Shown piece by piece: positions 1-64,000 of a DNA stretch of 64,000 nucleotides (positions within the stretch are counted from its first letter, which is position 1; the number at the start of each line of letters is the position of its first letter). A program made the translations under genes and the position numbers. The DNA is from Promethearchaeota archaeon (GTDB taxonomy: Archaea > Asgardarchaeota > Lokiarchaeia > Sigyniarchaeales > SOKP01): contig JAHPZA010000009.1 of the NCBI GenBank assembly GCA_019058445.1, positions 646,410 through 710,409 on the forward strand, written 5' to 3'. Under the pieces are notes generated by a model that had not been told where the DNA came from, ran no database searches, and saw only the letters and a program-made list of their open reading frames with translations.

Positions 1-1386
1 GAGCTTTTTTACAAGTGCTAGTTTCTCTTCTCCTTCAAGTGTATAAAATTTTTTAAATATCAACCCCATGATAATCATCATAATCCCCGGAATTAATGCG
101 GTATGAATACGGATACCCAATAGAGCTGCGGCAGTTTGATCTGCTGGCCCAAAAGCATTTGGATCGGTATTATACCCTGTTAAGAGATGGATGGGGAGTA
201 TTACAAGAAAAATAAGAAGAAATGCAACACGAAAGAAAAAGGTTCTTATCCCTACCATACTCGCATCTACGCGGAAACCCATATGACTAGAGACCTCATC
301 ATAGGTATCTGAAGCCACGGGCATGAGCATAGTGGTCAAACCAATCCCGTTTATTTGGAATATAATAGTACAGATTAAATGTGCCCAAAAGTTAGGTGTG
401 AAAAAAAACTGTAGATATAAAATGCCTTGAAGTATATAAGTTACCCAATAAGTTTTCTTGAATCCATGCTTTCGAGAATAGTTATACCAGAATGGTATAG
501 ATAATATAGCAGCAGCGGTACCTAATAACGCGAGTAAGGTGTTCATTGCAAAAGGCACACCATAAACATCCTTTAACATATATGGCAAAGACGCGAGATA
601 TATAGTTGACGCAGTTACTTGTATCGTATAACCCGCTAAAGATACAGTGAAATTTTTTGTTTTAAGTGCAGTTTTCAAGGTACGAAAAAAACTAGTCTTC
701 TCTGCTTTCTCATATGCGGTTATAAACATCTGTTTCATTTCTGCTGACTCTTTTATTCCAGGAAAAATAATTATACTGAAGATGGCCATAAGGATTATCA
801 TAACTAAAGCACTAAATGCAAATGACGCTGGGTTTCCGAATTCTATTAGTAAAGACCCTATAATAATCATACCGGTTATTACTAAAAACATTATAATCGT
901 TACTATCGCAAAAGATCTTCTCCGTTCGTATTCTGAGGGGAACTGGTTGGTGTAGCCTCCATATACGTGGTCATTATAAATTGAGAAAAAAGTGTCGAAA
1001 GCGCACGTCATAAGTATAAACCATAGAAACATCACCATTGCGCCCATGCCTTGAGGGGGTATCCAGATTAAGTAGAAAAATATAAATATTAGGGGAGTGC
1101 ATACCACAACCCATGGAGCTCGTAGTCCATATCGTGGTGTCCATTTCAAGGGTTTATCCGTAAGGAAGCCTAAGAGTGGGTCGTTCACCATGTTCCATAA
1201 GGCAAATATTACGCCTGCAAGCAAAATATAGATAGCAGATAATCCCATTTCGACCTCATAAAAATAGAGTAGATTTGACAAACCATATAAAAGTATATAG
1301 TTGACAACAACATAGCCGAAACCGTAGGATATCATTTTTCCCGTAGAAGCTATTTCCCATTGACTCAAATCTTCTTCAATTGCCAT
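1..1386 (-). CDS. MFS transporter, GPH (Na+/melibiose-like) family; 3' end runs off the window
   Basis: Not in the ORF track. Manual translation from ATG at 1386 gives MAIEEDLSQWEIASTGKMISYGFG...WNMVNDPLLGFLTDKPLKWTPRYGLRAPW, with the GPH NDP..G..TD motif and many TM helices. Confidence 0.85.
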   Translation of the reverse strand, partial: MAIEEDLSQWEIASTGKMISYGFGYVVVNYILLYGLSNLLYFYEVEMGLSAIYILLAGVIFALWNMVNDPLLGFLTDKPLKWTPRYGLRAPWVVVCTPLIFIFFYLIWIPPQGMGAMVMFLWFILMTCAFDTFFSIYNDHVYGGYTNQFPSEYERRRSFAIVTIIMFLVITGMIIIGSLLIEFGNPASFAFSALVMIILMAIFSIIIFPGIKESAEMKQMFITAYEKAEKTSFFRTLKTALKTKNFTVSLAGYTIQVTASTIYLASLPYMLKDVYGVPFAMNTLLALLGTAAAILSIPFWYNYSRKHGFKKTYWVTYILQGILYLQFFFTPNFWAHLICTIIFQINGIGLTTMLMPVASDTYDEVSSHMGFRVDASMVGIRTFFFRVAFLLIFLVILPIHLLTGYNTDPNAFGPADQTAAALLGIRIHTALIPGIMMIIMGLIFKKFYTLEGEEKLALVKKL

Positions 1387-1726
1387 GATAAATTTCCTTT
1401 ATTGTATTTTATTTAATTTTCTATATTGGATTTATTAAATTTGTTTAAGTTTGTGTTTAGATATTTAAATTTGTAATCAATAAAAGTGTTCGATCATTAT
1501 ATAAATATATCGAATGGTTCAATTTTTTAACCATTTTTGTCTCGATTAATTTTATTTTGATATAACTATATTTAAGCCTTTTTATCAAAAAGAGATTTAA
1601 TTGTTAATTGAAAATTATCTTTAATGAAAAATGTTAAGATATCTTTCTTTTCATTTCAAATAAAAGATTTTAATTTAAATTGAATATTGATATCAATAAG
1701 GAAACTAGTGTGGGAATATTATAAAA

Positions 1727-2362
1727 ATGAGTTCAGATAAAAATGAAATAAAAGAAGAGCAAAAAGCTGTTTCTAAAAAGGAGAAATTGTATATTTATTT
1801 ATTCTGTGCTGTTTCTTTTGGTTTTACCTTGCTAATACTCCTATTAAGACTCTTCACAAAATGGGAATTAGTCCTTAGAAGACCATACACTGAAGCGTGG
1901 GCTTTTTTTTTCTGGCTTCTCATCTTAGCCTTTATTATATCACTATTTTATTTTGAAAAAAGAGAGATTGTTGTATTATTCTTAAGTAGCTTTATAGCCT
2001 TGTTTTGGGAGGTATTGGCTGAACCTTTTGGGTGGTATTTTGATTTGTGGCCTTTCGCCCCCCATTTAGATGACCATGTTGAAGTTTTTTATTTAGCATT
2101 GCTGCTTGGCTTTGAATTTTACGGAGGGTATTATATTTTTGGCATGTTGTACATTAAAATATATAACAGCGAATTTAAATATAGAATCCATCTCTTAATA
2201 ACAATGTGCATGGTTTTAACAGTTTGTGGGTGGCTCGGTGATATCCACATAGCTCGATTTGACACTTATATCATAACATTCTTTGTCTGGTTAATTCTTA
2301 ATTCCTCGCATTTGATGGGAGTTATTTTCTTATACAAGTATATCATGAAAAGCGGGGATTAA
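1727..2362 (+). CDS. Hypothetical polytopic membrane protein
   Basis: 211-aa ORF with about 6 hydrophobic segments and no recognised motif. Confidence 0.7.
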   Translation: MSSDKNEIKEEQKAVSKKEKLYIYLFCAVSFGFTLLILLLRLFTKWELVLRRPYTEAWAFFFWLLILAFIISLFYFEKREIVVLFLSSFIALFWEVLAEPFGWYFDLWPFAPHLDDHVEVFYLALLLGFEFYGGYYIFGMLYIKIYNSEFKYRIHLLITMCMVLTVCGWLGDIHIARFDTYIITFFVWLILNSSHLMGVIFLYKYIMKSGD

Positions 2363-2495
2363 ATTCTTTTTTTTCCCTTTTTTCTATCATCATATTTTGA
2401 AATTAAAAAATAACTAATTTTGTTTGATTACTAGAAGAAATTAATAAAAAATCAAACATTTGCAGTCTTATTGATATACTCTTTTTCATATTTCT

Positions 2496-3785
2496 ATGAA
2501 ATGTATAGAGAGATTTAAAGAACTTTGGAAGAGTTATAACGTATTTCGAATTGCTGTGGTAATTCACTTATGTTATTTTATAATCTCACTTATTTGTGTC
2601 CTCACAATATTAAGAGATCAAAATGATTTTCTTATTTATTTTAATGCGGGGAGAATTTTTTACACAAACATCAATGACTTATATAATCAGGAGCACTACA
2701 TTTGGGATTATAGATACCTTCCATTGTCTGCAATGTTTTTTGTTCCATTTTATCTCTTAGGTTTTGACTTGGGATTTATAGTTTTCCATGTATTGAATTT
2801 AATTTTGAATATATTAATCTGTGTGTTGCTTTATAAAATTATCAGATTAGTAAGAAAGGAAGATCATGAGCAAGATGATAAGAGGATTATTTTATACATT
2901 AGCTTGTATTTAGTAGCTGCCCCTCAAATGTTTAATTATATTCTTGGTCAAATCAATTTATACATTACATTTTTTATGCTTATAGCGCTTTATATTTTTT
3001 TAGAATTCGAACAATTAAAATGGCATTTATTGGGAAGTATGGTATTGGGGTTAAGTATTGTGTTAAAACCTACAGCCCTTCTCTTAATTCCTTTTTTAAT
3101 AGTAATTAATTATAATGTATATCACAAAAAACTAATTTTCGATTTTTATAAAAGTGCCATTAGAATAATCGGAGTAATATTTCCAATTTCATTAAATATT
3201 ATCATTTTTCTCTTATATCCTAAATTATGGGATGGCTTCGTTGAGACTAATTTTACAGGGGGAAATCCACTCACCTTAAACTTCTCATTTAGCATCACAA
3301 AGATTATTTTAAATTTTTGTTATATGTATAACATCCCGTTCAATCAAATCTATATTCTATTGATTGTTTTTGGAATATTTGGCATTTTAGGGTATATATT
3401 TTTTCTTTTTGGAAAATATCATGAAAGAGATTCCATTATTTATGGCTTTACATTCGGTTTAGTAATAACTTTATTAGTATATTATGATTCTTGGAATCAT
3501 CATTTGCTAAATCTGACACCCTTATTGATTATTTTGATATTTATTTTGCCCCGTAATTCAGATATTACTGATAAATATATTAAAAAAGGATTTTTCTTCT
3601 TCAGTTTTTTCGATTTAGCATTTATGGGACTATGGTTTCTTACAGTACTTTGGTTCCCCTATAATTTCGCGAGTACAATTTTTCTACTATTAATTTTTTA
3701 TGGTTTAAGCAAACATAGTCTATCTACAGATAATAAGGATTCATTCAATAAACACGTTAAGAAAATCCAAGGAGGGAAAGTTTGA
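2496..3785 (+). CDS. GT-C membrane glycosyltransferase, GT87/DUF2029-like
   Basis: Motifs DFLIYFNAG, YRYLP, GQIN, LKP and W.HH, plus about 11 TM segments. Confidence 0.8.
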   Translation: MKCIERFKELWKSYNVFRIAVVIHLCYFIISLICVLTILRDQNDFLIYFNAGRIFYTNINDLYNQEHYIWDYRYLPLSAMFFVPFYLLGFDLGFIVFHVLNLILNILICVLLYKIIRLVRKEDHEQDDKRIILYISLYLVAAPQMFNYILGQINLYITFFMLIALYIFLEFEQLKWHLLGSMVLGLSIVLKPTALLLIPFLIVINYNVYHKKLIFDFYKSAIRIIGVIFPISLNIIIFLLYPKLWDGFVETNFTGGNPLTLNFSFSITKIILNFCYMYNIPFNQIYILLIVFGIFGILGYIFFLFGKYHERDSIIYGFTFGLVITLLVYYDSWNHHLLNLTPLLIILIFILPRNSDITDKYIKKGFFFFSFFDLAFMGLWFLTVLWFPYNFASTIFLLLIFYGLSKHSLSTDNKDSFNKHVKKIQGGKV

Positions 3786-4543
3786 AATTCAATTCTTTTT
3801 TAATTAGTTACTTTTTATTATTAATAATACTAATTGGATTAATTCCATTCGCAAAAGCGTCTGATTACAAGATTGGTGTAGAAAAGGGAGATGTTTTTAT
3901 ATGGAACTGTAATGTGTGCGATAATAATAAAATAGATGAGATATTAGGAGAAGAATGGGATGATGAGGGTTTTTTTGAAGATATAGAGCAAGGAACTCAT
4001 ATGAAGTGGAGAATAAGAGAAACTGATGATGATGAAAAAATTTATAGCTCGGAAACAAAAGATAATGAAACTGTGTACACTTTAGAATTTAGTAAATGGA
4101 TCTGGAAAACTACTGATGAGTGGGGTGATGAAGATAAGGAAGAATATTCTAATCTTTTTAAAGATCCTGATGATTTCTCAGATGATTTTATTTTTCCTGA
4201 ATTAGCTCCAATTTGGCTCCCACAACCTATGGGGGAATATTTGAAAAATATTGACCTATATGAAGGATATACGGTAGATGCTAGAGTAATAGATGCTATT
4301 ACCTGTGAGATCAATAGAGCTGATATTGATGATAAATATCCTAAAGAAAATATAAAAGTTGTAGCAATGTATAACGACCAAGGCATTTTAAAATCTTATA
4401 AACTCTATATAGGAGATCATAAAGTAATTTTAGATATCTCCTTAGAATCGTTTATCACAATTAATTTCCTCTTGTTATCAATTATAACAGCATTTTTTTA
4501 TGTCGGAATCATTTATGTTATATATAAACTAATGAAATCATAA
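3782..4543 (+). CDS. Secreted or membrane-anchored acidic hypothetical protein
   Basis: Signal-like N-terminus (..PFAKA|SD), acidic body and C-terminal TM anchor; overlaps the upstream stop by 4 nt. Confidence 0.7.
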   Translation: MKFNSFLISYFLLLIILIGLIPFAKASDYKIGVEKGDVFIWNCNVCDNNKIDEILGEEWDDEGFFEDIEQGTHMKWRIRETDDDEKIYSSETKDNETVYTLEFSKWIWKTTDEWGDEDKEEYSNLFKDPDDFSDDFIFPELAPIWLPQPMGEYLKNIDLYEGYTVDARVIDAITCEINRADIDDKYPKENIKVVAMYNDQGILKSYKLYIGDHKVILDISLESFITINFLLLSIITAFFYVGIIYVIYKLMKS

Positions 4544-4588
4544 AGATTTGAAATATTAATTCAATTATAAAATAATATCTTAGAAAAA

Positions 4589-5308
4589 ATGGAGATAATA
4601 CCTGCTATTGATATTAGTGGAGGAAAATGTGTTAGATTATTTAAAGGTCAAAAAGGAACTGAAAAAATATATTATGAAAATCCACTTGATGCTTTGGTTT
4701 TTTGGATTGAACAAGGAGCTAAGAGATTACATTTTGTTGACTTAGATGGAGCATGGGGATCGGATAAAAATAAAGAAATTCTAAAGAAGATGTTAAGAAA
4801 GGCAAAAGATAGGAGTTTAAAAATTCAAATAGGAGGTGGAATCAGGACATATCAAGCGGCCGTTGATCTTATCGATATTGGAGCTGAACGTGTTATAATT
4901 GGAACTCTCGCGATAAAACAACCAGAGGTTATAAAAAAATTATCTGACGAAGTTGGAGCGGAACATATTATTGTTGCTTTAGATTATAAAGAAGGTAAAA
5001 TCTCAACACATGGGTGGACCCAACAAACAAATAAAGATCCTTTTATGTATGGAAAAATAATTGCCATGCTTGGAGCAGGATATATATTATTTTCTTCAGT
5101 CGAAGCTGATGGAGCTTTTATTGGACCAGATATAAAAAATATTGAAAAAATGGTACAATCTGTGGACATTCCAGTATATGCTGCGGGTGGTGTGAGAAAT
5201 GAGGGAGATATTAAAAATTTGGAAAAAATCGGTACTCATGGAGTTATCATTGGTAAGGCGTTCTATGAAAAAAAATTACCCCTTTCAATATTAAAAAAAT
5301 CAAAATAA
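4589..5308 (+). CDS. hisA: ProFAR isomerase HisA
   Basis: Motifs IIPAIDI..GKCVRL, HFVDLDGA, QIGGGIR and AAGGV. Confidence 0.95.
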   Translation: MEIIPAIDISGGKCVRLFKGQKGTEKIYYENPLDALVFWIEQGAKRLHFVDLDGAWGSDKNKEILKKMLRKAKDRSLKIQIGGGIRTYQAAVDLIDIGAERVIIGTLAIKQPEVIKKLSDEVGAEHIIVALDYKEGKISTHGWTQQTNKDPFMYGKIIAMLGAGYILFSSVEADGAFIGPDIKNIEKMVQSVDIPVYAAGGVRNEGDIKNLEKIGTHGVIIGKAFYEKKLPLSILKKSK

Positions 5309-5395
5309 ATTAATAAAAACTAAGATAAATAAGCAATATTTCCAACTTTAACTTAAATAAATATTAAATTTAATCTGAAATTAACAAAATTATCC

Positions 5396-6115
5396 ATGCA
5401 GCAATATCTTTTTTTTCAAGAGTATTTGATTATTTTTTTTCCAGCACTGCTATTGGGGCTTCTACATACAATCTCACCATGTGAAGATAAGAGTATTTTC
5501 TGTTTTTACACATTTGGTATCACTAAAGACACTAGAAAAAGTTTATATATCTTAATTTTATACGGATTAGGGCTAATGACGGCAAATTTAACAATTGCGA
5601 CTATCATGATATTAATAAGTTTAGTACCTCTGATTATTTTTCCTGCATATGTTGCTGATCCATATGCTATCAATTTTTTTGGATCGCTTTCTTCTACATT
5701 TGTAGCAATTTTCTTTCTATTTTTTATAACCCAACGAGATTATGAACCTCATTCTAAGTTAAAAAAACAATTTAATAAGTTAGATTGGGAAAAAAAAAGA
5801 ACCCCATATCTGTTAGGAGTATTATCAGGATTTCCCCCTTGTATTTTTGAATTGTTTATTTATTCTCAATGTTTAATTTTTTCTTTAAGTTATGGTTTTT
5901 TAGAAGCAATTTTAACGGTGTTTTATTTCTCTATTGGTACTTTTATCGGACTTTTTCCTCTTGCATTAGCTAAAGAAAGTTTTGAAACCAGATTTAATGA
6001 ACAAAAGAGGAAAAGAATCTATATTATCATGATCTTGATAATAATTCTATTTAACACGATAATTCTGATACTAAGCTTCCTTAGAATTCACATTTTCCCC
6101 GTTCACGTGCATTAA
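5396..6115 (+). CDS. DsbD_2/UreH/NiCoT-like membrane protein
   Basis: GLLHTISPC and G.PPC motifs, about 6 TMs, C-terminal HVH. Confidence 0.55.
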   Translation: MQQYLFFQEYLIIFFPALLLGLLHTISPCEDKSIFCFYTFGITKDTRKSLYILILYGLGLMTANLTIATIMILISLVPLIIFPAYVADPYAINFFGSLSSTFVAIFFLFFITQRDYEPHSKLKKQFNKLDWEKKRTPYLLGVLSGFPPCIFELFIYSQCLIFSLSYGFLEAILTVFYFSIGTFIGLFPLALAKESFETRFNEQKRKRIYIIMILIIILFNTIILILSFLRIHIFPVHVH

Positions 6116-6247
6116 ATAAGATATTTTGATAGTTTCTAAATATAAGCATTTAAATATAAAAACTGGTCTAGTAAAAATTATTATTATGGTATTATTATAT
6201 TATCTTTAAAGAAAAATAAGAGAAAAAAATAACAATAAATTACAGTC

Positions 6248-8620
6248 ATGACTGATAATTGCTTATTCTGCGATTCTAAAAGTATTGATTTCAAATGTGA
6301 AAAATGTAAATCAAGTTTTTGTATCAACCATATGGCAACAACCGAGAGTTGGGAATGTAAAAAACATTTTGATTTAAAATACTCTAAAGCAGATGCAGTG
6401 GAAAATAATTATAAATGTTCTGTTGTTGAAAATAGTAGATGTCCTGAGTGTACTTCATTATTGAGGGTTAAACGGCTATCTTCGGGACAATTTTATTTAA
6501 GTTGTACAAAATGTGGATGGAACTCTTATGAAAAAACACCGGGGTTATTTTATCCGTCAAAGGATCAGCTTGCAAGAGAAGCAAGAAGGTATAATCTTAT
6601 TACAGGGTCCTCAATAAAGGATTGTAATAAGAAGCTAAAATATACCACTGGACGTAAAATTTGCCCTAATTGTTTTTTAGAACTTTTAAAACGAGCTGTA
6701 ACCACAAATTTTTCTACGATAATGGACACATTCAACATTACTGCAGAACAAATGATAAAATTAATTACGCAATATATTGAAGAAAATAGGATATATGGAA
6801 TTATAGATCAAAAGAATCGCATGTTCTATTATATTTCGGACGAAATGAGAGAGAAATTAATTTCTAAAATTCAAAATGAAGGGGCAATAAAAGTGGCAGA
6901 TTTAGGTATCATGTTGGATATGAGCTCAGAAATGGCCCTTCAAGTGGTTTATAGGCTTATTAGTCAGCATCAAATACGAGGTTCGTTTTCTAAAGATAAA
7001 AAGAATTATTTTACTCAGAAATATATTACCGATAATTTAATTAAGAATATTACAGAAAAGGGAAGAGTCCCTATTGCTGAATTAGCTAAAAATTTTAACA
7101 TTCCCTCAGAGTTAATTAAAAATTTTTGTGTAAATTTGATGAAAACAAAGATGGTTGATGCTTTTTTTGCTGCGAGAGGGAAAGAAATTGTAACTACAAA
7201 TCAATTACATACTGAGATTAAAAAATATGCAAAAGAGGTCGGGGTTGTTAAGCTCAGCAAACTTGCTGAAAAAGAGAATATCGCTGTAGAATTAGCTAGA
7301 AAAACTCTACATGAAATGATAAAGCAAGGTGTTATACAAGGCATTTTCACACAACGGAGAGAATTTATGACAATGAAACATCTTGAAACAAAAATAAAAG
7401 AACTTGCCAGAGCTTATAGAAATATGAAACTAAGGGAAATATCTAATAGATTAGGGATTACAGAGGCTAGTGTGGAAGAAAATTTGGCTAAGTTAATAGG
7501 ACAGGGAGATATAGATGGATATATAGATTCACAAAAAAAGATGTTTGTAGCATACAGCGTACCTTTAGAGGGAAGAAAGGCTGCTCCAGCAAAAGCCAAA
7601 GTAGCATCAAAGGAGGGAGGAGATAATATAGAAGTATTAAGAGACTATGATTTTGAGGGGGGACAACTTCATTTCAAAGTGGTAGTCAGAAATCATAGTG
7701 AAATGGCAATTAATAATGTTAAAGTTGTGTTAGATGTACCAACTAGTTATAACGTGAAACAACCATTAATCACTATACCTGTCATAGAGTCTAATAACTC
7801 CCGAGGAGTTGATTTTTATTTAGAACCAAAAGAATGTGGAATCTCAAACATCGGCGGGACCGTGATCTATAAAAACGCCCTAGGAGAACAAAATACAATT
7901 CACGTCAGAAAGAAGGAGGTTCAAATCAAGTGTCCCCTCGTTTGTACTTCAATGAGCACAATAGAGGATTGCCAGCTCTCTATTCAGGACCTTCCTAATG
8001 ATGCTCGAGCTTTTTTAATCACTGATTTAGATCCCCGACTCGTATACAGAGCAGCCATTAGGGCTTTAAAATATTTTGAGACTAGCATGGTAACATCTTT
8101 TGAGGGAGGTGATGCTTCAAGCTCATATGAAGCTGAAGCATGGTTCTGCGCAGAAGCAAAAGTTACGGGAGGAAGGATAATTACTAGAGTCTTTATTTCA
8201 GCAACAAATCAGTCATTAGAGGTCAGAGTATGGTGCGCAAATCCGGGACAACTCACAGGATTTTTAGCTAGGGTAATTGAACTGTTAATGGAACAGATTG
8301 AAATTATCAGGAAGATTAAAAGCGAGGAACGCGAGAAAACTATCGATGTGATGGCTGTAACACAGAACTTGGCAGAGATTTCTGATTATTGTATGCTTAG
8401 ATGGAAAGCTCAAAACATTCGAACTAAATTACATGATACCTTCGTCAGATTAAGGAAAATATTAAAAGAAGATAATCCTGTGCTAGGTCGCATCGAATTT
8501 TGGTTAACAAGACTCAATAAATACGAAAAAGATGATAATATTACTGATGATGATGCAGATAAACTTGTAAACGATGTAGAACAATTCCGGAATGTACTTA
8601 CTAGAACTCTAAAAATTTAG
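6248..8620 (+). CDS. Multi-domain protein: Zn fingers, winged-helix (PCI/UFL1-like) repeats, Ig-like appendage/platform domain
   Basis: N-terminal CxxC pairs; about 5 repeats ending in G.(I/F)....(Y/F).T/S; C-terminal beta-sandwich (FKVVVRNHSEMAINNVKVVL) followed by an alpha/beta region and helices. Confidence 0.7.
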   Translation: MTDNCLFCDSKSIDFKCEKCKSSFCINHMATTESWECKKHFDLKYSKADAVENNYKCSVVENSRCPECTSLLRVKRLSSGQFYLSCTKCGWNSYEKTPGLFYPSKDQLAREARRYNLITGSSIKDCNKKLKYTTGRKICPNCFLELLKRAVTTNFSTIMDTFNITAEQMIKLITQYIEENRIYGIIDQKNRMFYYISDEMREKLISKIQNEGAIKVADLGIMLDMSSEMALQVVYRLISQHQIRGSFSKDKKNYFTQKYITDNLIKNITEKGRVPIAELAKNFNIPSELIKNFCVNLMKTKMVDAFFAARGKEIVTTNQLHTEIKKYAKEVGVVKLSKLAEKENIAVELARKTLHEMIKQGVIQGIFTQRREFMTMKHLETKIKELARAYRNMKLREISNRLGITEASVEENLAKLIGQGDIDGYIDSQKKMFVAYSVPLEGRKAAPAKAKVASKEGGDNIEVLRDYDFEGGQLHFKVVVRNHSEMAINNVKVVLDVPTSYNVKQPLITIPVIESNNSRGVDFYLEPKECGISNIGGTVIYKNALGEQNTIHVRKKEVQIKCPLVCTSMSTIEDCQLSIQDLPNDARAFLITDLDPRLVYRAAIRALKYFETSMVTSFEGGDASSSYEAEAWFCAEAKVTGGRIITRVFISATNQSLEVRVWCANPGQLTGFLARVIELLMEQIEIIRKIKSEEREKTIDVMAVTQNLAEISDYCMLRWKAQNIRTKLHDTFVRLRKILKEDNPVLGRIEFWLTRLNKYEKDDNITDDDADKLVNDVEQFRNVLTRTLKI

Positions 8621-8699
8621 GGGTCAACCACAAATAAATATATATAATGTGTTAAACATTATATTGATTAACAAAGAGTAAAAAGAGTGAAAATAAAAC

Positions 8700-9116
8700 A
8701 TGCCAATAATAAGCATCTCGATTAGTGAAAGCCTCAAGAAATTTATAAATAAGTTAGTATCTAGTAGACAATATGAAAACCGATCAAAAATTATTAGAGA
8801 TGCGCTATTACGGTTAATGCAAAATCCCGAAATTTCCAATATTACTGATTCATCTGGAGAAGTATTTCCAATTGAAAATAAGAATATTATTGGAAATATG
8901 ATTGTGGTTTTACCTAACGACTCCAATGTCCTGAAGAAATTAAACAGAATAGAATTTAAATATAAAGATTATATAGTAAGTAAAAACCAACATTTTGCTA
9001 AAAATCTTCAATTATATATGGTTTTTGAGGGGTCAATCGAAGATTTTCATAAAATTGTTGTAGAAATAAATTCGATAAAAGAAGTTACTAATTTTCGATA
9101 CTTAATCGATAATTAA
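8700..9116 (+). CDS. NikR-like regulator (ribbon-helix-helix plus ACT-like domain)
   Basis: MPIISISI...YENRSKIIRDAL is an RHH signature; the C-terminus is ACT-sized. Confidence 0.75.
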   Translation: MPIISISISESLKKFINKLVSSRQYENRSKIIRDALLRLMQNPEISNITDSSGEVFPIENKNIIGNMIVVLPNDSNVLKKLNRIEFKYKDYIVSKNQHFAKNLQLYMVFEGSIEDFHKIVVEINSIKEVTNFRYLIDN

Positions 9117-9203
9117 AAGAACCTCTTCTTTTGTATGTTGTTATTATTTATTTTAAATCACAAATTCTAAGAAGATAATAATTAATATTTTGGTGATAAT
9201 CAC

Positions 9204-9554
9204 TTGGGTAAAAATAAATATGGTAAGGGTTATCAGAAGAAAGGTAAAGACGCTGGATCGAAAGGAGGAGCTCCAATCCGTAGTGGAAAAATTAAGGCTA
9301 GCCATATATTAGTTGAAAAACTAAGTAAGGCTCAAGAAATATATGAAGATTTGCAAGCTGGTGAAGATTTTCAAAAATTAGCACAAAAATATTCTACATG
9401 TCCCAGTAAGAACAAGGGAGGAAATTTAGGAGAATTTCCAAAAGGACAGATGGTTACAGAATTTTGGAATGCGTGTGTTAAATTGGGAATTGGACAGATT
9501 TCGCAGCCAGTAAAAACTCAATTTGGATATCATATCATTAAAAGAACTGGTTGA
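9204..9554 (+). CDS. ppiC: Parvulin-type peptidyl-prolyl isomerase
   Basis: Motifs ASHILV, AQKYSTCPS..KGGNLG.F..GQMV and PVKTQFGYHII. Confidence 0.95.
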   Translation: MGKNKYGKGYQKKGKDAGSKGGAPIRSGKIKASHILVEKLSKAQEIYEDLQAGEDFQKLAQKYSTCPSKNKGGNLGEFPKGQMVTEFWNACVKLGIGQISQPVKTQFGYHIIKRTG

Positions 9555-9572
9555 ATTCCAAAGAAAAAATAA

Positions 9573-9665
9573 TAGCCGCGCACGGATTCGAACCGTGGTC
9601 TAGGGGTTTCTCCCAGCATAATGCTGTTCAGGGCCCCCGATGCTTGACCGCTACACCACGCGGCT
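9573..9665 (-). tRNA. tRNA-Gln(CUG) with a 20-nt BHB intron at 37/38 (intron 9608-9627)
   Basis: Acceptor stem AGCCGCG/CGCGGCT (A1-U72, typical of archaeal Gln), D arm GTGT/GCAT, anticodon stem GGGGG/CCCCT, T arm CACGG-TTCGAAT-CCGTG; intron hairpin CAGCA-TTA-TGCTG. Confidence 0.9.
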
Positions 9666-10181
9666 TTTCTAATAAAAATGTTAAATATTAATAATTTAAA
9701 TTTTCTAAAAAATTTTTCTTTTATTTGTTTATTGAATAAATAGTAAATAAGACTATAATTTATTCCAATTAATCATACTAAAACTATTTTTATATTAATA
9801 AAATTACAGATAGATTTTTATTCTAATAAAATCATATATTTACTTGGATTACATATAAAAGAGAAGATACTTAAAAAAAATATTTTGGCTAATAAAACTT
9901 TTTGTAAAACCCCTAGCCGAAATCAAAACCCCGTGAAGCTGTGGCCCATAATGCTATGGCTCGGGAAACTGAAAAAAAAAAACTTATTATATATCTTCCG
10001 ATTATATGTAATCCACTCTTTTCATAGAATTCTTTTAATATATATACTTCAATTGGTTTTCTCATATCAAACGTAAAGTCCTAATTTAAGCTTTTTTATT
10101 TCCTATTTAAATTAATATATTATCATAATATAGCTATTTAAACGGATTTGATTTTAAAAATTAATTACCTAAATCATTATA

Positions 10182-11396
10182 TTAAGATCTTTTTCGATAC
10201 TTTTCATAAACTTCCATAAAATACTTATCACTCATTCCAGCGATAAAATCTCTCACAATTAAAGGTAATTCATTTCTTTTTTTATGAAATTTATAATATG
10301 TAGAATAATTAGCATCATCAATATATTCTACATGATCTCTGAAAATCACAGAATTATAATTTTCCCTTTCAAGATCTTTTAATGAGTTTTCAAAAATCAA
10401 TTCAAACTTCTTAGCTAACTCTTCTTTAAAAGAAATCTGTGATGAATTATCAATAAGTAAATCGCGCCGATTATATATCTTTTCATAATTAAATTGTTTC
10501 AAACCTTTTAAAGCTTCAAAAATCTCCTCACTATAGCCAATGTTATCATTGTCTAAACTGAAAGTTAATAAATCCATTATTAAGGTATTTAGTATTTTTC
10601 GGTTTGTGTCTCCAAGGACTTTTTTACAATTCTCAGGGATATCTTTTCTTTTAATATACTTTAATAATATAGCGTCTTCGATATCTCTTCCTATATAAGA
10701 AATTGCATCTGCGAAGCGTACAGCTATACCCTCATAACTCAGGGGAATTCTTTTAATCTTATTTTCATTAAAGCAGTCCTCATATTCTTTAAAGTGATCT
10801 TCCCACGTTTTTCCATTTACTTTTTTAGGTTTTAGTTCCTGTTCATTGATTTCGCCATCATGGCAGAGTACTCCATCAAGGGTTTGTAGAGTTAAATTTA
10901 AACCTTTTGCTGGTTTTTTCGGGAACCTCTTTTCAAGATAAGCAAGCCAGCGTATGCTCTGAGCATTATGCATAAATTTTTTTAAATTATATTTTTGGCT
11001 AATTTTATCTAAGATCTCTTCACCTACATGGCCATAAGGAGAATGACCTATATCATGGGCTAAAGCGATACTCTCGATTAAATCTAAATTGAGCTTCAAA
11101 ACTCTCCCAATCTGTCTTGCCACTCTAGAAACTATGATGACATGAAGAGATCTATGGGCTATATTAGCATTTATTATATCAAAAAACACTTGAGTTTTAT
11201 CGATATATCTCGCATAAGCTTTGCTATGCACTATTCGATCTACATCGCGAAAAAAGGGCGGTCTTATATCTTTATATTCTTTGTCATCCTCCTCATCATA
11301 GTATCTAACTGCCTGTGAATCTAAAATTCCGTGCACACCAATATCGCTATCTCTCCCCAAACGTAGTCGTAACTGGTCAATTTTATTATGATCCAT
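10182..11396 (-). CDS. HD-domain dNTP triphosphohydrolase (dGTPase-like)
   Basis: Motifs RPPFFRDVDRIVHS, KTQVF, HRSLH, AHDIGHSPYGHVGE, ADAISY...DIED and DFIAGMSD. Confidence 0.9.
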   Translation of the reverse strand: MDHNKIDQLRLRLGRDSDIGVHGILDSQAVRYYDEEDDKEYKDIRPPFFRDVDRIVHSKAYARYIDKTQVFFDIINANIAHRSLHVIIVSRVARQIGRVLKLNLDLIESIALAHDIGHSPYGHVGEEILDKISQKYNLKKFMHNAQSIRWLAYLEKRFPKKPAKGLNLTLQTLDGVLCHDGEINEQELKPKKVNGKTWEDHFKEYEDCFNENKIKRIPLSYEGIAVRFADAISYIGRDIEDAILLKYIKRKDIPENCKKVLGDTNRKILNTLIMDLLTFSLDNDNIGYSEEIFEALKGLKQFNYEKIYNRRDLLIDNSSQISFKEELAKKFELIFENSLKDLERENYNSVIFRDHVEYIDDANYSTYYKFHKKRNELPLIVRDFIAGMSDKYFMEVYEKYRKRS

Positions 11397-11465
11397 TAGA
11401 ATTATTCCGCCATATTCATTTCAAATAATAAAGTTCAATTCTGATTTTTTTAATAAGATCATTTC

Positions 11466-12392
11466 TTACCCAAATCGTAATTCCACTGCGTTGTAAGGGC
11501 AAGATTCTAAGCATTTCAAACAAAGATTACACTCACCATTTCCAGTAAAAAATTCAAAGGGTTCATCTAATATTCTAATTTGCTTTGGGCACACTCTTTC
11601 ACATATACCACATTCCGCTCTACCTACACAGCGTACTGGACTCCGCGATAATTTTAAAAATGAATAATCGCTAATCGCGGCGGTTATTGCTCCGAATGGA
11701 CATAAATATCTACAATATGCTCGAGGATAATACACCGCAACAATAAGCACAATTAAATAAAATGCAAACATAACAAATACCGTAAACTCCGTAAAAAGAG
11801 GATCAATTTTCTCTTGTTCCCACATTTCTTCAACCATTTTTGGAAAAAAGACAAAAAGATATTCTGAAAGGGAAAAATACCCTACAGGATTTCGTGCTAT
11901 ATCTCCTAAAGCATTTTTATAATCGTTATGGAAATCCTTATCTGTTATTTTTGTAAAACCTAAGGGAACGATTATTAATAATAATAAAATAACAATTAGA
12001 TATTTTAAACTCAATAGTGTTTTGTGCGTTTCAATGCCAACTTTTTTTTTTTGGGTTGGAAAAGCAGCTAATCCATCTTGTATCGTTCCAATAGGGCAAA
12101 TCCAACCACAGAAAAATCGATTTGAAAACAATACTATTAATATTAAGATTCCTAAAAGTAAAAATGGAAATTCTCCTTCTGCGATAAAATAAAATAAAAA
12201 TTCTGCAAAACCAGCTCCCTTTGATAGTGGATTTTCTGGGGCCGCAAGAATAGGAAGTACTTTTACAAAAGGTTCAAAGCTTTTCAAATTAAGAAGGAAA
12301 ATGAATTCAAGAATCACATAATTGATAAACACAAATGAAATAAACTGGACTATTCTTCGAGGTATCGTGTATCTATGTTCTTTTAAGGTCAA
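11466..12392 (-). CDS. Membrane 4Fe-4S protein, NapH/MauN-like
   Basis: RFFCGWICPIG and YCRYLCPFG motifs plus two C-terminal ferredoxin CxxCxxxCP motifs. Confidence 0.88.
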   Translation of the reverse strand: MTLKEHRYTIPRRIVQFISFVFINYVILEFIFLLNLKSFEPFVKVLPILAAPENPLSKGAGFAEFLFYFIAEGEFPFLLLGILILIVLFSNRFFCGWICPIGTIQDGLAAFPTQKKKVGIETHKTLLSLKYLIVILLLLIIVPLGFTKITDKDFHNDYKNALGDIARNPVGYFSLSEYLFVFFPKMVEEMWEQEKIDPLFTEFTVFVMFAFYLIVLIVAVYYPRAYCRYLCPFGAITAAISDYSFLKLSRSPVRCVGRAECGICERVCPKQIRILDEPFEFFTGNGECNLCLKCLESCPYNAVELRFG

Positions 12393-12510
12393 GAGAAATT
12401 CACATAGTTAGAAATTTTAAGATAATAAATAATTACTATTTAAAAAAATTAAGTTTTACCCTAAATTTCAAAATTTATCATTTGGAAAAATGAGAATATT
12501 GTAGTAAAAA

Positions 12511-14421
12511 TTATTTTAAGATAAGTGTTTCACGATTTTTAGGCGCTTTAGTAGCTTTTCTCAGTTTTTTATGGATCATAGTGCTTAATGAAACACACTT
12601 GCTCTCCTCACCATGGTTTGTGATAACAATTTTTGGTCTAGGTTGAATTCTTCTTAAGAACTGAGATATTTGACTCCTTGACGAATGTCCACTAAAACCT
12701 TCCAGTGTAAAAACATTAAGATTTAATTTTACTAATTGAGTTCTTCCTTTTGCATCGATATATTGAAATTCTCGGAAACCTCGTTGTATTCGATTTCCTA
12801 ATGTCCCAGATACTTGATAAGAAACGAATATTAGAGCATTACTTTTATCATTTGCTAATCCTTTTAAATATTGGACAGAAGGACCTCCAATTAGCATTCC
12901 GCTTGTTGCCATAATAATACAAGGGCCTCCTTTTAATACATCTAATCTCTCCTCATGAGATGTTATGGTAGTAAAAAAATCACTTAAAAAGGGATTTTTA
13001 CCTTGATGTAATATTTTTTCCCGAAGATCACTACTAAGAAAATCTGGATTAGCGGTGTGAATAGCTGTCGCCTCGCTAATTAATCCATCAAGAAAAACAG
13101 GAACATTCTCAATCACACCCTTAGAAATAAATTCTTCTAAGATTATAATTAGTTCTTGTGCCCTCCCTACAGCTAATACGGGAATTAATATTTTTCCTCC
13201 TTTGTTAATCGTTGAATTTAAGATCTGTTTAAGTTCTCTTTCTGATTCATGTCTACTAGGAATTCGATCTTGGGGCCCACCATAAGTAGCTTCAAGCAGT
13301 AAGCTTTCAACCCGAGGGAATTTAACATTTGCCTTTTCTAACAGTCGTGTTTTTTGAAATTTAAAATCTCCGGTATAAACAAAATTGTACCCTCCTTTTC
13401 CAAAGTGTAAATGTACAATTGAAGAGCCTAAAATATGGCCAGAATTATGGAGTGTTAATTTAATATCTGGAGCGATATCAGTTACTTTACCCCATGAAAG
13501 AGGAATAGTATGAAGAACTGTTGTTTTAACATCTCTCTTAGAATAAGGACTAATAATCCCTTCTTTCTCACATATTTGGACATAGTCTAATTGGAGCATC
13601 GTAGATAAGTTTCTGGTAGGTAATGTGCAATATACAGGCCCCCGGTATCCATACTTAAATAAAAAAGGTACTAGTCCACAATGATCTAAATGTGCATGAG
13701 AAACGATTATCGCATCTAAATCTCGAACAGAAAATTCGGGTATATCAAAAAAGGGATATTTTTCATTCGGATTTCCCACATTTAATCCGCAATCAAGTAA
13801 GACATTACTGTCTCTGGTTTGCATAAGTATACAAGACCTCCCTACTTCTCGAAATCCCCCTAAAGAAGTCATACGGACATATAGATCATTAAAAAGAATT
13901 GGACGATGTATTCTTTTCCCAATTCTTAATAAAATTTCCTTCTGAGTTTTTCTTTCTTGTTTAAGCATCCCTCTAATTAATTGGATTGTCCGTGATGCTA
14001 ATGGAGGAGTTCTTATCGTTTTAGGTTGCCAAAAGGTATTTGCTCGTATTTCTTTTAAATTAACTCCTTTTTTTCCGATCACAAGCCCCGGTTTACCCGA
14101 TTCAATTATGACTTCACCTCTAGTGTGATCGAATTCCATGGCCGATATTTCAGCTTCTTCACCTACTAAATTCTTTATATAATCTTCTGTTTCGTTCGGA
14201 TCTTTTCTTTTTTCTACATTCCATCGAAATACAACTCTTTTCCTCATAATTTTTGCAAGATCCTTGAGAACAGTTGAATTCTCATCAATGCTCAAATCAC
14301 TATTTTCGGAATAAACCGCAATTTCAGGACCTTCAAATTCAATTTTTTGTACTTTTACTTCTTGAGGAAGATTAGAGATGATTTCATCCTTAATTCTTTG
14401 TAATTCACTCTCAAAGCTCAT
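12511..14421 (-). CDS. fttA: Beta-CASP ribonuclease aCPSF1 / transcription termination factor FttA
   Basis: N-terminal KH domains (KPGLVIGKKG), LGGFREVGRS, SHAHLDH, GHILGS, FSGH and HGE. Confidence 0.95.
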   Translation of the reverse strand: MSFESELQRIKDEIISNLPQEVKVQKIEFEGPEIAVYSENSDLSIDENSTVLKDLAKIMRKRVVFRWNVEKRKDPNETEDYIKNLVGEEAEISAMEFDHTRGEVIIESGKPGLVIGKKGVNLKEIRANTFWQPKTIRTPPLASRTIQLIRGMLKQERKTQKEILLRIGKRIHRPILFNDLYVRMTSLGGFREVGRSCILMQTRDSNVLLDCGLNVGNPNEKYPFFDIPEFSVRDLDAIIVSHAHLDHCGLVPFLFKYGYRGPVYCTLPTRNLSTMLQLDYVQICEKEGIISPYSKRDVKTTVLHTIPLSWGKVTDIAPDIKLTLHNSGHILGSSIVHLHFGKGGYNFVYTGDFKFQKTRLLEKANVKFPRVESLLLEATYGGPQDRIPSRHESERELKQILNSTINKGGKILIPVLAVGRAQELIIILEEFISKGVIENVPVFLDGLISEATAIHTANPDFLSSDLREKILHQGKNPFLSDFFTTITSHEERLDVLKGGPCIIMATSGMLIGGPSVQYLKGLANDKSNALIFVSYQVSGTLGNRIQRGFREFQYIDAKGRTQLVKLNLNVFTLEGFSGHSSRSQISQFLRRIQPRPKIVITNHGEESKCVSLSTMIHKKLRKATKAPKNRETLILK

Positions 14422-14805
14422 TATTATAACTCTCCTTTAAATAAGTAATTAAAATATCAAATACCGATGATTTTTATCATAAAATAATCATTTAAAGTAC
14501 GTTCTAAAATTTTTATTCATATTTATACTATGAAATTTATTTGGATATGAAGATATTTAGATTATTTTTTACTTCTGGTTTTAAATAAACGAGATATTAT
14601 AATTCTCTTACTAACTTTTATTTATAAGAGAATTTAGTTAAAAAATAATTTCTATATTTCTAAGTTTATTATACTAATTTTCAAATAAAAACCTTTTGAT
14701 TATTTAATATTAGGGGAAAGAATCACATACCTAGTAAATTGGTGGAATAGCAAAACTTCTGAACGATGAGAGAAAGTTTTTTTTAAAGTATTAATTAGGG
14801 AATGT

Positions 14806-15438
14806 ATGATAAAAGTAAAAATTGGAGCAATTGCATCGGGTTCGGGATCGAACTTTGAAGCAATAGTTAAATCAACTGAAAATGGGATTTTAAAAGATAA
14901 AGCGATTGTTGAAGTATTAATCTGTAATAAAGCTGGAGCATACTGTATGGAAAGAGCTAAAAATCATAATATCCCAAGCGTGTTGATTGAATCTAATAAA
15001 CATAAGGGTAACAGAGAAGAATTCGATGCAAAATTTATTGAAGTCCTTGATAAATATGAATGTGAATTAATTATTCTTGCAGGATATATGCGGTTCGTTT
15101 CCGCAATGTTCATTAACCATTTTAAGGGAAACGTTATGAATATCCATCCATCATTATTGCCTTCTTTTAAAGGAATGCATGCCCATAGAGATGTATTAGA
15201 TTATGGAGTGAAAGTAACTGGATGCACCGTACATTTTGTAGATCCACATGAAGATCATGGTCCTATAATAATGCAAAAATGTGTAAAGGTTTATGATAAT
15301 GATACAGAAGACACCCTTGGACCACGGGTATTAGAATGGGAGCACAAGGTCTTTCCTAAATGTATTGAACTTTATTGTGATAAAAGACTACATATTGAAG
15401 GGCGAATAGTAAAGATCGATGGAGAGGTAAAATTATAA
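14806..15438 (+). CDS. purN: Phosphoribosylglycinamide formyltransferase
   Basis: Motifs SGSGSNF, LAGYMR, NIHPSLLPSFKG and GCTVHFV...DHGPII. Confidence 0.95.
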   Translation: MIKVKIGAIASGSGSNFEAIVKSTENGILKDKAIVEVLICNKAGAYCMERAKNHNIPSVLIESNKHKGNREEFDAKFIEVLDKYECELIILAGYMRFVSAMFINHFKGNVMNIHPSLLPSFKGMHAHRDVLDYGVKVTGCTVHFVDPHEDHGPIIMQKCVKVYDNDTEDTLGPRVLEWEHKVFPKCIELYCDKRLHIEGRIVKIDGEVKL

Positions 15439-15462
15439 ATTCCTTTCTAAATATTTTCTAAT

Positions 15463-15549
15463 GGGGAATGATTTTCGTGTGCTTTCTGACCCAACTGAGA
15501 TAAGGCTTTATCGATGAAGAAGATCTTGAGTAGCTAAAAATCATTTCCC
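15463..15549 (+). ncRNA. Candidate structured small RNA with an internal D'/C'-type K-turn
   Basis: 13-bp terminal stem GGGGAATGATTTT/AAAATCATTTCCC (one G-U pair, favouring the + strand) enclosing CTGA-GATAA..TTATC-GATGAAGA. Confidence 0.45.
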
Positions 15550-15639
15550 GCCTTATAATAGCTTTTATTTTTGGAATAAATTATTAAATTTTGTAATTAT
15601 TGAAGTAGTTAAGTAGAATCGAAAAAATAGAATCTTTAT

Positions 15640-17145
15640 ATGGCTGTTTATTATTTTTTGTCTGTGGAATGTGGCCCTTCAGAGGATTTATCATTGAACG
15701 TATGTAATTACTTTACAGACAAGATATTAAAATTAACTGATGGAACCAAAGTATCCCTTCAATGCAGCTACGGGAAAGATAAAATTGGAAATTATTGGGT
15801 TGAAGTCATCCCCGAAGGGGTTAACTATGGAAGTCCATCGGGGAGTGATTATCGATTAGTGGATTATTTTACAGGAGAAATAACACAGCAATTATATGAT
15901 TTACTTAAGATTGCTCCTCATTTTAGATATGCGCTAGCAGGATATGAAGTAGAATTCTTTATTTTATTCAAGGAATTAGCAAAATGCTTGGAAGATGGTT
16001 GCTATGAGGGAATGATTTTATCTGAAGAACTTTGGAAGAAATTTGGTAAATCTGATATGTATGTACCATTCTGCAAAGGGTTTATGTGGTATCCATTTTC
16101 AGAATTATCTGTAGTGGGCCAAGAGAGTTGGTTTAAAAAATATTCTTTACAAAAAGAATTTCATGTGAATGATTATATTACTTTAAGACTTGAGAATGGT
16201 GATTCTAATGTATTTGTCCAAGATAAAATAATAATACAATGTAAGCATTTGTTGTTGAACCAGATGCAATCAGAAAATGCAAATCATTTTGAATTTAAGT
16301 CCACTGATGAGATTGAGGAATTATTTGTAAGTTCATCTGAGAGCGATGAGCTTATCTCAATTGATACAGAGTTCTGGGGACATTGTTCCAATCTTCAAGC
16401 TTGGGCTGAAAATGAATACAATACAAATTTGTTAGATAAATCAATTGCTTTTCCTACATTAAAAAGATTAACTAAAGTAGGTGACAAAGTAGCTAAAAGA
16501 GTTTTCAAGGAAGAAGTCAGAAAAAGACTAAAAAGTAACTTCTTACCTGTTATAATTTTCTTAATCCATGATGCTTATCATCGAATTTTTTCAGATGAGG
16601 AGTTAAGACTAATTGTTGACAGACTACATGAATATATTAAAACCTTGAGTTTAGAAGAGAAAAATAGATGGAATAAACAAATTTCCGAAGCATTTAGAAA
16701 TTCAATATATATAAGATCCCGTATTGAGGGAAGGAACGATGATTTTACAATAACACAGTGTAGAATTGCACTTGAATTTGATGAAAAAAATACACATGCT
16801 TGGTATGAATTGGCACTTTCATACCAATTTAAAAAAAATTTTGATAAAGCCGAAGAGTATTATAAACGTGCTATAAGTATTAGTCCCGAAGATACAATAT
16901 CACTAGGAAATCTCTGTGAAATATATATTCAACGAGAAAGATATCAAGATGTGATAGATCTTTTAGAAAATAATTTAAGTGAAGATACTCTCCATTCTCG
17001 CTTATGGTTTTTACTTGCAACGGTGTATTACAAGCTAGGGGATTTAAATAAAGCTTTTAAATACATAAATATAAGCTATGATAATTATCCTTATGATCAA
17101 AAAGTAGAGAAATTAAAACACGAAATTTCGAGGAAACTTACCTAA
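15640..17145 (+). CDS. TPR protein with a Loki-type conserved central domain
   Basis: Central module ITLRLE...QCKHLLL...EFWGHCSNLQAWAEN...AFP.LKRL; C-terminal TPRs (AWYELA..Y....FDKAEEYYKRAI). Confidence 0.75.
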   Translation: MAVYYFLSVECGPSEDLSLNVCNYFTDKILKLTDGTKVSLQCSYGKDKIGNYWVEVIPEGVNYGSPSGSDYRLVDYFTGEITQQLYDLLKIAPHFRYALAGYEVEFFILFKELAKCLEDGCYEGMILSEELWKKFGKSDMYVPFCKGFMWYPFSELSVVGQESWFKKYSLQKEFHVNDYITLRLENGDSNVFVQDKIIIQCKHLLLNQMQSENANHFEFKSTDEIEELFVSSSESDELISIDTEFWGHCSNLQAWAENEYNTNLLDKSIAFPTLKRLTKVGDKVAKRVFKEEVRKRLKSNFLPVIIFLIHDAYHRIFSDEELRLIVDRLHEYIKTLSLEEKNRWNKQISEAFRNSIYIRSRIEGRNDDFTITQCRIALEFDEKNTHAWYELALSYQFKKNFDKAEEYYKRAISISPEDTISLGNLCEIYIQRERYQDVIDLLENNLSEDTLHSRLWFLLATVYYKLGDLNKAFKYINISYDNYPYDQKVEKLKHEISRKLT

Positions 17146-17197
17146 AATTTTAATCCAAATATACTTTTGAATACTTAATAAGAGAGCTTCTTAAAAA

Positions 17198-19387
17198 ATG
17201 CCACCTAGGAAAGAGATTGCAGAAATTCTCAAGTTAATGGAGAAAACTGCTAATATCAGAAACATAGGATTTGTAGGTCATATTGACCACGGTAAAACCA
17301 CACTATCTGATTCTCTCTTGAGCGAAGCAGGTTTATTAAGCCCAGACTTAGCAGGTGAGGCTCGTGCTTTAGATTTTCTCGAGGAAGAGCAAAAGCGAGG
17401 CATCACAATGAAATCTGCTAACATTTCATTGTATTATGAGAAATCTCTTGAGGGCCATGAACCTTTTCTTATTAATCTTGTAGATACTCCTGGTCATTTA
17501 GATTTTAGTGGAAAAGTTACAAGGGCTTTAAGACTCGTAGACGGCGTGGTTGTGGTTGTAGATGCGGTCGAGGAGATAATTACGCAATCTGAGACTGTAA
17601 TTAAACAAGCTTTACAAGAAGGAGTTAAACCAGCACTTTTCATTAATAAAGTTGATAGATTAATTAGAGAGTTAAAGCTTACAGATAAAGATATTAGAAA
17701 AAAGTATATTAGAATCATTAATGACTTCAATACATTAATAGAAAGGTATGCGACCCCACCATTTAATAAAGAATGGAAGGTTTCTCCTGCCGAGGGAAAT
17801 GTAGCGTTTGGTTCTGCCCTTCATAAATGGGGATTTACCGCTAAAATCATGGAAGAAAGTGATCTTAAGTTTAGCGATATTAAATCGCGCTATCAGAAAG
17901 AAACTTATTCTAAAGACTCGTATAGTGATTTGCAAATTTATCTTCCAATACATAGGGCTATATTAGAAATGGTCGTTGATCATCTCCCAAATCCTAATGA
18001 GGCTCAAAACTACAGGATTAAGAAGATTTATGAAGGTGATTTGGATTCTGAAGTTGGAAAAGCCATGATTAAATGTGATCCTAATGGTCCATTAGTTATT
18101 TGTTTAAGTAAAGTTCAAGCAGATAAACATGGTCTTGTCGCAACTGGGCGAATTTTTTCTGGGAAATGTCCAAAAAAAAAGGAAATATTTCTTTTAAGAG
18201 AAAATAATTATGAAACTATTCAGAGAATCGCAATATTCATGGGTCAAAGAAGAGAACAAGTCGACGAGATTCCTGTGGGAAACATTGTTGCTATAGAAGG
18301 CCTTAAAAAGGTTAAGAGTGGGGAAACTATTGTCGAATCTAATTATCTAGAACAAATAGTTCCTTTTGAAAATGTGAAATATGTTACAACTCCCGTCGTA
18401 ACTGCTTCAATTGAGCCTGATTACTTACGTGATTTAGACAAAATGAAAGAACTCATCGAAAACTTGTTAATTGAGGATCCTAATTTAAAATTCGAAGTTA
18501 ATGAAGAAAATGGAGAATTCTTATTATCTGGGATGGGCCCACTGCATCTTGAAATCAGCACTAATGAGTTAGGAAAAAGGGGAGTGCCCGTCTCGATCTC
18601 TGAACCAAGAGCAGTATTTAAAGAGTCATGCAAATACCATTCAACATCAATTAAAGCAGTATCTCCCAATGGTAAAAATTCACTTGAACTTAAAATAGAA
18701 AGACTGGATGAAAAATCTGTGAGATTTTTTCAAACTGCAGACTACCACTCTATTAAACCTATTAGCAGATTAAAAGAAGTAATGAGAGAAAAAACTGGCC
18801 TAAATGACACTGAGATCCAAAAATATTGGAAAACTGACGAAGATCAAAATGTTTTAATTTATTTAGGAAATTCGGAGTTAAATGATTTATATAAAGATCT
18901 GATTCTAAAAATAATAGAAAAAATACATTTAAATGGCCCCCTCTGCGGAGAAAAATTAACCAAAATTAAAATTTTAATTAATGAATTAAATGGCAGTGAA
19001 TTAGATGAGGAAGGTGCTTTCACGGAATTATCTGCCATGTTCTATGATGCTATAAAACAAGGATTATCTGAAAGCGATTTAATTCTATTAGAGCCTATAT
19101 ATCATACTATTATCCAACTTCCTCCAGATTATATCAAAAATGTACTCACTATTCTTTCAAAATACTCCGCTAAAATTAAGACTATAGACCAAGAAAAAGA
19201 ATATCAAGCTATAATTGAAATTTTGTTACCAGTAAGGAATTCTATTAAATTTGCGGAGGATATTAGGTCAGCAACTTCGGGAAGGGCCTTCTGGCAAAAT
19301 GAATTTTATGCATTTATGGAAGTTCCTAAACACGAGTTAAAAACAATAATTAGTAATTTACGTTTTATAAAAGGGCTTTCTTGGTAA
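17198..19387 (+). CDS. fusA: Elongation factor 2 paralogue (aEF-2p type, no diphthamide motif)
   Basis: G motifs GHIDHGKTT, RGITMKS, DTPGH and NKVD, plus GMGPLHL and IRSATSGRAFW; domain IV lacks HxDxxHRG. Confidence 0.9.
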   Translation: MPPRKEIAEILKLMEKTANIRNIGFVGHIDHGKTTLSDSLLSEAGLLSPDLAGEARALDFLEEEQKRGITMKSANISLYYEKSLEGHEPFLINLVDTPGHLDFSGKVTRALRLVDGVVVVVDAVEEIITQSETVIKQALQEGVKPALFINKVDRLIRELKLTDKDIRKKYIRIINDFNTLIERYATPPFNKEWKVSPAEGNVAFGSALHKWGFTAKIMEESDLKFSDIKSRYQKETYSKDSYSDLQIYLPIHRAILEMVVDHLPNPNEAQNYRIKKIYEGDLDSEVGKAMIKCDPNGPLVICLSKVQADKHGLVATGRIFSGKCPKKKEIFLLRENNYETIQRIAIFMGQRREQVDEIPVGNIVAIEGLKKVKSGETIVESNYLEQIVPFENVKYVTTPVVTASIEPDYLRDLDKMKELIENLLIEDPNLKFEVNEENGEFLLSGMGPLHLEISTNELGKRGVPVSISEPRAVFKESCKYHSTSIKAVSPNGKNSLELKIERLDEKSVRFFQTADYHSIKPISRLKEVMREKTGLNDTEIQKYWKTDEDQNVLIYLGNSELNDLYKDLILKIIEKIHLNGPLCGEKLTKIKILINELNGSELDEEGAFTELSAMFYDAIKQGLSESDLILLEPIYHTIIQLPPDYIKNVLTILSKYSAKIKTIDQEKEYQAIIEILLPVRNSIKFAEDIRSATSGRAFWQNEFYAFMEVPKHELKTIISNLRFIKGLSW

Positions 19388-19399
19388 AAAATTAAAAGA

Positions 19400-19470
19400 T
19401 GCGCCCACCGGGAATTGAACCCGGGTCCTCAGGTTGGGAACCTGAGATTCTACCACTATACTACGAGCGC
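19400..19470 (-). tRNA. tRNA-Gly(CCC)
   Basis: Acceptor stem GCGCTCG/TGGGCGC, anticodon arm TCAGG-TTCCCAA-CCTGA, T arm CCGGG-TTCAATT-CCCGG. Confidence 0.95.
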
Positions 19471-19758
19471 TTTTTTATTAATAAATAGTATATTAAATTA
19501 GTATGATATTCTAATTAAGTTTTTTCTGATTTCCGTAACCTCTTTTGCCTATTTACATGAGTAAAAATTATGTTAGGGTGTAAACTATTGATTATAACTA
19601 TAATTAAAATATAAATTATCGACTATAACTCTGCTTGGTCCTTATATATTAAGCAAAAACTTTATTAACAACTTTTTTATTTAGTTTTATGGATAAAAAA
19701 TCTGTGAAAAAGTATTATTTAATTTATTTTTTCGAAAAATTCCAGGGTGGATTGAAAA

Positions 19759-22700
19759 TTGATCGAATTGGCATACGTTATGGAGGAAATCAAATCCAAA
19801 TTAAATAAACTAAAACTTAAAAGCGAATTTCTAAAAAACAAGATAAATTCAGAATTTAATAAAGATTGTGATGAATTTAAAGCACTTATCGAAGATATAG
19901 AAGATGTACTTGATAGAGTTAATACTGATATGATTAGAGATGATTTTGAACATAAATTGGAATTTGAAGGAACCATTTCTAATATTTTGTCGCGATTTGT
20001 AGGGATTTATGATTATGATAGCGCTATAAATACATCTCTCGCTGATATAGGTGTGCTAAGTGGGGCAAGTCGTAGCTATCTTTTTTTATTCTCTGAAGAT
20101 AATAAAAAAATGAGCAATACCCATGAGTGGTGCTCTGAAGGTGTCTCACCTCAAATTGATTTTCTCCAAAATTTATCAATGGAATATTATCATTGGGCCA
20201 TTGAAAAACTTGAATCTGAAGGAATCATCTATATTAAAGATGTTTCAAAAATACCCATTGAAGCAGAGGCAGAAAGGCAAGAATTCGAGAGGGAGAATAT
20301 TAAATCATTAATAAATATTCCTTTAAAGATTAAAGGAAAACTCTCTGGATTCATTGGTTTTGATAATGTAAGGAAAACAGGAAAATGGGATAAAAGAAAT
20401 TTTGATTTATTACGAGTTTCTTCTCAAATTATTGCCAATGTTATTGAACGCAAACGAGCTGAACAAGAATTAAAAAATCTTAATGAAAAATTAGAGGAAA
20501 CTGTGGAAGAGAGAACAAAAGAATTAAGGGAATCTGAGGAGAAATATCGGTTAATTTCTGAAGACTCAGATGATTTAATAGCAATTTATGATGAAAACTT
20601 TAACATTGAATACCAGAATAAATCTACTCATTCAAGAATCTTAGGGTATGATTCTCATAAACTTAGGAAGAAGAACTTTAGATATTCTATAATACATAAA
20701 GATGATTTTGAAAATTATGTGAATGTTGTAAGAGAAGGGTATAATAAAGGTAATTTTAAACACCAAATTAGATTAAAACAAAAAGATGGGGTTTTTCTAT
20801 GGTTTGAAGTTAGAGGTAAGACTTATTTTGATAAATATCATAGAAAAAAAATTCTAGTCGTCTCAAGAGATATCACAGAAATAAAAAGTGTAGAACAAAA
20901 ATTAAGAGAGTCAGAAAAAAATTTTCGCAATCTTATCAATAATGTTTCAGATGTCATAATGAAAGTTGATTTAGATGGGAAAATCAATTATACAAGTCCA
21001 CAAATTTATGATTTATTCGGTTATGAAGAAAAAGAATTAATTGGATATCATCCATTCGATTTTATTCATCCTGAAGATTTACCCAAATTTGAAAAGTTAA
21101 GGAAAGACGCTCCTAATTATAGAGAATCATATACATTTGAATTTAGGGCAAAACATAAAAAAGGACATTATATATCTATATTCGCAAAAGGAAATATCAT
21201 AAGAGAAAAGGGAAAAGTTAGAATTATTGGAGTATTAAGAGATGTTTCAGAGCAAAAAAAGGCGGAAATCGAGTTACGAGAGAAAACTGCAACTATAGAA
21301 AGTATTTTTCGGGCGGCACCTACTGGTATAGGGATGGTGGTTGATCGAGAAATTAAACAGGTTAATAATCGTTTCTGTGAGCTTGTAGGATACAGTTCTA
21401 ATGAGCTTATTGGAAAAAATGCTAAAATAGTATACGCTTCCGAAAAAGATTATGATTATGTGGGAAAAGAAAAATATGATCAGATAAAAGAACATGGAAT
21501 AGGGACTGTCGAAACACAATTTAAACGAAAAGATGGAAAAATTATTGATGTGTTACTTAGTTCTGTTCCAATTAATCCTAAAGATCTCTCAGCAGGGGTT
21601 ACTTTTACAGCATTAGATATTACTAAACGTAAAAAAATAGAAGATAAATTAAGAGATCGTTCAAAAAAATTAGAAATATTAAATAGAATAATCACAGAAA
21701 GTAATAAAGCAAAAGATTTAAGTTTACTTCTGGAGGAAATATTAAGTTCTACCCTTGAATTGATGAATTTTGATGGAGGAGGTATTTACTTAGTTGATAA
21801 GTCCTCTGGAACTGCAGAAATCGTTTGTCATGAAGGATTGTCTTATGATTTTATTAATACTGTTAAAAAAGTGAATATTGATGATCCTCCATATAAAATT
21901 GTGTTTATCCAAGGTCAACCAGTTATAGCTGAAGATTTCCTTGATTTTAGTCCTTTCATCGCAAAGAAGGGGAATATAGTATCTTTAGCAAGTATTCCTT
22001 TAATTGGCAAAGATGGGATTATTGGAGCGTTAAACCTTGCTTCAAAAACTCACCACTATTTTTCAAGGGAAGAAGAAGACATCCTTCAATCAATCGGACG
22101 GGAAACAGGCACAATAATTCAGAAGATTTTAGCCGAACATAAATTAGTCAAAGAAAGAGAAAAAGCAAGTTTATATTTGAATTTAGTTGATGTTATTGTG
22201 GTTACATTGGATATAAAGGGGAATATTAGTTTATTAAACAAAAAAGGATATGATATCCTTGAATATGAAGAAGGTGAGTTAATTGGAAAGAATTGGTTTG
22301 AAAATTGCATTCCACCAGACAAGCGAGATGGAATACTTGAATATTTTAAGGGGCTTATGAGTGGTGAAATCAATGTGATCCCATTCTATGAAAATCCAGT
22401 CTATACAAAAAATGGAAATGAAAAGTTAATATCATGGTCAACAATAATTCTTAAGGATAAAAGCGAAAATATAATTGGGTCATTGAGTTCGGGACAAGAT
22501 ATCACTGAACGCAGAAAGGCTGAAGAAAATTTAAGAGAATCTGAAGAAAAATATCGACATTTATTTGAAAGTTCTCCTCATGCCATAATTTTAACCAATA
22601 AAGAAGGAATAGTAAAAGATTTTAATATGGCAACAATTAAGATGTTTGGATATAGGAAAGATGAGGTTATTGGTAAAAATTACACCGACTTGAGAACTTT

Positions 22701-23658
22701 TACTCCTGATCAGATGTCATATTTCATAAAAACATATAAAAAGCTTCGCCAAGGGATTGAAACTAAACCAACTGAACTTAAAGTAAGAAAAGAAGATGGA
22801 ACCATTATATGGATAAATTATCACAGTTCTATGATTGTTTTAGATGGAAAGATATTAATTGAGTCTATCGCACAAGATATCACAGAAAAGAAAAAAGCAG
22901 AAGAATTAATAAAAGAAGAAGTTAAAAAACTAAAAGAATTAGACCAGATTAAGACAGATTTTATTGATAGGGCTTCTCATGAGTTAAAAACCCCATTAAA
23001 CTCTATTTATGGAGCTTCAACTTTTCTTATAGATTATTATAAAGATTTTATAGATGATAAAGCTAAAGATCTGTTGGAGATCATTAAGAAAGGAGGAGAG
23101 AGGTTACTTCAATTAATCGAGGATTTACTTGATGTATCACAATTAGAATCAGGAAGATTACACTTAAAAACTCAAAAAGAAAACATAGTTGAGATAATTT
23201 ATGAATGCGTAAATGATCTGAGATACTTAGCAGAAAAACGTCAATTAAGTTTCAATCTCAAAATCCAAAACGACTATTATTTAGAAGTGGATAAGATTAG
23301 ATTCGAACAGGTTATAACGAACTTGATTTTAAATGCTATCAAAAATACATTACCTAGGGGGATTATTTCTATAGATATGGAAAAGCATGAAGCCTCTGTA
23401 GATATATTAATTAAAGATACGGGTGTTGGATTTACTGAGAAAGAAAAGGAAAATGCTTTCAAAAAATTTGGTAAGATTGAAAGATATGGTAAAGGCATGG
23501 ATATTGATACTGAAGGTTCAGGTTTAGGATTGTATATCTCTAAAAAAATAGTCGAATTACATCATGGAAAAATTTGGATCGAATCTGAAGGAAGAAAAAA
23601 AGGATCAAAGGTAATAGTAAAACTTCCTACTAGCCAAGAAAGTTCTATTCTTTATTAG
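19759..23658 (+). CDS. Soluble multi-PAS/GAF sensor histidine kinase
   Basis: GAF (NTHEWC), about 5 PAS/PAC units (DITE.K), a second GAF, H-box SHELKTPL, N-box NLILNAIK, DTGVG and GSGLGL. Confidence 0.93.
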   Translation: MIELAYVMEEIKSKLNKLKLKSEFLKNKINSEFNKDCDEFKALIEDIEDVLDRVNTDMIRDDFEHKLEFEGTISNILSRFVGIYDYDSAINTSLADIGVLSGASRSYLFLFSEDNKKMSNTHEWCSEGVSPQIDFLQNLSMEYYHWAIEKLESEGIIYIKDVSKIPIEAEAERQEFERENIKSLINIPLKIKGKLSGFIGFDNVRKTGKWDKRNFDLLRVSSQIIANVIERKRAEQELKNLNEKLEETVEERTKELRESEEKYRLISEDSDDLIAIYDENFNIEYQNKSTHSRILGYDSHKLRKKNFRYSIIHKDDFENYVNVVREGYNKGNFKHQIRLKQKDGVFLWFEVRGKTYFDKYHRKKILVVSRDITEIKSVEQKLRESEKNFRNLINNVSDVIMKVDLDGKINYTSPQIYDLFGYEEKELIGYHPFDFIHPEDLPKFEKLRKDAPNYRESYTFEFRAKHKKGHYISIFAKGNIIREKGKVRIIGVLRDVSEQKKAEIELREKTATIESIFRAAPTGIGMVVDREIKQVNNRFCELVGYSSNELIGKNAKIVYASEKDYDYVGKEKYDQIKEHGIGTVETQFKRKDGKIIDVLLSSVPINPKDLSAGVTFTALDITKRKKIEDKLRDRSKKLEILNRIITESNKAKDLSLLLEEILSSTLELMNFDGGGIYLVDKSSGTAEIVCHEGLSYDFINTVKKVNIDDPPYKIVFIQGQPVIAEDFLDFSPFIAKKGNIVSLASIPLIGKDGIIGALNLASKTHHYFSREEEDILQSIGRETGTIIQKILAEHKLVKEREKASLYLNLVDVIVVTLDIKGNISLLNKKGYDILEYEEGELIGKNWFENCIPPDKRDGILEYFKGLMSGEINVIPFYENPVYTKNGNEKLISWSTIILKDKSENIIGSLSSGQDITERRKAEENLRESEEKYRHLFESSPHAIILTNKEGIVKDFNMATIKMFGYRKDEVIGKNYTDLRTFTPDQMSYFIKTYKKLRQGIETKPTELKVRKEDGTIIWINYHSSMIVLDGKILIESIAQDITEKKKAEELIKEEVKKLKELDQIKTDFIDRASHELKTPLNSIYGASTFLIDYYKDFIDDKAKDLLEIIKKGGERLLQLIEDLLDVSQLESGRLHLKTQKENIVEIIYECVNDLRYLAEKRQLSFNLKIQNDYYLEVDKIRFEQVITNLILNAIKNTLPRGIISIDMEKHEASVDILIKDTGVGFTEKEKENAFKKFGKIERYGKGMDIDTEGSGLGLYISKKIVELHHGKIWIESEGRKKGSKVIVKLPTSQESSILY

Positions 23659-23665
23659 GATCCTT

Positions 23666-24409
23666 TTAATTTAGAAGATTAAATAGCATATCAAAATCTG
23701 AGAAATCAAAAGGTTTTAGTATAAATCCATTTGCTCCTGTTTCCGCTATTTTTTTTGAAACCTCTGCTTCGGGGATTGCAGTAATGTAATAAACTGGGAC
23801 ATTTTTTAGGTTCTCATCATCCTTCATTTTTTTGCATATATCATACCCACTTATATCAGGTAACATAATATCTAATAAAACTAATTTGGGTATCGAACGG
23901 TTTAATTCTTCTATTGCCCTATTACCTGTAGTAACCCCTAAAGAAGAATAGCCTTTTATTTCTAGAAAATCAGTTAAAACCAAACTTGTGGATGTATCAT
24001 CTTCAACTATTAAAATGTCATATTGAGAGCTTTCAGGTTCCATACCTGTTAAAAATTCATTGATCTTATTTTCAAGAAATACACTTTGGGCATAAATTTT
24101 GTGCATAAAATTCAAAATTTTTGAATCCATTTTCTCTGAATAATTTTCAAGAATTAATTGTGAAAATCCCTTAATTGAGGTTAAAGGTTCTTTTAAATCA
24201 TGAGATAATTTTGAGAAGTTTTCAATATAAGCAATTTTATCTTGAGAATCGATATAAAAATTTACTGATTTTCTAATCAAATTTGAAATGGTTGTAAGTT
24301 TCGTACTTTCTACAAATTTTTCCCATTTATTCTTTGTTTTTCCTGAAACTAATATACCAATTCTTTTTATTTCTTCAGTATCTTTTCCATTTATGGTAAT
24401 ATTAATCAC
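23666..24409 (-). CDS. Response regulator with N-terminal RHH-like and HisKA segments
   Basis: SHDLKEPLTSIKGF (HisKA) followed by a receiver domain (ILIVEDD, LLDIMLP, ITA, KPF); no HATPase domain. Confidence 0.85.
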   Translation of the reverse strand: MINITINGKDTEEIKRIGILVSGKTKNKWEKFVESTKLTTISNLIRKSVNFYIDSQDKIAYIENFSKLSHDLKEPLTSIKGFSQLILENYSEKMDSKILNFMHKIYAQSVFLENKINEFLTGMEPESSQYDILIVEDDTSTSLVLTDFLEIKGYSSLGVTTGNRAIEELNRSIPKLVLLDIMLPDISGYDICKKMKDDENLKNVPVYYITAIPEAEVSKKIAETGANGFILKPFDFSDFDMLFNLLN

Positions 24410-24501
24410 TTTCTTTATGATTATTTCTCAATATAAATTACATCATATTCATTTTTTAAGGTTAATATTTTTTTATGATAGACTTAATTAAATAATAGAA
24501 A

Positions 24502-24532
24502 TCATTGCCGAAGGTTTATCCTTCGGCAATGA
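24502..24532. repeat. Perfect 13-bp inverted repeat (hairpin)
   Basis: TCATTGCCGAAGG-TTTAT-CCTTCGGCAATGA, about 90 nt upstream of the response regulator. Confidence 0.85.
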
Positions 24533-25087
24533 GCTGGGGATATTTGTGGTTAATTTTATTTAGTATTTGCAAAAAATTTCAATATAACCCTCAATTCTAA
24601 TAGGAAATAAGATTTATCATCCATAGCTCTATTTACTTTAATCAAATTATAGTCTTTGTTAGTTTTGATAATAATTAATGAATGTTTAAAAAAAATGGTA
24701 AGAAATAATAATGATTATCTTCTCTCCATTTATTTGAAATATTTAATTACATTTTATGTTATTTTTAATACTTAATAATTTTCTTGAGAGTTATACTAAT
24801 ATTTTGAGATCCTAATGATAATATTAGTATTTAAATTTACTCATTTATGACTATTACATATAGTGGAAAATTATATATATACTAATTTGTATTTAAAAGA
24901 CAAACATTTAAAAATATGTGCAATATTTTAAAATAAGTAAAGTTTAATTTGTATAATTGTAAAAAATTGTATAATAGATCTAACCAAAAGATTTTCCATT
25001 GTTGAAAATCATTAATAAAAATTAATTTAGGGTTGACAGAGAAAGTAGAAAATTTGAATAATATTAGGTAAAAAAGGTGATTTTAAA

Positions 25088-25978
25088 ATGGATATGGCTT
25101 ATAAAGAATTTAATACATATGATAGATGTCCCGAATGTAACGGAAATGTTTTAGTTGTTAAAGAAAGAGGTGAAAGAACTTGTTGCCAATGCGGATTAAT
25201 TATAAATGAAAAAGAGTTTGATTATGTTTATAATGAAAAAATTATGTTTAATCGCGAAATTAAGTTAACAAATGCAAGGAATGGTCAAATTATCACTCCT
25301 CTATTGCCGGACATATCTTTATGTACTCGTATAGAAAAGAAAGAGATTTACAATACTAATTTAAAACGAGCTGTTAAAAGGGACAAGTATTTGCGCTGGG
25401 AGAAGAAAAATTTATTAATTGCTATTACAGAATTAAAGAGAATTTGTTATAACTTAAGCTTGCCTGATCACATTGTAAAAGAAGCATTTAAGCTCTACAA
25501 GCGAGCATATAAAAAAAATTTAGTAAAAGGAAGAACAATCGTAGGTATTGTTGCAGCGTGCATCTATTGTACTTGCAAAAAGGAAACTTCTTCGAGAACA
25601 TTTCAGGATATTCTAAGCCAATCATCTGTGAATCAAAAATCATTAAAATACTGTATAAGGACATTAGCAGAGGCCTTTAAGCTAACTATTTCACTTTCTA
25701 ATCCAATTAATATGATACCTCAATTTATAGCTGAATTGGGGCTGAGTTATGAAGTTGAGAAACTGACAATTAAGGTATTAGATTCTTATCTAAAGAGAGG
25801 GCTTTTAAATGGCAAAAATCCTAAGGGATTATGCGGTGGAGCCATTTATATGTGCGCAAAATTTAAAAATCAAAAGATTAACCAGAAAAGAATAGGAGAA
25901 GTTGTAGGAGTTGCTGAGGCCACACTTAGAAACCAATACAAAGAACTTCTAAATACTCTTGATTTTACTTATGCATGA
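25088..25978 (+). CDS. tfb: Transcription initiation factor IIB paralogue
   Basis: Zn ribbon CPEC...CCQCG, two cyclin folds (KGRTI...AACIY and GKNPKGL..GAIY) and the HTH GVAEATLRN; SD-like AGGTGA at 25075-25080. Confidence 0.9.
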   Translation: MDMAYKEFNTYDRCPECNGNVLVVKERGERTCCQCGLIINEKEFDYVYNEKIMFNREIKLTNARNGQIITPLLPDISLCTRIEKKEIYNTNLKRAVKRDKYLRWEKKNLLIAITELKRICYNLSLPDHIVKEAFKLYKRAYKKNLVKGRTIVGIVAACIYCTCKKETSSRTFQDILSQSSVNQKSLKYCIRTLAEAFKLTISLSNPINMIPQFIAELGLSYEVEKLTIKVLDSYLKRGLLNGKNPKGLCGGAIYMCAKFKNQKINQKRIGEVVGVAEATLRNQYKELLNTLDFTYA

Positions 25979-26164
25979 GATTATAAACAATTTATCTAAA
26001 TAGCATCTCTTTTAAGTTTATAAAAAATCAAAACCCTTTAACTGATGACATAAGTTTAAATTTATTTTCTCTATTTTTATTTCAAGAAATTGTTTTAAAT
26101 GCATAAATAAAATCACTTCTTAAGACAAGTCTGCTCAAATTTATATTTAATATCTGCTGGATTA

Positions 26165-27805
26165 TTGTTCATGTCGTTAGAAAATCGCTTAAATTTTGAA
26201 AAAGTGGTCTCTAGAATTTCAGCCCGCTTCGTAGGTAATATACATTTTGATGAGGCTATTGATTCTTCTATTGAAGATATGGGAAATTTATCAAAAGCAA
26301 CTTACATTCTCTATTATTCTCTCGAAAAAGGTATATTTAAGAATACTCATAAATGGTATATAAAGGGTGCAAATTCATTAAAAAAGTCTATTAAAGAGAT
26401 CTCAGTAAATGATTTTTCTTGGTGCTTAGGACAATTCGATAAATATAGTTTCGTTTTAATTAGAGATGTCACTAAGCTTCAAGAGGGTGCTAAAGCCATC
26501 AAAACTATACTAGAAGCCCATAACATTAAATCCTTCCTAGCTTTTCCTGTTAAAATGAGCAATAAGGTGATCGGATTTATAAGCTTTAATCATGTATTGA
26601 AAACGATTGAGTGGAGAGGAAAGGATTTTGCAATATTACGCTTATTTTCTGAGCTACTCGGTAAAGCTTTAGAACTCAAACAGGCAGATTTAGAACTTCA
26701 TTTGAAAGAGGGATTATTAAGAGCTATATTTGAATCAACAGCAGAAGGTTTATTAACTGTGGATGAAAATGGAAAGATCACACACACTAATGTTCGATTC
26801 AACTATATGTGGCGAATACCAAATGATGTTCTTAATAAGGGAAATGCAAATGCTTTATTTGATTATACTCTTAACCAATTGGAAGACCCCGAAACATTCA
26901 TATCAAAAATAGCTATTCTATCTAATTCATCAGAAATTATTTTTGATATGATATTTTTTAAGGACCATCGCGTTTTTGATTGTTATTCTTGTCCCTTAAT
27001 TTTTGAAGGTAAAATAAAAGGAAGAGTTTGGAGCTTTAGAGACATCACAGAATTCGTGCACGCAGAGAAAATGCTTCGAAAATCAGAAAAACAGTATAAA
27101 AATGCCTATGATCGTGCGAATTTTTATAAAGATTTATTTACTCATGACATGAATAACATTCTTCACAATATTAAGTCTTCTGTTGAGCTATTTTCGATAC
27201 TTAAAAATCAACCAGAAAAGAAACAAGAATTAGATGAATTAAATCATATTATAGAAAGACAATGTATTAGGGGAACAAAATTAGTAAATAATGTTCGGAA
27301 ATTATCTGAACTTGATACTAAGGAAATTATCTTAAAACCAGTTAATATTTTTGAAGTATTAAATGATGCCATAAAATATTTTGATAAAAATTCGCATGAG
27401 AAAAAGATAAATGTTAATGTTAAAGTTCCAGATAAAGATTTGTTAGTTCAGGCAAATGAGTTATTATTGGATGTTTTTGAAAATATTTTAAATAATGCTG
27501 TTAAATATACTGATAATCCTATCGTGGACATTAATGTTGTTGTTTCAAAAGAACAACTTAATGGTTATATATATATAAAAACCATGCTTATTGATAAAGG
27601 AATCGGGATTTCTGATAATCAAAAAGAGCTAATTTTTAAAGGGGGATTTAGGACAGACCAAAACATTAGAGGAATGGGATTAGGATTATCCCTGGTGAAA
27701 AATATAATAGAAAGCTATAAAGGTCAAATTTGGGTTGAGGATCGAGTTAAAGGTGATTATAGGAAAGGAAGCAATTTTGTGGTTTTAATCCCCGAATCAA
27801 ACTAA
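26165..27805 (+). CDS. GAF-PAS sensor histidine kinase
   Basis: GAF, PAS (GRVWSFRDIT), H-box THDMNNIL, NILNNAVKY, DKGIGI and GMGLGL. Confidence 0.9.
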   Translation: MFMSLENRLNFEKVVSRISARFVGNIHFDEAIDSSIEDMGNLSKATYILYYSLEKGIFKNTHKWYIKGANSLKKSIKEISVNDFSWCLGQFDKYSFVLIRDVTKLQEGAKAIKTILEAHNIKSFLAFPVKMSNKVIGFISFNHVLKTIEWRGKDFAILRLFSELLGKALELKQADLELHLKEGLLRAIFESTAEGLLTVDENGKITHTNVRFNYMWRIPNDVLNKGNANALFDYTLNQLEDPETFISKIAILSNSSEIIFDMIFFKDHRVFDCYSCPLIFEGKIKGRVWSFRDITEFVHAEKMLRKSEKQYKNAYDRANFYKDLFTHDMNNILHNIKSSVELFSILKNQPEKKQELDELNHIIERQCIRGTKLVNNVRKLSELDTKEIILKPVNIFEVLNDAIKYFDKNSHEKKINVNVKVPDKDLLVQANELLLDVFENILNNAVKYTDNPIVDINVVVSKEQLNGYIYIKTMLIDKGIGISDNQKELIFKGGFRTDQNIRGMGLGLSLVKNIIESYKGQIWVEDRVKGDYRKGSNFVVLIPESN

Positions 27806-28001
27806 TTTTCTGAATCTTATTATCCATTCTTAAAAATTTAATCTGAAACATACATTTTTTAATTATTTGAAACAACAAACTTGAAATCGGTTTTTAAAAA
27901 CCATTTTTTAAAAATAAACCCAGAGTTTAATTAGCTTGGTATATTTATAATATTGAGAAAGAAAAAATTGGAAGAATTAGAAGTATATTGTAGTGAAATA
28001 A

Positions 28002-29153
28002 TTGAATTTTAAAGAATTAGGTATTAAACGCATTGAAACTATCAATGCTTTAAATGAATTAAACATAACTTATCCTACACCTGTCCAAGAACAGGCAATT
28101 CCTTTGATTTTGGGGGGTCATAATATTATGGCTCAGTCTAAAACAGGAACTGGGAAGACGTTAGCTTTTGTTATACCAATAATTGAGAGATTATCCTTTC
28201 AATCTAATGAAGCATTAATTTTAGTCCCAACTCGGGAACTTGCAAAGCAGGTTAATAATGTTGTTAAGGATCTAGGAAATAGCAAAATAAAGTCGCAAAC
28301 TGTATACGGGGGCGTCTCAATAAATAATCAAATTCGAAAACTAGAACAAGGAATACACATTATTGTTGGAACACCTGGGAGAATTATTGATTTATACAAA
28401 AGGAGAAAATTAAATTTAGCTAACATTAAATTTGTAGTGTTAGATGAGGGTGATAGGCTCTGGGATATGGGTTTTGCTCCAGATGTCAAATACATATTAA
28501 ACCAAATCAAGTCTAAATATCAATTCATGTTATTTTCAGCCACATTGGATTATGATATGAGGGAATTAGTGAAGAAATACTCTAAAAATAAATTTGATTT
28601 TCTCAATTTAAGCAGAGATGATCTAACCGTTAAAAACACACTACAGTTTTATTATTTAATTGATAGATTTGAACAGAAATTCAAAACATTTTTGGAGATT
28701 TTAAGAAAAGAAAGGCCAAAACATGCACTTGTATTTGTTAATACAAAAAAAACGGCTAATTGGCTATTTAATAGATTAAAATCAAATAAAGGGAATCATA
28801 ATAAAATTGGATTAATTTCAGGTAATTTATCCCAATTTCAACGTGAAAAAATTCTAAAGGAATATCGAGATCACAAAATTAACATGCTCATAGCTACTGA
28901 TGTGGCAGCAAGAGGTTTAGATATTGAGAATATATCTCACGTTTTTAACTATGATGTTCCTAAATTTCCTGAGAATTACGTTCACAGGATAGGTAGAACA
29001 TCCCGTATGAATAAAAGAGGTATAGCAATTACTCTCTGTCTAAAGGACGAGTATGAGTACCTGTGTCATATAGAGGGTTTAATAGATAAGGAGATAAGAC
29101 TGAAAACTCTTGAAAGTCAAAAACGCGCAAGGCACAGATTTACTATTTATTAG
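28002..29153 (+). CDS. DEAD-box RNA helicase (DEGD variant)
   Basis: Q motif PTPVQ, TGTGKT, PTRELA, TPGR, DEGD, SAT, ARGLD and HRIGRTSR. Confidence 0.93.
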   Translation: MNFKELGIKRIETINALNELNITYPTPVQEQAIPLILGGHNIMAQSKTGTGKTLAFVIPIIERLSFQSNEALILVPTRELAKQVNNVVKDLGNSKIKSQTVYGGVSINNQIRKLEQGIHIIVGTPGRIIDLYKRRKLNLANIKFVVLDEGDRLWDMGFAPDVKYILNQIKSKYQFMLFSATLDYDMRELVKKYSKNKFDFLNLSRDDLTVKNTLQFYYLIDRFEQKFKTFLEILRKERPKHALVFVNTKKTANWLFNRLKSNKGNHNKIGLISGNLSQFQREKILKEYRDHKINMLIATDVAARGLDIENISHVFNYDVPKFPENYVHRIGRTSRMNKRGIAITLCLKDEYEYLCHIEGLIDKEIRLKTLESQKRARHRFTIY

Positions 29154-29222
29154 ATAATCTATCCCTATCAATTAAAATTTCGTAATAAAAATCTTTTAAA
29201 ATTAAGATTTAAATTACTAATT

Positions 29223-29846
29223 ATGGCAGAAGAGAGAAAGTTTATAGATAAACTTTTAGACATCCTTCCAGGAGGAATATATGGAATACTATCCCTCATT
29301 GCAAGAATTTCAGGTGATTTTATAGCTTTTCTTTTTTTCCCGGGATATAGTATTTTTAATAATATGGTAAGTGACTTAGGAGTGGGCGAAGGAGGAATTT
29401 TTTTTAGTTTAGGATTAATCATATCTGGAATCATCTGTGTTCCATTTTATATTACACTTGCAAGGTCACTTAAGAGCGAAGAAATTAGTGAAAAATCGAT
29501 AAAAACAGGATTAATCTTTTTTTACATTTCTGATATTGCTTATATTCTTGTAGGTTTTTTTCCCTCCATTGAAGAAAATTATATTATTTATACGACTCAT
29601 GGGGTTTTAGCAGTTATCAGTTGGCTTACAGGAATAGTCTATTTAATAACTTTCAGTAAATTAATGCTTAAACATGATAATTATACAAAATTACCAGCGT
29701 ATTCTGGATTTTTTTTGATAGGTTTTATGCTTCTATTTCTGTTTACGTGGATTCCTATTTTAGAATGGGTAATGACATTTGCGTTTATTAGTTGGTTAAT
29801 AATAATTTCATGTTATGTACGTTATAACAGATTAGATGAAATATAA
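29223..29846 (+). CDS. DUF998 (Frag1-like) membrane protein, copy 1
   Basis: FPGYS..NNMVSDLG, G.FP, conserved H and C-terminal EW. Confidence 0.75.
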   Translation: MAEERKFIDKLLDILPGGIYGILSLIARISGDFIAFLFFPGYSIFNNMVSDLGVGEGGIFFSLGLIISGIICVPFYITLARSLKSEEISEKSIKTGLIFFYISDIAYILVGFFPSIEENYIIYTTHGVLAVISWLTGIVYLITFSKLMLKHDNYTKLPAYSGFFLIGFMLLFLFTWIPILEWVMTFAFISWLIIISCYVRYNRLDEI

Positions 29847-29884
29847 TCATAATTTTTAAAATTCAGAATTCAATCTTATAACTT

Positions 29885-30550
29885 ATGGATAAACCTACTA
29901 AATTAATAGACAAAATTCTCGAAGTTATACCTGGAGGAATATTTGGATTATTATCTGTAGTCAGCATAATTTTAGGAGAATTATTTGCATTCTTGCTATT
30001 TCCGGGATATAACATTTTTAATAACATGATCTCTGATCTTGGAGTTGGAAAAGGAGGGATTTTTTTTAATTTAGGCTTAATAATATCCGGTATAATTATA
30101 ATCCCCTATTATATACACCTCGCAAAATCCATAAAAGGTGAAAATATTAAGGAAGATCTCAGGAGATATGCAATATTAGCAGCAATTCTTTCTTGCATAA
30201 CATTTTCCCTGCTGGGTATGTTTCCGGCTATAGAGGATAATATAATTATTTATTACGCTCATGGTATTTTGGCAACGATTAGCATTGCTAGCGGATTAGG
30301 GTATTTATTATTGTATAGCATTTTGATGTATAAAGCCCAAAACTATTCGAAATCCCAAGCGTACCATGGGTTTGTTGTTGCAGTACTATACGCTGCGTTT
30401 CTTCTTACATGGATACCTCTAGTTGAGTGGGTGATGAATCTGGCGATACTAAGCTGGATAACAATAAATTCTATATATTTGTTATATTTAAACAAGCAAG
30501 AAAAACTAACTTTTAAAGATAAACTGGTAAATAATGAAAAAATTGGATAA
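29885..30550 (+). CDS. DUF998 (Frag1-like) membrane protein, copy 2
   Basis: FPGYN..NNMISDLG...FFN.GL, H and EW; clear paralogue of copy 1. Confidence 0.75.
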   Translation: MDKPTKLIDKILEVIPGGIFGLLSVVSIILGELFAFLLFPGYNIFNNMISDLGVGKGGIFFNLGLIISGIIIIPYYIHLAKSIKGENIKEDLRRYAILAAILSCITFSLLGMFPAIEDNIIIYYAHGILATISIASGLGYLLLYSILMYKAQNYSKSQAYHGFVVAVLYAAFLLTWIPLVEWVMNLAILSWITINSIYLLYLNKQEKLTFKDKLVNNEKIG

Positions 30551-31157
30551 ATTTATTACTTCTTTCTTCAACTATATTCCAGGGGGTGTTTTTGGTCTAT
30601 TATCTGTATTTTTAGCCATTCTATTTGTTTTTTTGTCATATCTTCTTTTCCCCGGTTATAACATGCTAAATAATGATATTAGTGTATTAGGGATCGGACC
30701 AGGATTATCAGCATCACTCTTTAACAATGGATTAAAAATCACAGGAATTACTGCAATACCTTTTTTTATTTATTTTGGAAGAATTTTAAGAAAGGAACCT
30801 GATAATCAAATATATGTTAAATCAGCAGTAAGATTATCTATTGTTGGATGTATAGCATTATCATTAATAGGTTTTTTTCCGGTTATCAATCGTACAATGG
30901 GTATAATTCATGCTGGCTTAGCGTTAATTTTTTTTTTATGTTCTATAATCAATTTAGTCTATTTTAGCATGGCAATTTTAAAAGATCAAAAATTTTCAAA
31001 AAATCATGCATATTTTGGATTTATTATAGCAGGGTTGATTGCTTTTTATATTGCTGTGAGATGGTCTATTGTAGAATGGATTGTTTTTTTTGTATTAGGA
31101 TTTTGGATAATAGATATCAGTATCTATATATTTTATAAAAAATTTAGCATACAATAA
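30534..31157 (+). CDS. DUF998 (Frag1-like) membrane protein, copy 3
   Basis: FPGYN..NNDISVLG...FN.GL, H and EW. Confidence 0.75.
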   Translation: MKKLDKFITSFFNYIPGGVFGLLSVFLAILFVFLSYLLFPGYNMLNNDISVLGIGPGLSASLFNNGLKITGITAIPFFIYFGRILRKEPDNQIYVKSAVRLSIVGCIALSLIGFFPVINRTMGIIHAGLALIFFLCSIINLVYFSMAILKDQKFSKNHAYFGFIIAGLIAFYIAVRWSIVEWIVFFVLGFWIIDISIYIFYKKFSIQ

Positions 31158-31260
31158 CAGATTATGCTTATTTTTTTAAATAAAAGGAAGAAGTTATTTT
31201 ATTTATTAAAAAAAATACATTTAAAAATTAGAGAAAGTAATTTTTAATGGGTAAACTACA

Positions 31261-31944
31261 ATGAAAATTAATGATTTAAAGATTAAAAAAGGAATTAGAA
31301 TAAATGAGAAAGACGCATTATTAGTCGTTGATATACAAAACGATTTCTTACCAGGTGGGGCACTAGCTGTTGAACAAGGTGATAGTATCATTGATGGGGT
31401 AAATAAAATTGCTAAAAATTTCAGTAAAAATAATGCTGCGATTATAATGACCCAGGATTGGCATCCTAAAGGGCATTTATCTTTTGCAAGTAGTTATCCT
31501 GATAAAAATCCTGGTGATGAATATCAATCTAAAGATGGAGCCATAGGACCAGTATTATGGCCAGATCATTGCGTACAAGGTACTAAAGGTGCTGAATTTC
31601 ATAAAGATTTAAATTTATTATTTGCGAGTGCTATAATTCGTAAAGGCCGAAATCCAACTGTAGATAGTTATTCCGCCTTTTTAGAAAATGATAAGGTGGT
31701 AGAAACAGGATTATCAGGATATTTAAAATCTTTGAATATTAAACGAATATTTATTTGTGGATTAGCATTAGATTACTGCTGTTATTATAGCGCAATTGAT
31801 GCTGTGGATTTTGGCTTTGAAGAAGTATATCTTTTAGTAGATCTTACGAAGGGAATTGATTTACCTCCAGGAAACATTTCTGCTTCTTTAGAAAATATGA
31901 TAAACAAGGGTATAAAATTCGGAAATATAGATAACTTTAATTAA
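31261..31944 (+). CDS. pncA: Nicotinamidase/pyrazinamidase
   Basis: Motifs VVDIQNDF.PGGAL, QDWHP..H.SF, WPDHCVQGT.GA, DSYSAF and GLALDYC. Confidence 0.95.
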   Translation: MKINDLKIKKGIRINEKDALLVVDIQNDFLPGGALAVEQGDSIIDGVNKIAKNFSKNNAAIIMTQDWHPKGHLSFASSYPDKNPGDEYQSKDGAIGPVLWPDHCVQGTKGAEFHKDLNLLFASAIIRKGRNPTVDSYSAFLENDKVVETGLSGYLKSLNIKRIFICGLALDYCCYYSAIDAVDFGFEEVYLLVDLTKGIDLPPGNISASLENMINKGIKFGNIDNFN

Positions 31945-32132
31945 TTCTATCATTTTCAGATTTAATTAGATAAATCGATTAATATTCCTTTTACTTATAA
32001 GGCTAAATAATTTAATATTTAAATGCCTAAAAAATAATTTAAGTAATATTCTTCAATATAATAGAAATTTATTCATATAGTGAAATAATTATTAATCCTC
32101 CCATAACTGCCAAAAGAATCTATACCAGTGTA

Positions 32133-33647
32133 GTGAATAGGAAAATTAGCAAATCAGCGGCTTTGGATCTTTTAGTTTCTTTAATTGAGAATAGCGATAA
32201 TCACAAGACCAGATTTGAATGTATGGAAATAATTGATAAAATGGATTATACAACCAAAGGAATTTTTAAATATCTTGAAAATTGCTTAGTATCGGATGAA
32301 AATCCAAAAGTAAGAGCGTCAGCCGCAAAATTAATTATAAAAAATTTCTTAGAGGAGGGATATTCATCGTTAAAATGGACAATTGCTTATGATGATTCCG
32401 CTGTAGTTTTGAAGACGTTACATGATTTATTTAAAGGAGCTACTGATCGTTATATTAATGAATTAAAAAGAGATTTAAATCGAAGATTATCGTCAATTTA
32501 TGGTGTAATTTCTGATGAAGCATTATTTCTTTTAGACCTCGAATTAGGTGTCAGTTTTTTCAATACTAATTACTTAAAAATTTATACTTCCAATACCATA
32601 AATGGCGTAATTAATGGTAATTACATGATGTGTGTAATAAAAAATGGACATATTATGGCTTTAAATTTAAGCAACTGGGGATTAAATAATTTACCAGTTT
32701 CTATTGGCTCACTTTCCAGATTAAAGCATTTAATTCTAAAAAATAATAATATCAAGACATTACCAAGTTCAATTGGTCTACTTCATCATCTGAGAACACT
32801 TGACTTAAGTAAATGTAACATAAAATCTTTACCAGACTCCTTAATTAATCTTCACATGCTTAAAAGAGTATCATTGAATCGTAATCATAATATGAAAGAG
32901 ATCCCGCGTTCTATAAGTCTATTAGCAAAAAAGTATTTCAGTAGAAAATACATCTGGGAGGGAGTTTCTTCCAACGATGCATTTGTATTAGGTTTATTAG
33001 AGATTCTTACAGGATTCGAACTAAAACGACTTAAACCCGAGGATTTTACTATGTATCGTGAGTCAGCATGTCATTACAAAATAAATAAAAAAGGAAATGT
33101 CATTGGCATTTACATATTTCACCCACAATTATCGAATTTAACAATTATCCCAGATTCCTTATGTACATTAGGGCACCTAAAAGAATTAGAATTACCTAAC
33201 AATGATATCAAATATATCCCGAAATCAATTGGGGAATTAAAAATGATAAAGTATCTAAATTTGAGAAACAATATCATTGAGCAAATTCCAGAATCATTAA
33301 ATAAATTAAAATACTTGACTTGTTTAAAACTATCAGGAAATCGAATTGAATCCCCCCCTGATTGGCTAAAGTTTAAACTTGATAAGAGTGAAAATAAAGA
33401 AAATTTAAATGGATGTAAAAAATACTTTTTTGGTATCCCCTTTAGCGAAATCATGCGAAAATTCCCCGAAAATAATAACTTAAATAGCGAAAATTATTAT
33501 GAAATACTCAAAAAAGTAAAGGATATTTGTCTAGTATGTAGAGATAAAGTCCTAAGATTTAGGGGATTTACATGCGAAGGTTCTTCTATTTATTGTCAAA
33601 ATTGTGCTCGCGCATTGAACAATTTAGAACGAAATCAGAAATCTTGA
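32133..33647 (+). CDS. HEAT plus leucine-rich repeat protein with a C-terminal Cys cluster
   Basis: HEAT-like SDENPKVRASAA, two LRR blocks (LP.SIG.L..L..L.L..N) and CLVC...C...YCQNC. Confidence 0.85.
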   Translation: MNRKISKSAALDLLVSLIENSDNHKTRFECMEIIDKMDYTTKGIFKYLENCLVSDENPKVRASAAKLIIKNFLEEGYSSLKWTIAYDDSAVVLKTLHDLFKGATDRYINELKRDLNRRLSSIYGVISDEALFLLDLELGVSFFNTNYLKIYTSNTINGVINGNYMMCVIKNGHIMALNLSNWGLNNLPVSIGSLSRLKHLILKNNNIKTLPSSIGLLHHLRTLDLSKCNIKSLPDSLINLHMLKRVSLNRNHNMKEIPRSISLLAKKYFSRKYIWEGVSSNDAFVLGLLEILTGFELKRLKPEDFTMYRESACHYKINKKGNVIGIYIFHPQLSNLTIIPDSLCTLGHLKELELPNNDIKYIPKSIGELKMIKYLNLRNNIIEQIPESLNKLKYLTCLKLSGNRIESPPDWLKFKLDKSENKENLNGCKKYFFGIPFSEIMRKFPENNNLNSENYYEILKKVKDICLVCRDKVLRFRGFTCEGSSIYCQNCARALNNLERNQKS

Positions 33648-33688
33648 AAATTTTAAAATTATCCTTAATTATTATAATTCAATAAATA

Positions 33689-34210
33689 TTGATAATCTCG
33701 GGACATATGAATAACACTTTTCCTTATAAATCAATCCTAATTGTTTGTAGCGTAAATACCGCAAGATCAAGAATGGCAGAAGGGTACTTTAATAATTTCT
33801 GTACTGAAAACAATTTAGATGTCGAGATAAATTCGGGTGGAATTGCTTCTAATGCAAGGGATGGAATGCTTATCTCAATGGATGCCCATATGGCAATGAT
33901 GGAAGAAGGAATTAAACTTTCTGAAACTGCAATGTCAGTAGATCTAAAGAAAAAAGAACATCAATATCTAATTGAAAACGCAGATTTAATTTTAACTTTA
34001 ACTGATCAGCATAAAGCTGAGATAAAGAAATATATTAAATCAAACAATAAAGAAGTTTTTACGTTAAGAGAATTCGCCGGTGAATGCGGAAACATAAAAG
34101 ATCCCTCTATGAAAGGGATAGAAGGATTTAGAATAGCACGAGATAAAATAAAAGATTGTTTAATAAAAGGTTTAGATAATTTGGGCTTTAAATTTATTCA
34201 AGAACGTTAA
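33689..34210 (+). CDS. Low-molecular-weight protein phosphatase / ArsC-like protein
   Basis: P-loop VCSVNTARSRMAE, ADLILTL and IKDP. Confidence 0.85.
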   Translation: MIISGHMNNTFPYKSILIVCSVNTARSRMAEGYFNNFCTENNLDVEINSGGIASNARDGMLISMDAHMAMMEEGIKLSETAMSVDLKKKEHQYLIENADLILTLTDQHKAEIKKYIKSNNKEVFTLREFAGECGNIKDPSMKGIEGFRIARDKIKDCLIKGLDNLGFKFIQER

Positions 34211-34227
34211 AAAAATAGAAAAAAAAA

Positions 34228-35715
34228 TTAATCTTCTCCCTCTTTAAATCCCATTTGTTTATGTACTGATTTTATTTTTTTCTTTCTTTCTTTCTTTTTT
34301 CTCTGTTTTAAGCGTTTCTTCTTTTCCTCTTCAAGAAAATCCTCCATTTGTTCAAGTTTGGTCTTTTTTCTTATGGCAATCGATTGAGAGAAATGCCTTA
34401 TCATTGATTCTGTTCTTCTTATCTCTCTCTTCACCGTTTGACCTGTTTTACGGCCAACTCGACTGAATTGAACCATTATCCATTCAGGAGAGCCAATTCC
34501 CTTAGCATAAGTATTCCAAATATACATAAAAAACCCCATAAATCCCGCAAATGCGAAAATAGCAATTAAAAATATAATAATATTAAGCTGCCTTAAGAAC
34601 AAGACTGCGAATATCAAATGAATTAAAAATAAACTCAAAGAAATTTTTCCGTAGTAGATCAACATTCTAATAAACTTGTTGTCTCGGTTATCAAGGTCAA
34701 TGAAATAGAAGCTAATTGCTATTATTAAGAGCCCTGCGCCAAGATTATAGAACATATTCGCCGATGTGCTTCTTATGAGAAATTCAGGAATCCCTTTAAA
34801 GTGGTACTGATCTTGCTGGTTCATGACCTCCAATAGATGTAAATGAACATACTCATCTACTTCCATATTGTCAAAATTCCGTAATCGAAGCCCTATAGAA
34901 ACGCCAATTATCACTAAAATTATACCCCAAATTAAAAAAATTCGAAATAGTACCACATAATCCTGGTGGGTTCCTTTTATCATCGCTTCATAAAGGTATT
35001 CTCCAAATATAGTGGATATGAAACATATTGAAATCCATGGTAATACAGGTAATTGTGGGGCTGGAGACGTTATAAGAAAATGCAATGTCCATATAAATAC
35101 ACTAGAGTCTTTTCCAAGGAATAGATATTCTCTTATCGTCGGGGAAACTAATATAATCCCGACCCCTATTAGCGCTCGATAACTTTTTTTCAATTTCAAA
35201 GCATAATAAGAGGCTATTTGAGAAAATCCTAAAAACATTAATATATTCCACCCCCATAATACCAAGGGAAAAGGGGGTCTATAGACAGCTTGGTTTAACC
35301 CTGCTAAATTCATTAACACTCCTATGAACATTATAGTAAACCCCCTTGAAAATACTCTGTTTCTTATTACCTTTCTTGGTAAAATCCCCTCCTTATTTTT
35401 AATACTAAAAATAACGCTGAGTGCCGAAAGGTATACGAAAAGAGAAGGTCCTAAAATGTCCAATGCACAGAAAAGTACAGCATATACGTATAGCCAATCA
35501 TTATCCAACCAAGCTTCTGCTATGTGTGCCATCATGATCATGATAATAGCCAGTCCTTTTACAAAGTCAATACTCCGGATTCTCTTAGGGCTTGCATAGT
35601 CGAGCAATTCGTCCATAGGGATTGATTGGCGAAGATAATCGAAAAGTGGGGGAGATTCCATCTCAATTTCTGCTTCTGATGTCATACTTCTACACAACGT
35701 ATAAAATTTTAACAA
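34228..35715 (-). CDS. HGSNAT/DUF1624-like membrane acyltransferase with a basic C-terminal tail
   Basis: RIRSIDFVKGLAIIMIMMAH, GKISLSLFLIH and multiple TMs. Confidence 0.75.
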   Translation of the reverse strand: MLKFYTLCRSMTSEAEIEMESPPLFDYLRQSIPMDELLDYASPKRIRSIDFVKGLAIIMIMMAHIAEAWLDNDWLYVYAVLFCALDILGPSLFVYLSALSVIFSIKNKEGILPRKVIRNRVFSRGFTIMFIGVLMNLAGLNQAVYRPPFPLVLWGWNILMFLGFSQIASYYALKLKKSYRALIGVGIILVSPTIREYLFLGKDSSVFIWTLHFLITSPAPQLPVLPWISICFISTIFGEYLYEAMIKGTHQDYVVLFRIFLIWGIILVIIGVSIGLRLRNFDNMEVDEYVHLHLLEVMNQQDQYHFKGIPEFLIRSTSANMFYNLGAGLLIIAISFYFIDLDNRDNKFIRMLIYYGKISLSLFLIHLIFAVLFLRQLNIIIFLIAIFAFAGFMGFFMYIWNTYAKGIGSPEWIMVQFSRVGRKTGQTVKREIRRTESMIRHFSQSIAIRKKTKLEQMEDFLEEEKKKRLKQRKKKERKKKIKSVHKQMGFKEGED

Positions 35716-35878
35716 TTAATTAAATTGGACTTAAATTCTTTAATAATTAAAGGTTAGATATTGTAATTCCTATTAATTTTTTTATTACTAATAATTAAAA
35801 CAAACTTATATAAAAAAGTAGAAGATCAATCAAATTGTCTTAATTTAAATTTAATTATCAACTATTATCAACTATCTT

Positions 35879-36736
35879 ATGATTGAGTTTGTTATCATTG
35901 CTATTTTACAGGGATTGCTTGAATGGCTCCCTATCTCTTCTTCTGGAACAGTAATGATTGTTGCAATCAATTTTTTTGGCATATCTCCTAAAGAGGCTTT
36001 TAGTCTTGCAATATGGTTACATTTAGGTACGGCCTTAGCTGTTATCGTCAAATTTAGAACAGATTTCGTTGAAATCTCAAAAGCATGTTTTCCACAGGTA
36101 TTCGGGGAACCGGAAGAACTTGTAAGGAAGAAAAGAAATTGGCTAATAATAGCAACTATAGGCACTGGTATTACCGCTTTACCACTTTATTTTTTGTTTA
36201 AAGTAATATTAATCGGAACTTTCACTGCCTTTCAAGGAGATATAATAACATTGATCATCTCCGGCTTACTAGTAATGACTGGAGTAGTTTTACTGAAATT
36301 TAAAAAAGTATATGGAGAGAGGGAATTAAATGATACGAATAATAAGCAAATAAAGAAAGAAAGCATGGTTTCGGGATTGGCCCAAGGAGTTTCAATCCTC
36401 CCCGGGATATCAAGATCGGGTATGACAATTTCTACAATATTATTAAAAAATTATGACCAAGACACGGCATTGAGAATGAGCTTTTTAATGTCTGTTCCAG
36501 CAGTTTTTGCATCAATTATAGTTGATTTTATATTTGGAGAGGGCTCAGTTTTTGGAATCTTAGATCCCCTCACAATTCTTATAATAACTTTTGTTAGTTT
36601 TGTAGTAGGGTATGTATCTATGGAAGTATTACTTAAATTAGCTCTGAAAATTAATTTTGGGTATTTCTGTATTATTTATGGAATAATTGCTTTTATTATA
36701 ATAATTCCTTTTTTGCTTATTTCAAACGTATTTTGA
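35879..36736 (+). CDS. uppP: Undecaprenyl/polyprenyl-diphosphate phosphatase
   Basis: Motifs QGLLEWLPISSSG, HLGT, PGISRSG and SFLMSVP. Confidence 0.92.
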   Translation: MIEFVIIAILQGLLEWLPISSSGTVMIVAINFFGISPKEAFSLAIWLHLGTALAVIVKFRTDFVEISKACFPQVFGEPEELVRKKRNWLIIATIGTGITALPLYFLFKVILIGTFTAFQGDIITLIISGLLVMTGVVLLKFKKVYGERELNDTNNKQIKKESMVSGLAQGVSILPGISRSGMTISTILLKNYDQDTALRMSFLMSVPAVFASIIVDFIFGEGSVFGILDPLTILIITFVSFVVGYVSMEVLLKLALKINFGYFCIIYGIIAFIIIIPFLLISNVF

Positions 36737-36739
36737 ATT

Positions 36740-37627
36740 TTAAAATAAAGTCAGAATAAAATCAGCCAAAATGTTCTCAATATTCTTTATTCCCCTTAAC
36801 CCGGGAAAATCATTTAAATCAACTAAATAAAGCTTGTTGTCTTTAACACTTTTAATTAAATCAAATCCAAAAATTTTAAGCTTTAATTCTCTTGAAAGAA
36901 TTTTTGCTAAAATTTTCATCTCTTTGGGAACCATAAACTCATCCCTAGAAATTGTATCGACATCTATTGCGTCTGGACTATCTCTCATGTAAATATAAAT
37001 TGGATTTTCTCTCTTAATTCCAAAGATTTTGTCTCCTACAACGTATACTTTACGGTCAATACCATCGCATTCAATGAATTTTTGGACATATACATCGTAA
37101 TATAAAAAGTTTGAATACATTTTGCAGAATTTATCCACTTCATCAATTTCTCTGACTAAAAAATTAAATCTCATATATTTATCGTGCTGAAAATGGCTTT
37201 TAATCACAATTGGTAATTTTTTTACTGCCCATTCTTTAAATCTATCAACATCTGATAAGTTTTGAGTCCATGACTTAGGCAATGAAATATTCGCTAAAAT
37301 CTCTGAATTATCCTGAAGAATCTTTCGAAAAGCGTGATCTAAGGCAACCTTGTTACGCGTTAATAGGACAGTATCAACATCATGCAAAGTGGGGATATCA
37401 TGAAGTTTTGCGTAATGTAATAAATCTATTGAACATTCACTTCTTACTTTTACAATGAGCATATCAACCTTATTGAGTAGGTTTGATGTATTTTCTAAAT
37501 CAAGAAAATCTTTAGTTGGATCATGTAAGATTAAGTTAGCATCTTTAGTTTTCTTTTTTAGAATAGGTATAACTGTTTTTATTACATCATGCTCTAATTT
37601 CGCAGAAAAAACTACTTTTTTAACCAT
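36740..37627 (-). CDS. ATP-grasp inositol phosphate kinase-like protein (ITPK1 family) A
   Basis: VQKFI...DRKVYVVG and IFGFDLI...YLVDLNDFPG match the ITPK1 pattern FGxD...DINxFPG rather than the RimK EVN motif. Confidence 0.75.
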   Translation of the reverse strand: MVKKVVFSAKLEHDVIKTVIPILKKKTKDANLILHDPTKDFLDLENTSNLLNKVDMLIVKVRSECSIDLLHYAKLHDIPTLHDVDTVLLTRNKVALDHAFRKILQDNSEILANISLPKSWTQNLSDVDRFKEWAVKKLPIVIKSHFQHDKYMRFNFLVREIDEVDKFCKMYSNFLYYDVYVQKFIECDGIDRKVYVVGDKIFGIKRENPIYIYMRDSPDAIDVDTISRDEFMVPKEMKILAKILSRELKLKIFGFDLIKSVKDNKLYLVDLNDFPGLRGIKNIENILADFILTLF

Positions 37628-37717
37628 AATAATTCATAAAAATATGCTTATATAGAATAAACACGCAATGTAATATTAACATTTGATTTACTAATACTGA
37701 AAAAGTGATATATAATA

Positions 37718-39013
37718 TTGGAAGATATTGATAAAAAAGAAGTGCTTGATAAGTTACCGAAAAAAGTAAAGAGAACAGCTATAATTGTGGGTTTAATTTT
37801 TGCCGGATCACAAATATTCGGTTATTTTGAGGCTAGTTTCTTTAACACCTATTTAGACCACGTTTTAAATTTGCCGTATTATTACATTTCCATAATGGTC
37901 TCCTTATCTGCAGCGATGGGTCTTGTCATGATGATTGTATGGGGTATAAAAAGTGATAACACACGTTCTAAATTCGGGCGTCGTAAACCGTATTTATTTT
38001 TTGGTTTTATCATGGGCGTTGCAATGATTGCATTCGCTTTTGCCGAGAATTTTTTAATGTGTATTATTTTAGATGTGATAGTTATAGGAATTGCGTCTAA
38101 TGCGTTCTATGTAGCTCAGCGTTCATTTATTCCAGATTTAATCGAACCTGAACATCGGGGTAGGGCAAATGGAATCGCAGGTGTTTTTGGAAATATTGGT
38201 TTGTTGACAGCAATTGCATTGACAATTATCGCTAATGAGTTATTTACGGTAAAAAGAGGTACGGGAAATATCATTACACGGGAGGGACATTTGTTTTTAT
38301 TTATTATAGGGGGAGGGGGTGTTATGCTTAGTGCCATAATAGGTCTTCTATTTATATCAGAGCCTTCCCCGTCTGAATTACCCCCCAAAAAAGCCTTTAT
38401 GCTTGAATTAAAAAAAATGTTTGATTTAGAAGAATTTAGAAGAAATAAGCAATTCTATCGGATTGTTTTTGCCCAAACTATCTTTAGAGCCCATATTTAT
38501 GTGGTATTACCCTTTTTATTCAATTACCTATTCTCTTTAGCACTTACTACACTGGAATTCCTATTAGTTGTCATAATTTCTTTTCCGGTAATACTTGGAG
38601 TGATGATGATGCTCGGGAAAATTGCGGATAAGTATGGAAGAAAAACTTCAATAGTACCTGGTATTCTAATTGCCTGTGTGGGTTTTTTCATGATGCCAAT
38701 TGCAACATTAACGGGTTATAGATTAATAATATTACTCATCGCAATGCCATTGGTGTTAATGGGCTTATTAGGGCTGGATGTACCTCTGAATGCATGGTCG
38801 CAAGATCTTTTTCCAGAAGATAAACGGGGTAAATTCATAGGAATTTTAAATGTGGTTAGTACCATCTCTCAAATAATTGGGGCAACTGTGGGGGGAATAG
38901 TAGCCACGCTTTATGGCCTTCCATGGGTTTTTGCTTTTGCTCCTATATTTCTAATAGCTTCAATTTTTCTCTTCAAAAGAGTAGAAGAAACTTTGAAATC
39001 TAACGATATATAA
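37718..39013 (+). CDS. MFS sugar transporter (sucrose/maltose/SLC45-like), copy 1
   Basis: SDNTRSKFGRRKPY, RGRANG and ADKYGRK; about 12 TMs. Confidence 0.88.
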   Translation: MEDIDKKEVLDKLPKKVKRTAIIVGLIFAGSQIFGYFEASFFNTYLDHVLNLPYYYISIMVSLSAAMGLVMMIVWGIKSDNTRSKFGRRKPYLFFGFIMGVAMIAFAFAENFLMCIILDVIVIGIASNAFYVAQRSFIPDLIEPEHRGRANGIAGVFGNIGLLTAIALTIIANELFTVKRGTGNIITREGHLFLFIIGGGGVMLSAIIGLLFISEPSPSELPPKKAFMLELKKMFDLEEFRRNKQFYRIVFAQTIFRAHIYVVLPFLFNYLFSLALTTLEFLLVVIISFPVILGVMMMLGKIADKYGRKTSIVPGILIACVGFFMMPIATLTGYRLIILLIAMPLVLMGLLGLDVPLNAWSQDLFPEDKRGKFIGILNVVSTISQIIGATVGGIVATLYGLPWVFAFAPIFLIASIFLFKRVEETLKSNDI

Positions 39014-39144
39014 CTAATTTTCTTTTTTTTTTATTTTTTATTCTTTAACCAATTTAAAATCAATAGCTTTATTTGTTTTCTGAATTATTTTCAATTAATT
39101 AACACTTTAACCTTTCAAAATAAGTTTAGAAGAGTGAATATATA

Positions 39145-40437
39145 ATGGAAAAAACTAAGGATCAAAAAGTCTTTACCAAGGAATTAAAGATTCAAACATT
39201 CATAATTGGGATTGTGTTTGCTGCTGATATGATTTTCGGTTTTGCAGAACAAAATTTCCTTAATACCTATCTTGTTCACGTTTTGGGTTTAACAGAACTA
39301 CATGTTGCAATTATGGTTTCATTATCGGCAATTATGGGACTTATTTTTCTTCTTGTATGGGGGATCATCTCCGATAATACGCGTTCGAAACATGGAAGAA
39401 GAAAACCATATTTGCTTATTGGAGGAATTATTTCTGGAGTGGCAATGATTATTTATGCATTTTCCCCTAATTTTTACTGGGCATTATTTCTAGATGTTGT
39501 GATAATCGGTATATTTTCTAATGCATATTTCGCGGGTGAAAGAGCACTAGTCCCTGATACTATTGAACCAGAATTGCGCGGAAGAGCAAATGGAATTATT
39601 CAATCATTTGCTAATTTGGGAATTTTAGTAGCCGTTGCAATTTTTTTAATATCTTATGAACTGTTTGCAATTGATAATCCAAAAGGTTCTGGAACAATTT
39701 TAACTCAAGAGGGTCATTTATTTGTTCTTGGAATAGGAGGTATCGGTTTCGCGTTATGTGGAATAATTGGATTTGTTTTTATTAAAGAAAAATCGGTTAC
39801 GGAATTGCCCCCCAAAAAAAAATTCTTTGTTGAGCTTAAAGAAATCATAGATATTGAAGAATTTAAGGAACAAAAAGAATTCTATAAAATTACTTTAGCA
39901 TATTTAATATTTCAAACAGGGATTGGGTGTATCTTACCTTTTCTATTCATATATCTATTTGCTTTAGGCCTCACAACCTTAGAACTTTTAATGGCAATCG
40001 GTATGGGTTTTCCGATATTAATAATCGTCACAATATTCTTAGGTAAACTAGCAGATAAACATGGTCGAAAGAAATATATTCCTGCTATAATTGTTATCAT
40101 CAGTGTTGGCGTATTTTCAACAATTTTCGTGAGAAACGATGCAGGGGTAAATTTAATCCTGTTTTTTATTCTTCTTCCATTTATTTTAGTGGCTATTTTA
40201 GGAGTTCGAGCAATCCTTGATACTTGGTCTCAAGACTTGTTGCCTCCAGATAAAAGAGGTAAGTTTTTCGGGATCTTAAATATAGTCTTTACACTTTCAC
40301 AAATAGTAGGCGCTTTAGCAGCAGGATTTATAGCTACTCTTTATGGATTAGATTGGATCTTTGTTTTAGGAACAGTATTTTTCTTGGTTTCGATTATATT
40401 TTTTCTGAGAGTTGAAGAAACTTTAGTAGTTGATTAA
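39145..40437 (+). CDS. MFS sugar transporter, copy 2
   Basis: SDNTRSKHGRRKPY and ADKHGRK; paralogue of the upstream gene. Confidence 0.88.
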   Translation: MEKTKDQKVFTKELKIQTFIIGIVFAADMIFGFAEQNFLNTYLVHVLGLTELHVAIMVSLSAIMGLIFLLVWGIISDNTRSKHGRRKPYLLIGGIISGVAMIIYAFSPNFYWALFLDVVIIGIFSNAYFAGERALVPDTIEPELRGRANGIIQSFANLGILVAVAIFLISYELFAIDNPKGSGTILTQEGHLFVLGIGGIGFALCGIIGFVFIKEKSVTELPPKKKFFVELKEIIDIEEFKEQKEFYKITLAYLIFQTGIGCILPFLFIYLFALGLTTLELLMAIGMGFPILIIVTIFLGKLADKHGRKKYIPAIIVIISVGVFSTIFVRNDAGVNLILFFILLPFILVAILGVRAILDTWSQDLLPPDKRGKFFGILNIVFTLSQIVGALAAGFIATLYGLDWIFVLGTVFFLVSIIFFLRVEETLVVD

Positions 40438-40454
40438 TTCAACTTATTTTTTTT

Positions 40455-41432
40455 TTATTTTACTTTTAATATATGTTCTGATAATACTAGGTTTTCCACG
40501 GTAAATTTTATATGGTCCTTTATATCTTGTTCTAATATTCGTTCTAGATCAGGGGAAACAACTATAAATTCTTTTTCTGATAAAGATATCTCATCTTTAT
40601 AAAGCATATAAAAAGCCTGTTTTAAACCTCTTGGTTCTCGACCCATAGGTCCTTTAGTATCATAAAGACCATTCTTTTGCTTATGCAGTTCTTCTTGCAA
40701 TTTATCTAGTTGCGAATCTTCCCCTTTTAACGCCTTTTGAAACAATTCTTTGCAAATATTAGAAATATTACTAATACTTGGCACCAAACCAGAATATTTT
40801 CTGAGCTTCATAGGAACAACCTTAAGAAACGCGGAATAATTGTTTTCATCGCCGCAAAAAACAGCAAAATCTTCGCTGATAAAATCGATGAGCTCTTTAG
40901 TATTATTAAGATCATCAGTGGTATCCTTAATGCCTTTTAAATTATCGCATTTTAATAAGCTTTTTACAATTTCTCCGTTAATATTGTTTTTGGCAAATCG
41001 ATACGGGTTATTATAGAGAAAAATCTGATTTTTTAAATTGAGTGATTCTAAAATATTTTCGAAATAGATTATCAATTCATTATTAACTAGCCTTTGTGAA
41101 ATAGGTGGAGTAATTACAAAGTTTAAAGCTTTATACTCTTTACCTAATAATTCAATTTGATTGATTGTCTCCTCAGTATTATTTCCAAATGCTCCCAAAA
41201 GAATAGGGACCTTGTTATCTGAGATTTTAAAGGCCAATTCTACAGATTTACGCTTCTCATCAATCTTATCAATAAATTCTATACCCTCACCTGTATTACC
41301 AAATAAAAAGAGACTGTCAGCACCATTTAGTAATATATGCCTAAATAATAGTGAATTTAATTCATCATTCACTTCAAATTTCTCGTTAAAGAAAGTAATA
41401 CTAGGGACTATTATACCATTTAGATGTTGCAT
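40455..41432 (-). CDS. DHDPS/NanA/KDG-aldolase family class I aldolase
   Basis: GIIVPSITFF, GNTGEG, LYNNP (Tyr) and GIKDT (Schiff-base Lys). Confidence 0.85.
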   Translation of the reverse strand: MQHLNGIIVPSITFFNEKFEVNDELNSLLFRHILLNGADSLFLFGNTGEGIEFIDKIDEKRKSVELAFKISDNKVPILLGAFGNNTEETINQIELLGKEYKALNFVITPPISQRLVNNELIIYFENILESLNLKNQIFLYNNPYRFAKNNINGEIVKSLLKCDNLKGIKDTTDDLNNTKELIDFISEDFAVFCGDENNYSAFLKVVPMKLRKYSGLVPSISNISNICKELFQKALKGEDSQLDKLQEELHKQKNGLYDTKGPMGREPRGLKQAFYMLYKDEISLSEKEFIVVSPDLERILEQDIKDHIKFTVENLVLSEHILKVK

Positions 41433-41472
41433 AATAATATATCCTCTTTGTTTTTGTAATTTATAATAAAGT

Positions 41473-42498
41473 TTATTTTTTCTGTGGTTCTACAATGATC
41501 TTAATCCATTTTTCTCTATCATAATATCTGAACGCATCTACAGCTTCTTCTAATGTAATTCTTTTAGTAATTAGACTTTCTAAATCTAATTTTTTGCTAG
41601 CAATCATATCAAGTGCATCGTCCCAGTAATCTTTATCCGCCTTTGAATTTACCATTGCCTCAGGATATACTAATTCCACACCTTTTTTTCGGCAATTTAC
41701 ATAAGGTATATATTGCATCTTTTGAGCTCCGAATACAATAACTCGATAACCTGATTTAATTATATTAATGGCATCAAGAAGCGTGTCATTATGACCAACC
41801 ATTTCAAAAACAGCATGCGCTTCACCAAAATTCTTTTTAATCTCATCTGCCACTGAGTAATTTCCATGAGTTGCTCTAGAAAATTCATCTGGATTAAACA
41901 CTTTTGCGCCCCATTTTTTAGCAATATCTCTTTTATGATGGTAAGGCTCGCTTGCAGCAACCTCAATGTTATTGTTTAATAATATTTTTGTAAGTATTAG
42001 TCCTATTGGTCCAAGCCCAATAACTATAGCCTTCTTCTCACCTTCAATTTTATCAAGTTCAGCTCTCTCATAGCAATTTATTGCACACCCAACAGCATCA
42101 GCAAATGAAATCTCGTCCATAGTAAGATCATTTCTTACAATCGGAACTCCTCCAGTTAATTCATCTTTCCCATGTCCAACTACATTAACATGAGTAGAAT
42201 ATTCTGCATAACCTTGCCCCATTCTTGCTAAATGATCCCCAACATTTATTTTACCCTCTAAATTTTTCCCAACTTCTACGGTAATTGCTCCAGTTTCATG
42301 CCCATGTCCTCCCGGCTCATGAGCAATAATCCAATGATCTCCTTCAAATATCCCTACATCGCTTCCACAAATACCAACAGATATCATTTCGGCCAAAATT
42401 TGGTTAGGTTCGGGTTTAGGGATATCGAGCTCTATAAGCTTAACTACCCAAGGTTCTGGAAATAACAAGGCTTTCATTTTTCCTTCCATATAACTCAA
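41473..42498 (-). CDS. Zn-dependent MDR polyol/sugar dehydrogenase
   Basis: GICGSD, GHE and GLGPIG; no structural-Zn Cys loop. Confidence 0.85.
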   Translation of the reverse strand: MSYMEGKMKALLFPEPWVVKLIELDIPKPEPNQILAEMISVGICGSDVGIFEGDHWIIAHEPGGHGHETGAITVEVGKNLEGKINVGDHLARMGQGYAEYSTHVNVVGHGKDELTGGVPIVRNDLTMDEISFADAVGCAINCYERAELDKIEGEKKAIVIGLGPIGLILTKILLNNNIEVAASEPYHHKRDIAKKWGAKVFNPDEFSRATHGNYSVADEIKKNFGEAHAVFEMVGHNDTLLDAINIIKSGYRVIVFGAQKMQYIPYVNCRKKGVELVYPEAMVNSKADKDYWDDALDMIASKKLDLESLITKRITLEEAVDAFRYYDREKWIKIIVEPQKK

Positions 42499-42534
42499 CT
42501 TAAAATTTTTTAGTATTATTTTTAAAGATTTTTA

Positions 42535-45342
42535 TTATCTTCCTCTAATACCGTCAATTAACATCATTATTAAATCGCCAATACTCAAGGGGAGTCCCCC
42601 TCCGTGTTCTTCTTCTTGCGCATTAGGATCAAAGTTTTCGTTTACTTTTCTTACCCATTCTAAATAAGATAAGTTCATTAAATCATCAATTTCGTATTCT
42701 CTTTTAATAGATTCTGCTATTTCTCCATAATGAGAGAGATTATTTACTAAATTCATTTTATCTTTTTTTCCAATAATAACTAATGGTGGTAATGAAAAAT
42801 GATCTGCAAGAGACTGTACAGATTCAGGAGGTTTATCTCCTTTATAGGGTGCGATGATTAAATCAAAATTCAAAGTTTTTCCATTATAAGTTGGTGCTGT
42901 TGGTTGGTCTTGATGAGTTAAGAATTTTTCTGCTATTTTATAGGCACGACCTGAGCCTGTTGTCCAATAATGTAATATTTTTCCATAATAATTTCCAAAG
43001 GGATTAATTCGAACTTGTTGACCCTTTTTATATCCATCTCCAAACCCTTTATCTTTAATCTTTAAAGGACTAAAAGCAAAGTTAGATGCTTTTAACGAAT
43101 TGAATCCTACTAATATACCATTTTTTCTGTCTGAAACAGCCATCCATCCATCAGAGATATTACTTACAAGGTTATCTATATTTTTATTCCGAGAATCGAC
43201 TTCCCGTATATCAAGATCGAAATAAGATACTCTACCTAAAAAATTTCTTTTCCATATTCTTAATGGTTCATTATTGCCGATAAGATTAGGTTTAATTTCA
43301 CATGGGATAACTTCTTGCCATCTATTATCATATTTCTCAGCAACATAAGCATGACCATCTTCAATAGTACTTTCACCTATGATGTCGCACAACTTCATTT
43401 TAACATCCACGAACATCGCTGGAACCCCTGAATATAGGATAAGTATTTTTTCTGATTGGACGTCATATCCCCTTAAAATTTCAAATTTACTATAAATTTT
43501 AATTGATGCTGAAAATCCATCACTTCCATCTCTCAAAATCTCAATCCTATTACGGTTTGAATGATATCTCTTTCCATTTTTTGATTCTCCGAAGGTCACA
43601 GCAGATTCTAAAAAATTTGGGCATGCTAAATCTACTCCATTAAAATTAAATGAGGTTATTAGACCATTATCATTCAAAATTAATTCTATTATTTCATTTT
43701 GCAGAGATCGAATTGTTGCTTTGATTTTTCCGTTATTCTTTAGATTGTTAGCTGAATTATTTAATGATAATTTAGAAAGATAGATCTTTTCTGATTCGAA
43801 TACTTCTTTTGGAACTATAGCTTCAAGAAAAAGCCCATGGTTCGAATTGTCATCATATAATCCGTATTTAAAATTTCTTAAATTCAAACCTTTATCATTA
43901 TTTAATAATTCATTTGATAGTTCCTGAGGGAGTTTTGTTTTTATAAGAACTGATGAATTAATCTGACTTTTTTCTTGTTCTGTGATGCCCCTGTTTAGTA
44001 TAGGGCAAATTATCATATTATAATCATTATTTTCAATCCTATTGGAAATATATTTAAAAGATTCATCGATTGCTAAATTCACAGCATTTTCAGCAGCATT
44101 ATGAGCTTTTAAAGCGTAAGCCATTCCGGTTTTGATTCTAGTTGGATGCATAAAGGGTACAGATAAACCAAAATTTGTAGTAGAAGCGAGTAATATTTTA
44201 TTTTTAATATATGATTCCGAAGAATCCTTTTCATTGCGAATTAGATTATTAATGTTAGCTTTTTTATTTTCTACCATATTTTGAGAAATTAAAGTATCTG
44301 AAATGCACTTTTGCCACCTTGCTCTTTGTCCGATTGTCCATAATTTAGTATTATCATATTTCTGAGCCCAATTGTAAAATCCATTATTAAGCCCATCAGC
44401 AGCATCAGGATACAATGTTGTCTCGCCATGAATTTTGAGTTTGGGGATAACATCTAATAAGTTTGCGAATTCTACGTAATCTAGTAAATCAACCGCTTCA
44501 GCAAATTCAATTAAACCTCTTGTTTTAGGCATCCATTGTAAAAACTTAGGTAGTTTTTGTGGTAACCACAAATCAACATCCATATCAAAATTGAAGAATA
44601 ATAGGGCATGTCCTGTGATTTCACCTTTTTCTTGCATTTTTCTTATCAATTTAAACCATCTTTTTATCGAAAAATAGTCCACTACATCTCCAAAAGCATA
44701 CATTGGAATCATTATCATCGAGGCATCGGAAATTGATGAATTGAATTTTACTAAACCATATCTCTGATTAGTATTTAACCGCGGATTTAAAAAGGGTCTT
44801 CCGACGTCAAAAGGATACACACAATAATAAATGCAAATTCCCTCTACACCAATTTTATTATAAAGTTCAATCATTCCTTGAGTAAACATCGTTTCTTGAG
44901 TACGGGCGTAAGGTGCAATCCTTCCTGGAAATAACTGTTTCAAACCAATTCCCATTTCATTCTCTAAAAACCATTCATGATCGCGAACAAATTCTTCACT
45001 ATCAAGCATTGGTTTCGCAACATTGCCCCAAGATCCAATTAAAACTTCATCTTTTCCTTTTTTACATCGCTCAATTACTCGTTCCAATACATCTTGCTGG
45101 TACTCTTGTTGAAGTTGTATAGACCAAAAAGTATCACCGTAATCCCAAGTAATTTTCATATCTTTAAAAGAAAATCCCTTTTCTTCAATTTCATCTAATT
45201 TATCAAGAATAGCTCTCATAGTCGTAAGATCAGTTCCGAAGCCATCCCTCCCTCTTGAATCTCCCCGATAAGAATGATAATAATTAATATGGGGAGAGAT
45301 CACAAAAAATATCTTTTTTTCTTTTAAATCCAATTTATTCAT
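42535..45342 (-). CDS. Large GH38/GH57-like glycoside hydrolase
   Basis: N-terminal SPHINYYHS barrel start, beta-rich C-terminal region, 935 aa, no signal peptide. Confidence 0.55.
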   Translation of the reverse strand: MNKLDLKEKKIFFVISPHINYYHSYRGDSRGRDGFGTDLTTMRAILDKLDEIEEKGFSFKDMKITWDYGDTFWSIQLQQEYQQDVLERVIERCKKGKDEVLIGSWGNVAKPMLDSEEFVRDHEWFLENEMGIGLKQLFPGRIAPYARTQETMFTQGMIELYNKIGVEGICIYYCVYPFDVGRPFLNPRLNTNQRYGLVKFNSSISDASMIMIPMYAFGDVVDYFSIKRWFKLIRKMQEKGEITGHALLFFNFDMDVDLWLPQKLPKFLQWMPKTRGLIEFAEAVDLLDYVEFANLLDVIPKLKIHGETTLYPDAADGLNNGFYNWAQKYDNTKLWTIGQRARWQKCISDTLISQNMVENKKANINNLIRNEKDSSESYIKNKILLASTTNFGLSVPFMHPTRIKTGMAYALKAHNAAENAVNLAIDESFKYISNRIENNDYNMIICPILNRGITEQEKSQINSSVLIKTKLPQELSNELLNNDKGLNLRNFKYGLYDDNSNHGLFLEAIVPKEVFESEKIYLSKLSLNNSANNLKNNGKIKATIRSLQNEIIELILNDNGLITSFNFNGVDLACPNFLESAVTFGESKNGKRYHSNRNRIEILRDGSDGFSASIKIYSKFEILRGYDVQSEKILILYSGVPAMFVDVKMKLCDIIGESTIEDGHAYVAEKYDNRWQEVIPCEIKPNLIGNNEPLRIWKRNFLGRVSYFDLDIREVDSRNKNIDNLVSNISDGWMAVSDRKNGILVGFNSLKASNFAFSPLKIKDKGFGDGYKKGQQVRINPFGNYYGKILHYWTTGSGRAYKIAEKFLTHQDQPTAPTYNGKTLNFDLIIAPYKGDKPPESVQSLADHFSLPPLVIIGKKDKMNLVNNLSHYGEIAESIKREYEIDDLMNLSYLEWVRKVNENFDPNAQEEEHGGGLPLSIGDLIMMLIDGIRGR

Positions 45343-45543
45343 TCCCTAATTATTCATTTGTATGTTATTATAAATGCTATTAAAATTAAAAACATTGATA
45401 AAAAAGGATTTGTGAGAGATGATTACCTTTCTTGTGCTATAGAGATGCACTATTTCTCTATATAGATTAACCTTTAATTTTTAATTATAATTAAGTCTTA
45501 TTTGATAAGAGAATTTTATTAATTTTATTAGTTTTATTAAATT

Positions 45544-46305
45544 ATGACAAACTCGAATAACTATGTACTAATTACAGGTGCGAGTAGTGGTATCGGAAGA
45601 GCGACCGTAGAATTTTTAGCTTCAAAGGAATTTTATGTGTATGCTGGTGCCCGAAAACAAGAAGATATCAGAGAATTAAATAAGCTAGGAAATGTGACTG
45701 CTCTTGAAATCGATGTTACAAAGCAAGATACAATTGAAAATGCAGTTAAATATATTAAAAACCAAAAAACAGGTTTAAATGCTCTCATCAATAATGCTGG
45801 TATTGCTCGTGCAGGTCCTTTGATGGAATTGCCAGTAAAAGAGTTATACGAGCAGTTTGATGTTAATCTATTTGGAATACATCGAATAACTAGAATGGTG
45901 TTTCCCTTGTTATTAGAATCAAAAGGAAAAATAGTTATGATGAGCAGTGATTCTGGATTCTTTGCATCTCCCTTTTTTGGACCTTATTGCTCCAGTAAAT
46001 TTGCTTTAGAGGGATACTCTGATTCACTTAGAAGAGAGTTGATTATTTTGGGCGTTAAAATTGTGATAATTGAACCTGGAAGGGTAAATACATCGATATG
46101 GGAAAAGGGCGAAGTTTTACTTAATTCCCTTTTAGCAAGACTAAAGGGGTCCATTTTTGAAAAGATTGCAAAGGAAGTTGGAGAATATGCTATTAAAAAA
46201 GGTAAAACTGAAAGCTTGGATCCTATAGAAATTGCTAAGCTAATATATAAAATACTAAATCTTAAAGAGCCAAAAACGAGATATTTAACAGCACCGGATA
46301 AATAA
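45544..46305 (+). CDS. SDR oxidoreductase; probably prematurely stopped, with the frame continuing to 46383
   Basis: Motifs TGASSGIG, NNAG, YCSSK and IEPG; the frame after the TAA reads RYKLIKILPDKTIDK. Confidence 0.88.
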   Translation: MTNSNNYVLITGASSGIGRATVEFLASKEFYVYAGARKQEDIRELNKLGNVTALEIDVTKQDTIENAVKYIKNQKTGLNALINNAGIARAGPLMELPVKELYEQFDVNLFGIHRITRMVFPLLLESKGKIVMMSSDSGFFASPFFGPYCSSKFALEGYSDSLRRELIILGVKIVIIEPGRVNTSIWEKGEVLLNSLLARLKGSIFEKIAKEVGEYAIKKGKTESLDPIEIAKLIYKILNLKEPKTRYLTAPDK

Positions 46306-46570
46306 AGGTATAAACTTATAAAAATATTACCGGATAAAACAATTGATAAAAGGCTTGAAAAAGAATTTAAAAAAATAAAATAATTTTATTTGAAGATACT
46401 AACAAGATATTGAAAGGGTTCTTATTTTTGTTATTTCATTAAGTTTAAGATTTCGAAATTACCAATCCAATTTAAAATGGTTTAAATATTATAATAAAAT
46501 ATTACACTTTATCATGGCTAACAAGAGATGATTATTTTCTATCATTTCTTAATAAAGGAAGGTAAAAAAT

Positions 46571-47623
46571 ATGCCAAATAGGATAAAATTAGCAATAGTG
46601 GGAATAGGTAATGCTGCTTCGGCTCTGATTCAAGGCATTGAGTATTATAAAGATCGTTCCTTTAATAAGGGTTTGTTATATCCTACATTTGCAGGATATC
46701 ATATAACTGATATTGAGATCTCTGCTGCATTCGATATTTCTGCTAATAAAGTTGGAATGGCTCTTAATGAAGCATTAAAATCCAATGAATTACAAATTAT
46801 TGTAGACTTAAGTAATCAAGATAAAATTGTCTCAATGGGGGTAGTTAAAGATGGAATAATTAAAGAGACAATTGGAAAGATTAACCCTTCAAATGCTCCA
46901 TCTATTAATATAGCAGATAAATTAAGGGATTCGGCTACTGAGATTGTTCTTTGCCTATTACCATCTGGTGCAGATGAAGCAGTGGAATTCTATGCAAAAC
47001 AAGCGTTAGATGCCGGTTGTGCTTTTATTAATGCTACTCCAACTTCAATTGCGACAAACAAAACTTTTGCTAAAAAATATCAAGATGCTGGGCTCCCTCT
47101 AATTGGAGACGATCTTCAAGATCAATTTGGAGCAACAATTGTTCACAAGCTTCTTTTACAACAGATGATAGATCAAGGAGTTGAAATTAAAGAGAGTTAT
47201 GCCTTAGATGTTGGGGGAGGATTAGAGTCCTTGAATACAATCTATCGAACGCGTCATGTAAAACGGGAAATTAAAAGTAAATCTGTAGCTGCTGCCCTCA
47301 AAATAAATGCTCCTATTGTAGCAGGAACTTCTGATTATGTTCCCCATTTAGGAAATAGTAGGAATTCCATGTTATGGTTAGTAGGACAAGGTTTTTTAGG
47401 GTCAGAAATAATAATGGATATTAAAATCCAGACGCAAGACGGGCCTAACGGAGGCGCAATTTTGATTGACGTAATTAGAGCCACCAAAATCGCCTTACAA
47501 CAAGGAGCATCGGGGTCGATAAATGAGATATCAAGTTATGGATTCAAAAATCCCCCCAGACTGATAAGTAACCCAAAAAAAGCGGGAGAGGACTTAGCAA
47601 AATTCATTATGGGGATGATGTAA
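46571..47623 (+). CDS. Myo-inositol-1-phosphate synthase paralogue 1 (degenerate active site)
   Basis: GIGNAASALIQG, AFD and LPSG are present, but GDDLQ, LDVGGGLES and DGPNGGA replace the canonical motifs. Confidence 0.85.
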   Translation: MPNRIKLAIVGIGNAASALIQGIEYYKDRSFNKGLLYPTFAGYHITDIEISAAFDISANKVGMALNEALKSNELQIIVDLSNQDKIVSMGVVKDGIIKETIGKINPSNAPSINIADKLRDSATEIVLCLLPSGADEAVEFYAKQALDAGCAFINATPTSIATNKTFAKKYQDAGLPLIGDDLQDQFGATIVHKLLLQQMIDQGVEIKESYALDVGGGLESLNTIYRTRHVKREIKSKSVAAALKINAPIVAGTSDYVPHLGNSRNSMLWLVGQGFLGSEIIMDIKIQTQDGPNGGAILIDVIRATKIALQQGASGSINEISSYGFKNPPRLISNPKKAGEDLAKFIMGMM

Positions 47624-47628
47624 TAAAG

Positions 47629-48789
47629 ATGAGCAAAACGGATAATAGAGAAATACGGGTCGCTATCGCAGGATTAGGTAACGTGGCGGCAGCAATAGTA
47701 ATGGGTATTGAATACTATAAGAATGTAAAGCAAGAAGAAAAATATCAAGCAGGATTGATTAATGCTTCTGTAGGAGGATATTTACCCTCGGATATTAAGA
47801 TCGTAGCAGCATTCGATATAGCAACAACTAAAATTGGAAAAGATATTTCGGAAGCTATTTATGCTGAGCCTAATATGTGCCATCCGATTATACTTCCGGA
47901 AAATATGCCAAAATCAAATGCATTATGTTACCCAGGTCCTATTTCGGATGGGTGTTATCAAACTAAAGACTCAAAGGGAAAAATAATTTTTGACACCTAT
48001 AACTATTTTAAAGCTTATAATGAAAAAGATGTGAAACCAAGTAATATAACTCAAGTATTACTAGACAATAAAGCACAAATTTTAGTTAATCTACTTCCAG
48101 TTGGAAGTTATCAGGCTTCACGAATTTATGCTCAAGCAGCTTTGGATGCAAATTGTGCATTAATTAATGGAATTCCTGAATTTATTGTCTCAGAGCAAGT
48201 CGAAGGCGATAGAGACTGGGTTGCTGAATTCATAAAAAAAGGTCTCCCCTGTGCGGGAGATGATATTAAATCTCAAGTTGGAGCAACAATCATACATAGA
48301 ACACTTGCGAAATTATTCTTAGATCGAGGAGTTATTGTTAATGATACTTATCAATTGAATATAGGGGGAAATGGCGATTTCTATAATATGAAATCAGAAG
48401 AACGCCTAACCACAAAACGTAAATCAAAAACATCAGCGGTTACAAGTGTTCTTCCGTATGGAGATAAAGTTGGTTGTAGAATCGGTCCAAGTGATTATGT
48501 GCCATTTTTAGGAGATAAAAAAATCTGTTATATTAGAATTAATGGAACTACATTTGGAGGGTTACCACTTGTTTGTGATATGAAATTACGTGTTGAAGAT
48601 TCTCCAAATTCAGCGGGATTAATAATTGATCTTATTCGTCAAACAAGGTTAGCCATAGATAGGGGGATTGTCGGACGTTTGGACAGTATTAGCTCGTTTA
48701 GTTTCAAACATCCACATATTCAACCTTCTTCAGATTTTGAAGCAAAAAAGTGGGTACAAGAATATATTGAGGGTAAAAGAGAGAGATAA
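47629..48789 (+). CDS. ino1: Myo-inositol-1-phosphate synthase (canonical)
   Basis: Motifs GDDIKSQVGAT, LNIGGNGDF.NM, KRKSKT, GPSDY...DKK, DSPNSAG and FKHP. Confidence 0.93.
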   Translation: MSKTDNREIRVAIAGLGNVAAAIVMGIEYYKNVKQEEKYQAGLINASVGGYLPSDIKIVAAFDIATTKIGKDISEAIYAEPNMCHPIILPENMPKSNALCYPGPISDGCYQTKDSKGKIIFDTYNYFKAYNEKDVKPSNITQVLLDNKAQILVNLLPVGSYQASRIYAQAALDANCALINGIPEFIVSEQVEGDRDWVAEFIKKGLPCAGDDIKSQVGATIIHRTLAKLFLDRGVIVNDTYQLNIGGNGDFYNMKSEERLTTKRKSKTSAVTSVLPYGDKVGCRIGPSDYVPFLGDKKICYIRINGTTFGGLPLVCDMKLRVEDSPNSAGLIIDLIRQTRLAIDRGIVGRLDSISSFSFKHPHIQPSSDFEAKKWVQEYIEGKRER

Positions 48790-48954
48790 AAAAAAATTTT
48801 TATATCCTATTGATATTTCATAATTTTTTATGAGAGTTCAAATCACCAAAAAATGAAGTAAGATCTTTATCGGATTCTATATATTATATAGATTAAAAGC
48901 AAGAGCATTTTTTTAAAATGATTTAAATAGGATTATATAATTATACCTATTATC

Positions 48955-50046
48955 ATGGCTAATACAATTAATGTTGCCTTAATTGGACTAGGAGATGTAG
49001 CCTCTGCATTGGTACAAGGTGTTTCCAATTATAAAAAAAATCCGGATAAGATAATTGGTTTACTACCAGAAATTACCCAATATAGTGTTAATGATATTAA
49101 TTTTGTTGTTGGTTTTGAAGTGAATTCAAATAAAATAGGAAAAGATATGAGCGAAGCTATTTTTGCTGAACCTAATTGTAATATGAAATTATACCCTCCT
49201 GAGTTCCTAAATGCCCCAATTTTAAGAGGCCCGATCTTAGATGGATTAGACAGTAATATTAAGGATATTGTCCCGGTCTCGAATGGAGAAGAAGCTGTTA
49301 GCGTATCTAAAGAGATGAAAGATCGATTAGTCGATGTCGCAGTAATTCTACTTCCAACAGGAGCACATAAGGCAGTTAAGTTTTATGCCATGGCTGCTCT
49401 AGAAGCTGGAGCATGTGTTATTTGTGGTATGCCCTCCCATGTTGCAAAAAATCCAGAGATTGTTAAAAAAGCCGAAGAATTAAAATTACCATTAATAGGA
49501 GATGATGTAAAGTCCCAAATAGGTGCTACTATAATTCATAGATCTTTAGCAAATCTTTTTCCAATGAGAGGAGCTATATTGGACCGCACAATCCAGCTCG
49601 ATTGGGGAGGCTGTTCCGATTTTCTAAATCTCTTAACCCCTCAAGCAGATGGAAAGTTAGTGTATGAAGAAGGGAAGCGTCAATCCAAAACAGAGTCTGT
49701 GGTGGCTAAGCTTCAAAATAAAGATACTGTAGAATGCCAAATTTCGGCAGTAGATTATATTCCTTTCTTAAAAAACCAAAAGGAAGCATATATGAGACTT
49801 GAGGGTCGTATTTTTGGAGGTGCTCCTGTTAGAGTGGATATTACAATGTTTGTACAAGACGGTAATAATTCTGCTGGCATTATCGCGGACTGCATTCGCA
49901 TATCTAAGATCGCAAGAGATAGAAAAATAGGCGGAATTCTGTCTTCAGCATGTTCATTTTTTATGAAACATCCTCCAGAACAATTAGAAGATTATATAGC
50001 CAAAAAACATTTGGTAGAATTTATAGAAGGTAATAGAGAAAGATAA
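48955..50046 (+). CDS. Myo-inositol-1-phosphate synthase paralogue 3 (variant)
   Basis: GDDVKSQIGAT, KRQSKT and MKHPP are retained; GLGDVA, LDWGGCSDF and DGNNSAG are variant. Confidence 0.88.
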   Translation: MANTINVALIGLGDVASALVQGVSNYKKNPDKIIGLLPEITQYSVNDINFVVGFEVNSNKIGKDMSEAIFAEPNCNMKLYPPEFLNAPILRGPILDGLDSNIKDIVPVSNGEEAVSVSKEMKDRLVDVAVILLPTGAHKAVKFYAMAALEAGACVICGMPSHVAKNPEIVKKAEELKLPLIGDDVKSQIGATIIHRSLANLFPMRGAILDRTIQLDWGGCSDFLNLLTPQADGKLVYEEGKRQSKTESVVAKLQNKDTVECQISAVDYIPFLKNQKEAYMRLEGRIFGGAPVRVDITMFVQDGNNSAGIIADCIRISKIARDRKIGGILSSACSFFMKHPPEQLEDYIAKKHLVEFIEGNRER

Positions 50047-50089
50047 AATGGGAATTTAAAGAAACTAAATGACAAATTAGCTATATTAT

Positions 50090-51058
50090 TTATGTCATGT
50101 ACGTTCTTGTCTTTAATCTCATAGGGATTCTTTCATCTATCTTTTGTCTTGCTATCAAAAATTCATAAATATAGTCAGAGATAAGACTTATCGCTTCAGG
50201 AATATTTCTAAAACTGGGGAAGTCATTAATATCTATAATATAAGGAACACCTTCCTCACTAAAGATGTAATCAATTCCAAAAACAGACATACCAAACTTC
50301 TTACTTAATCTCAACACTTTTCTTTTCAATTCTTTATCTATAGGTACTCTTATATGTACCATTTCATATGGTGTGAGGGGTCTCTGCTTTATTCTGTTAT
50401 GGGCAGTTATAGATACCACCCATCGGTCTATTACATATACTTTATATACGATATCTATTTTGCCCAAATAATCTTGGAAGAATAACTCATTTTCATCATA
50501 ATTTTTAACCAATTCAATGAAATCATTTATATTTCTTGCAATACCAATAACTCGATCTTCTTTAGGTATATCAGGTGCGTTGTGAATATCATGTTTAATA
50601 ATTATTTTTACTCCATTACTGCAGGCTAAATAAGCGTCTTTGAGAGAAAAATATGATTTTGGAATAGGTATTTTTTTATATTTTTCCTCTATACGCTTAA
50701 AAGTTGCTTTTCTGCTCTCACAGGTCTGAACTGCTTTTAGGCTATTGAGAAGAGGTATTTTTGGGGCATAGATTTTAATAGTATCATATATAATCTGATT
50801 TTCCTTTTCAGAAAGTAATTTAACAATGATTAATGAAATTGGATACTTTTTTATTTTTTTTCGAAAATATTTAATATCAAAAATTCCTTTTTTATTGCCC
50901 TTATGAGGTATGAGATTTACAATTTTGATATTATAGTTAACTTTTGCAAATTTGATGATCTTCTCAAAAATTTCAAGATCCCTATTGCAAATGGCTCCAA
51001 TATAGATTTTTTTTATAGACATAAAAAAAAATAAGGGAGTTTGATACCTTAAAAACAA
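50090..51058 (-). CDS. ITPK1-like ATP-grasp kinase B
   Basis: FQDYL...YKVYVI and VFGIDYI...YIIDINDFPS. Confidence 0.78.
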   Translation of the reverse strand: MFLRYQTPLFFFMSIKKIYIGAICNRDLEIFEKIIKFAKVNYNIKIVNLIPHKGNKKGIFDIKYFRKKIKKYPISLIIVKLLSEKENQIIYDTIKIYAPKIPLLNSLKAVQTCESRKATFKRIEEKYKKIPIPKSYFSLKDAYLACSNGVKIIIKHDIHNAPDIPKEDRVIGIARNINDFIELVKNYDENELFFQDYLGKIDIVYKVYVIDRWVVSITAHNRIKQRPLTPYEMVHIRVPIDKELKRKVLRLSKKFGMSVFGIDYIFSEEGVPYIIDINDFPSFRNIPEAISLISDYIYEFLIARQKIDERIPMRLKTRTYMT

Positions 51059-51229
51059 ACTATCCTATATAAATATATTTATTATTTTTATTGTAATTCG
51101 ATTCCAAACTAACAGATTTTTGGTTAAGAATTAGATAGAATTATGAAAAGTTCTTTTAAAATTATGGAAGATAAGCGAACATTGACTATCCTTGAATTTA
51201 AATGAAATAAAATATTATTTAAACAGTCC

Positions 51230-52066
51230 ATGAGTAAAGTTAAGATTGGAATAATTATTGATAGATATCATCTAGAGCAAAAAGCAACAGAATTTTTAAA
51301 GTACTTAAAATTGGTTGCAAATGTTTCCTTGTATATTGAAGAATCATATCTTTTAAAATCTTTTGACTCCACTTTTGATGAGGATTTATTTTTTGTCAAG
51401 GGTAAGGGAGATTTAATATTAGCCCTTGTTAAACTCATTGAAAAAGAGACGTCAATACCGGTAATTAATTCCTATAAAGGAATTTGGAATGCTATACATA
51501 GGTTCATGAATAGCGTTTTATTAAAAAAAGCAGGAATCCCTGTGCCTGATTTTTCGTTGATTCCTAGTGAATATCCACCACCCTTTGAATCATATATTAT
51601 AAAAAATATTATTGATCAAAAAAATTACAAATTCAAACCGAATATTGAAAATATAAATGGAGCTATAAAAGTAAGCGATGAGAGGGCTTTAACGGAGATG
51701 TATAATGGATTTTATGGAGACATGGGGAATTATCACTATCTCTACTATCAAAAATTTATTAAAAGCGAATGGGAGTATAAGATCTACATTATAGGGGAAG
51801 ATATTTACTTTTACAAGCAAATACCAGTGCTTGTTAATCCTAATAAAATGGAGTCAAGGCGAAAGATTGCCGAAATTCCAGAATTAAAAGAATTGGCTTT
51901 TAAGGCAGTTAAGACAACCGGATTAAAAATTACATCAATAGATTTTCTTCAAAATAAAAATGGACAGTTCTTCTTATCGGATATTAATTGTACTCCAAAT
52001 TTCAATTATATTAAGAATGGTCCAAAAATTGTTGGAGAATATTTAATAGAGCAAGCTAAAAAATGA
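51230..52066 (+). CDS. ITPK1-like ATP-grasp kinase C
   Basis: YQKFI..EYKIYIIG and SIDFL...SDINCTPNF. Confidence 0.7.
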   Translation: MSKVKIGIIIDRYHLEQKATEFLKYLKLVANVSLYIEESYLLKSFDSTFDEDLFFVKGKGDLILALVKLIEKETSIPVINSYKGIWNAIHRFMNSVLLKKAGIPVPDFSLIPSEYPPPFESYIIKNIIDQKNYKFKPNIENINGAIKVSDERALTEMYNGFYGDMGNYHYLYYQKFIKSEWEYKIYIIGEDIYFYKQIPVLVNPNKMESRRKIAEIPELKELAFKAVKTTGLKITSIDFLQNKNGQFFLSDINCTPNFNYIKNGPKIVGEYLIEQAKK

Positions 52067-52075
52067 TTTAAAGAA

Positions 52076-52891
52076 ATGACTATGAAGATTGGGATACTCT
52101 CAAAAAAAACTACTGGCATGACGGGTTTGATGAGAGAATTTTTTGAAAATGCGGGACACACTGTGAAAATATATACATTGAAAGATTTATGCATAAATGA
52201 AGCACTGTTTGAAAATGATTTTTATGTACTTAAATCAAAAAAAATAGTGTATATCTATGCTGGTCATTACTTAGAGAAAAATAATATTCCCGTAATTCCA
52301 AATCCAAATACCATTTATAATAATAAAAATCGTATAGAGGCACATTATTTAATTAAGCAAACAGGCTTAAGGCTGCCCGAATTTTATTATGGAAAAGTCC
52401 AAACTTTAAAAGATCAACTTAAAGCAGATGATTTTCCTTTAATTTTAAAACCAATTATGGGTTCTGGGAGTAGAGGCATAAAAAAAGTAATTTCATTTGA
52501 CGATTTAGAGCCGAAAAATGATCAACCATTATACTTAGAAAAATATATAGAAGGAACTCATTATTTGGTGTATTTTATTGAAAATCAGGTATGCATTTTA
52601 GAAAAACCTCCGCTATCAAATGAACATGTAGAAATGAAGAAAATTTTACTGAATGACAATAATGAAGATATCCAAGAGGTTGTAATCAAATGGAAATCTT
52701 ATTATAATCTACAATTTGGCCATTTAGATATTGTAAGAGAAGACAATACCAATAAAATTTATCTTGTAGATCCGGGTTCTTTTCCCGAATTCTCAAATTG
52801 GTGGTATGATGAGAATCCCACACCTAAAATCTGTAATCTTATATTAAAAAGATATGAAGATTTAAAACATAATAATCATAAAAATATCTGA
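52076..52891 (+). CDS. ATP-grasp protein D (ITPK1/RimK-like, variant)
   Basis: FPLILKP..GSGSRG, EKYI and GHLDIV...LVDPGSFP. Confidence 0.7.
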   Translation: MTMKIGILSKKTTGMTGLMREFFENAGHTVKIYTLKDLCINEALFENDFYVLKSKKIVYIYAGHYLEKNNIPVIPNPNTIYNNKNRIEAHYLIKQTGLRLPEFYYGKVQTLKDQLKADDFPLILKPIMGSGSRGIKKVISFDDLEPKNDQPLYLEKYIEGTHYLVYFIENQVCILEKPPLSNEHVEMKKILLNDNNEDIQEVVIKWKSYYNLQFGHLDIVREDNTNKIYLVDPGSFPEFSNWWYDENPTPKICNLILKRYEDLKHNNHKNI

Positions 52892-52920
52892 ACCAATTAC
52901 TAAAAAGGATTCGTACTATT

Positions 52921-53901
52921 TTGAATGACCCAGATAAGTTACAGGATTTAGAATTTAAGTCCATAACTGATATGTTTGGAAAGCAAAAAGTTAGACTTTA
53001 TAAAATAAAACATATTATCTTCGACTTTGGAGGGGTAATGATAGAAAAAACATTTGTTTTAAAGAATCTGTTTGACATTATTGAAGCTGACTTAAAGCTT
53101 TCAATACCTCGTACAGAAGATTCCTATTTTAGAAAACTACGAAGGCAAGTGAGCTCTGGAATCATATCTTCTCGAGAATTTTTAGAAAAAATGCTAGAAA
53201 AATATTATTATCCATTTTTGAAAAATGATGGGGCATTACCGGCAAAAAGGGCAAATGTCGATTATTATTTAGAGCTCTGGTTCCAGATTTATACAGTAGT
53301 TACAAAATTTTCAAAAGATATGGCCGAAATAATTGAAAGATTTCATCAGGCCGGTTATATTGTAAGTTTAATGTCCAATACATACGATATTCATGCAAGA
53401 TCAAATGAATTGAGGGGTTTTTATGATGCTTTTGATAATGTATATCTCTCAAGTGAAATAGGGCTTATTAAACCCAATATCGAGAAATACAAATATGTTT
53501 TATCAAAATTAAATACGGAACCTAAAAAATGTATATTTATTGATGATAAGCTTGTAAATCTTATCCCAGCACGTGAGTTAGGAATCATTGTTATTAGATT
53601 TGAGTCATTAGAAAAATTTAAAAAGCAATTGAACCAAATAGGGATAAAAAAACTCAGACCTAATCTTAGGCATGAAATAAAAAAAAAGTATAAAAAATAT
53701 AAAAAGGTTAAAAAGTCTTATAAAAAAGCGAAACGAGCATACAAAAAGGCTAGGAAAGAATTCTTAAAAAAGAAGAGAAAATCCTCCAAAAGACATAGAG
53801 AATTTCGAAGAAGATATGCCGAATATAGGAAGAAAAAACAGGAATATAAAGAAGAAAAAAAGAAAAAGAAGGAATTAATCTCCAAAGTTAGTATTGCTTA
53901 A
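52921..53901 (+). CDS. HAD-superfamily phosphatase with a Lys/Arg-rich C-terminal tail
   Basis: FDFGGV, MSN, KP and FIDD; the last ~85 aa are highly basic. Confidence 0.88.
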   Translation: MNDPDKLQDLEFKSITDMFGKQKVRLYKIKHIIFDFGGVMIEKTFVLKNLFDIIEADLKLSIPRTEDSYFRKLRRQVSSGIISSREFLEKMLEKYYYPFLKNDGALPAKRANVDYYLELWFQIYTVVTKFSKDMAEIIERFHQAGYIVSLMSNTYDIHARSNELRGFYDAFDNVYLSSEIGLIKPNIEKYKYVLSKLNTEPKKCIFIDDKLVNLIPARELGIIVIRFESLEKFKKQLNQIGIKKLRPNLRHEIKKKYKKYKKVKKSYKKAKRAYKKARKEFLKKKRKSSKRHREFRRRYAEYRKKKQEYKEEKKKKKELISKVSIA

Positions 53902-53933
53902 TGATTTGAAACCAAGAATAATGATGGAACATC

Positions 53934-55220
53934 TTATAAGAAATCATTAATGAAATAATCATCACAAAATTCAAGGCGATCTAATGTCCAATCTTTTAAT
54001 TGGTTGATATAATTCTCAGAATTATATGTTTGTTTCCAGAGATTCAGATCTTGTTGTACAAAAGGTCTGCATTCACTGTAGATATTAGATATTGTGTTGG
54101 AAATTGATTCATTACTCCAAATATTATTCCGCAAATCATTCCAGCGGTTAGTGCAATTTTGCCTAAAAGTCTGATTATATAACAATCTATCATACAGTCT
54201 GTTCTTTGAGCATATCTCTTCTTGTATGACTGTAGACGTATTATCATATATAGTTGTGGAATTTTGTCCAAAGCTAATATCAAAATCCCAAGGAATGAGA
54301 TAAAAGAGTGAATCATGCGAATTTCTTGCAATAAAATAATTTTTATCCCAAAAGTCTCCATGGAGCATAAAAAAATTAAACAGAAAAAAATCAATAAGAT
54401 TAATTTCGCTAAAATTAGCAAAAATTCCATTCTGAGGGTGGTAAAAAGTGTTATTTAGAGAATTATTAACAAAATCTATCAATGGGGGTAAAATTTTATC
54501 CTTTACATAAAATCCCTCATCTTCATTCGGCCAATCTTGTTCCCACCGGTCTTTTTCATAAACTGTAAAGTTTGTATAATCTTTAGCTTGAAATATGACG
54601 CTTGAATTCGTATAATTCGTTGCGGTCGTTTCATCTATACCCAATAATTTACGATCATTCTTCTCAGCAAGTAAATAGAGACCTTTATAATCCCCATTAA
54701 AATATAATAATACATATCTCGATCGTGGAAGAATTGCAGTTGGATTATTTTCTAATAAAAGATTTCGCCAAAGATTAAATGACAGTTTAGTTTTCAGTCG
54801 AGTATAATCATAATAACTGGCAAACAATTGCCAATCGTCATCATCTCTCATCCCAAGTAAAGGTTCTCCTTTTGATAATTGCAAACGATAACCTTTTTTT
54901 GGATATGTTGCGCTTGTTTCACCTCTTATTTTAATTTCGGCTTCTAATGGATCAATTCTTTCAGAAGATTCTTCACTATCTAATTCAAATACACAATTAG
55001 AATAGTTTTCGTTATCAAGGGCTTCATAACAGGTAATATATATTGTTGGAAAGTCTGGATGGTCATCTGAGGAATCAGATTCTTCTTCTGTCGGATATGG
55101 GAAATATATGAAAAAAAGAACTGTGGAAAGAGTAATAATGCTTATTAAAATTAGAGATAATAAATTTCTTCTACGTCGGCGCGGTGGGTGCCTATCTACA
55201 AAATCTATTGCCTTAACCAT
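53934..55220 (-). CDS. CotH-family kinase, membrane-anchored
   Basis: IRGETS...PKKGY, NGDYKGLYLLAE, D...KNY and IPWDFDISFG; N-terminal TM. Confidence 0.88.
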   Translation of the reverse strand: MVKAIDFVDRHPPRRRRRNLLSLILISIITLSTVLFFIYFPYPTEEESDSSDDHPDFPTIYITCYEALDNENYSNCVFELDSEESSERIDPLEAEIKIRGETSATYPKKGYRLQLSKGEPLLGMRDDDDWQLFASYYDYTRLKTKLSFNLWRNLLLENNPTAILPRSRYVLLYFNGDYKGLYLLAEKNDRKLLGIDETTATNYTNSSVIFQAKDYTNFTVYEKDRWEQDWPNEDEGFYVKDKILPPLIDFVNNSLNNTFYHPQNGIFANFSEINLIDFFLFNFFMLHGDFWDKNYFIARNSHDSLFYLIPWDFDISFGQNSTTIYDNTSTVIQEEICSKNRLYDRLLYNQTFRQNCTNRWNDLRNNIWSNESISNTISNIYSECRPFVQQDLNLWKQTYNSENYINQLKDWTLDRLEFCDDYFINDFL

Positions 55221-55458
55221 AAGGTTTCTTGATAAATTTATCTATTATTTTAAATCAACTATAATTTGGTAATACTTTTTAATTTTTAAAATTTAAAAGG
55301 ATTTTAACATCTATTATTTTATATATTTAAATATAGCAAAATAGGTATTACAAACTTCTAATCTTTCTAATATCCATTGATTTAGATGTTTTATATACTT
55401 ATGTACATCGCAATTCGAAAATTAAAAATTATATAAGAATAAGTCTATGAAAAAAGGA

Positions 55459-56586
55459 TTATTCCTCTTTGGATACTTCTTTCTCTTCCTCGTTAGAATT
55501 CTCTTTATTTAATTCTTCTACTTTTTTCATAACAGATTCAGAAGCATCTGTGGGAAGTGGCATTTTCTCAAAGACTTCAATAAATTTCACATCGCCAATT
55601 TCTAAATGACTCTGCAAATCCATGGCAAGCCCAAATTTCAAATATGTAAGGTTTTGAAACATAAACATTTTTGGGATGTAAAATTCGATTGAATTTTCAT
55701 CTTTATTATAGGTAATCTTAAAATCTGCGATATTTTGTTTAGGGATTCCTTTAGAAGTCATGAAATATTCGATTTTCTCATTAAAATCTTCTATTTTATC
55801 AATAACTTCTAAATTGTAATCTATGCTCTGCCCTGCGAGTGGATGATTATAATCAACAATAACTTTTCCTTGAGCTACTCGGATGACTGTACCCCTCTGA
55901 GACTGACCCTGTTGGGTTTGCTTCACAAATTCCTGTCCTAATTCCGGATTCTTTCCATTGTTCAATTTTCTAAATTTTGCTATCCCAATTCGCTCAATTT
56001 TTTGAGGATCACGCTTACCAAACGCTTTTGTGGGAGGAATTCTTACGGATTTTTTCTGAAAATAATTCATATCTTTTATAGTCTCTGTAAGACCTTCATT
56101 TAAGAAACCAGGTTTTCCCACGATTACGAACTCAGGGGTATAGAAACCTTGTTGCTCTTTTTGCTCGTCATAAATCCCTGCTTTTTTAGCATCTTCAACA
56201 GAAGAGACCTGAAACACTTTACCTTTTTGAGTTTTAGCAGTGATTTTCAAAAGAATAAAGTCGCCATCTTCTACTTTTTTATCCCCTAATTGTTTTTTCT
56301 TTTCTTCTAACTTTTTAAGTTCTTCTTGAATTCTTTTTTCCTCTTCATCATCTTCCTTAACACTTTCTTCACCCTCTTCATCGGCTACTGGTTTCTCTGA
56401 TTGATGTTCTATTAACTCTTTTGCATTATCTATATATTTTTGAGCTGAAGCCTTACCTATCCCTTTAATTTCTAATAATTCCTCAACTTTAGCATCAGCT
56501 AGCTTTTCAACGGTATCTATTCCAGCTCCTTTAAGATCTTCAATCTTTTTACCAAGTCCTTTTACATCTTCCAATTTTAAGCTCAT
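55459..56586 (-). CDS. Long FKBP-type PPIase (SlyD-like) with an N-terminal helix-hairpin-helix domain
   Basis: VKGLG and IKGIG HhH motifs; IPPTKAFGKRD and VDYNHPLAG. Confidence 0.9.
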   Translation of the reverse strand: MSLKLEDVKGLGKKIEDLKGAGIDTVEKLADAKVEELLEIKGIGKASAQKYIDNAKELIEHQSEKPVADEEGEESVKEDDEEEKRIQEELKKLEEKKKQLGDKKVEDGDFILLKITAKTQKGKVFQVSSVEDAKKAGIYDEQKEQQGFYTPEFVIVGKPGFLNEGLTETIKDMNYFQKKSVRIPPTKAFGKRDPQKIERIGIAKFRKLNNGKNPELGQEFVKQTQQGQSQRGTVIRVAQGKVIVDYNHPLAGQSIDYNLEVIDKIEDFNEKIEYFMTSKGIPKQNIADFKITYNKDENSIEFYIPKMFMFQNLTYLKFGLAMDLQSHLEIGDVKFIEVFEKMPLPTDASESVMKKVEELNKENSNEEEKEVSKEE

Positions 56587-57019
56587 AAATATCCAAATCC
56601 TATTTTAAAGTTAAGCTCTATAAGTGATATTTGTTAAATTTTGAAATATTTCATAATTTTTAGACTTTTCTAATTCTGATCCTTAATCTTTGCTAAAAGC
56701 TTGATTAAAAGGGAATAAATTTTATTTTCACATATATTCCATGAGGAACATCCTATTGAATAATATGAACTTAAAAGTCTAATTCATTTAGAGATTCCAT
56801 AATCTTTTTAGGAACTATCTACAAGGATAATTGATACTTTTAAAAACCATTCTTATAATTTATAATGCAGTGTAATTTATTTAATCGAATCTTTCTGGAT
56901 ATAATAAAGCAACCTAGTCTTCTATATGAATTTATAACAGACTGGCAATACAACTAAAAAAAATGTAGAGACGAAGAGTTATTATTATTGTAAAGGGTAT
57001 TCTTAGATCTATAGTTTAT

Positions 57020-58489
57020 TTGACAGTTGGAATTGCATGTATAATTCCACCATTTATTGGCATAAGTCTTTTTTGGAATTATATCCCATATTTATCTTTT
57101 TATCTATGGCTAATTACCGCTTTTTACTTGATTTTATTTACTTGCGGAATATTTAATCTAATTCAAGGAGTTCGCAGTATAAAAGCTGCCAGAGAAAATA
57201 AAAGGTTTATTTCTTCTCCATTCTATAATATTGTAAACTTTTTTTTAATAATCATCTTGATCGGATCTCCTTTATTTTATATTTATTATACCGAAACTAA
57301 AGAGTGGAATTATGGTCCATATCTCTCTTGGACCGACGAAGACTCATCAAAAACGATGACAATTACATGGATCACTGAAGCCGCTGAACCAAATCCCATA
57401 TTCAAATGGGGAGACACGTCATATGATCTCAGTAAAATAGCTAATGTGGAAGGGGATGATCATCATCATACTGTAAAATTAAAAGGGTTAAAACCTGATT
57501 CAAATTATTTTTATCAAATTCCTGGCTTTCGAGAGATAATTACAGAATTTAGAACCGGTCCTAGGATTGGAAGTAGGACTCCATTTTCATTCGTGTTATA
57601 TGGTGATACCCGTGAAGATGAACCTTCAGAATCAGAACTCACTCATGAAGAAATTATTGAGCGAATGGGAAAAGAAAAGGATGTTCGGTTCGTATTACAA
57701 GCAGGGGATGTTGCCAATAATTATGATGAAAACTGGAAAGAGCAGTGGCATTATAATTTTGAGGTTATTAAACCTTTATCAAAAAAAATACCTTTTATGT
57801 CAGTCGCAGGAAATCATGGTTGGAATGAAGGGGTTACGAAAACAATTACTGGAAGTATATATATAAATTATTATGAACTACCTCGAAATGGTCCCGGTAA
57901 AGACGGAGAATCTTATTACTTTAATTATGGAAATGCTTTTTACCTGGTTATTGGCTATGATCAACAAGAGGCAGCTAGTCCAGAAGAATATGACGCTCCA
58001 TTTGTTGAATGGGTAGTTGAACAATTGCAGTATGCCAAAACCTGTGGTCTATTTGATTGGATTTTTGTTATGTTTCATAAACCTCCCTTCTCGGTTAAAA
58101 TTGAGAATAATGTGATTGAAGAGAATCATACTCAAATTCGCTATTGGCACCCTATTTTTATGGATTTAGGAGTTGATTTTGTATTTAATGGACATAACCA
58201 TCACTATGAACGAATTCAGGTGGGAAATTCTCCCGAAGAGATTGGAACCCATAATATCACTTATGTTGTAAGTGGAGGCGGAGGTGGAGGGGGCGATCTT
58301 CATGATACGCTACCAGCTATTTTCAATTCAAGCAAGGACGGTGTAGGAGATCTAGAATATTATGGGAAAACAGCCTATGCTGAAAAATGCTATCATTATG
58401 TTCGATTTTCTGTTCAAGGTAATACCATCTCTCTTAAAACTATTACTGTGAGTGGAGAAGTTATAGATAGGTATACTGTGACAAAGTAA
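57020..58489 (+). CDS. Membrane-anchored purple acid phosphatase-like metallophosphoesterase
   Basis: N-terminal TMs, FN3-like domain (H.V.L.GLKPDS.Y.Y), and GD, GDVA, GNH, FH.P and GHNHHYER motifs. Confidence 0.88.
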   Translation: MTVGIACIIPPFIGISLFWNYIPYLSFYLWLITAFYLILFTCGIFNLIQGVRSIKAARENKRFISSPFYNIVNFFLIIILIGSPLFYIYYTETKEWNYGPYLSWTDEDSSKTMTITWITEAAEPNPIFKWGDTSYDLSKIANVEGDDHHHTVKLKGLKPDSNYFYQIPGFREIITEFRTGPRIGSRTPFSFVLYGDTREDEPSESELTHEEIIERMGKEKDVRFVLQAGDVANNYDENWKEQWHYNFEVIKPLSKKIPFMSVAGNHGWNEGVTKTITGSIYINYYELPRNGPGKDGESYYFNYGNAFYLVIGYDQQEAASPEEYDAPFVEWVVEQLQYAKTCGLFDWIFVMFHKPPFSVKIENNVIEENHTQIRYWHPIFMDLGVDFVFNGHNHHYERIQVGNSPEEIGTHNITYVVSGGGGGGGDLHDTLPAIFNSSKDGVGDLEYYGKTAYAEKCYHYVRFSVQGNTISLKTITVSGEVIDRYTVTK

Positions 58490-58590
58490 TTTATTTATTA
58501 GTTTATTTTGCTTAAAGAAATATATTTAAAAGTTGTAATCAAGAATATATGGATGTGGAAGTTAAAAATCAGCCAAATAAGGTAAAATAC

Positions 58591-59703
58591 TTAGGATACA
58601 GGCCTCCATAAAATCCCTAGTTTACTCGCATAATCTCTAACTTCTTGTATTTCTTCTGATGTTGGACGTCTGTTTATTTCTTCATAATTATAGGCTTTAT
58701 ATTGTGGTCTATATTGTTGCATCACATTCACCACACATTTAGGAATTTCTTTCGCAACATAATCCAAAATAGGTTTCGAGCAACACTCAACATGATTTGG
58801 CATTACTAAGTGTCGGATTATAATTTCACCAGAACCCTCGTCATGTATGCACTTATGGTTTCTGGCAATTACATCAAAATAGTTTTTAACACCAGAATAT
58901 TTTTCTGCGCAATGATTGTTTCCGTATTTAAAGTCAGGTAGCCAGAAATCCATAAAATCAATAATCAAAGAGAGTGCTTTATTAGTTAAATAAAAATTGG
59001 AATTCCACAATTGGCAAATATTCGATTTTTGATATAGTAAGCTTCCAACAATGGTATGGAGATTCGGAATTGGGTCTCCTCCTACATAATTTATGTTTAT
59101 TGCTCCTTTATCCACGAGCTTCTCTGCGAGCTCAGCTAATCTTTTATAGTTTACATTAGTGGCAATATCTTCGATATTTCTTTTTCCTTTCCATGCTTGA
59201 GAAATATCGTAGTTTTGACAAAACACACAACCAAAATTACAGGATTGAAAAAAAATCGTCCCGCTTGGGATTAGAACGCTCTCTTCTCCCATATGTAAAA
59301 ATGCGGATGATACAAAAGAATCCTTTGTTAAAAGACAATATCCTTTTTCATCCTTAATACGATTTGCCCCGCACTCCCTTTCACAAAAAATGCAGCTTTC
59401 CAGATATTTATTTGCTAGCGTTTCAGATAAAGTAATATAATTAGAAGATTTAATTTCTCGTGTTTTAAGTTCTTCTGTATTTTTTTTAATAAGTTGTTTA
59501 AACTCTGTTGATTTTTCATGAAGAAGGTTTTCTAATTTCTCTATTGGATCATTTGGATTAAACCTACATTCTAAGGTCTTTGCTATCAAATATCTTGCGA
59601 TGTGGGTTCCATCCATAATGCCCTTATAATACGAAAATCTTGTTTTTATTTCTTCATTCTTCCACACTGACATTGAATCTGGTCGTAGAATTCTATAAAC
59701 CAT
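58591..59703 (-). CDS. Radical SAM protein, PflX-like
   Basis: C.FCERECGANR, H.GEE, SGTIFF..CNFGCVFCQN, PDFKYG, RHLVMP and QYRP. Confidence 0.88.
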   Translation of the reverse strand: MVYRILRPDSMSVWKNEEIKTRFSYYKGIMDGTHIARYLIAKTLECRFNPNDPIEKLENLLHEKSTEFKQLIKKNTEELKTREIKSSNYITLSETLANKYLESCIFCERECGANRIKDEKGYCLLTKDSFVSSAFLHMGEESVLIPSGTIFFQSCNFGCVFCQNYDISQAWKGKRNIEDIATNVNYKRLAELAEKLVDKGAININYVGGDPIPNLHTIVGSLLYQKSNICQLWNSNFYLTNKALSLIIDFMDFWLPDFKYGNNHCAEKYSGVKNYFDVIARNHKCIHDEGSGEIIIRHLVMPNHVECCSKPILDYVAKEIPKCVVNVMQQYRPQYKAYNYEEINRRPTSEEIQEVRDYASKLGILWRPVS

Positions 59704-59843
59704 TTTATCAACTTAATTTTATTGTATGAGCTCTTGTCATTAATTAAAGATTAATTAATTTATAAATTTAGATTTTTCACAGTTCTTTATCTTTATTTAA
59801 TCTTATAGAAATGATTGATTTGAATGCTTATTATGAAGTAGAA

Positions 59844-60164
59844 TCATTTATATTTCGTTGAGGCATATGTCATTAAAAATAAACCGATGATTTGAAAGAT
59901 TAATGACACAATCCACATAGTTATTTTAATTATTGTTCCATAACTTTCTCTTAACGGAGCCAATATAAATTCTGCTACAATAGCAACTCCAATGTAGAAC
60001 ATTATAATCCCAATTGCAGATATATATGAAGTAGTCCTTTGACTGGGTGTTTTAACACCAATGTAAATGAAAATGAATGGTACTAATAATCCTATAAAAA
60101 AGGGAATTATTTCTAATGCTGATATAAATTCGAAATCTTCACGCTGGACAATGAATCTTAATAA
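59844..60164 (-). pseudogene. Start-less remnant of a membrane protein
   Basis: A 107-codon open frame (..IPFFIGLLVPFIFIYIGVKTPSQR..MTYASTKYK*) has 3 TMs; the nearest upstream ATG is out of frame. Confidence 0.5.
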
Positions 60165-60339
60165 TCATATCTGAGGTTGGATTTTTTTTTAACATTTAGT
60201 AATTTAGAAAAGGTGTTTATGTTTATTCTTAGAAATACCCTAATATTTTATTTCTATATAGTGATATATAAGATTTTATGTATATATTGTTAATGTAATT
60301 ATTTCGTTTTGCTTGCTAATCTGAAGGTTAATATTAGTA

Positions 60340-60355
60340 TGTGATCCTTATCACA
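60340..60355. promoter_or_regulatory. Palindromic operator-like site TGTGAT-N4-ATCACA
   Basis: Perfect dyad about 70 nt upstream of the MCP-like gene. Confidence 0.35.
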
Positions 60356-60426
60356 AAATTATGTAAAAAACGCAAATTTAAATATTTCTCATTTTATTAC
60401 ATACTCACAGTTTCTAAATACTAAGA

Positions 60427-61248
60427 TTGGGGATATTTGTGATTTTACAGACGAATTATGATAATAACTTAAATTTTATTCTTATACCCATTTGTGTAGT
60501 GATCATTTCTTTAGTATATAAATATCATTATCGAAAAGAAACAACTAATATATATGCTATAGTAGCTTTTGTTTCTACTTTTGTAGTGGGCTTGATGGCT
60601 ATGTTGGGTTTGCTTCAGGCTGGAACATTTAATAATTCATGGATTTCAGCATTTATTCTTTATCCAATTGGAATTTCAGTAGCAATACTCCTCACGCTTT
60701 ATATGAATAGAATTATTAGGGCAAATTTTCAAAAATTAGAAGAGGTAATTAAAGCATCATCAGAGAATTCTATAAATGTCTCTAATATTGCTATGGAATT
60801 GGCAGCAAGCGCAAGTGAAGTAAATGCGGCTTCAGAAGAAATCGCATCATCCTCAATGGAAATGACGAAAACCACAGAGGATGTGATGCGTTCCTCGACA
60901 AATATTATAAACATTATGGACATCATCACAAATTTAGCCGAACATACTCATTTATTAGCTTTAAATGCTCGTATAGAAGCTGGCAGAGCAGGAGAGCATG
61001 GTCGTGGTTTTGCAGTTGTAGCAGAAGAAGTTAGAAAATTAGCAACCCAGTCAAAACAAGCAGTTTCAAATACAGGGAATGAAATTAATGAAATAATTAA
61101 CAAAATAAATGTATCATTTGAGAATATGCAAGAAATTAGTTCTTCAGCAGAAGAGCAAACAGCTTCAATGGAGGAAATTTCCGCAACAGCAAATAAGTTA
61201 GAAGCCTTAGCAGAAGAACTAAAAAACAGTTTATATCAATATAAATAA
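60427..61248 (+). CDS. Short methyl-accepting chemotaxis-like protein
   Basis: 3 TMs followed by [32 protein letters not shown]. Confidence 0.9.
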
Positions 61249-61398
61249 TCCATTCATGACCATATTTGAAAGCTTAATAGTATTTTTATATCTAACCAAA
61301 AATTTAATCTGGATAAGATTAAACTATAATTTAATTTAGTTTAAAGTCAAATCAAATATGGTTAAGTTTTAAATGTAAATTAGTATATTAGTAAGAAA

Positions 61399-62127
61399 TC
61401 AGATTTCAAAACTCAACCATTTTATAACATTATCAAGAAACTTTAAGTTATCTCCTGCGTCTATTCCAAAGTCGCTGTCTTCAATCATCCAATCCGAGGA
61501 GCCAAAAGTAGCACATCTTCCATTGTAAAAATCGCTTACTACACAAATAGGTACTGGCCCGACCTCATCAGTATCGTCATCACTATAATATTTAAATTCT
61601 GCTTTTTCTGAAGTAACAATGATGTCTTCAACATCTTCCTCAGTCAAACTGAAAAACGTACATTCTGGAAAAACTAATTCGGAGATTCCTTTTGTAATCG
61701 GATGATTAAATAACTCATTTATTAATAAATTCTCTTTATTTACTAAGAAATTTGATGAGGATTCCATAATTCTCCCGTTCCAAAACCTCTTTACTCCGGT
61801 TAATTTATATAAAACCCTAATGGATCCTAATTTCATAGGAATGTCTTGATCTCCTCCAGCACCAGAAGTCATTAGGAATCCTCCTCCCTCACCTACAAAT
61901 TTTTTAATGTCTTTTAGTTGCTCAGGAGTAAACTTATCTTTTTTACTATTTTTTGTGTGCTGAATGTTTCCTATAAATAAAATATCAAAATCTTCTAATC
62001 TATCAAAAGTGAGAGTCTCATTTTTATCAATATATTCCACATCAAAATCATCCTCACCTAAACTGAATTCTGGAAACTCTTCGATTTGTTCATTGTGAGA
62101 TAAATCAACGATTATCTTGTAGGACAT
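61399..62127 (-). CDS. GIFT/DUF4350-like (GATase-fold) protein resembling the IFT52 N-terminal domain
   Basis: VDLSHNE, KFTPEQL..IKKFV.EGGGFL..SGAGG, HPIT.GI and GR..TFGSS...DN.KF..N.IKWL. Confidence 0.65.
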   Translation of the reverse strand: MSYKIIVDLSHNEQIEEFPEFSLGEDDFDVEYIDKNETLTFDRLEDFDILFIGNIQHTKNSKKDKFTPEQLKDIKKFVGEGGGFLMTSGAGGDQDIPMKLGSIRVLYKLTGVKRFWNGRIMESSSNFLVNKENLLINELFNHPITKGISELVFPECTFFSLTEEDVEDIIVTSEKAEFKYYSDDDTDEVGPVPICVVSDFYNGRCATFGSSDWMIEDSDFGIDAGDNLKFLDNVIKWLSFEI

Positions 62128-62344
62128 TTTATTGCTCCACGAAAGTTAATATTAATTGTTAGTCGGTGCTACTGACTTAATTATTGTATTTTATTTTTAT
62201 AAAGATATGTGATAATTATTAAAGATTATTAAAATCACTAAATTAGTATAATCAACACATATAAACTTTATTCTCAAATATAAAGTTAACGGATTTAGGA
62301 TGAGTTACTCTTAATAAGAGATTAACAAAAAAAATTTTTTTATA

Positions 62345-63055
62345 TTATTTTATAGGAATAAATTCTCTTTCAGCTGGACCCTCTTTTTTAAGTATAGCTA
62401 TATCAATTCCATTTCCACTTGCCATATCTCTAATAATAGAGGATGTAACTGCTTTTTTAACAATTTCCTTGCCTTGTTCTGGTGTTAAATCATCTTTATA
62501 TTTAGCCTCAAGCACGCCGTATGAAAAATTTTGCCCACTTCCAACTGCTACATATTTTTCTGGCAGAATTGATCCATAAGCACCAATATCTAAAATAGTA
62601 GGTCCTTCTTCTTCAGTTACACCACCTAATATAAGCCCTACTTGAAAAGGGAATGACTTATTCCTATACAAAATGTTTGATAACATCCTTCCCGCAGCTT
62701 TTATTGGGATTGGTTTGTCTTTTTCAAGTTGATAAATTGAAGTTTCAGCTCTTAATACTTCTACAAGGTATTGGGCATCAGCAACTCCTCCAGCTATCGT
62801 AATCCAAGCGTGGTCCTGGATCTTATGCAGCTTTTCAGCAGTTTTGCTGGCAACAAAATAAGCCATTGTGGCTCTTTTATCGGTACCTAAGATTACTGCA
62901 TCTTTACAAGTTAGGCCAACTGTAGTGGTTCCCGTACTGAAAGTATGATTCTTAATGATTTCTTCATTCAAATGCTCTTTAGAAAATGCTTCTTGTATAA
63001 CAGAATCTTTTAAAATCTTAGAATCAATAGATTTCAAAAATTCTTCTTTTCTCAT
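62345..63055 (-). CDS. psmB: Proteasome subunit beta
   Basis: Propeptide, then G|TTTVG, DKRAT, AGGVADAQ, GSG and RDMASG. Confidence 0.95.
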   Translation of the reverse strand: MRKEEFLKSIDSKILKDSVIQEAFSKEHLNEEIIKNHTFSTGTTTVGLTCKDAVILGTDKRATMAYFVASKTAEKLHKIQDHAWITIAGGVADAQYLVEVLRAETSIYQLEKDKPIPIKAAGRMLSNILYRNKSFPFQVGLILGGVTEEEGPTILDIGAYGSILPEKYVAVGSGQNFSYGVLEAKYKDDLTPEQGKEIVKKAVTSSIIRDMASGNGIDIAILKKEGPAEREFIPIK

Positions 63056-63201
63056 AATTTCATTAAAGGTAAAAAGGTTTAATAATTTTTTTCTAATTTA
63101 TTATAAATTCGCACCAAATTAGGAACATAAAAGTTTCGAAAGATAAATTAGTTATGAATTAAATACCTAGTTAATCATAACCATTTTCGATTCAATACAA
63201 A

Positions 63202-64000
63202 ATGGCAGAATTAATAGGGTATTTGCTTACCCTTGACGCGATTATTACATGGAGTTTGGCGTCTTTAGTTTATAAGTTTGGTTTAGGAAAAACAGATACA
63301 AAAGGAACCATCCTATTTAGATTATGTTGTGTATCACTTTTCACATTCATAATTTCTTTGATCATTGGAAGCTATTCATTTTTTTCAAGATTGAGTGAAC
63401 ACGAACTTACAATTTATCTTATCTCATGCTTAATTTGTGGTTTAAGTGTAACTATAGGCGATTTAATGTACTTTACTTCATTGAAAAAAATTGATGCTTC
63501 GCGGGCGTTTCCACTGACACAATTGAGCTTGGTATTTGTGTATCCTTTCGCCTTCTTCCTATTTGGCGAGGAATTAACTTGGTCTATTTTTATCGGAGGT
63601 ATGTTAATAATTTCAAGCGTTTTTTTATTGAGTAAAAAGGATTCAGAAAATGCAGAAATAACAAATGAAAGGGAACAAATTGATAATAACAAAAGAGAAA
63701 CAAATATATATATTGGAGTTGCATTAGCGACAGGTGCCGCATTTTGCTGGGCGATTACGATGGTAACTTTTCATCAAGCACGAGCCATTAGTCATGATGT
63801 TCATGTTACAAATTTTATTCGAACTTTTTTAGCTACTATATCCGTGGCCACATTAGGATTATTTCAAAGGGATTATTATTGTGCATTTAAAAAAGAAAAT
63901 AGAGAAGACTTGAAATACTATGGATATATGGGTATAGCCGGATCTTTATCTTTAGGTTTAGCAGATTCATTATTTTATGAAGCTGCTGGGATTAATGGGC
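63202..64000 (+). CDS. DMT/EamA-family transporter; 3' end runs off the window
   Basis: Not in the ORF track. MAELIGYLLTLDAIITWSLASLVYK...GDLMYFTSLKKIDASRAFPL...LFGEEL, then a second repeat (AAFCWA). Confidence 0.88.
   Translation, partial: MAELIGYLLTLDAIITWSLASLVYKFGLGKTDTKGTILFRLCCVSLFTFIISLIIGSYSFFSRLSEHELTIYLISCLICGLSVTIGDLMYFTSLKKIDASRAFPLTQLSLVFVYPFAFFLFGEELTWSIFIGGMLIISSVFLLSKKDSENAEITNEREQIDNNKRETNIYIGVALATGAAFCWAITMVTFHQARAISHDVHVTNFIRTFLATISVATLGLFQRDYYCAFKKENREDLKYYGYMGIAGSLSLGLADSLFYEAAGING

Follow-up and report, generated by a model that had tools for sequence, protein, structure and literature searches.

The 64,000-nucleotide stretch of Lokiarchaeial DNA analysed here, referred to as the window, contains three consecutive MIPS-family genes (copies 1, 2 and 3) that represent three ancient subfamilies brought together at one locus and not diverged tandem copies. 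Our best explanation of the whole, held with moderate confidence, is that copy 3 is the resident synthase of a kinase cluster, that copies 1 and 2 are an inserted pair and that copy 1 is an altered NAD-dependent enzyme. The trio would then consist of two juxtaposed units of different history, namely copy 3 and the copy 1-copy 2 operon. The eukaryotic ancestor has no closer known relatives than the Asgard archaea, and signalling through inositol phosphates is a defining trait of eukaryotes. Most Asgard genomes encode a canonical MIPS together with a second conserved paralogue carrying a rebuilt active site; in the genome studied here all three genes are found together, with a copy of the copy 3 promoter ahead of copies 1 and 2.

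Table 1 Features of the MIPS locus and the surrounding kinase cluster (positions refer to the window).
Feature	Position	Strand	Evidence
IK_a, clearest ITPK-like kinase, far cluster end	36740-37627	-	PF05770 E = 4.7e-14
Short-chain dehydrogenase, directly upstream of left repeat	45544-46305	+	PF00106 E = 5e-44
Left copy of 51-nt direct repeat	46471-46521	+	Repeat search, 80% identity
Copy 1, clade A MIPS-like, 350 aa	46571-47623	+	PF01658 58.8 bits
Copy 1-copy 2 spacer, 5 nt	47624-47628	+	Sequence coordinates
Copy 2, canonical bacterial/archaeal-type MIPS, 386 aa	47629-48789	+	PF01658 110.7 bits
Right copy of 51-nt direct repeat, copy 3's own promoter region and start codon	48912-48962	+	
Copy 3, LDWGG-type MIPS, 363 aa	48955-50046	+	PF01658 74.3 bits
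IK_b, ITPK-like ATP-grasp protein, adjoins copy 3	50090-51058	-	PF05770 E = 1.9e-5
IK_c, ATP-grasp protein	51230-52066	+	Weak ATP-grasp Pfam match
IK_d, ATP-grasp protein	52076-52891	+	Weak ATP-grasp Pfam match
HAD phosphatase, last gene of kinase operon	52921-53901	+	PF00702 E = 2.3e-14

Family membership and phylogeny of the three copies

All three open reading frames reported in the first-pass annotation are present, and each exceeds the PF01658 (Inos-1-P_synth) cut-off of 27 bits. They align end to end with Mycobacterium tuberculosis Ino1 (1GR0; EC 5.5.1.4) at E = 1.7e-67 (copy 1), 8.9e-83 (copy 2) and 5e-82 (copy 3), and the MIPS fold of copies 2 and 3 was judged from these full-length sequence alignments. 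The 638-bit cut-off of TIGR03450, the mycothiol-type INO1 equivalog model, was not reached by any copy (251.8, 327.6 and 298.3 bits, respectively), and none of them is an equivalog of actinobacterial INO1.

The genes had been pictured as tandem paralogues, a view that phylogenetic analysis overturned. In a FastTree phylogeny of 145 sequences, clade A received a support of 99, the LDWGG clade 99 and the group of copy 2 100, and IQ-TREE (LG+C20) placed copy 1 in clade A (100), copy 3 in the LDWGG clade (99) and copy 2 in the canonical clade (100). Submitters' taxon labels (Hod-, Thor-, Loki-) disagree inside one GTDB family and were left unused. The same-strand tandem layout would fit a triplication of recent date, after which copies 1 and 3 diverged neutrally or under relaxed selection; however, this history is ruled out by the three separate, well-supported clades, and its probability is vanishingly small, as each copy shares 60-94% identity with proteins from other genomes compared with 33-36% with its neighbours and dN/dS values across the three genes are 0.04-0.12. 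All three copies are under purifying selection. The first-pass annotation had named lack of conservation and neutral evolution of copies 1 and 3 as an outcome that would count against its proposal, and this outcome is rejected by the same dN/dS values and by the more than 100 motif-keeping orthologues found for each of the two.

Copy 2 carries GDDIKSQ, LNIGGNGDF, GDKK and DSPNSAG, in agreement with its earlier description as canonical, and has every catalytic motif in common with M. tuberculosis Ino1. The canonical GDDxKSQ, LNxGGNxDF and DSPNSAG motifs are found in part in copy 3, and none of them is unchanged in copy 1. The catalytic lysines, corresponding to K274, K278, K306 and K367 in A. 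fulgidus and to K369, K373, K412 and K489 in yeast (PMC11348189, PMC8287684), are complete in copies 2 and 3 and incomplete in copy 1. Across about 120 orthologues per copy, each set of motifs varies little or not at all, and the active-site differences are not due to chance. It would be improbable that all three are redundant Ins3P synthases, that is, isozymes differing in regulation or kinetics. All three do score as members of the MIPS family and retain the GDD aspartates, D290 and three or four catalytic lysines, but ten conserved positions of the active site differ between copy 1 and 74 canonical sequences, and the phylum-wide conservation of the pair that it forms with a canonical MIPS argues for non-redundant roles.

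Copy 3 is embedded in a cluster with four ITPK-like kinases

Copy 3 carries GDDVKSQ, LDWGGCSDF and DGNNSAG and keeps all four catalytic lysines as well as the D of xDF. The latter two motifs and the retained lysines had been noted correctly; GLGDVA, however, does not replace GDDIKSQ as previously thought, a normal GDDVKSQ being present, and instead constitutes the N-terminal dinucleotide-binding (NAD) motif, whose canonical form is GxGN. The N-to-D exchange within it is specific to the orthologues of copy 3 and is found in 21 of 21 of them, whereas 92% of canonical sequences have N. Relative to M. tuberculosis Ino1, this type is distinguished by LDWGG(C/S)SDF, NxK and DGNN.

Orthologues of copy 3 (74-81% identity) were found only in family f1, to which the genome studied here belongs, specifically in 16 of 25 genomes, 13 of which encode no other MIPS-family gene. 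At nine loci of this family copy 3 lies beside IK_b, IK_c and IK_d without copy 1 or copy 2, with IK_a on its other side in eight cases (the contig of the remaining locus, L094, ends before IK_a) and a HAD phosphatase following the kinases in seven. As it is the sole MIPS in 13 genomes and the sole MIPS inside the cluster at nine loci, copy 3 is probably an ordinary working Ins3P synthase, converting glucose-6-phosphate to inositol-3-phosphate for the four kinases. It is the resident MIPS of a family-wide cluster in which a HAD phosphatase accompanies the four ITPK-like ATP-grasp proteins and, judging by gene order, is probably the only copy that serves the kinases.

The IPS-LcIK cluster of 'Lokiarchaeum' likewise consists of MIPS genes flanked by four ITPK1-like kinase genes, and one LcIK kinase restored IP6 synthesis in yeast (Desfougeres et al. 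2019, PMC6900528). Two IPS genes were counted in that account and treated as plain synthases. The MIPS genes in the window are also flanked by four ITPK-like ATP-grasp genes, as expected of an Asgard IPS/ITPK-like cluster, but there are three of them from three subfamilies, and the cluster of the relatives holds the LDWGG type only. The kinase cluster seems to have its own dedicated synthase subfamily, whereas the synthase genes are treated as interchangeable in the one published account (PMC6900528). As one of two alternatives, the first-pass annotation had proposed neofunctionalised NAD-dependent cyclases or epimerases that make other cyclitol phosphates for the four kinases. The present picture differs in that the kinases appear to belong with copy 3, probably an ordinary MIPS, and not with copies 1 and 2, because the latter look inserted here and are located elsewhere in relatives. 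Copies 1 and 2 are close to ITPK-like kinases only in the nearest relatives (loci L016 and L017).

A duplicated promoter region in front of copies 1 and 2

Copies 1 and 2 are bracketed by a 51-nt direct repeat (repeat family D4) with a spacing of 2441 nt. The left repeat, upstream of copy 1, duplicates copy 3's TATA-like box together with its ATGGCTAA start, and a 5-codon remnant (MANKR*) comes after it. The 12-mer TATCATGGCTAA occurs only at these two sites in the 64-kb window, compared with 0.03 expected occurrences, and clusters containing copy 3 only have a conserved AAAATGATTTAAATA box ahead of this gene, at about -40. As the pair sits between two copies of the copy 3 promoter and start, an insertion probably placed this operon ahead of copy 3 in this lineage, a reading drawn from one repeat of 80% identity in AT-rich DNA. 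Copies 1 and 2 would now probably be read from the duplicate of the copy 3 promoter. A genome of the same genus carries the pair at another locus. The short-chain dehydrogenase gene is absent from the matching place in L017 and L085-L094 and is not found beside copies 1 and 2 or copy 3 in relatives.

Copy 1 is paired with a canonical MIPS

The spacer of 5 nt between copies 1 and 2, given correctly in the first-pass annotation, indicates a tightly coupled operon, in which the partner of copy 1 is a predicted active MIPS with intact motifs. At 16 other loci the members of the same pair are separated by -14 to +60 nt, in most cases by no more than 16 nt, and the two genes are adjacent at 22 of 37 related loci. 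Across the phylum, orthologues or close homologues of copy 2 are present in 115 of 151 genomes, and clade A is nearly always accompanied by a canonical MIPS. Clade A genes adjoin a canonical MIPS gene, in either order, in families f1, f5 (13 of 13), f14 (4 of 4), f24 and f25, and within f1 copy 2 is found only in genomes that also have copy 1 or a copy 1-like gene. No such linkage of the two genes is seen in cultured Lokiarchaea or in families f7, f8, f12 and f19. The conserved adjacency supports a functional link between copy 1 and canonical MIPS.

A conserved, tight pair of this kind, with one paralogue intact and the other altered, would equally be expected if one subunit were catalytic and the other not. 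MIPS forms tetramers (PMC11348189), and copy 1 could be a non-catalytic, 'prozyme'-like subunit that tunes the activity or stability of a mixed tetramer with copy 2. Precedent comes from the trypanosomatid deoxyhypusine synthase, an NAD enzyme whose tetramers combine an impaired paralogue with an inactive one, the dead paralogue acting as activator (PMC3663545); it belongs to an unrelated family and serves as an analogy only, copies 1 and 2 being connected by adjacency and co-occurrence. The conserved spacing of -14 to +16 nt at most loci, the perfect co-occurrence within f1, the regular company of a canonical MIPS in the phylum sample, the exchange of one catalytic lysine for arginine and the alteration of K183, N217 and D219 would all fit such a subunit. 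However, the NAD motifs and most of the invariant catalytic residues are still present in copy 1 and its substituted residues do not vary either, a pattern unusual for a dead subunit, and the genes are unlinked in cultured Lokiarchaea and in the four families named above. We consider a hetero-oligomer rather unlikely, although it is the main rival reading; if true, copy 1 would contribute to the first heteromeric MIPS, as far as literature searches show. These searches returned no description of either clade A or a heteromeric MIPS.

Copy 1 has a conserved, rebuilt active site

The altered motifs of copy 1 given in the first-pass annotation (GDDLQDQ, LDVGGGLES, NSR within GNSRNS, and DGPNGGA) were confirmed in the translation, and the loss of active-site residues with retention of the NAD fold could be specified as K183Q, N213D, N217G, D219E, D262N, K264R and S291G. 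The third catalytic lysine is replaced by R264, while K231, K235 and K326 are kept, as are the other family invariants G11, G13, N14, D55, N154, D180, D181 and D290. All ten replaced positions, which also set copy 1 apart from M. tuberculosis Ino1, carry other, equally conserved residues (in clade A K264R is found in 98% and D219E and N213D in 100% of sequences), and the substitutions are coherent and mostly conservative. Point mutants D197A, K284A, D310A and K346A of M. tuberculosis Ino1 have reportedly been made and play no part in the evidence here. More than 100 orthologues of copy 1 are found in Asgard archaea (60-90% identity; dN/dS 0.05-0.11), and about 120 orthologues show no variation in GDDLQDQ, LDVGGGxES, NxRN and DGPNGG. 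The names of cluster members, nearly all blank for clade A and LDWGG representatives, place clade A in MAGs of Thermoproteota and Nitrososphaerota as well, and the ESM Atlas yielded generic MIPS clusters only. Clade A is a paralogue of wide conservation whose active site has been rebuilt, and copy 1 appears to be a functional protein.

An AF2 model of copy 1 based on a 148-sequence alignment reached a pLDDT of 95.8 and a pTM of 0.94; an earlier model from 25 close orthologues (pLDDT 60.7, catalytic domain below 50) was discarded. Foldseek returned 1GR0 as the top match (TM 0.85/0.91) and MIPS structures for all next matches, and the model predicts a MIPS fold with a Rossmann NAD domain and a catalytic β-sheet domain as in 1GR0. 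The second-best structural match is Ari2 (6K96, TM 0.80), a member of the MIPS family that makes a five-membered cyclitol phosphate from fructose-6-phosphate in aristeromycin biosynthesis using the same NAD-dependent logic (PMC9092360). Like copy 1, Ari2 has no lysine in GDDxK (GDDLASH), but it keeps LNLGGNEDF and the DxK lysine and, unlike copy 1, is encoded in an actinobacterial antibiotic cluster. An assignment of copy 1 as an Ari2-type synthase was rejected: Ari2-like sequences with GDDLAS[HQ] and LNLGGN[EA]DF (P0462, P0502, P0503) group among the canonical sequences in the tree and apart from clade A, and their motifs also differ from those of copy 1.

The first-pass annotation had left a choice between a pseudo-enzyme subunit and a neofunctionalised NAD enzyme. 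Both stand for copy 1, with the conserved adjacency pointing to a functional link; copy 3 is probably a plain MIPS. An altered cyclase or epimerase is preferred over a non-catalytic partner, and copy 1 would be an active NAD-dependent enzyme with changed chemistry. It may act on the Ins3P of its partner, for example by an oxidation and re-reduction that epimerises it to another inositol phosphate, or alternatively cyclise a different sugar phosphate. Copy 1 has Arg at the position of A. fulgidus K306 (yeast K412) and Asp at that of yeast Ser323 (PMC8287684 and alignment), and either exchange could abolish catalysis rather than redirect it. We tentatively suggest, while regarding the full proposal as somewhat doubtful, that clade A represents a new activity in the MIPS superfamily, either NAD-dependent epimerisation of a cyclitol phosphate or cyclisation of an alternative sugar phosphate, that most Asgard and some TACK archaea make a second, non-myo cyclitol phosphate beside Ins3P, and that the Lokiarchaeia enzyme also represses its own gene via a fused HTH. 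If clade A does make or epimerise another cyclitol phosphate, pre-eukaryotic inositol chemistry would be wider than assumed.

Many Lokiarchaeal clade A orthologues are 393-412 aa long and begin with an HTH of about 45 aa, and the fusion is real because some of the fused orthologues lack an internal Met. All 12 of the HTH-fused genes have two or more AGT(A/C)AC sites in their upstream regions, compared with no more than one in each of 14 HTH-less genes. In some lineages the fusions suggest that the protein acts as a sensor or regulator, and copy 1 could be a ligand sensor instead of an enzyme, with the Lokiarchaeal fusion repressing its own gene and HTH-less forms such as copy 1 being remnant sensors. 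This is quite unlikely to apply to copy 1, as clade A members outside Lokiarchaeia generally lack the HTH and are equally conserved, copy 1 itself has no HTH, and no remnant or split HTH was found in its genome (tblastn, no match below E = 0.1). A search upstream of the canonical MIPS genes of L. ossiferum, MK-D1 and Harpocratesius, which are unlinked, likewise gave no AGTAACA motif. Enzyme-repressor fusions such as BirA and PutA, moreover, remain enzymes.

No neighbour of the unlinked clade A genes is conserved across families and no consistent substrate hint emerged from their surroundings. FAD oxidase, CCG Fe-S, SCP2, VTT and CpXC genes are found nearby in family f7, UbiA in families f8 and f19, and a RimK-like ATP-grasp gene together with a flavoprotein in family f12.

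Three MIPS subfamilies side by side

The genome under study (4.6 Mb, ~30% G+C, Asgard archaeal) encodes three neighbouring genes of the myo-inositol-3-phosphate synthase (MIPS) family, referred to as copy 1, copy 2 and copy 3, and a whole-genome search found no further family members. All three exceed the Pfam cut-off for the MIPS catalytic domain, align end-to-end with the actinobacterial INO1 model at scores far under its equivalog cut-off and share 33-36% pairwise identity. The first-pass annotation was right in seeing three MIPS-family genes, and its motif sets are correct except for one misassignment: the GDDVKSQ of copy 3 is normal, and the 'GLGDVA' ascribed to it is the N-terminal dinucleotide-binding motif.

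Features of the window, with positions in nucleotides
Feature	Position	Strand	Description
Conserved cluster	33689-59703		counterpart of the cluster in family f1
IK_a	36740-37627	-	ITPK-like ATP-grasp kinase
935-aa protein	42535-45342		
Left repeat arm	46471-46521		51-nt direct repeat
Copy 1	46571-47623	+	ORF, 350 aa
Copy 2	47629-48789	+	ORF, 386 aa
Right repeat arm	48912-48962		51-nt direct repeat
Copy 3	48955-50046	+	ORF, 363 aa
IK_b to IK_d	50090-52891		ITPK-like ATP-grasp kinases
Third promoter-box near-copy	52060-52074		AAAATGATTTAAAGA

Among the matches listed, copies 1 and 2 each have ~120 orthologues at 60-90% identity and copy 3 has ~120 at 77-94%, all much closer to their respective copy than the three copies are to one another, and within each group the own motif set is kept nearly without exception. 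Trees built with FastTree (145 sequences) and IQ-TREE (LG+C20, 54 sequences) are concordant and place copy 1 in a subfamily with remodelled active-site motifs, from here on clade A (support 99 and 100, respectively), copy 2 in its own group of canonical enzymes (100 in both) and copy 3 in the LDWGG clade (99 in both). Each copy is nearer to foreign orthologues than to its neighbours, and the copies are three old subfamilies and not, as first described, tandem paralogues. As a juxtaposition of genes from known families, the trio is specific to this lineage. Searching 1.84 billion library proteins with copy 1 further retrieved more distant proteins with GDDL(Q/M/I/L)(D/S)Q and LD(V/I)GG(G/S)xE(S/T/A), as well as proteins bearing copy 3's LDWGG motif.

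For copies 1, 2 and 3, pairwise dN/dS against the close relatives L016 and L017 is 0.05-0.11, 0.04-0.12 and 0.05, respectively. Neutral decay is excluded by this range (0.04-0.12 across all three), and the possibility raised at first that copies 1 and 3 are unconserved and drifting is contradicted both by their values and by the motifs retained in their orthologues.

Active site of copy 1

Comparison of 42 clade A with 74 canonical sequences identified the class-specific positions K183Q/M/L/I, N213D (100%), N217G/S, D219E (100%), F220S/T/A, S234I/V, P253T/S, D262N, K264R (98%) and S291G. Family invariants kept in copy 1 are the GxGN motif, D55, N154, the GDD aspartates, K231, K235, D290 and K326. 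Four lysines are held to be catalytic in MIPS, namely K274, K278, K306 and K367 of the Archaeoglobus fulgidus enzyme, equivalent to yeast K369, K373, K412 and K489 (PMC11348189, PMC8287684). By alignment mapping, copy 1 retains three of the four (K274, K278 and K367, or yeast K369, K373 and K489); the fourth (K306, yeast K412) is Arg, and the position of yeast Ser323 is Asp. Four clade A changes (N213D, loss of N217, D262N and S291G) are common to copy 3 and its clade, which retain K183, D219, F220 and the fourth lysine. With copy 3 probably active, the N213D/D262N pair would be better described as a compensated swap than as a loss. The structure model of copy 1, based on a 148-sequence alignment, is confident, with a pLDDT of 95.8, and matches Mycobacterium tuberculosis MIPS with TM 0.85/0.91 and Ari2, a MIPS-family cyclitol phosphate synthase, with TM 0.80.

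Copy 1 is functional, though its reaction is probably not the standard MIPS one. It seems improbable that copy 1 is a plain isozyme. We prefer to read copy 1 as an NAD enzyme that is active but has changed its chemistry, to which we give about an even chance, because its cofactor site and most catalytic invariants are kept, because the substitutions in it do not vary and are for the most part conservative and because changed chemistry within the family is proven for Ari2 (PMC9092360). Copy 1 nearly always co-occurs with canonical MIPS, which suggests that it acts on inositol 3-phosphate (Ins3P) or feeds a second cyclitol into the pathway that Ins3P enters. Literature searches found no account of clade A, the LDWGG type or a heteromeric MIPS; the new, testable element is the clade A paralogue, which is phylum-wide.

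Distribution and the kinase cluster

Across 151 sampled genomes of the phylum, canonical copy-2-like MIPS (E <= 1e-100) is almost universal (115/151) and scarce in f1, the family of the window's genome (4/25), where it is restricted to genomes also having copy 1 or a copy-1-like gene (G144, G104, G129 and G147). Copy-3 orthologues (74-81% identity) are confined to f1 within this sample and occur in 16 of its 25 genomes; 13 of these 16 have one MIPS-family match in total, and copy 3 is therefore the sole candidate synthase there. L. ossiferum and P. syntrophicum, both cultured Lokiarchaea, and Harpocratesius each encode two unlinked genes, canonical MIPS and a copy 1 fused to an N-terminal helix-turn-helix (HTH), and genome searches found no copy 3 in them. 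Comparison with genomes G144 and G155 shows a conflict among the phylum labels given by submitters: a 'Hodarchaeota' MAG (L030) shares its GTDB genus with the window's genome, and a 'Thorarchaeota' MAG (L039) bears a nearly identical copy 3. The taxon names of such records are not to be relied on.

Nine f1 loci (L085-L092 and L094) share the order LMW phosphatase, BacA, IK_a, variable stretch (MFS transporter, 935-aa unknown protein, Zn-ADH), copy 3, IK_b, IK_c, IK_d, HAD, FKBP/HHH and radical-SAM gene. Although it matches no Pfam family, the 935-aa protein is kept beside copy 3 in several genomes. Copy 3 is the sole synthase inside the cluster in all nine loci, and the four kinases therefore belong with copy 3. 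In Lokiarchaeum, Desfougeres et al. found 'two IPS genes' with four LcIK genes on their flanks, and showed that one of these kinases brings back IP6 synthesis in yeast (PMC6900528). The synthases were not told apart in that account, whereas three subfamilies are distinguished in the window. The Ins3P synthase supplying the kinases is most likely copy 3, and copy 2 is most likely a second Ins3P synthase, of the canonical kind.

Gene order and origin of the trio

The main rival to changed chemistry is that copy 1 serves as a non-catalytic partner subunit of copy 2, a possibility that we consider less probable. Copy 2 immediately follows copy 1 in 22/37 related loci. Based on the coordinates of both genes across the phylum sample, the clade A gene and canonical MIPS are adjacent with clade A first in f1 and with MIPS first in f5 (13/13), f14 (4/4), f24 and f25; they are unlinked in f2, f7, f8, f12 and f19. 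Kinases adjoin the pair solely in the window's closest relatives, and two of the genomes behind the nine cluster loci have the pair on separate contigs amid different genes, in one case a TagF-like glycerophosphotransferase and a nucleotidyltransferase. At L030/L096, in a same-genus genome, the pair has as neighbours (L030 7395-9839, 12246-13064) a CDP-glycerol glycerophosphotransferase of TagF type (814 aa, E = 2.6e-157) and a MobA-like nucleotidyltransferase, a hint that a cyclitol or polyol phosphate may be CDP-activated and polymerised. MIPS-unlinked clade A genes in f7 (L065-L070) adjoin an SCP2, FAD-oxidase and CCG Fe-S trio together with VTT/DedA and CpXC genes, and in f8 and f19 a UbiA prenyltransferase; these neighbours loosely hint at a membrane-lipid link.

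A 51-nt direct repeat (80% identical, spacing 2441 nt) surrounds copies 1 and 2. Its right arm carries copy 3's TATA-like box AAAATGATTTAAATA, ~40 nt ahead of copy 3's ATGGCTAA start, and the same box lies upstream of copy 3 in clusters with copy 3 only. The left arm repeats both the box and ATGGCTAA, here with a stop after five codons, and lies 50 nt ahead of the start of copy 1 itself. Within the 64 kb, the 12-mer TATCATGGCTAA is confined to these two sites (0.03 expected). We read this one repeat as the mark of an insertion, in which the copy 1-copy 2 pair would have entered before copy 3 and duplicated its promoter, so that all three genes would now be driven by the same kind of promoter. 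The third near-copy of the box lies at the end of IK_c, just ahead of the IK_d start (52076). Synonymous divergence from L016 is ~1.7 for copy 3 (L016 2557-3648) and only 0.4-0.5 for copies 1 and 2; these neighbouring genes may differ in history, the pair having perhaps been exchanged recently or undergone gene conversion.

HTH fusion and upstream motifs

Many Lokiarchaeal copy-1 orthologues (393-412 aa) carry an N-terminal HTH of ~45 aa, a fusion that is real because some of these proteins have no internal Met. At least two AGT(A/C)AC repeats are found upstream of 12/12 HTH-fused genes and no more than one ahead of any of 14 HTH-less genes, the window's included, a clear contrast for a pattern derived on the same sequences used for the count. 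The motif is absent upstream of unlinked canonical MIPS genes. The fusion would suit a copy 1 acting as a pure sensor; the window's copy 1 has no HTH, a genome search found no separate one, and we regard this reading as unlikely. Loci combining fusion and repeats are L018-L026, L029, L035, L037, L042 and L047, the repeats being mostly direct and inverted in L037 and L042. Another repeated element, CTCTTAAGATA(A/G)AATAAT, lies ~60-20 nt upstream of HTH-less copy 1 in L027, L032, L039 and L046, is doubled in L027 and may be another operator or promoter element.
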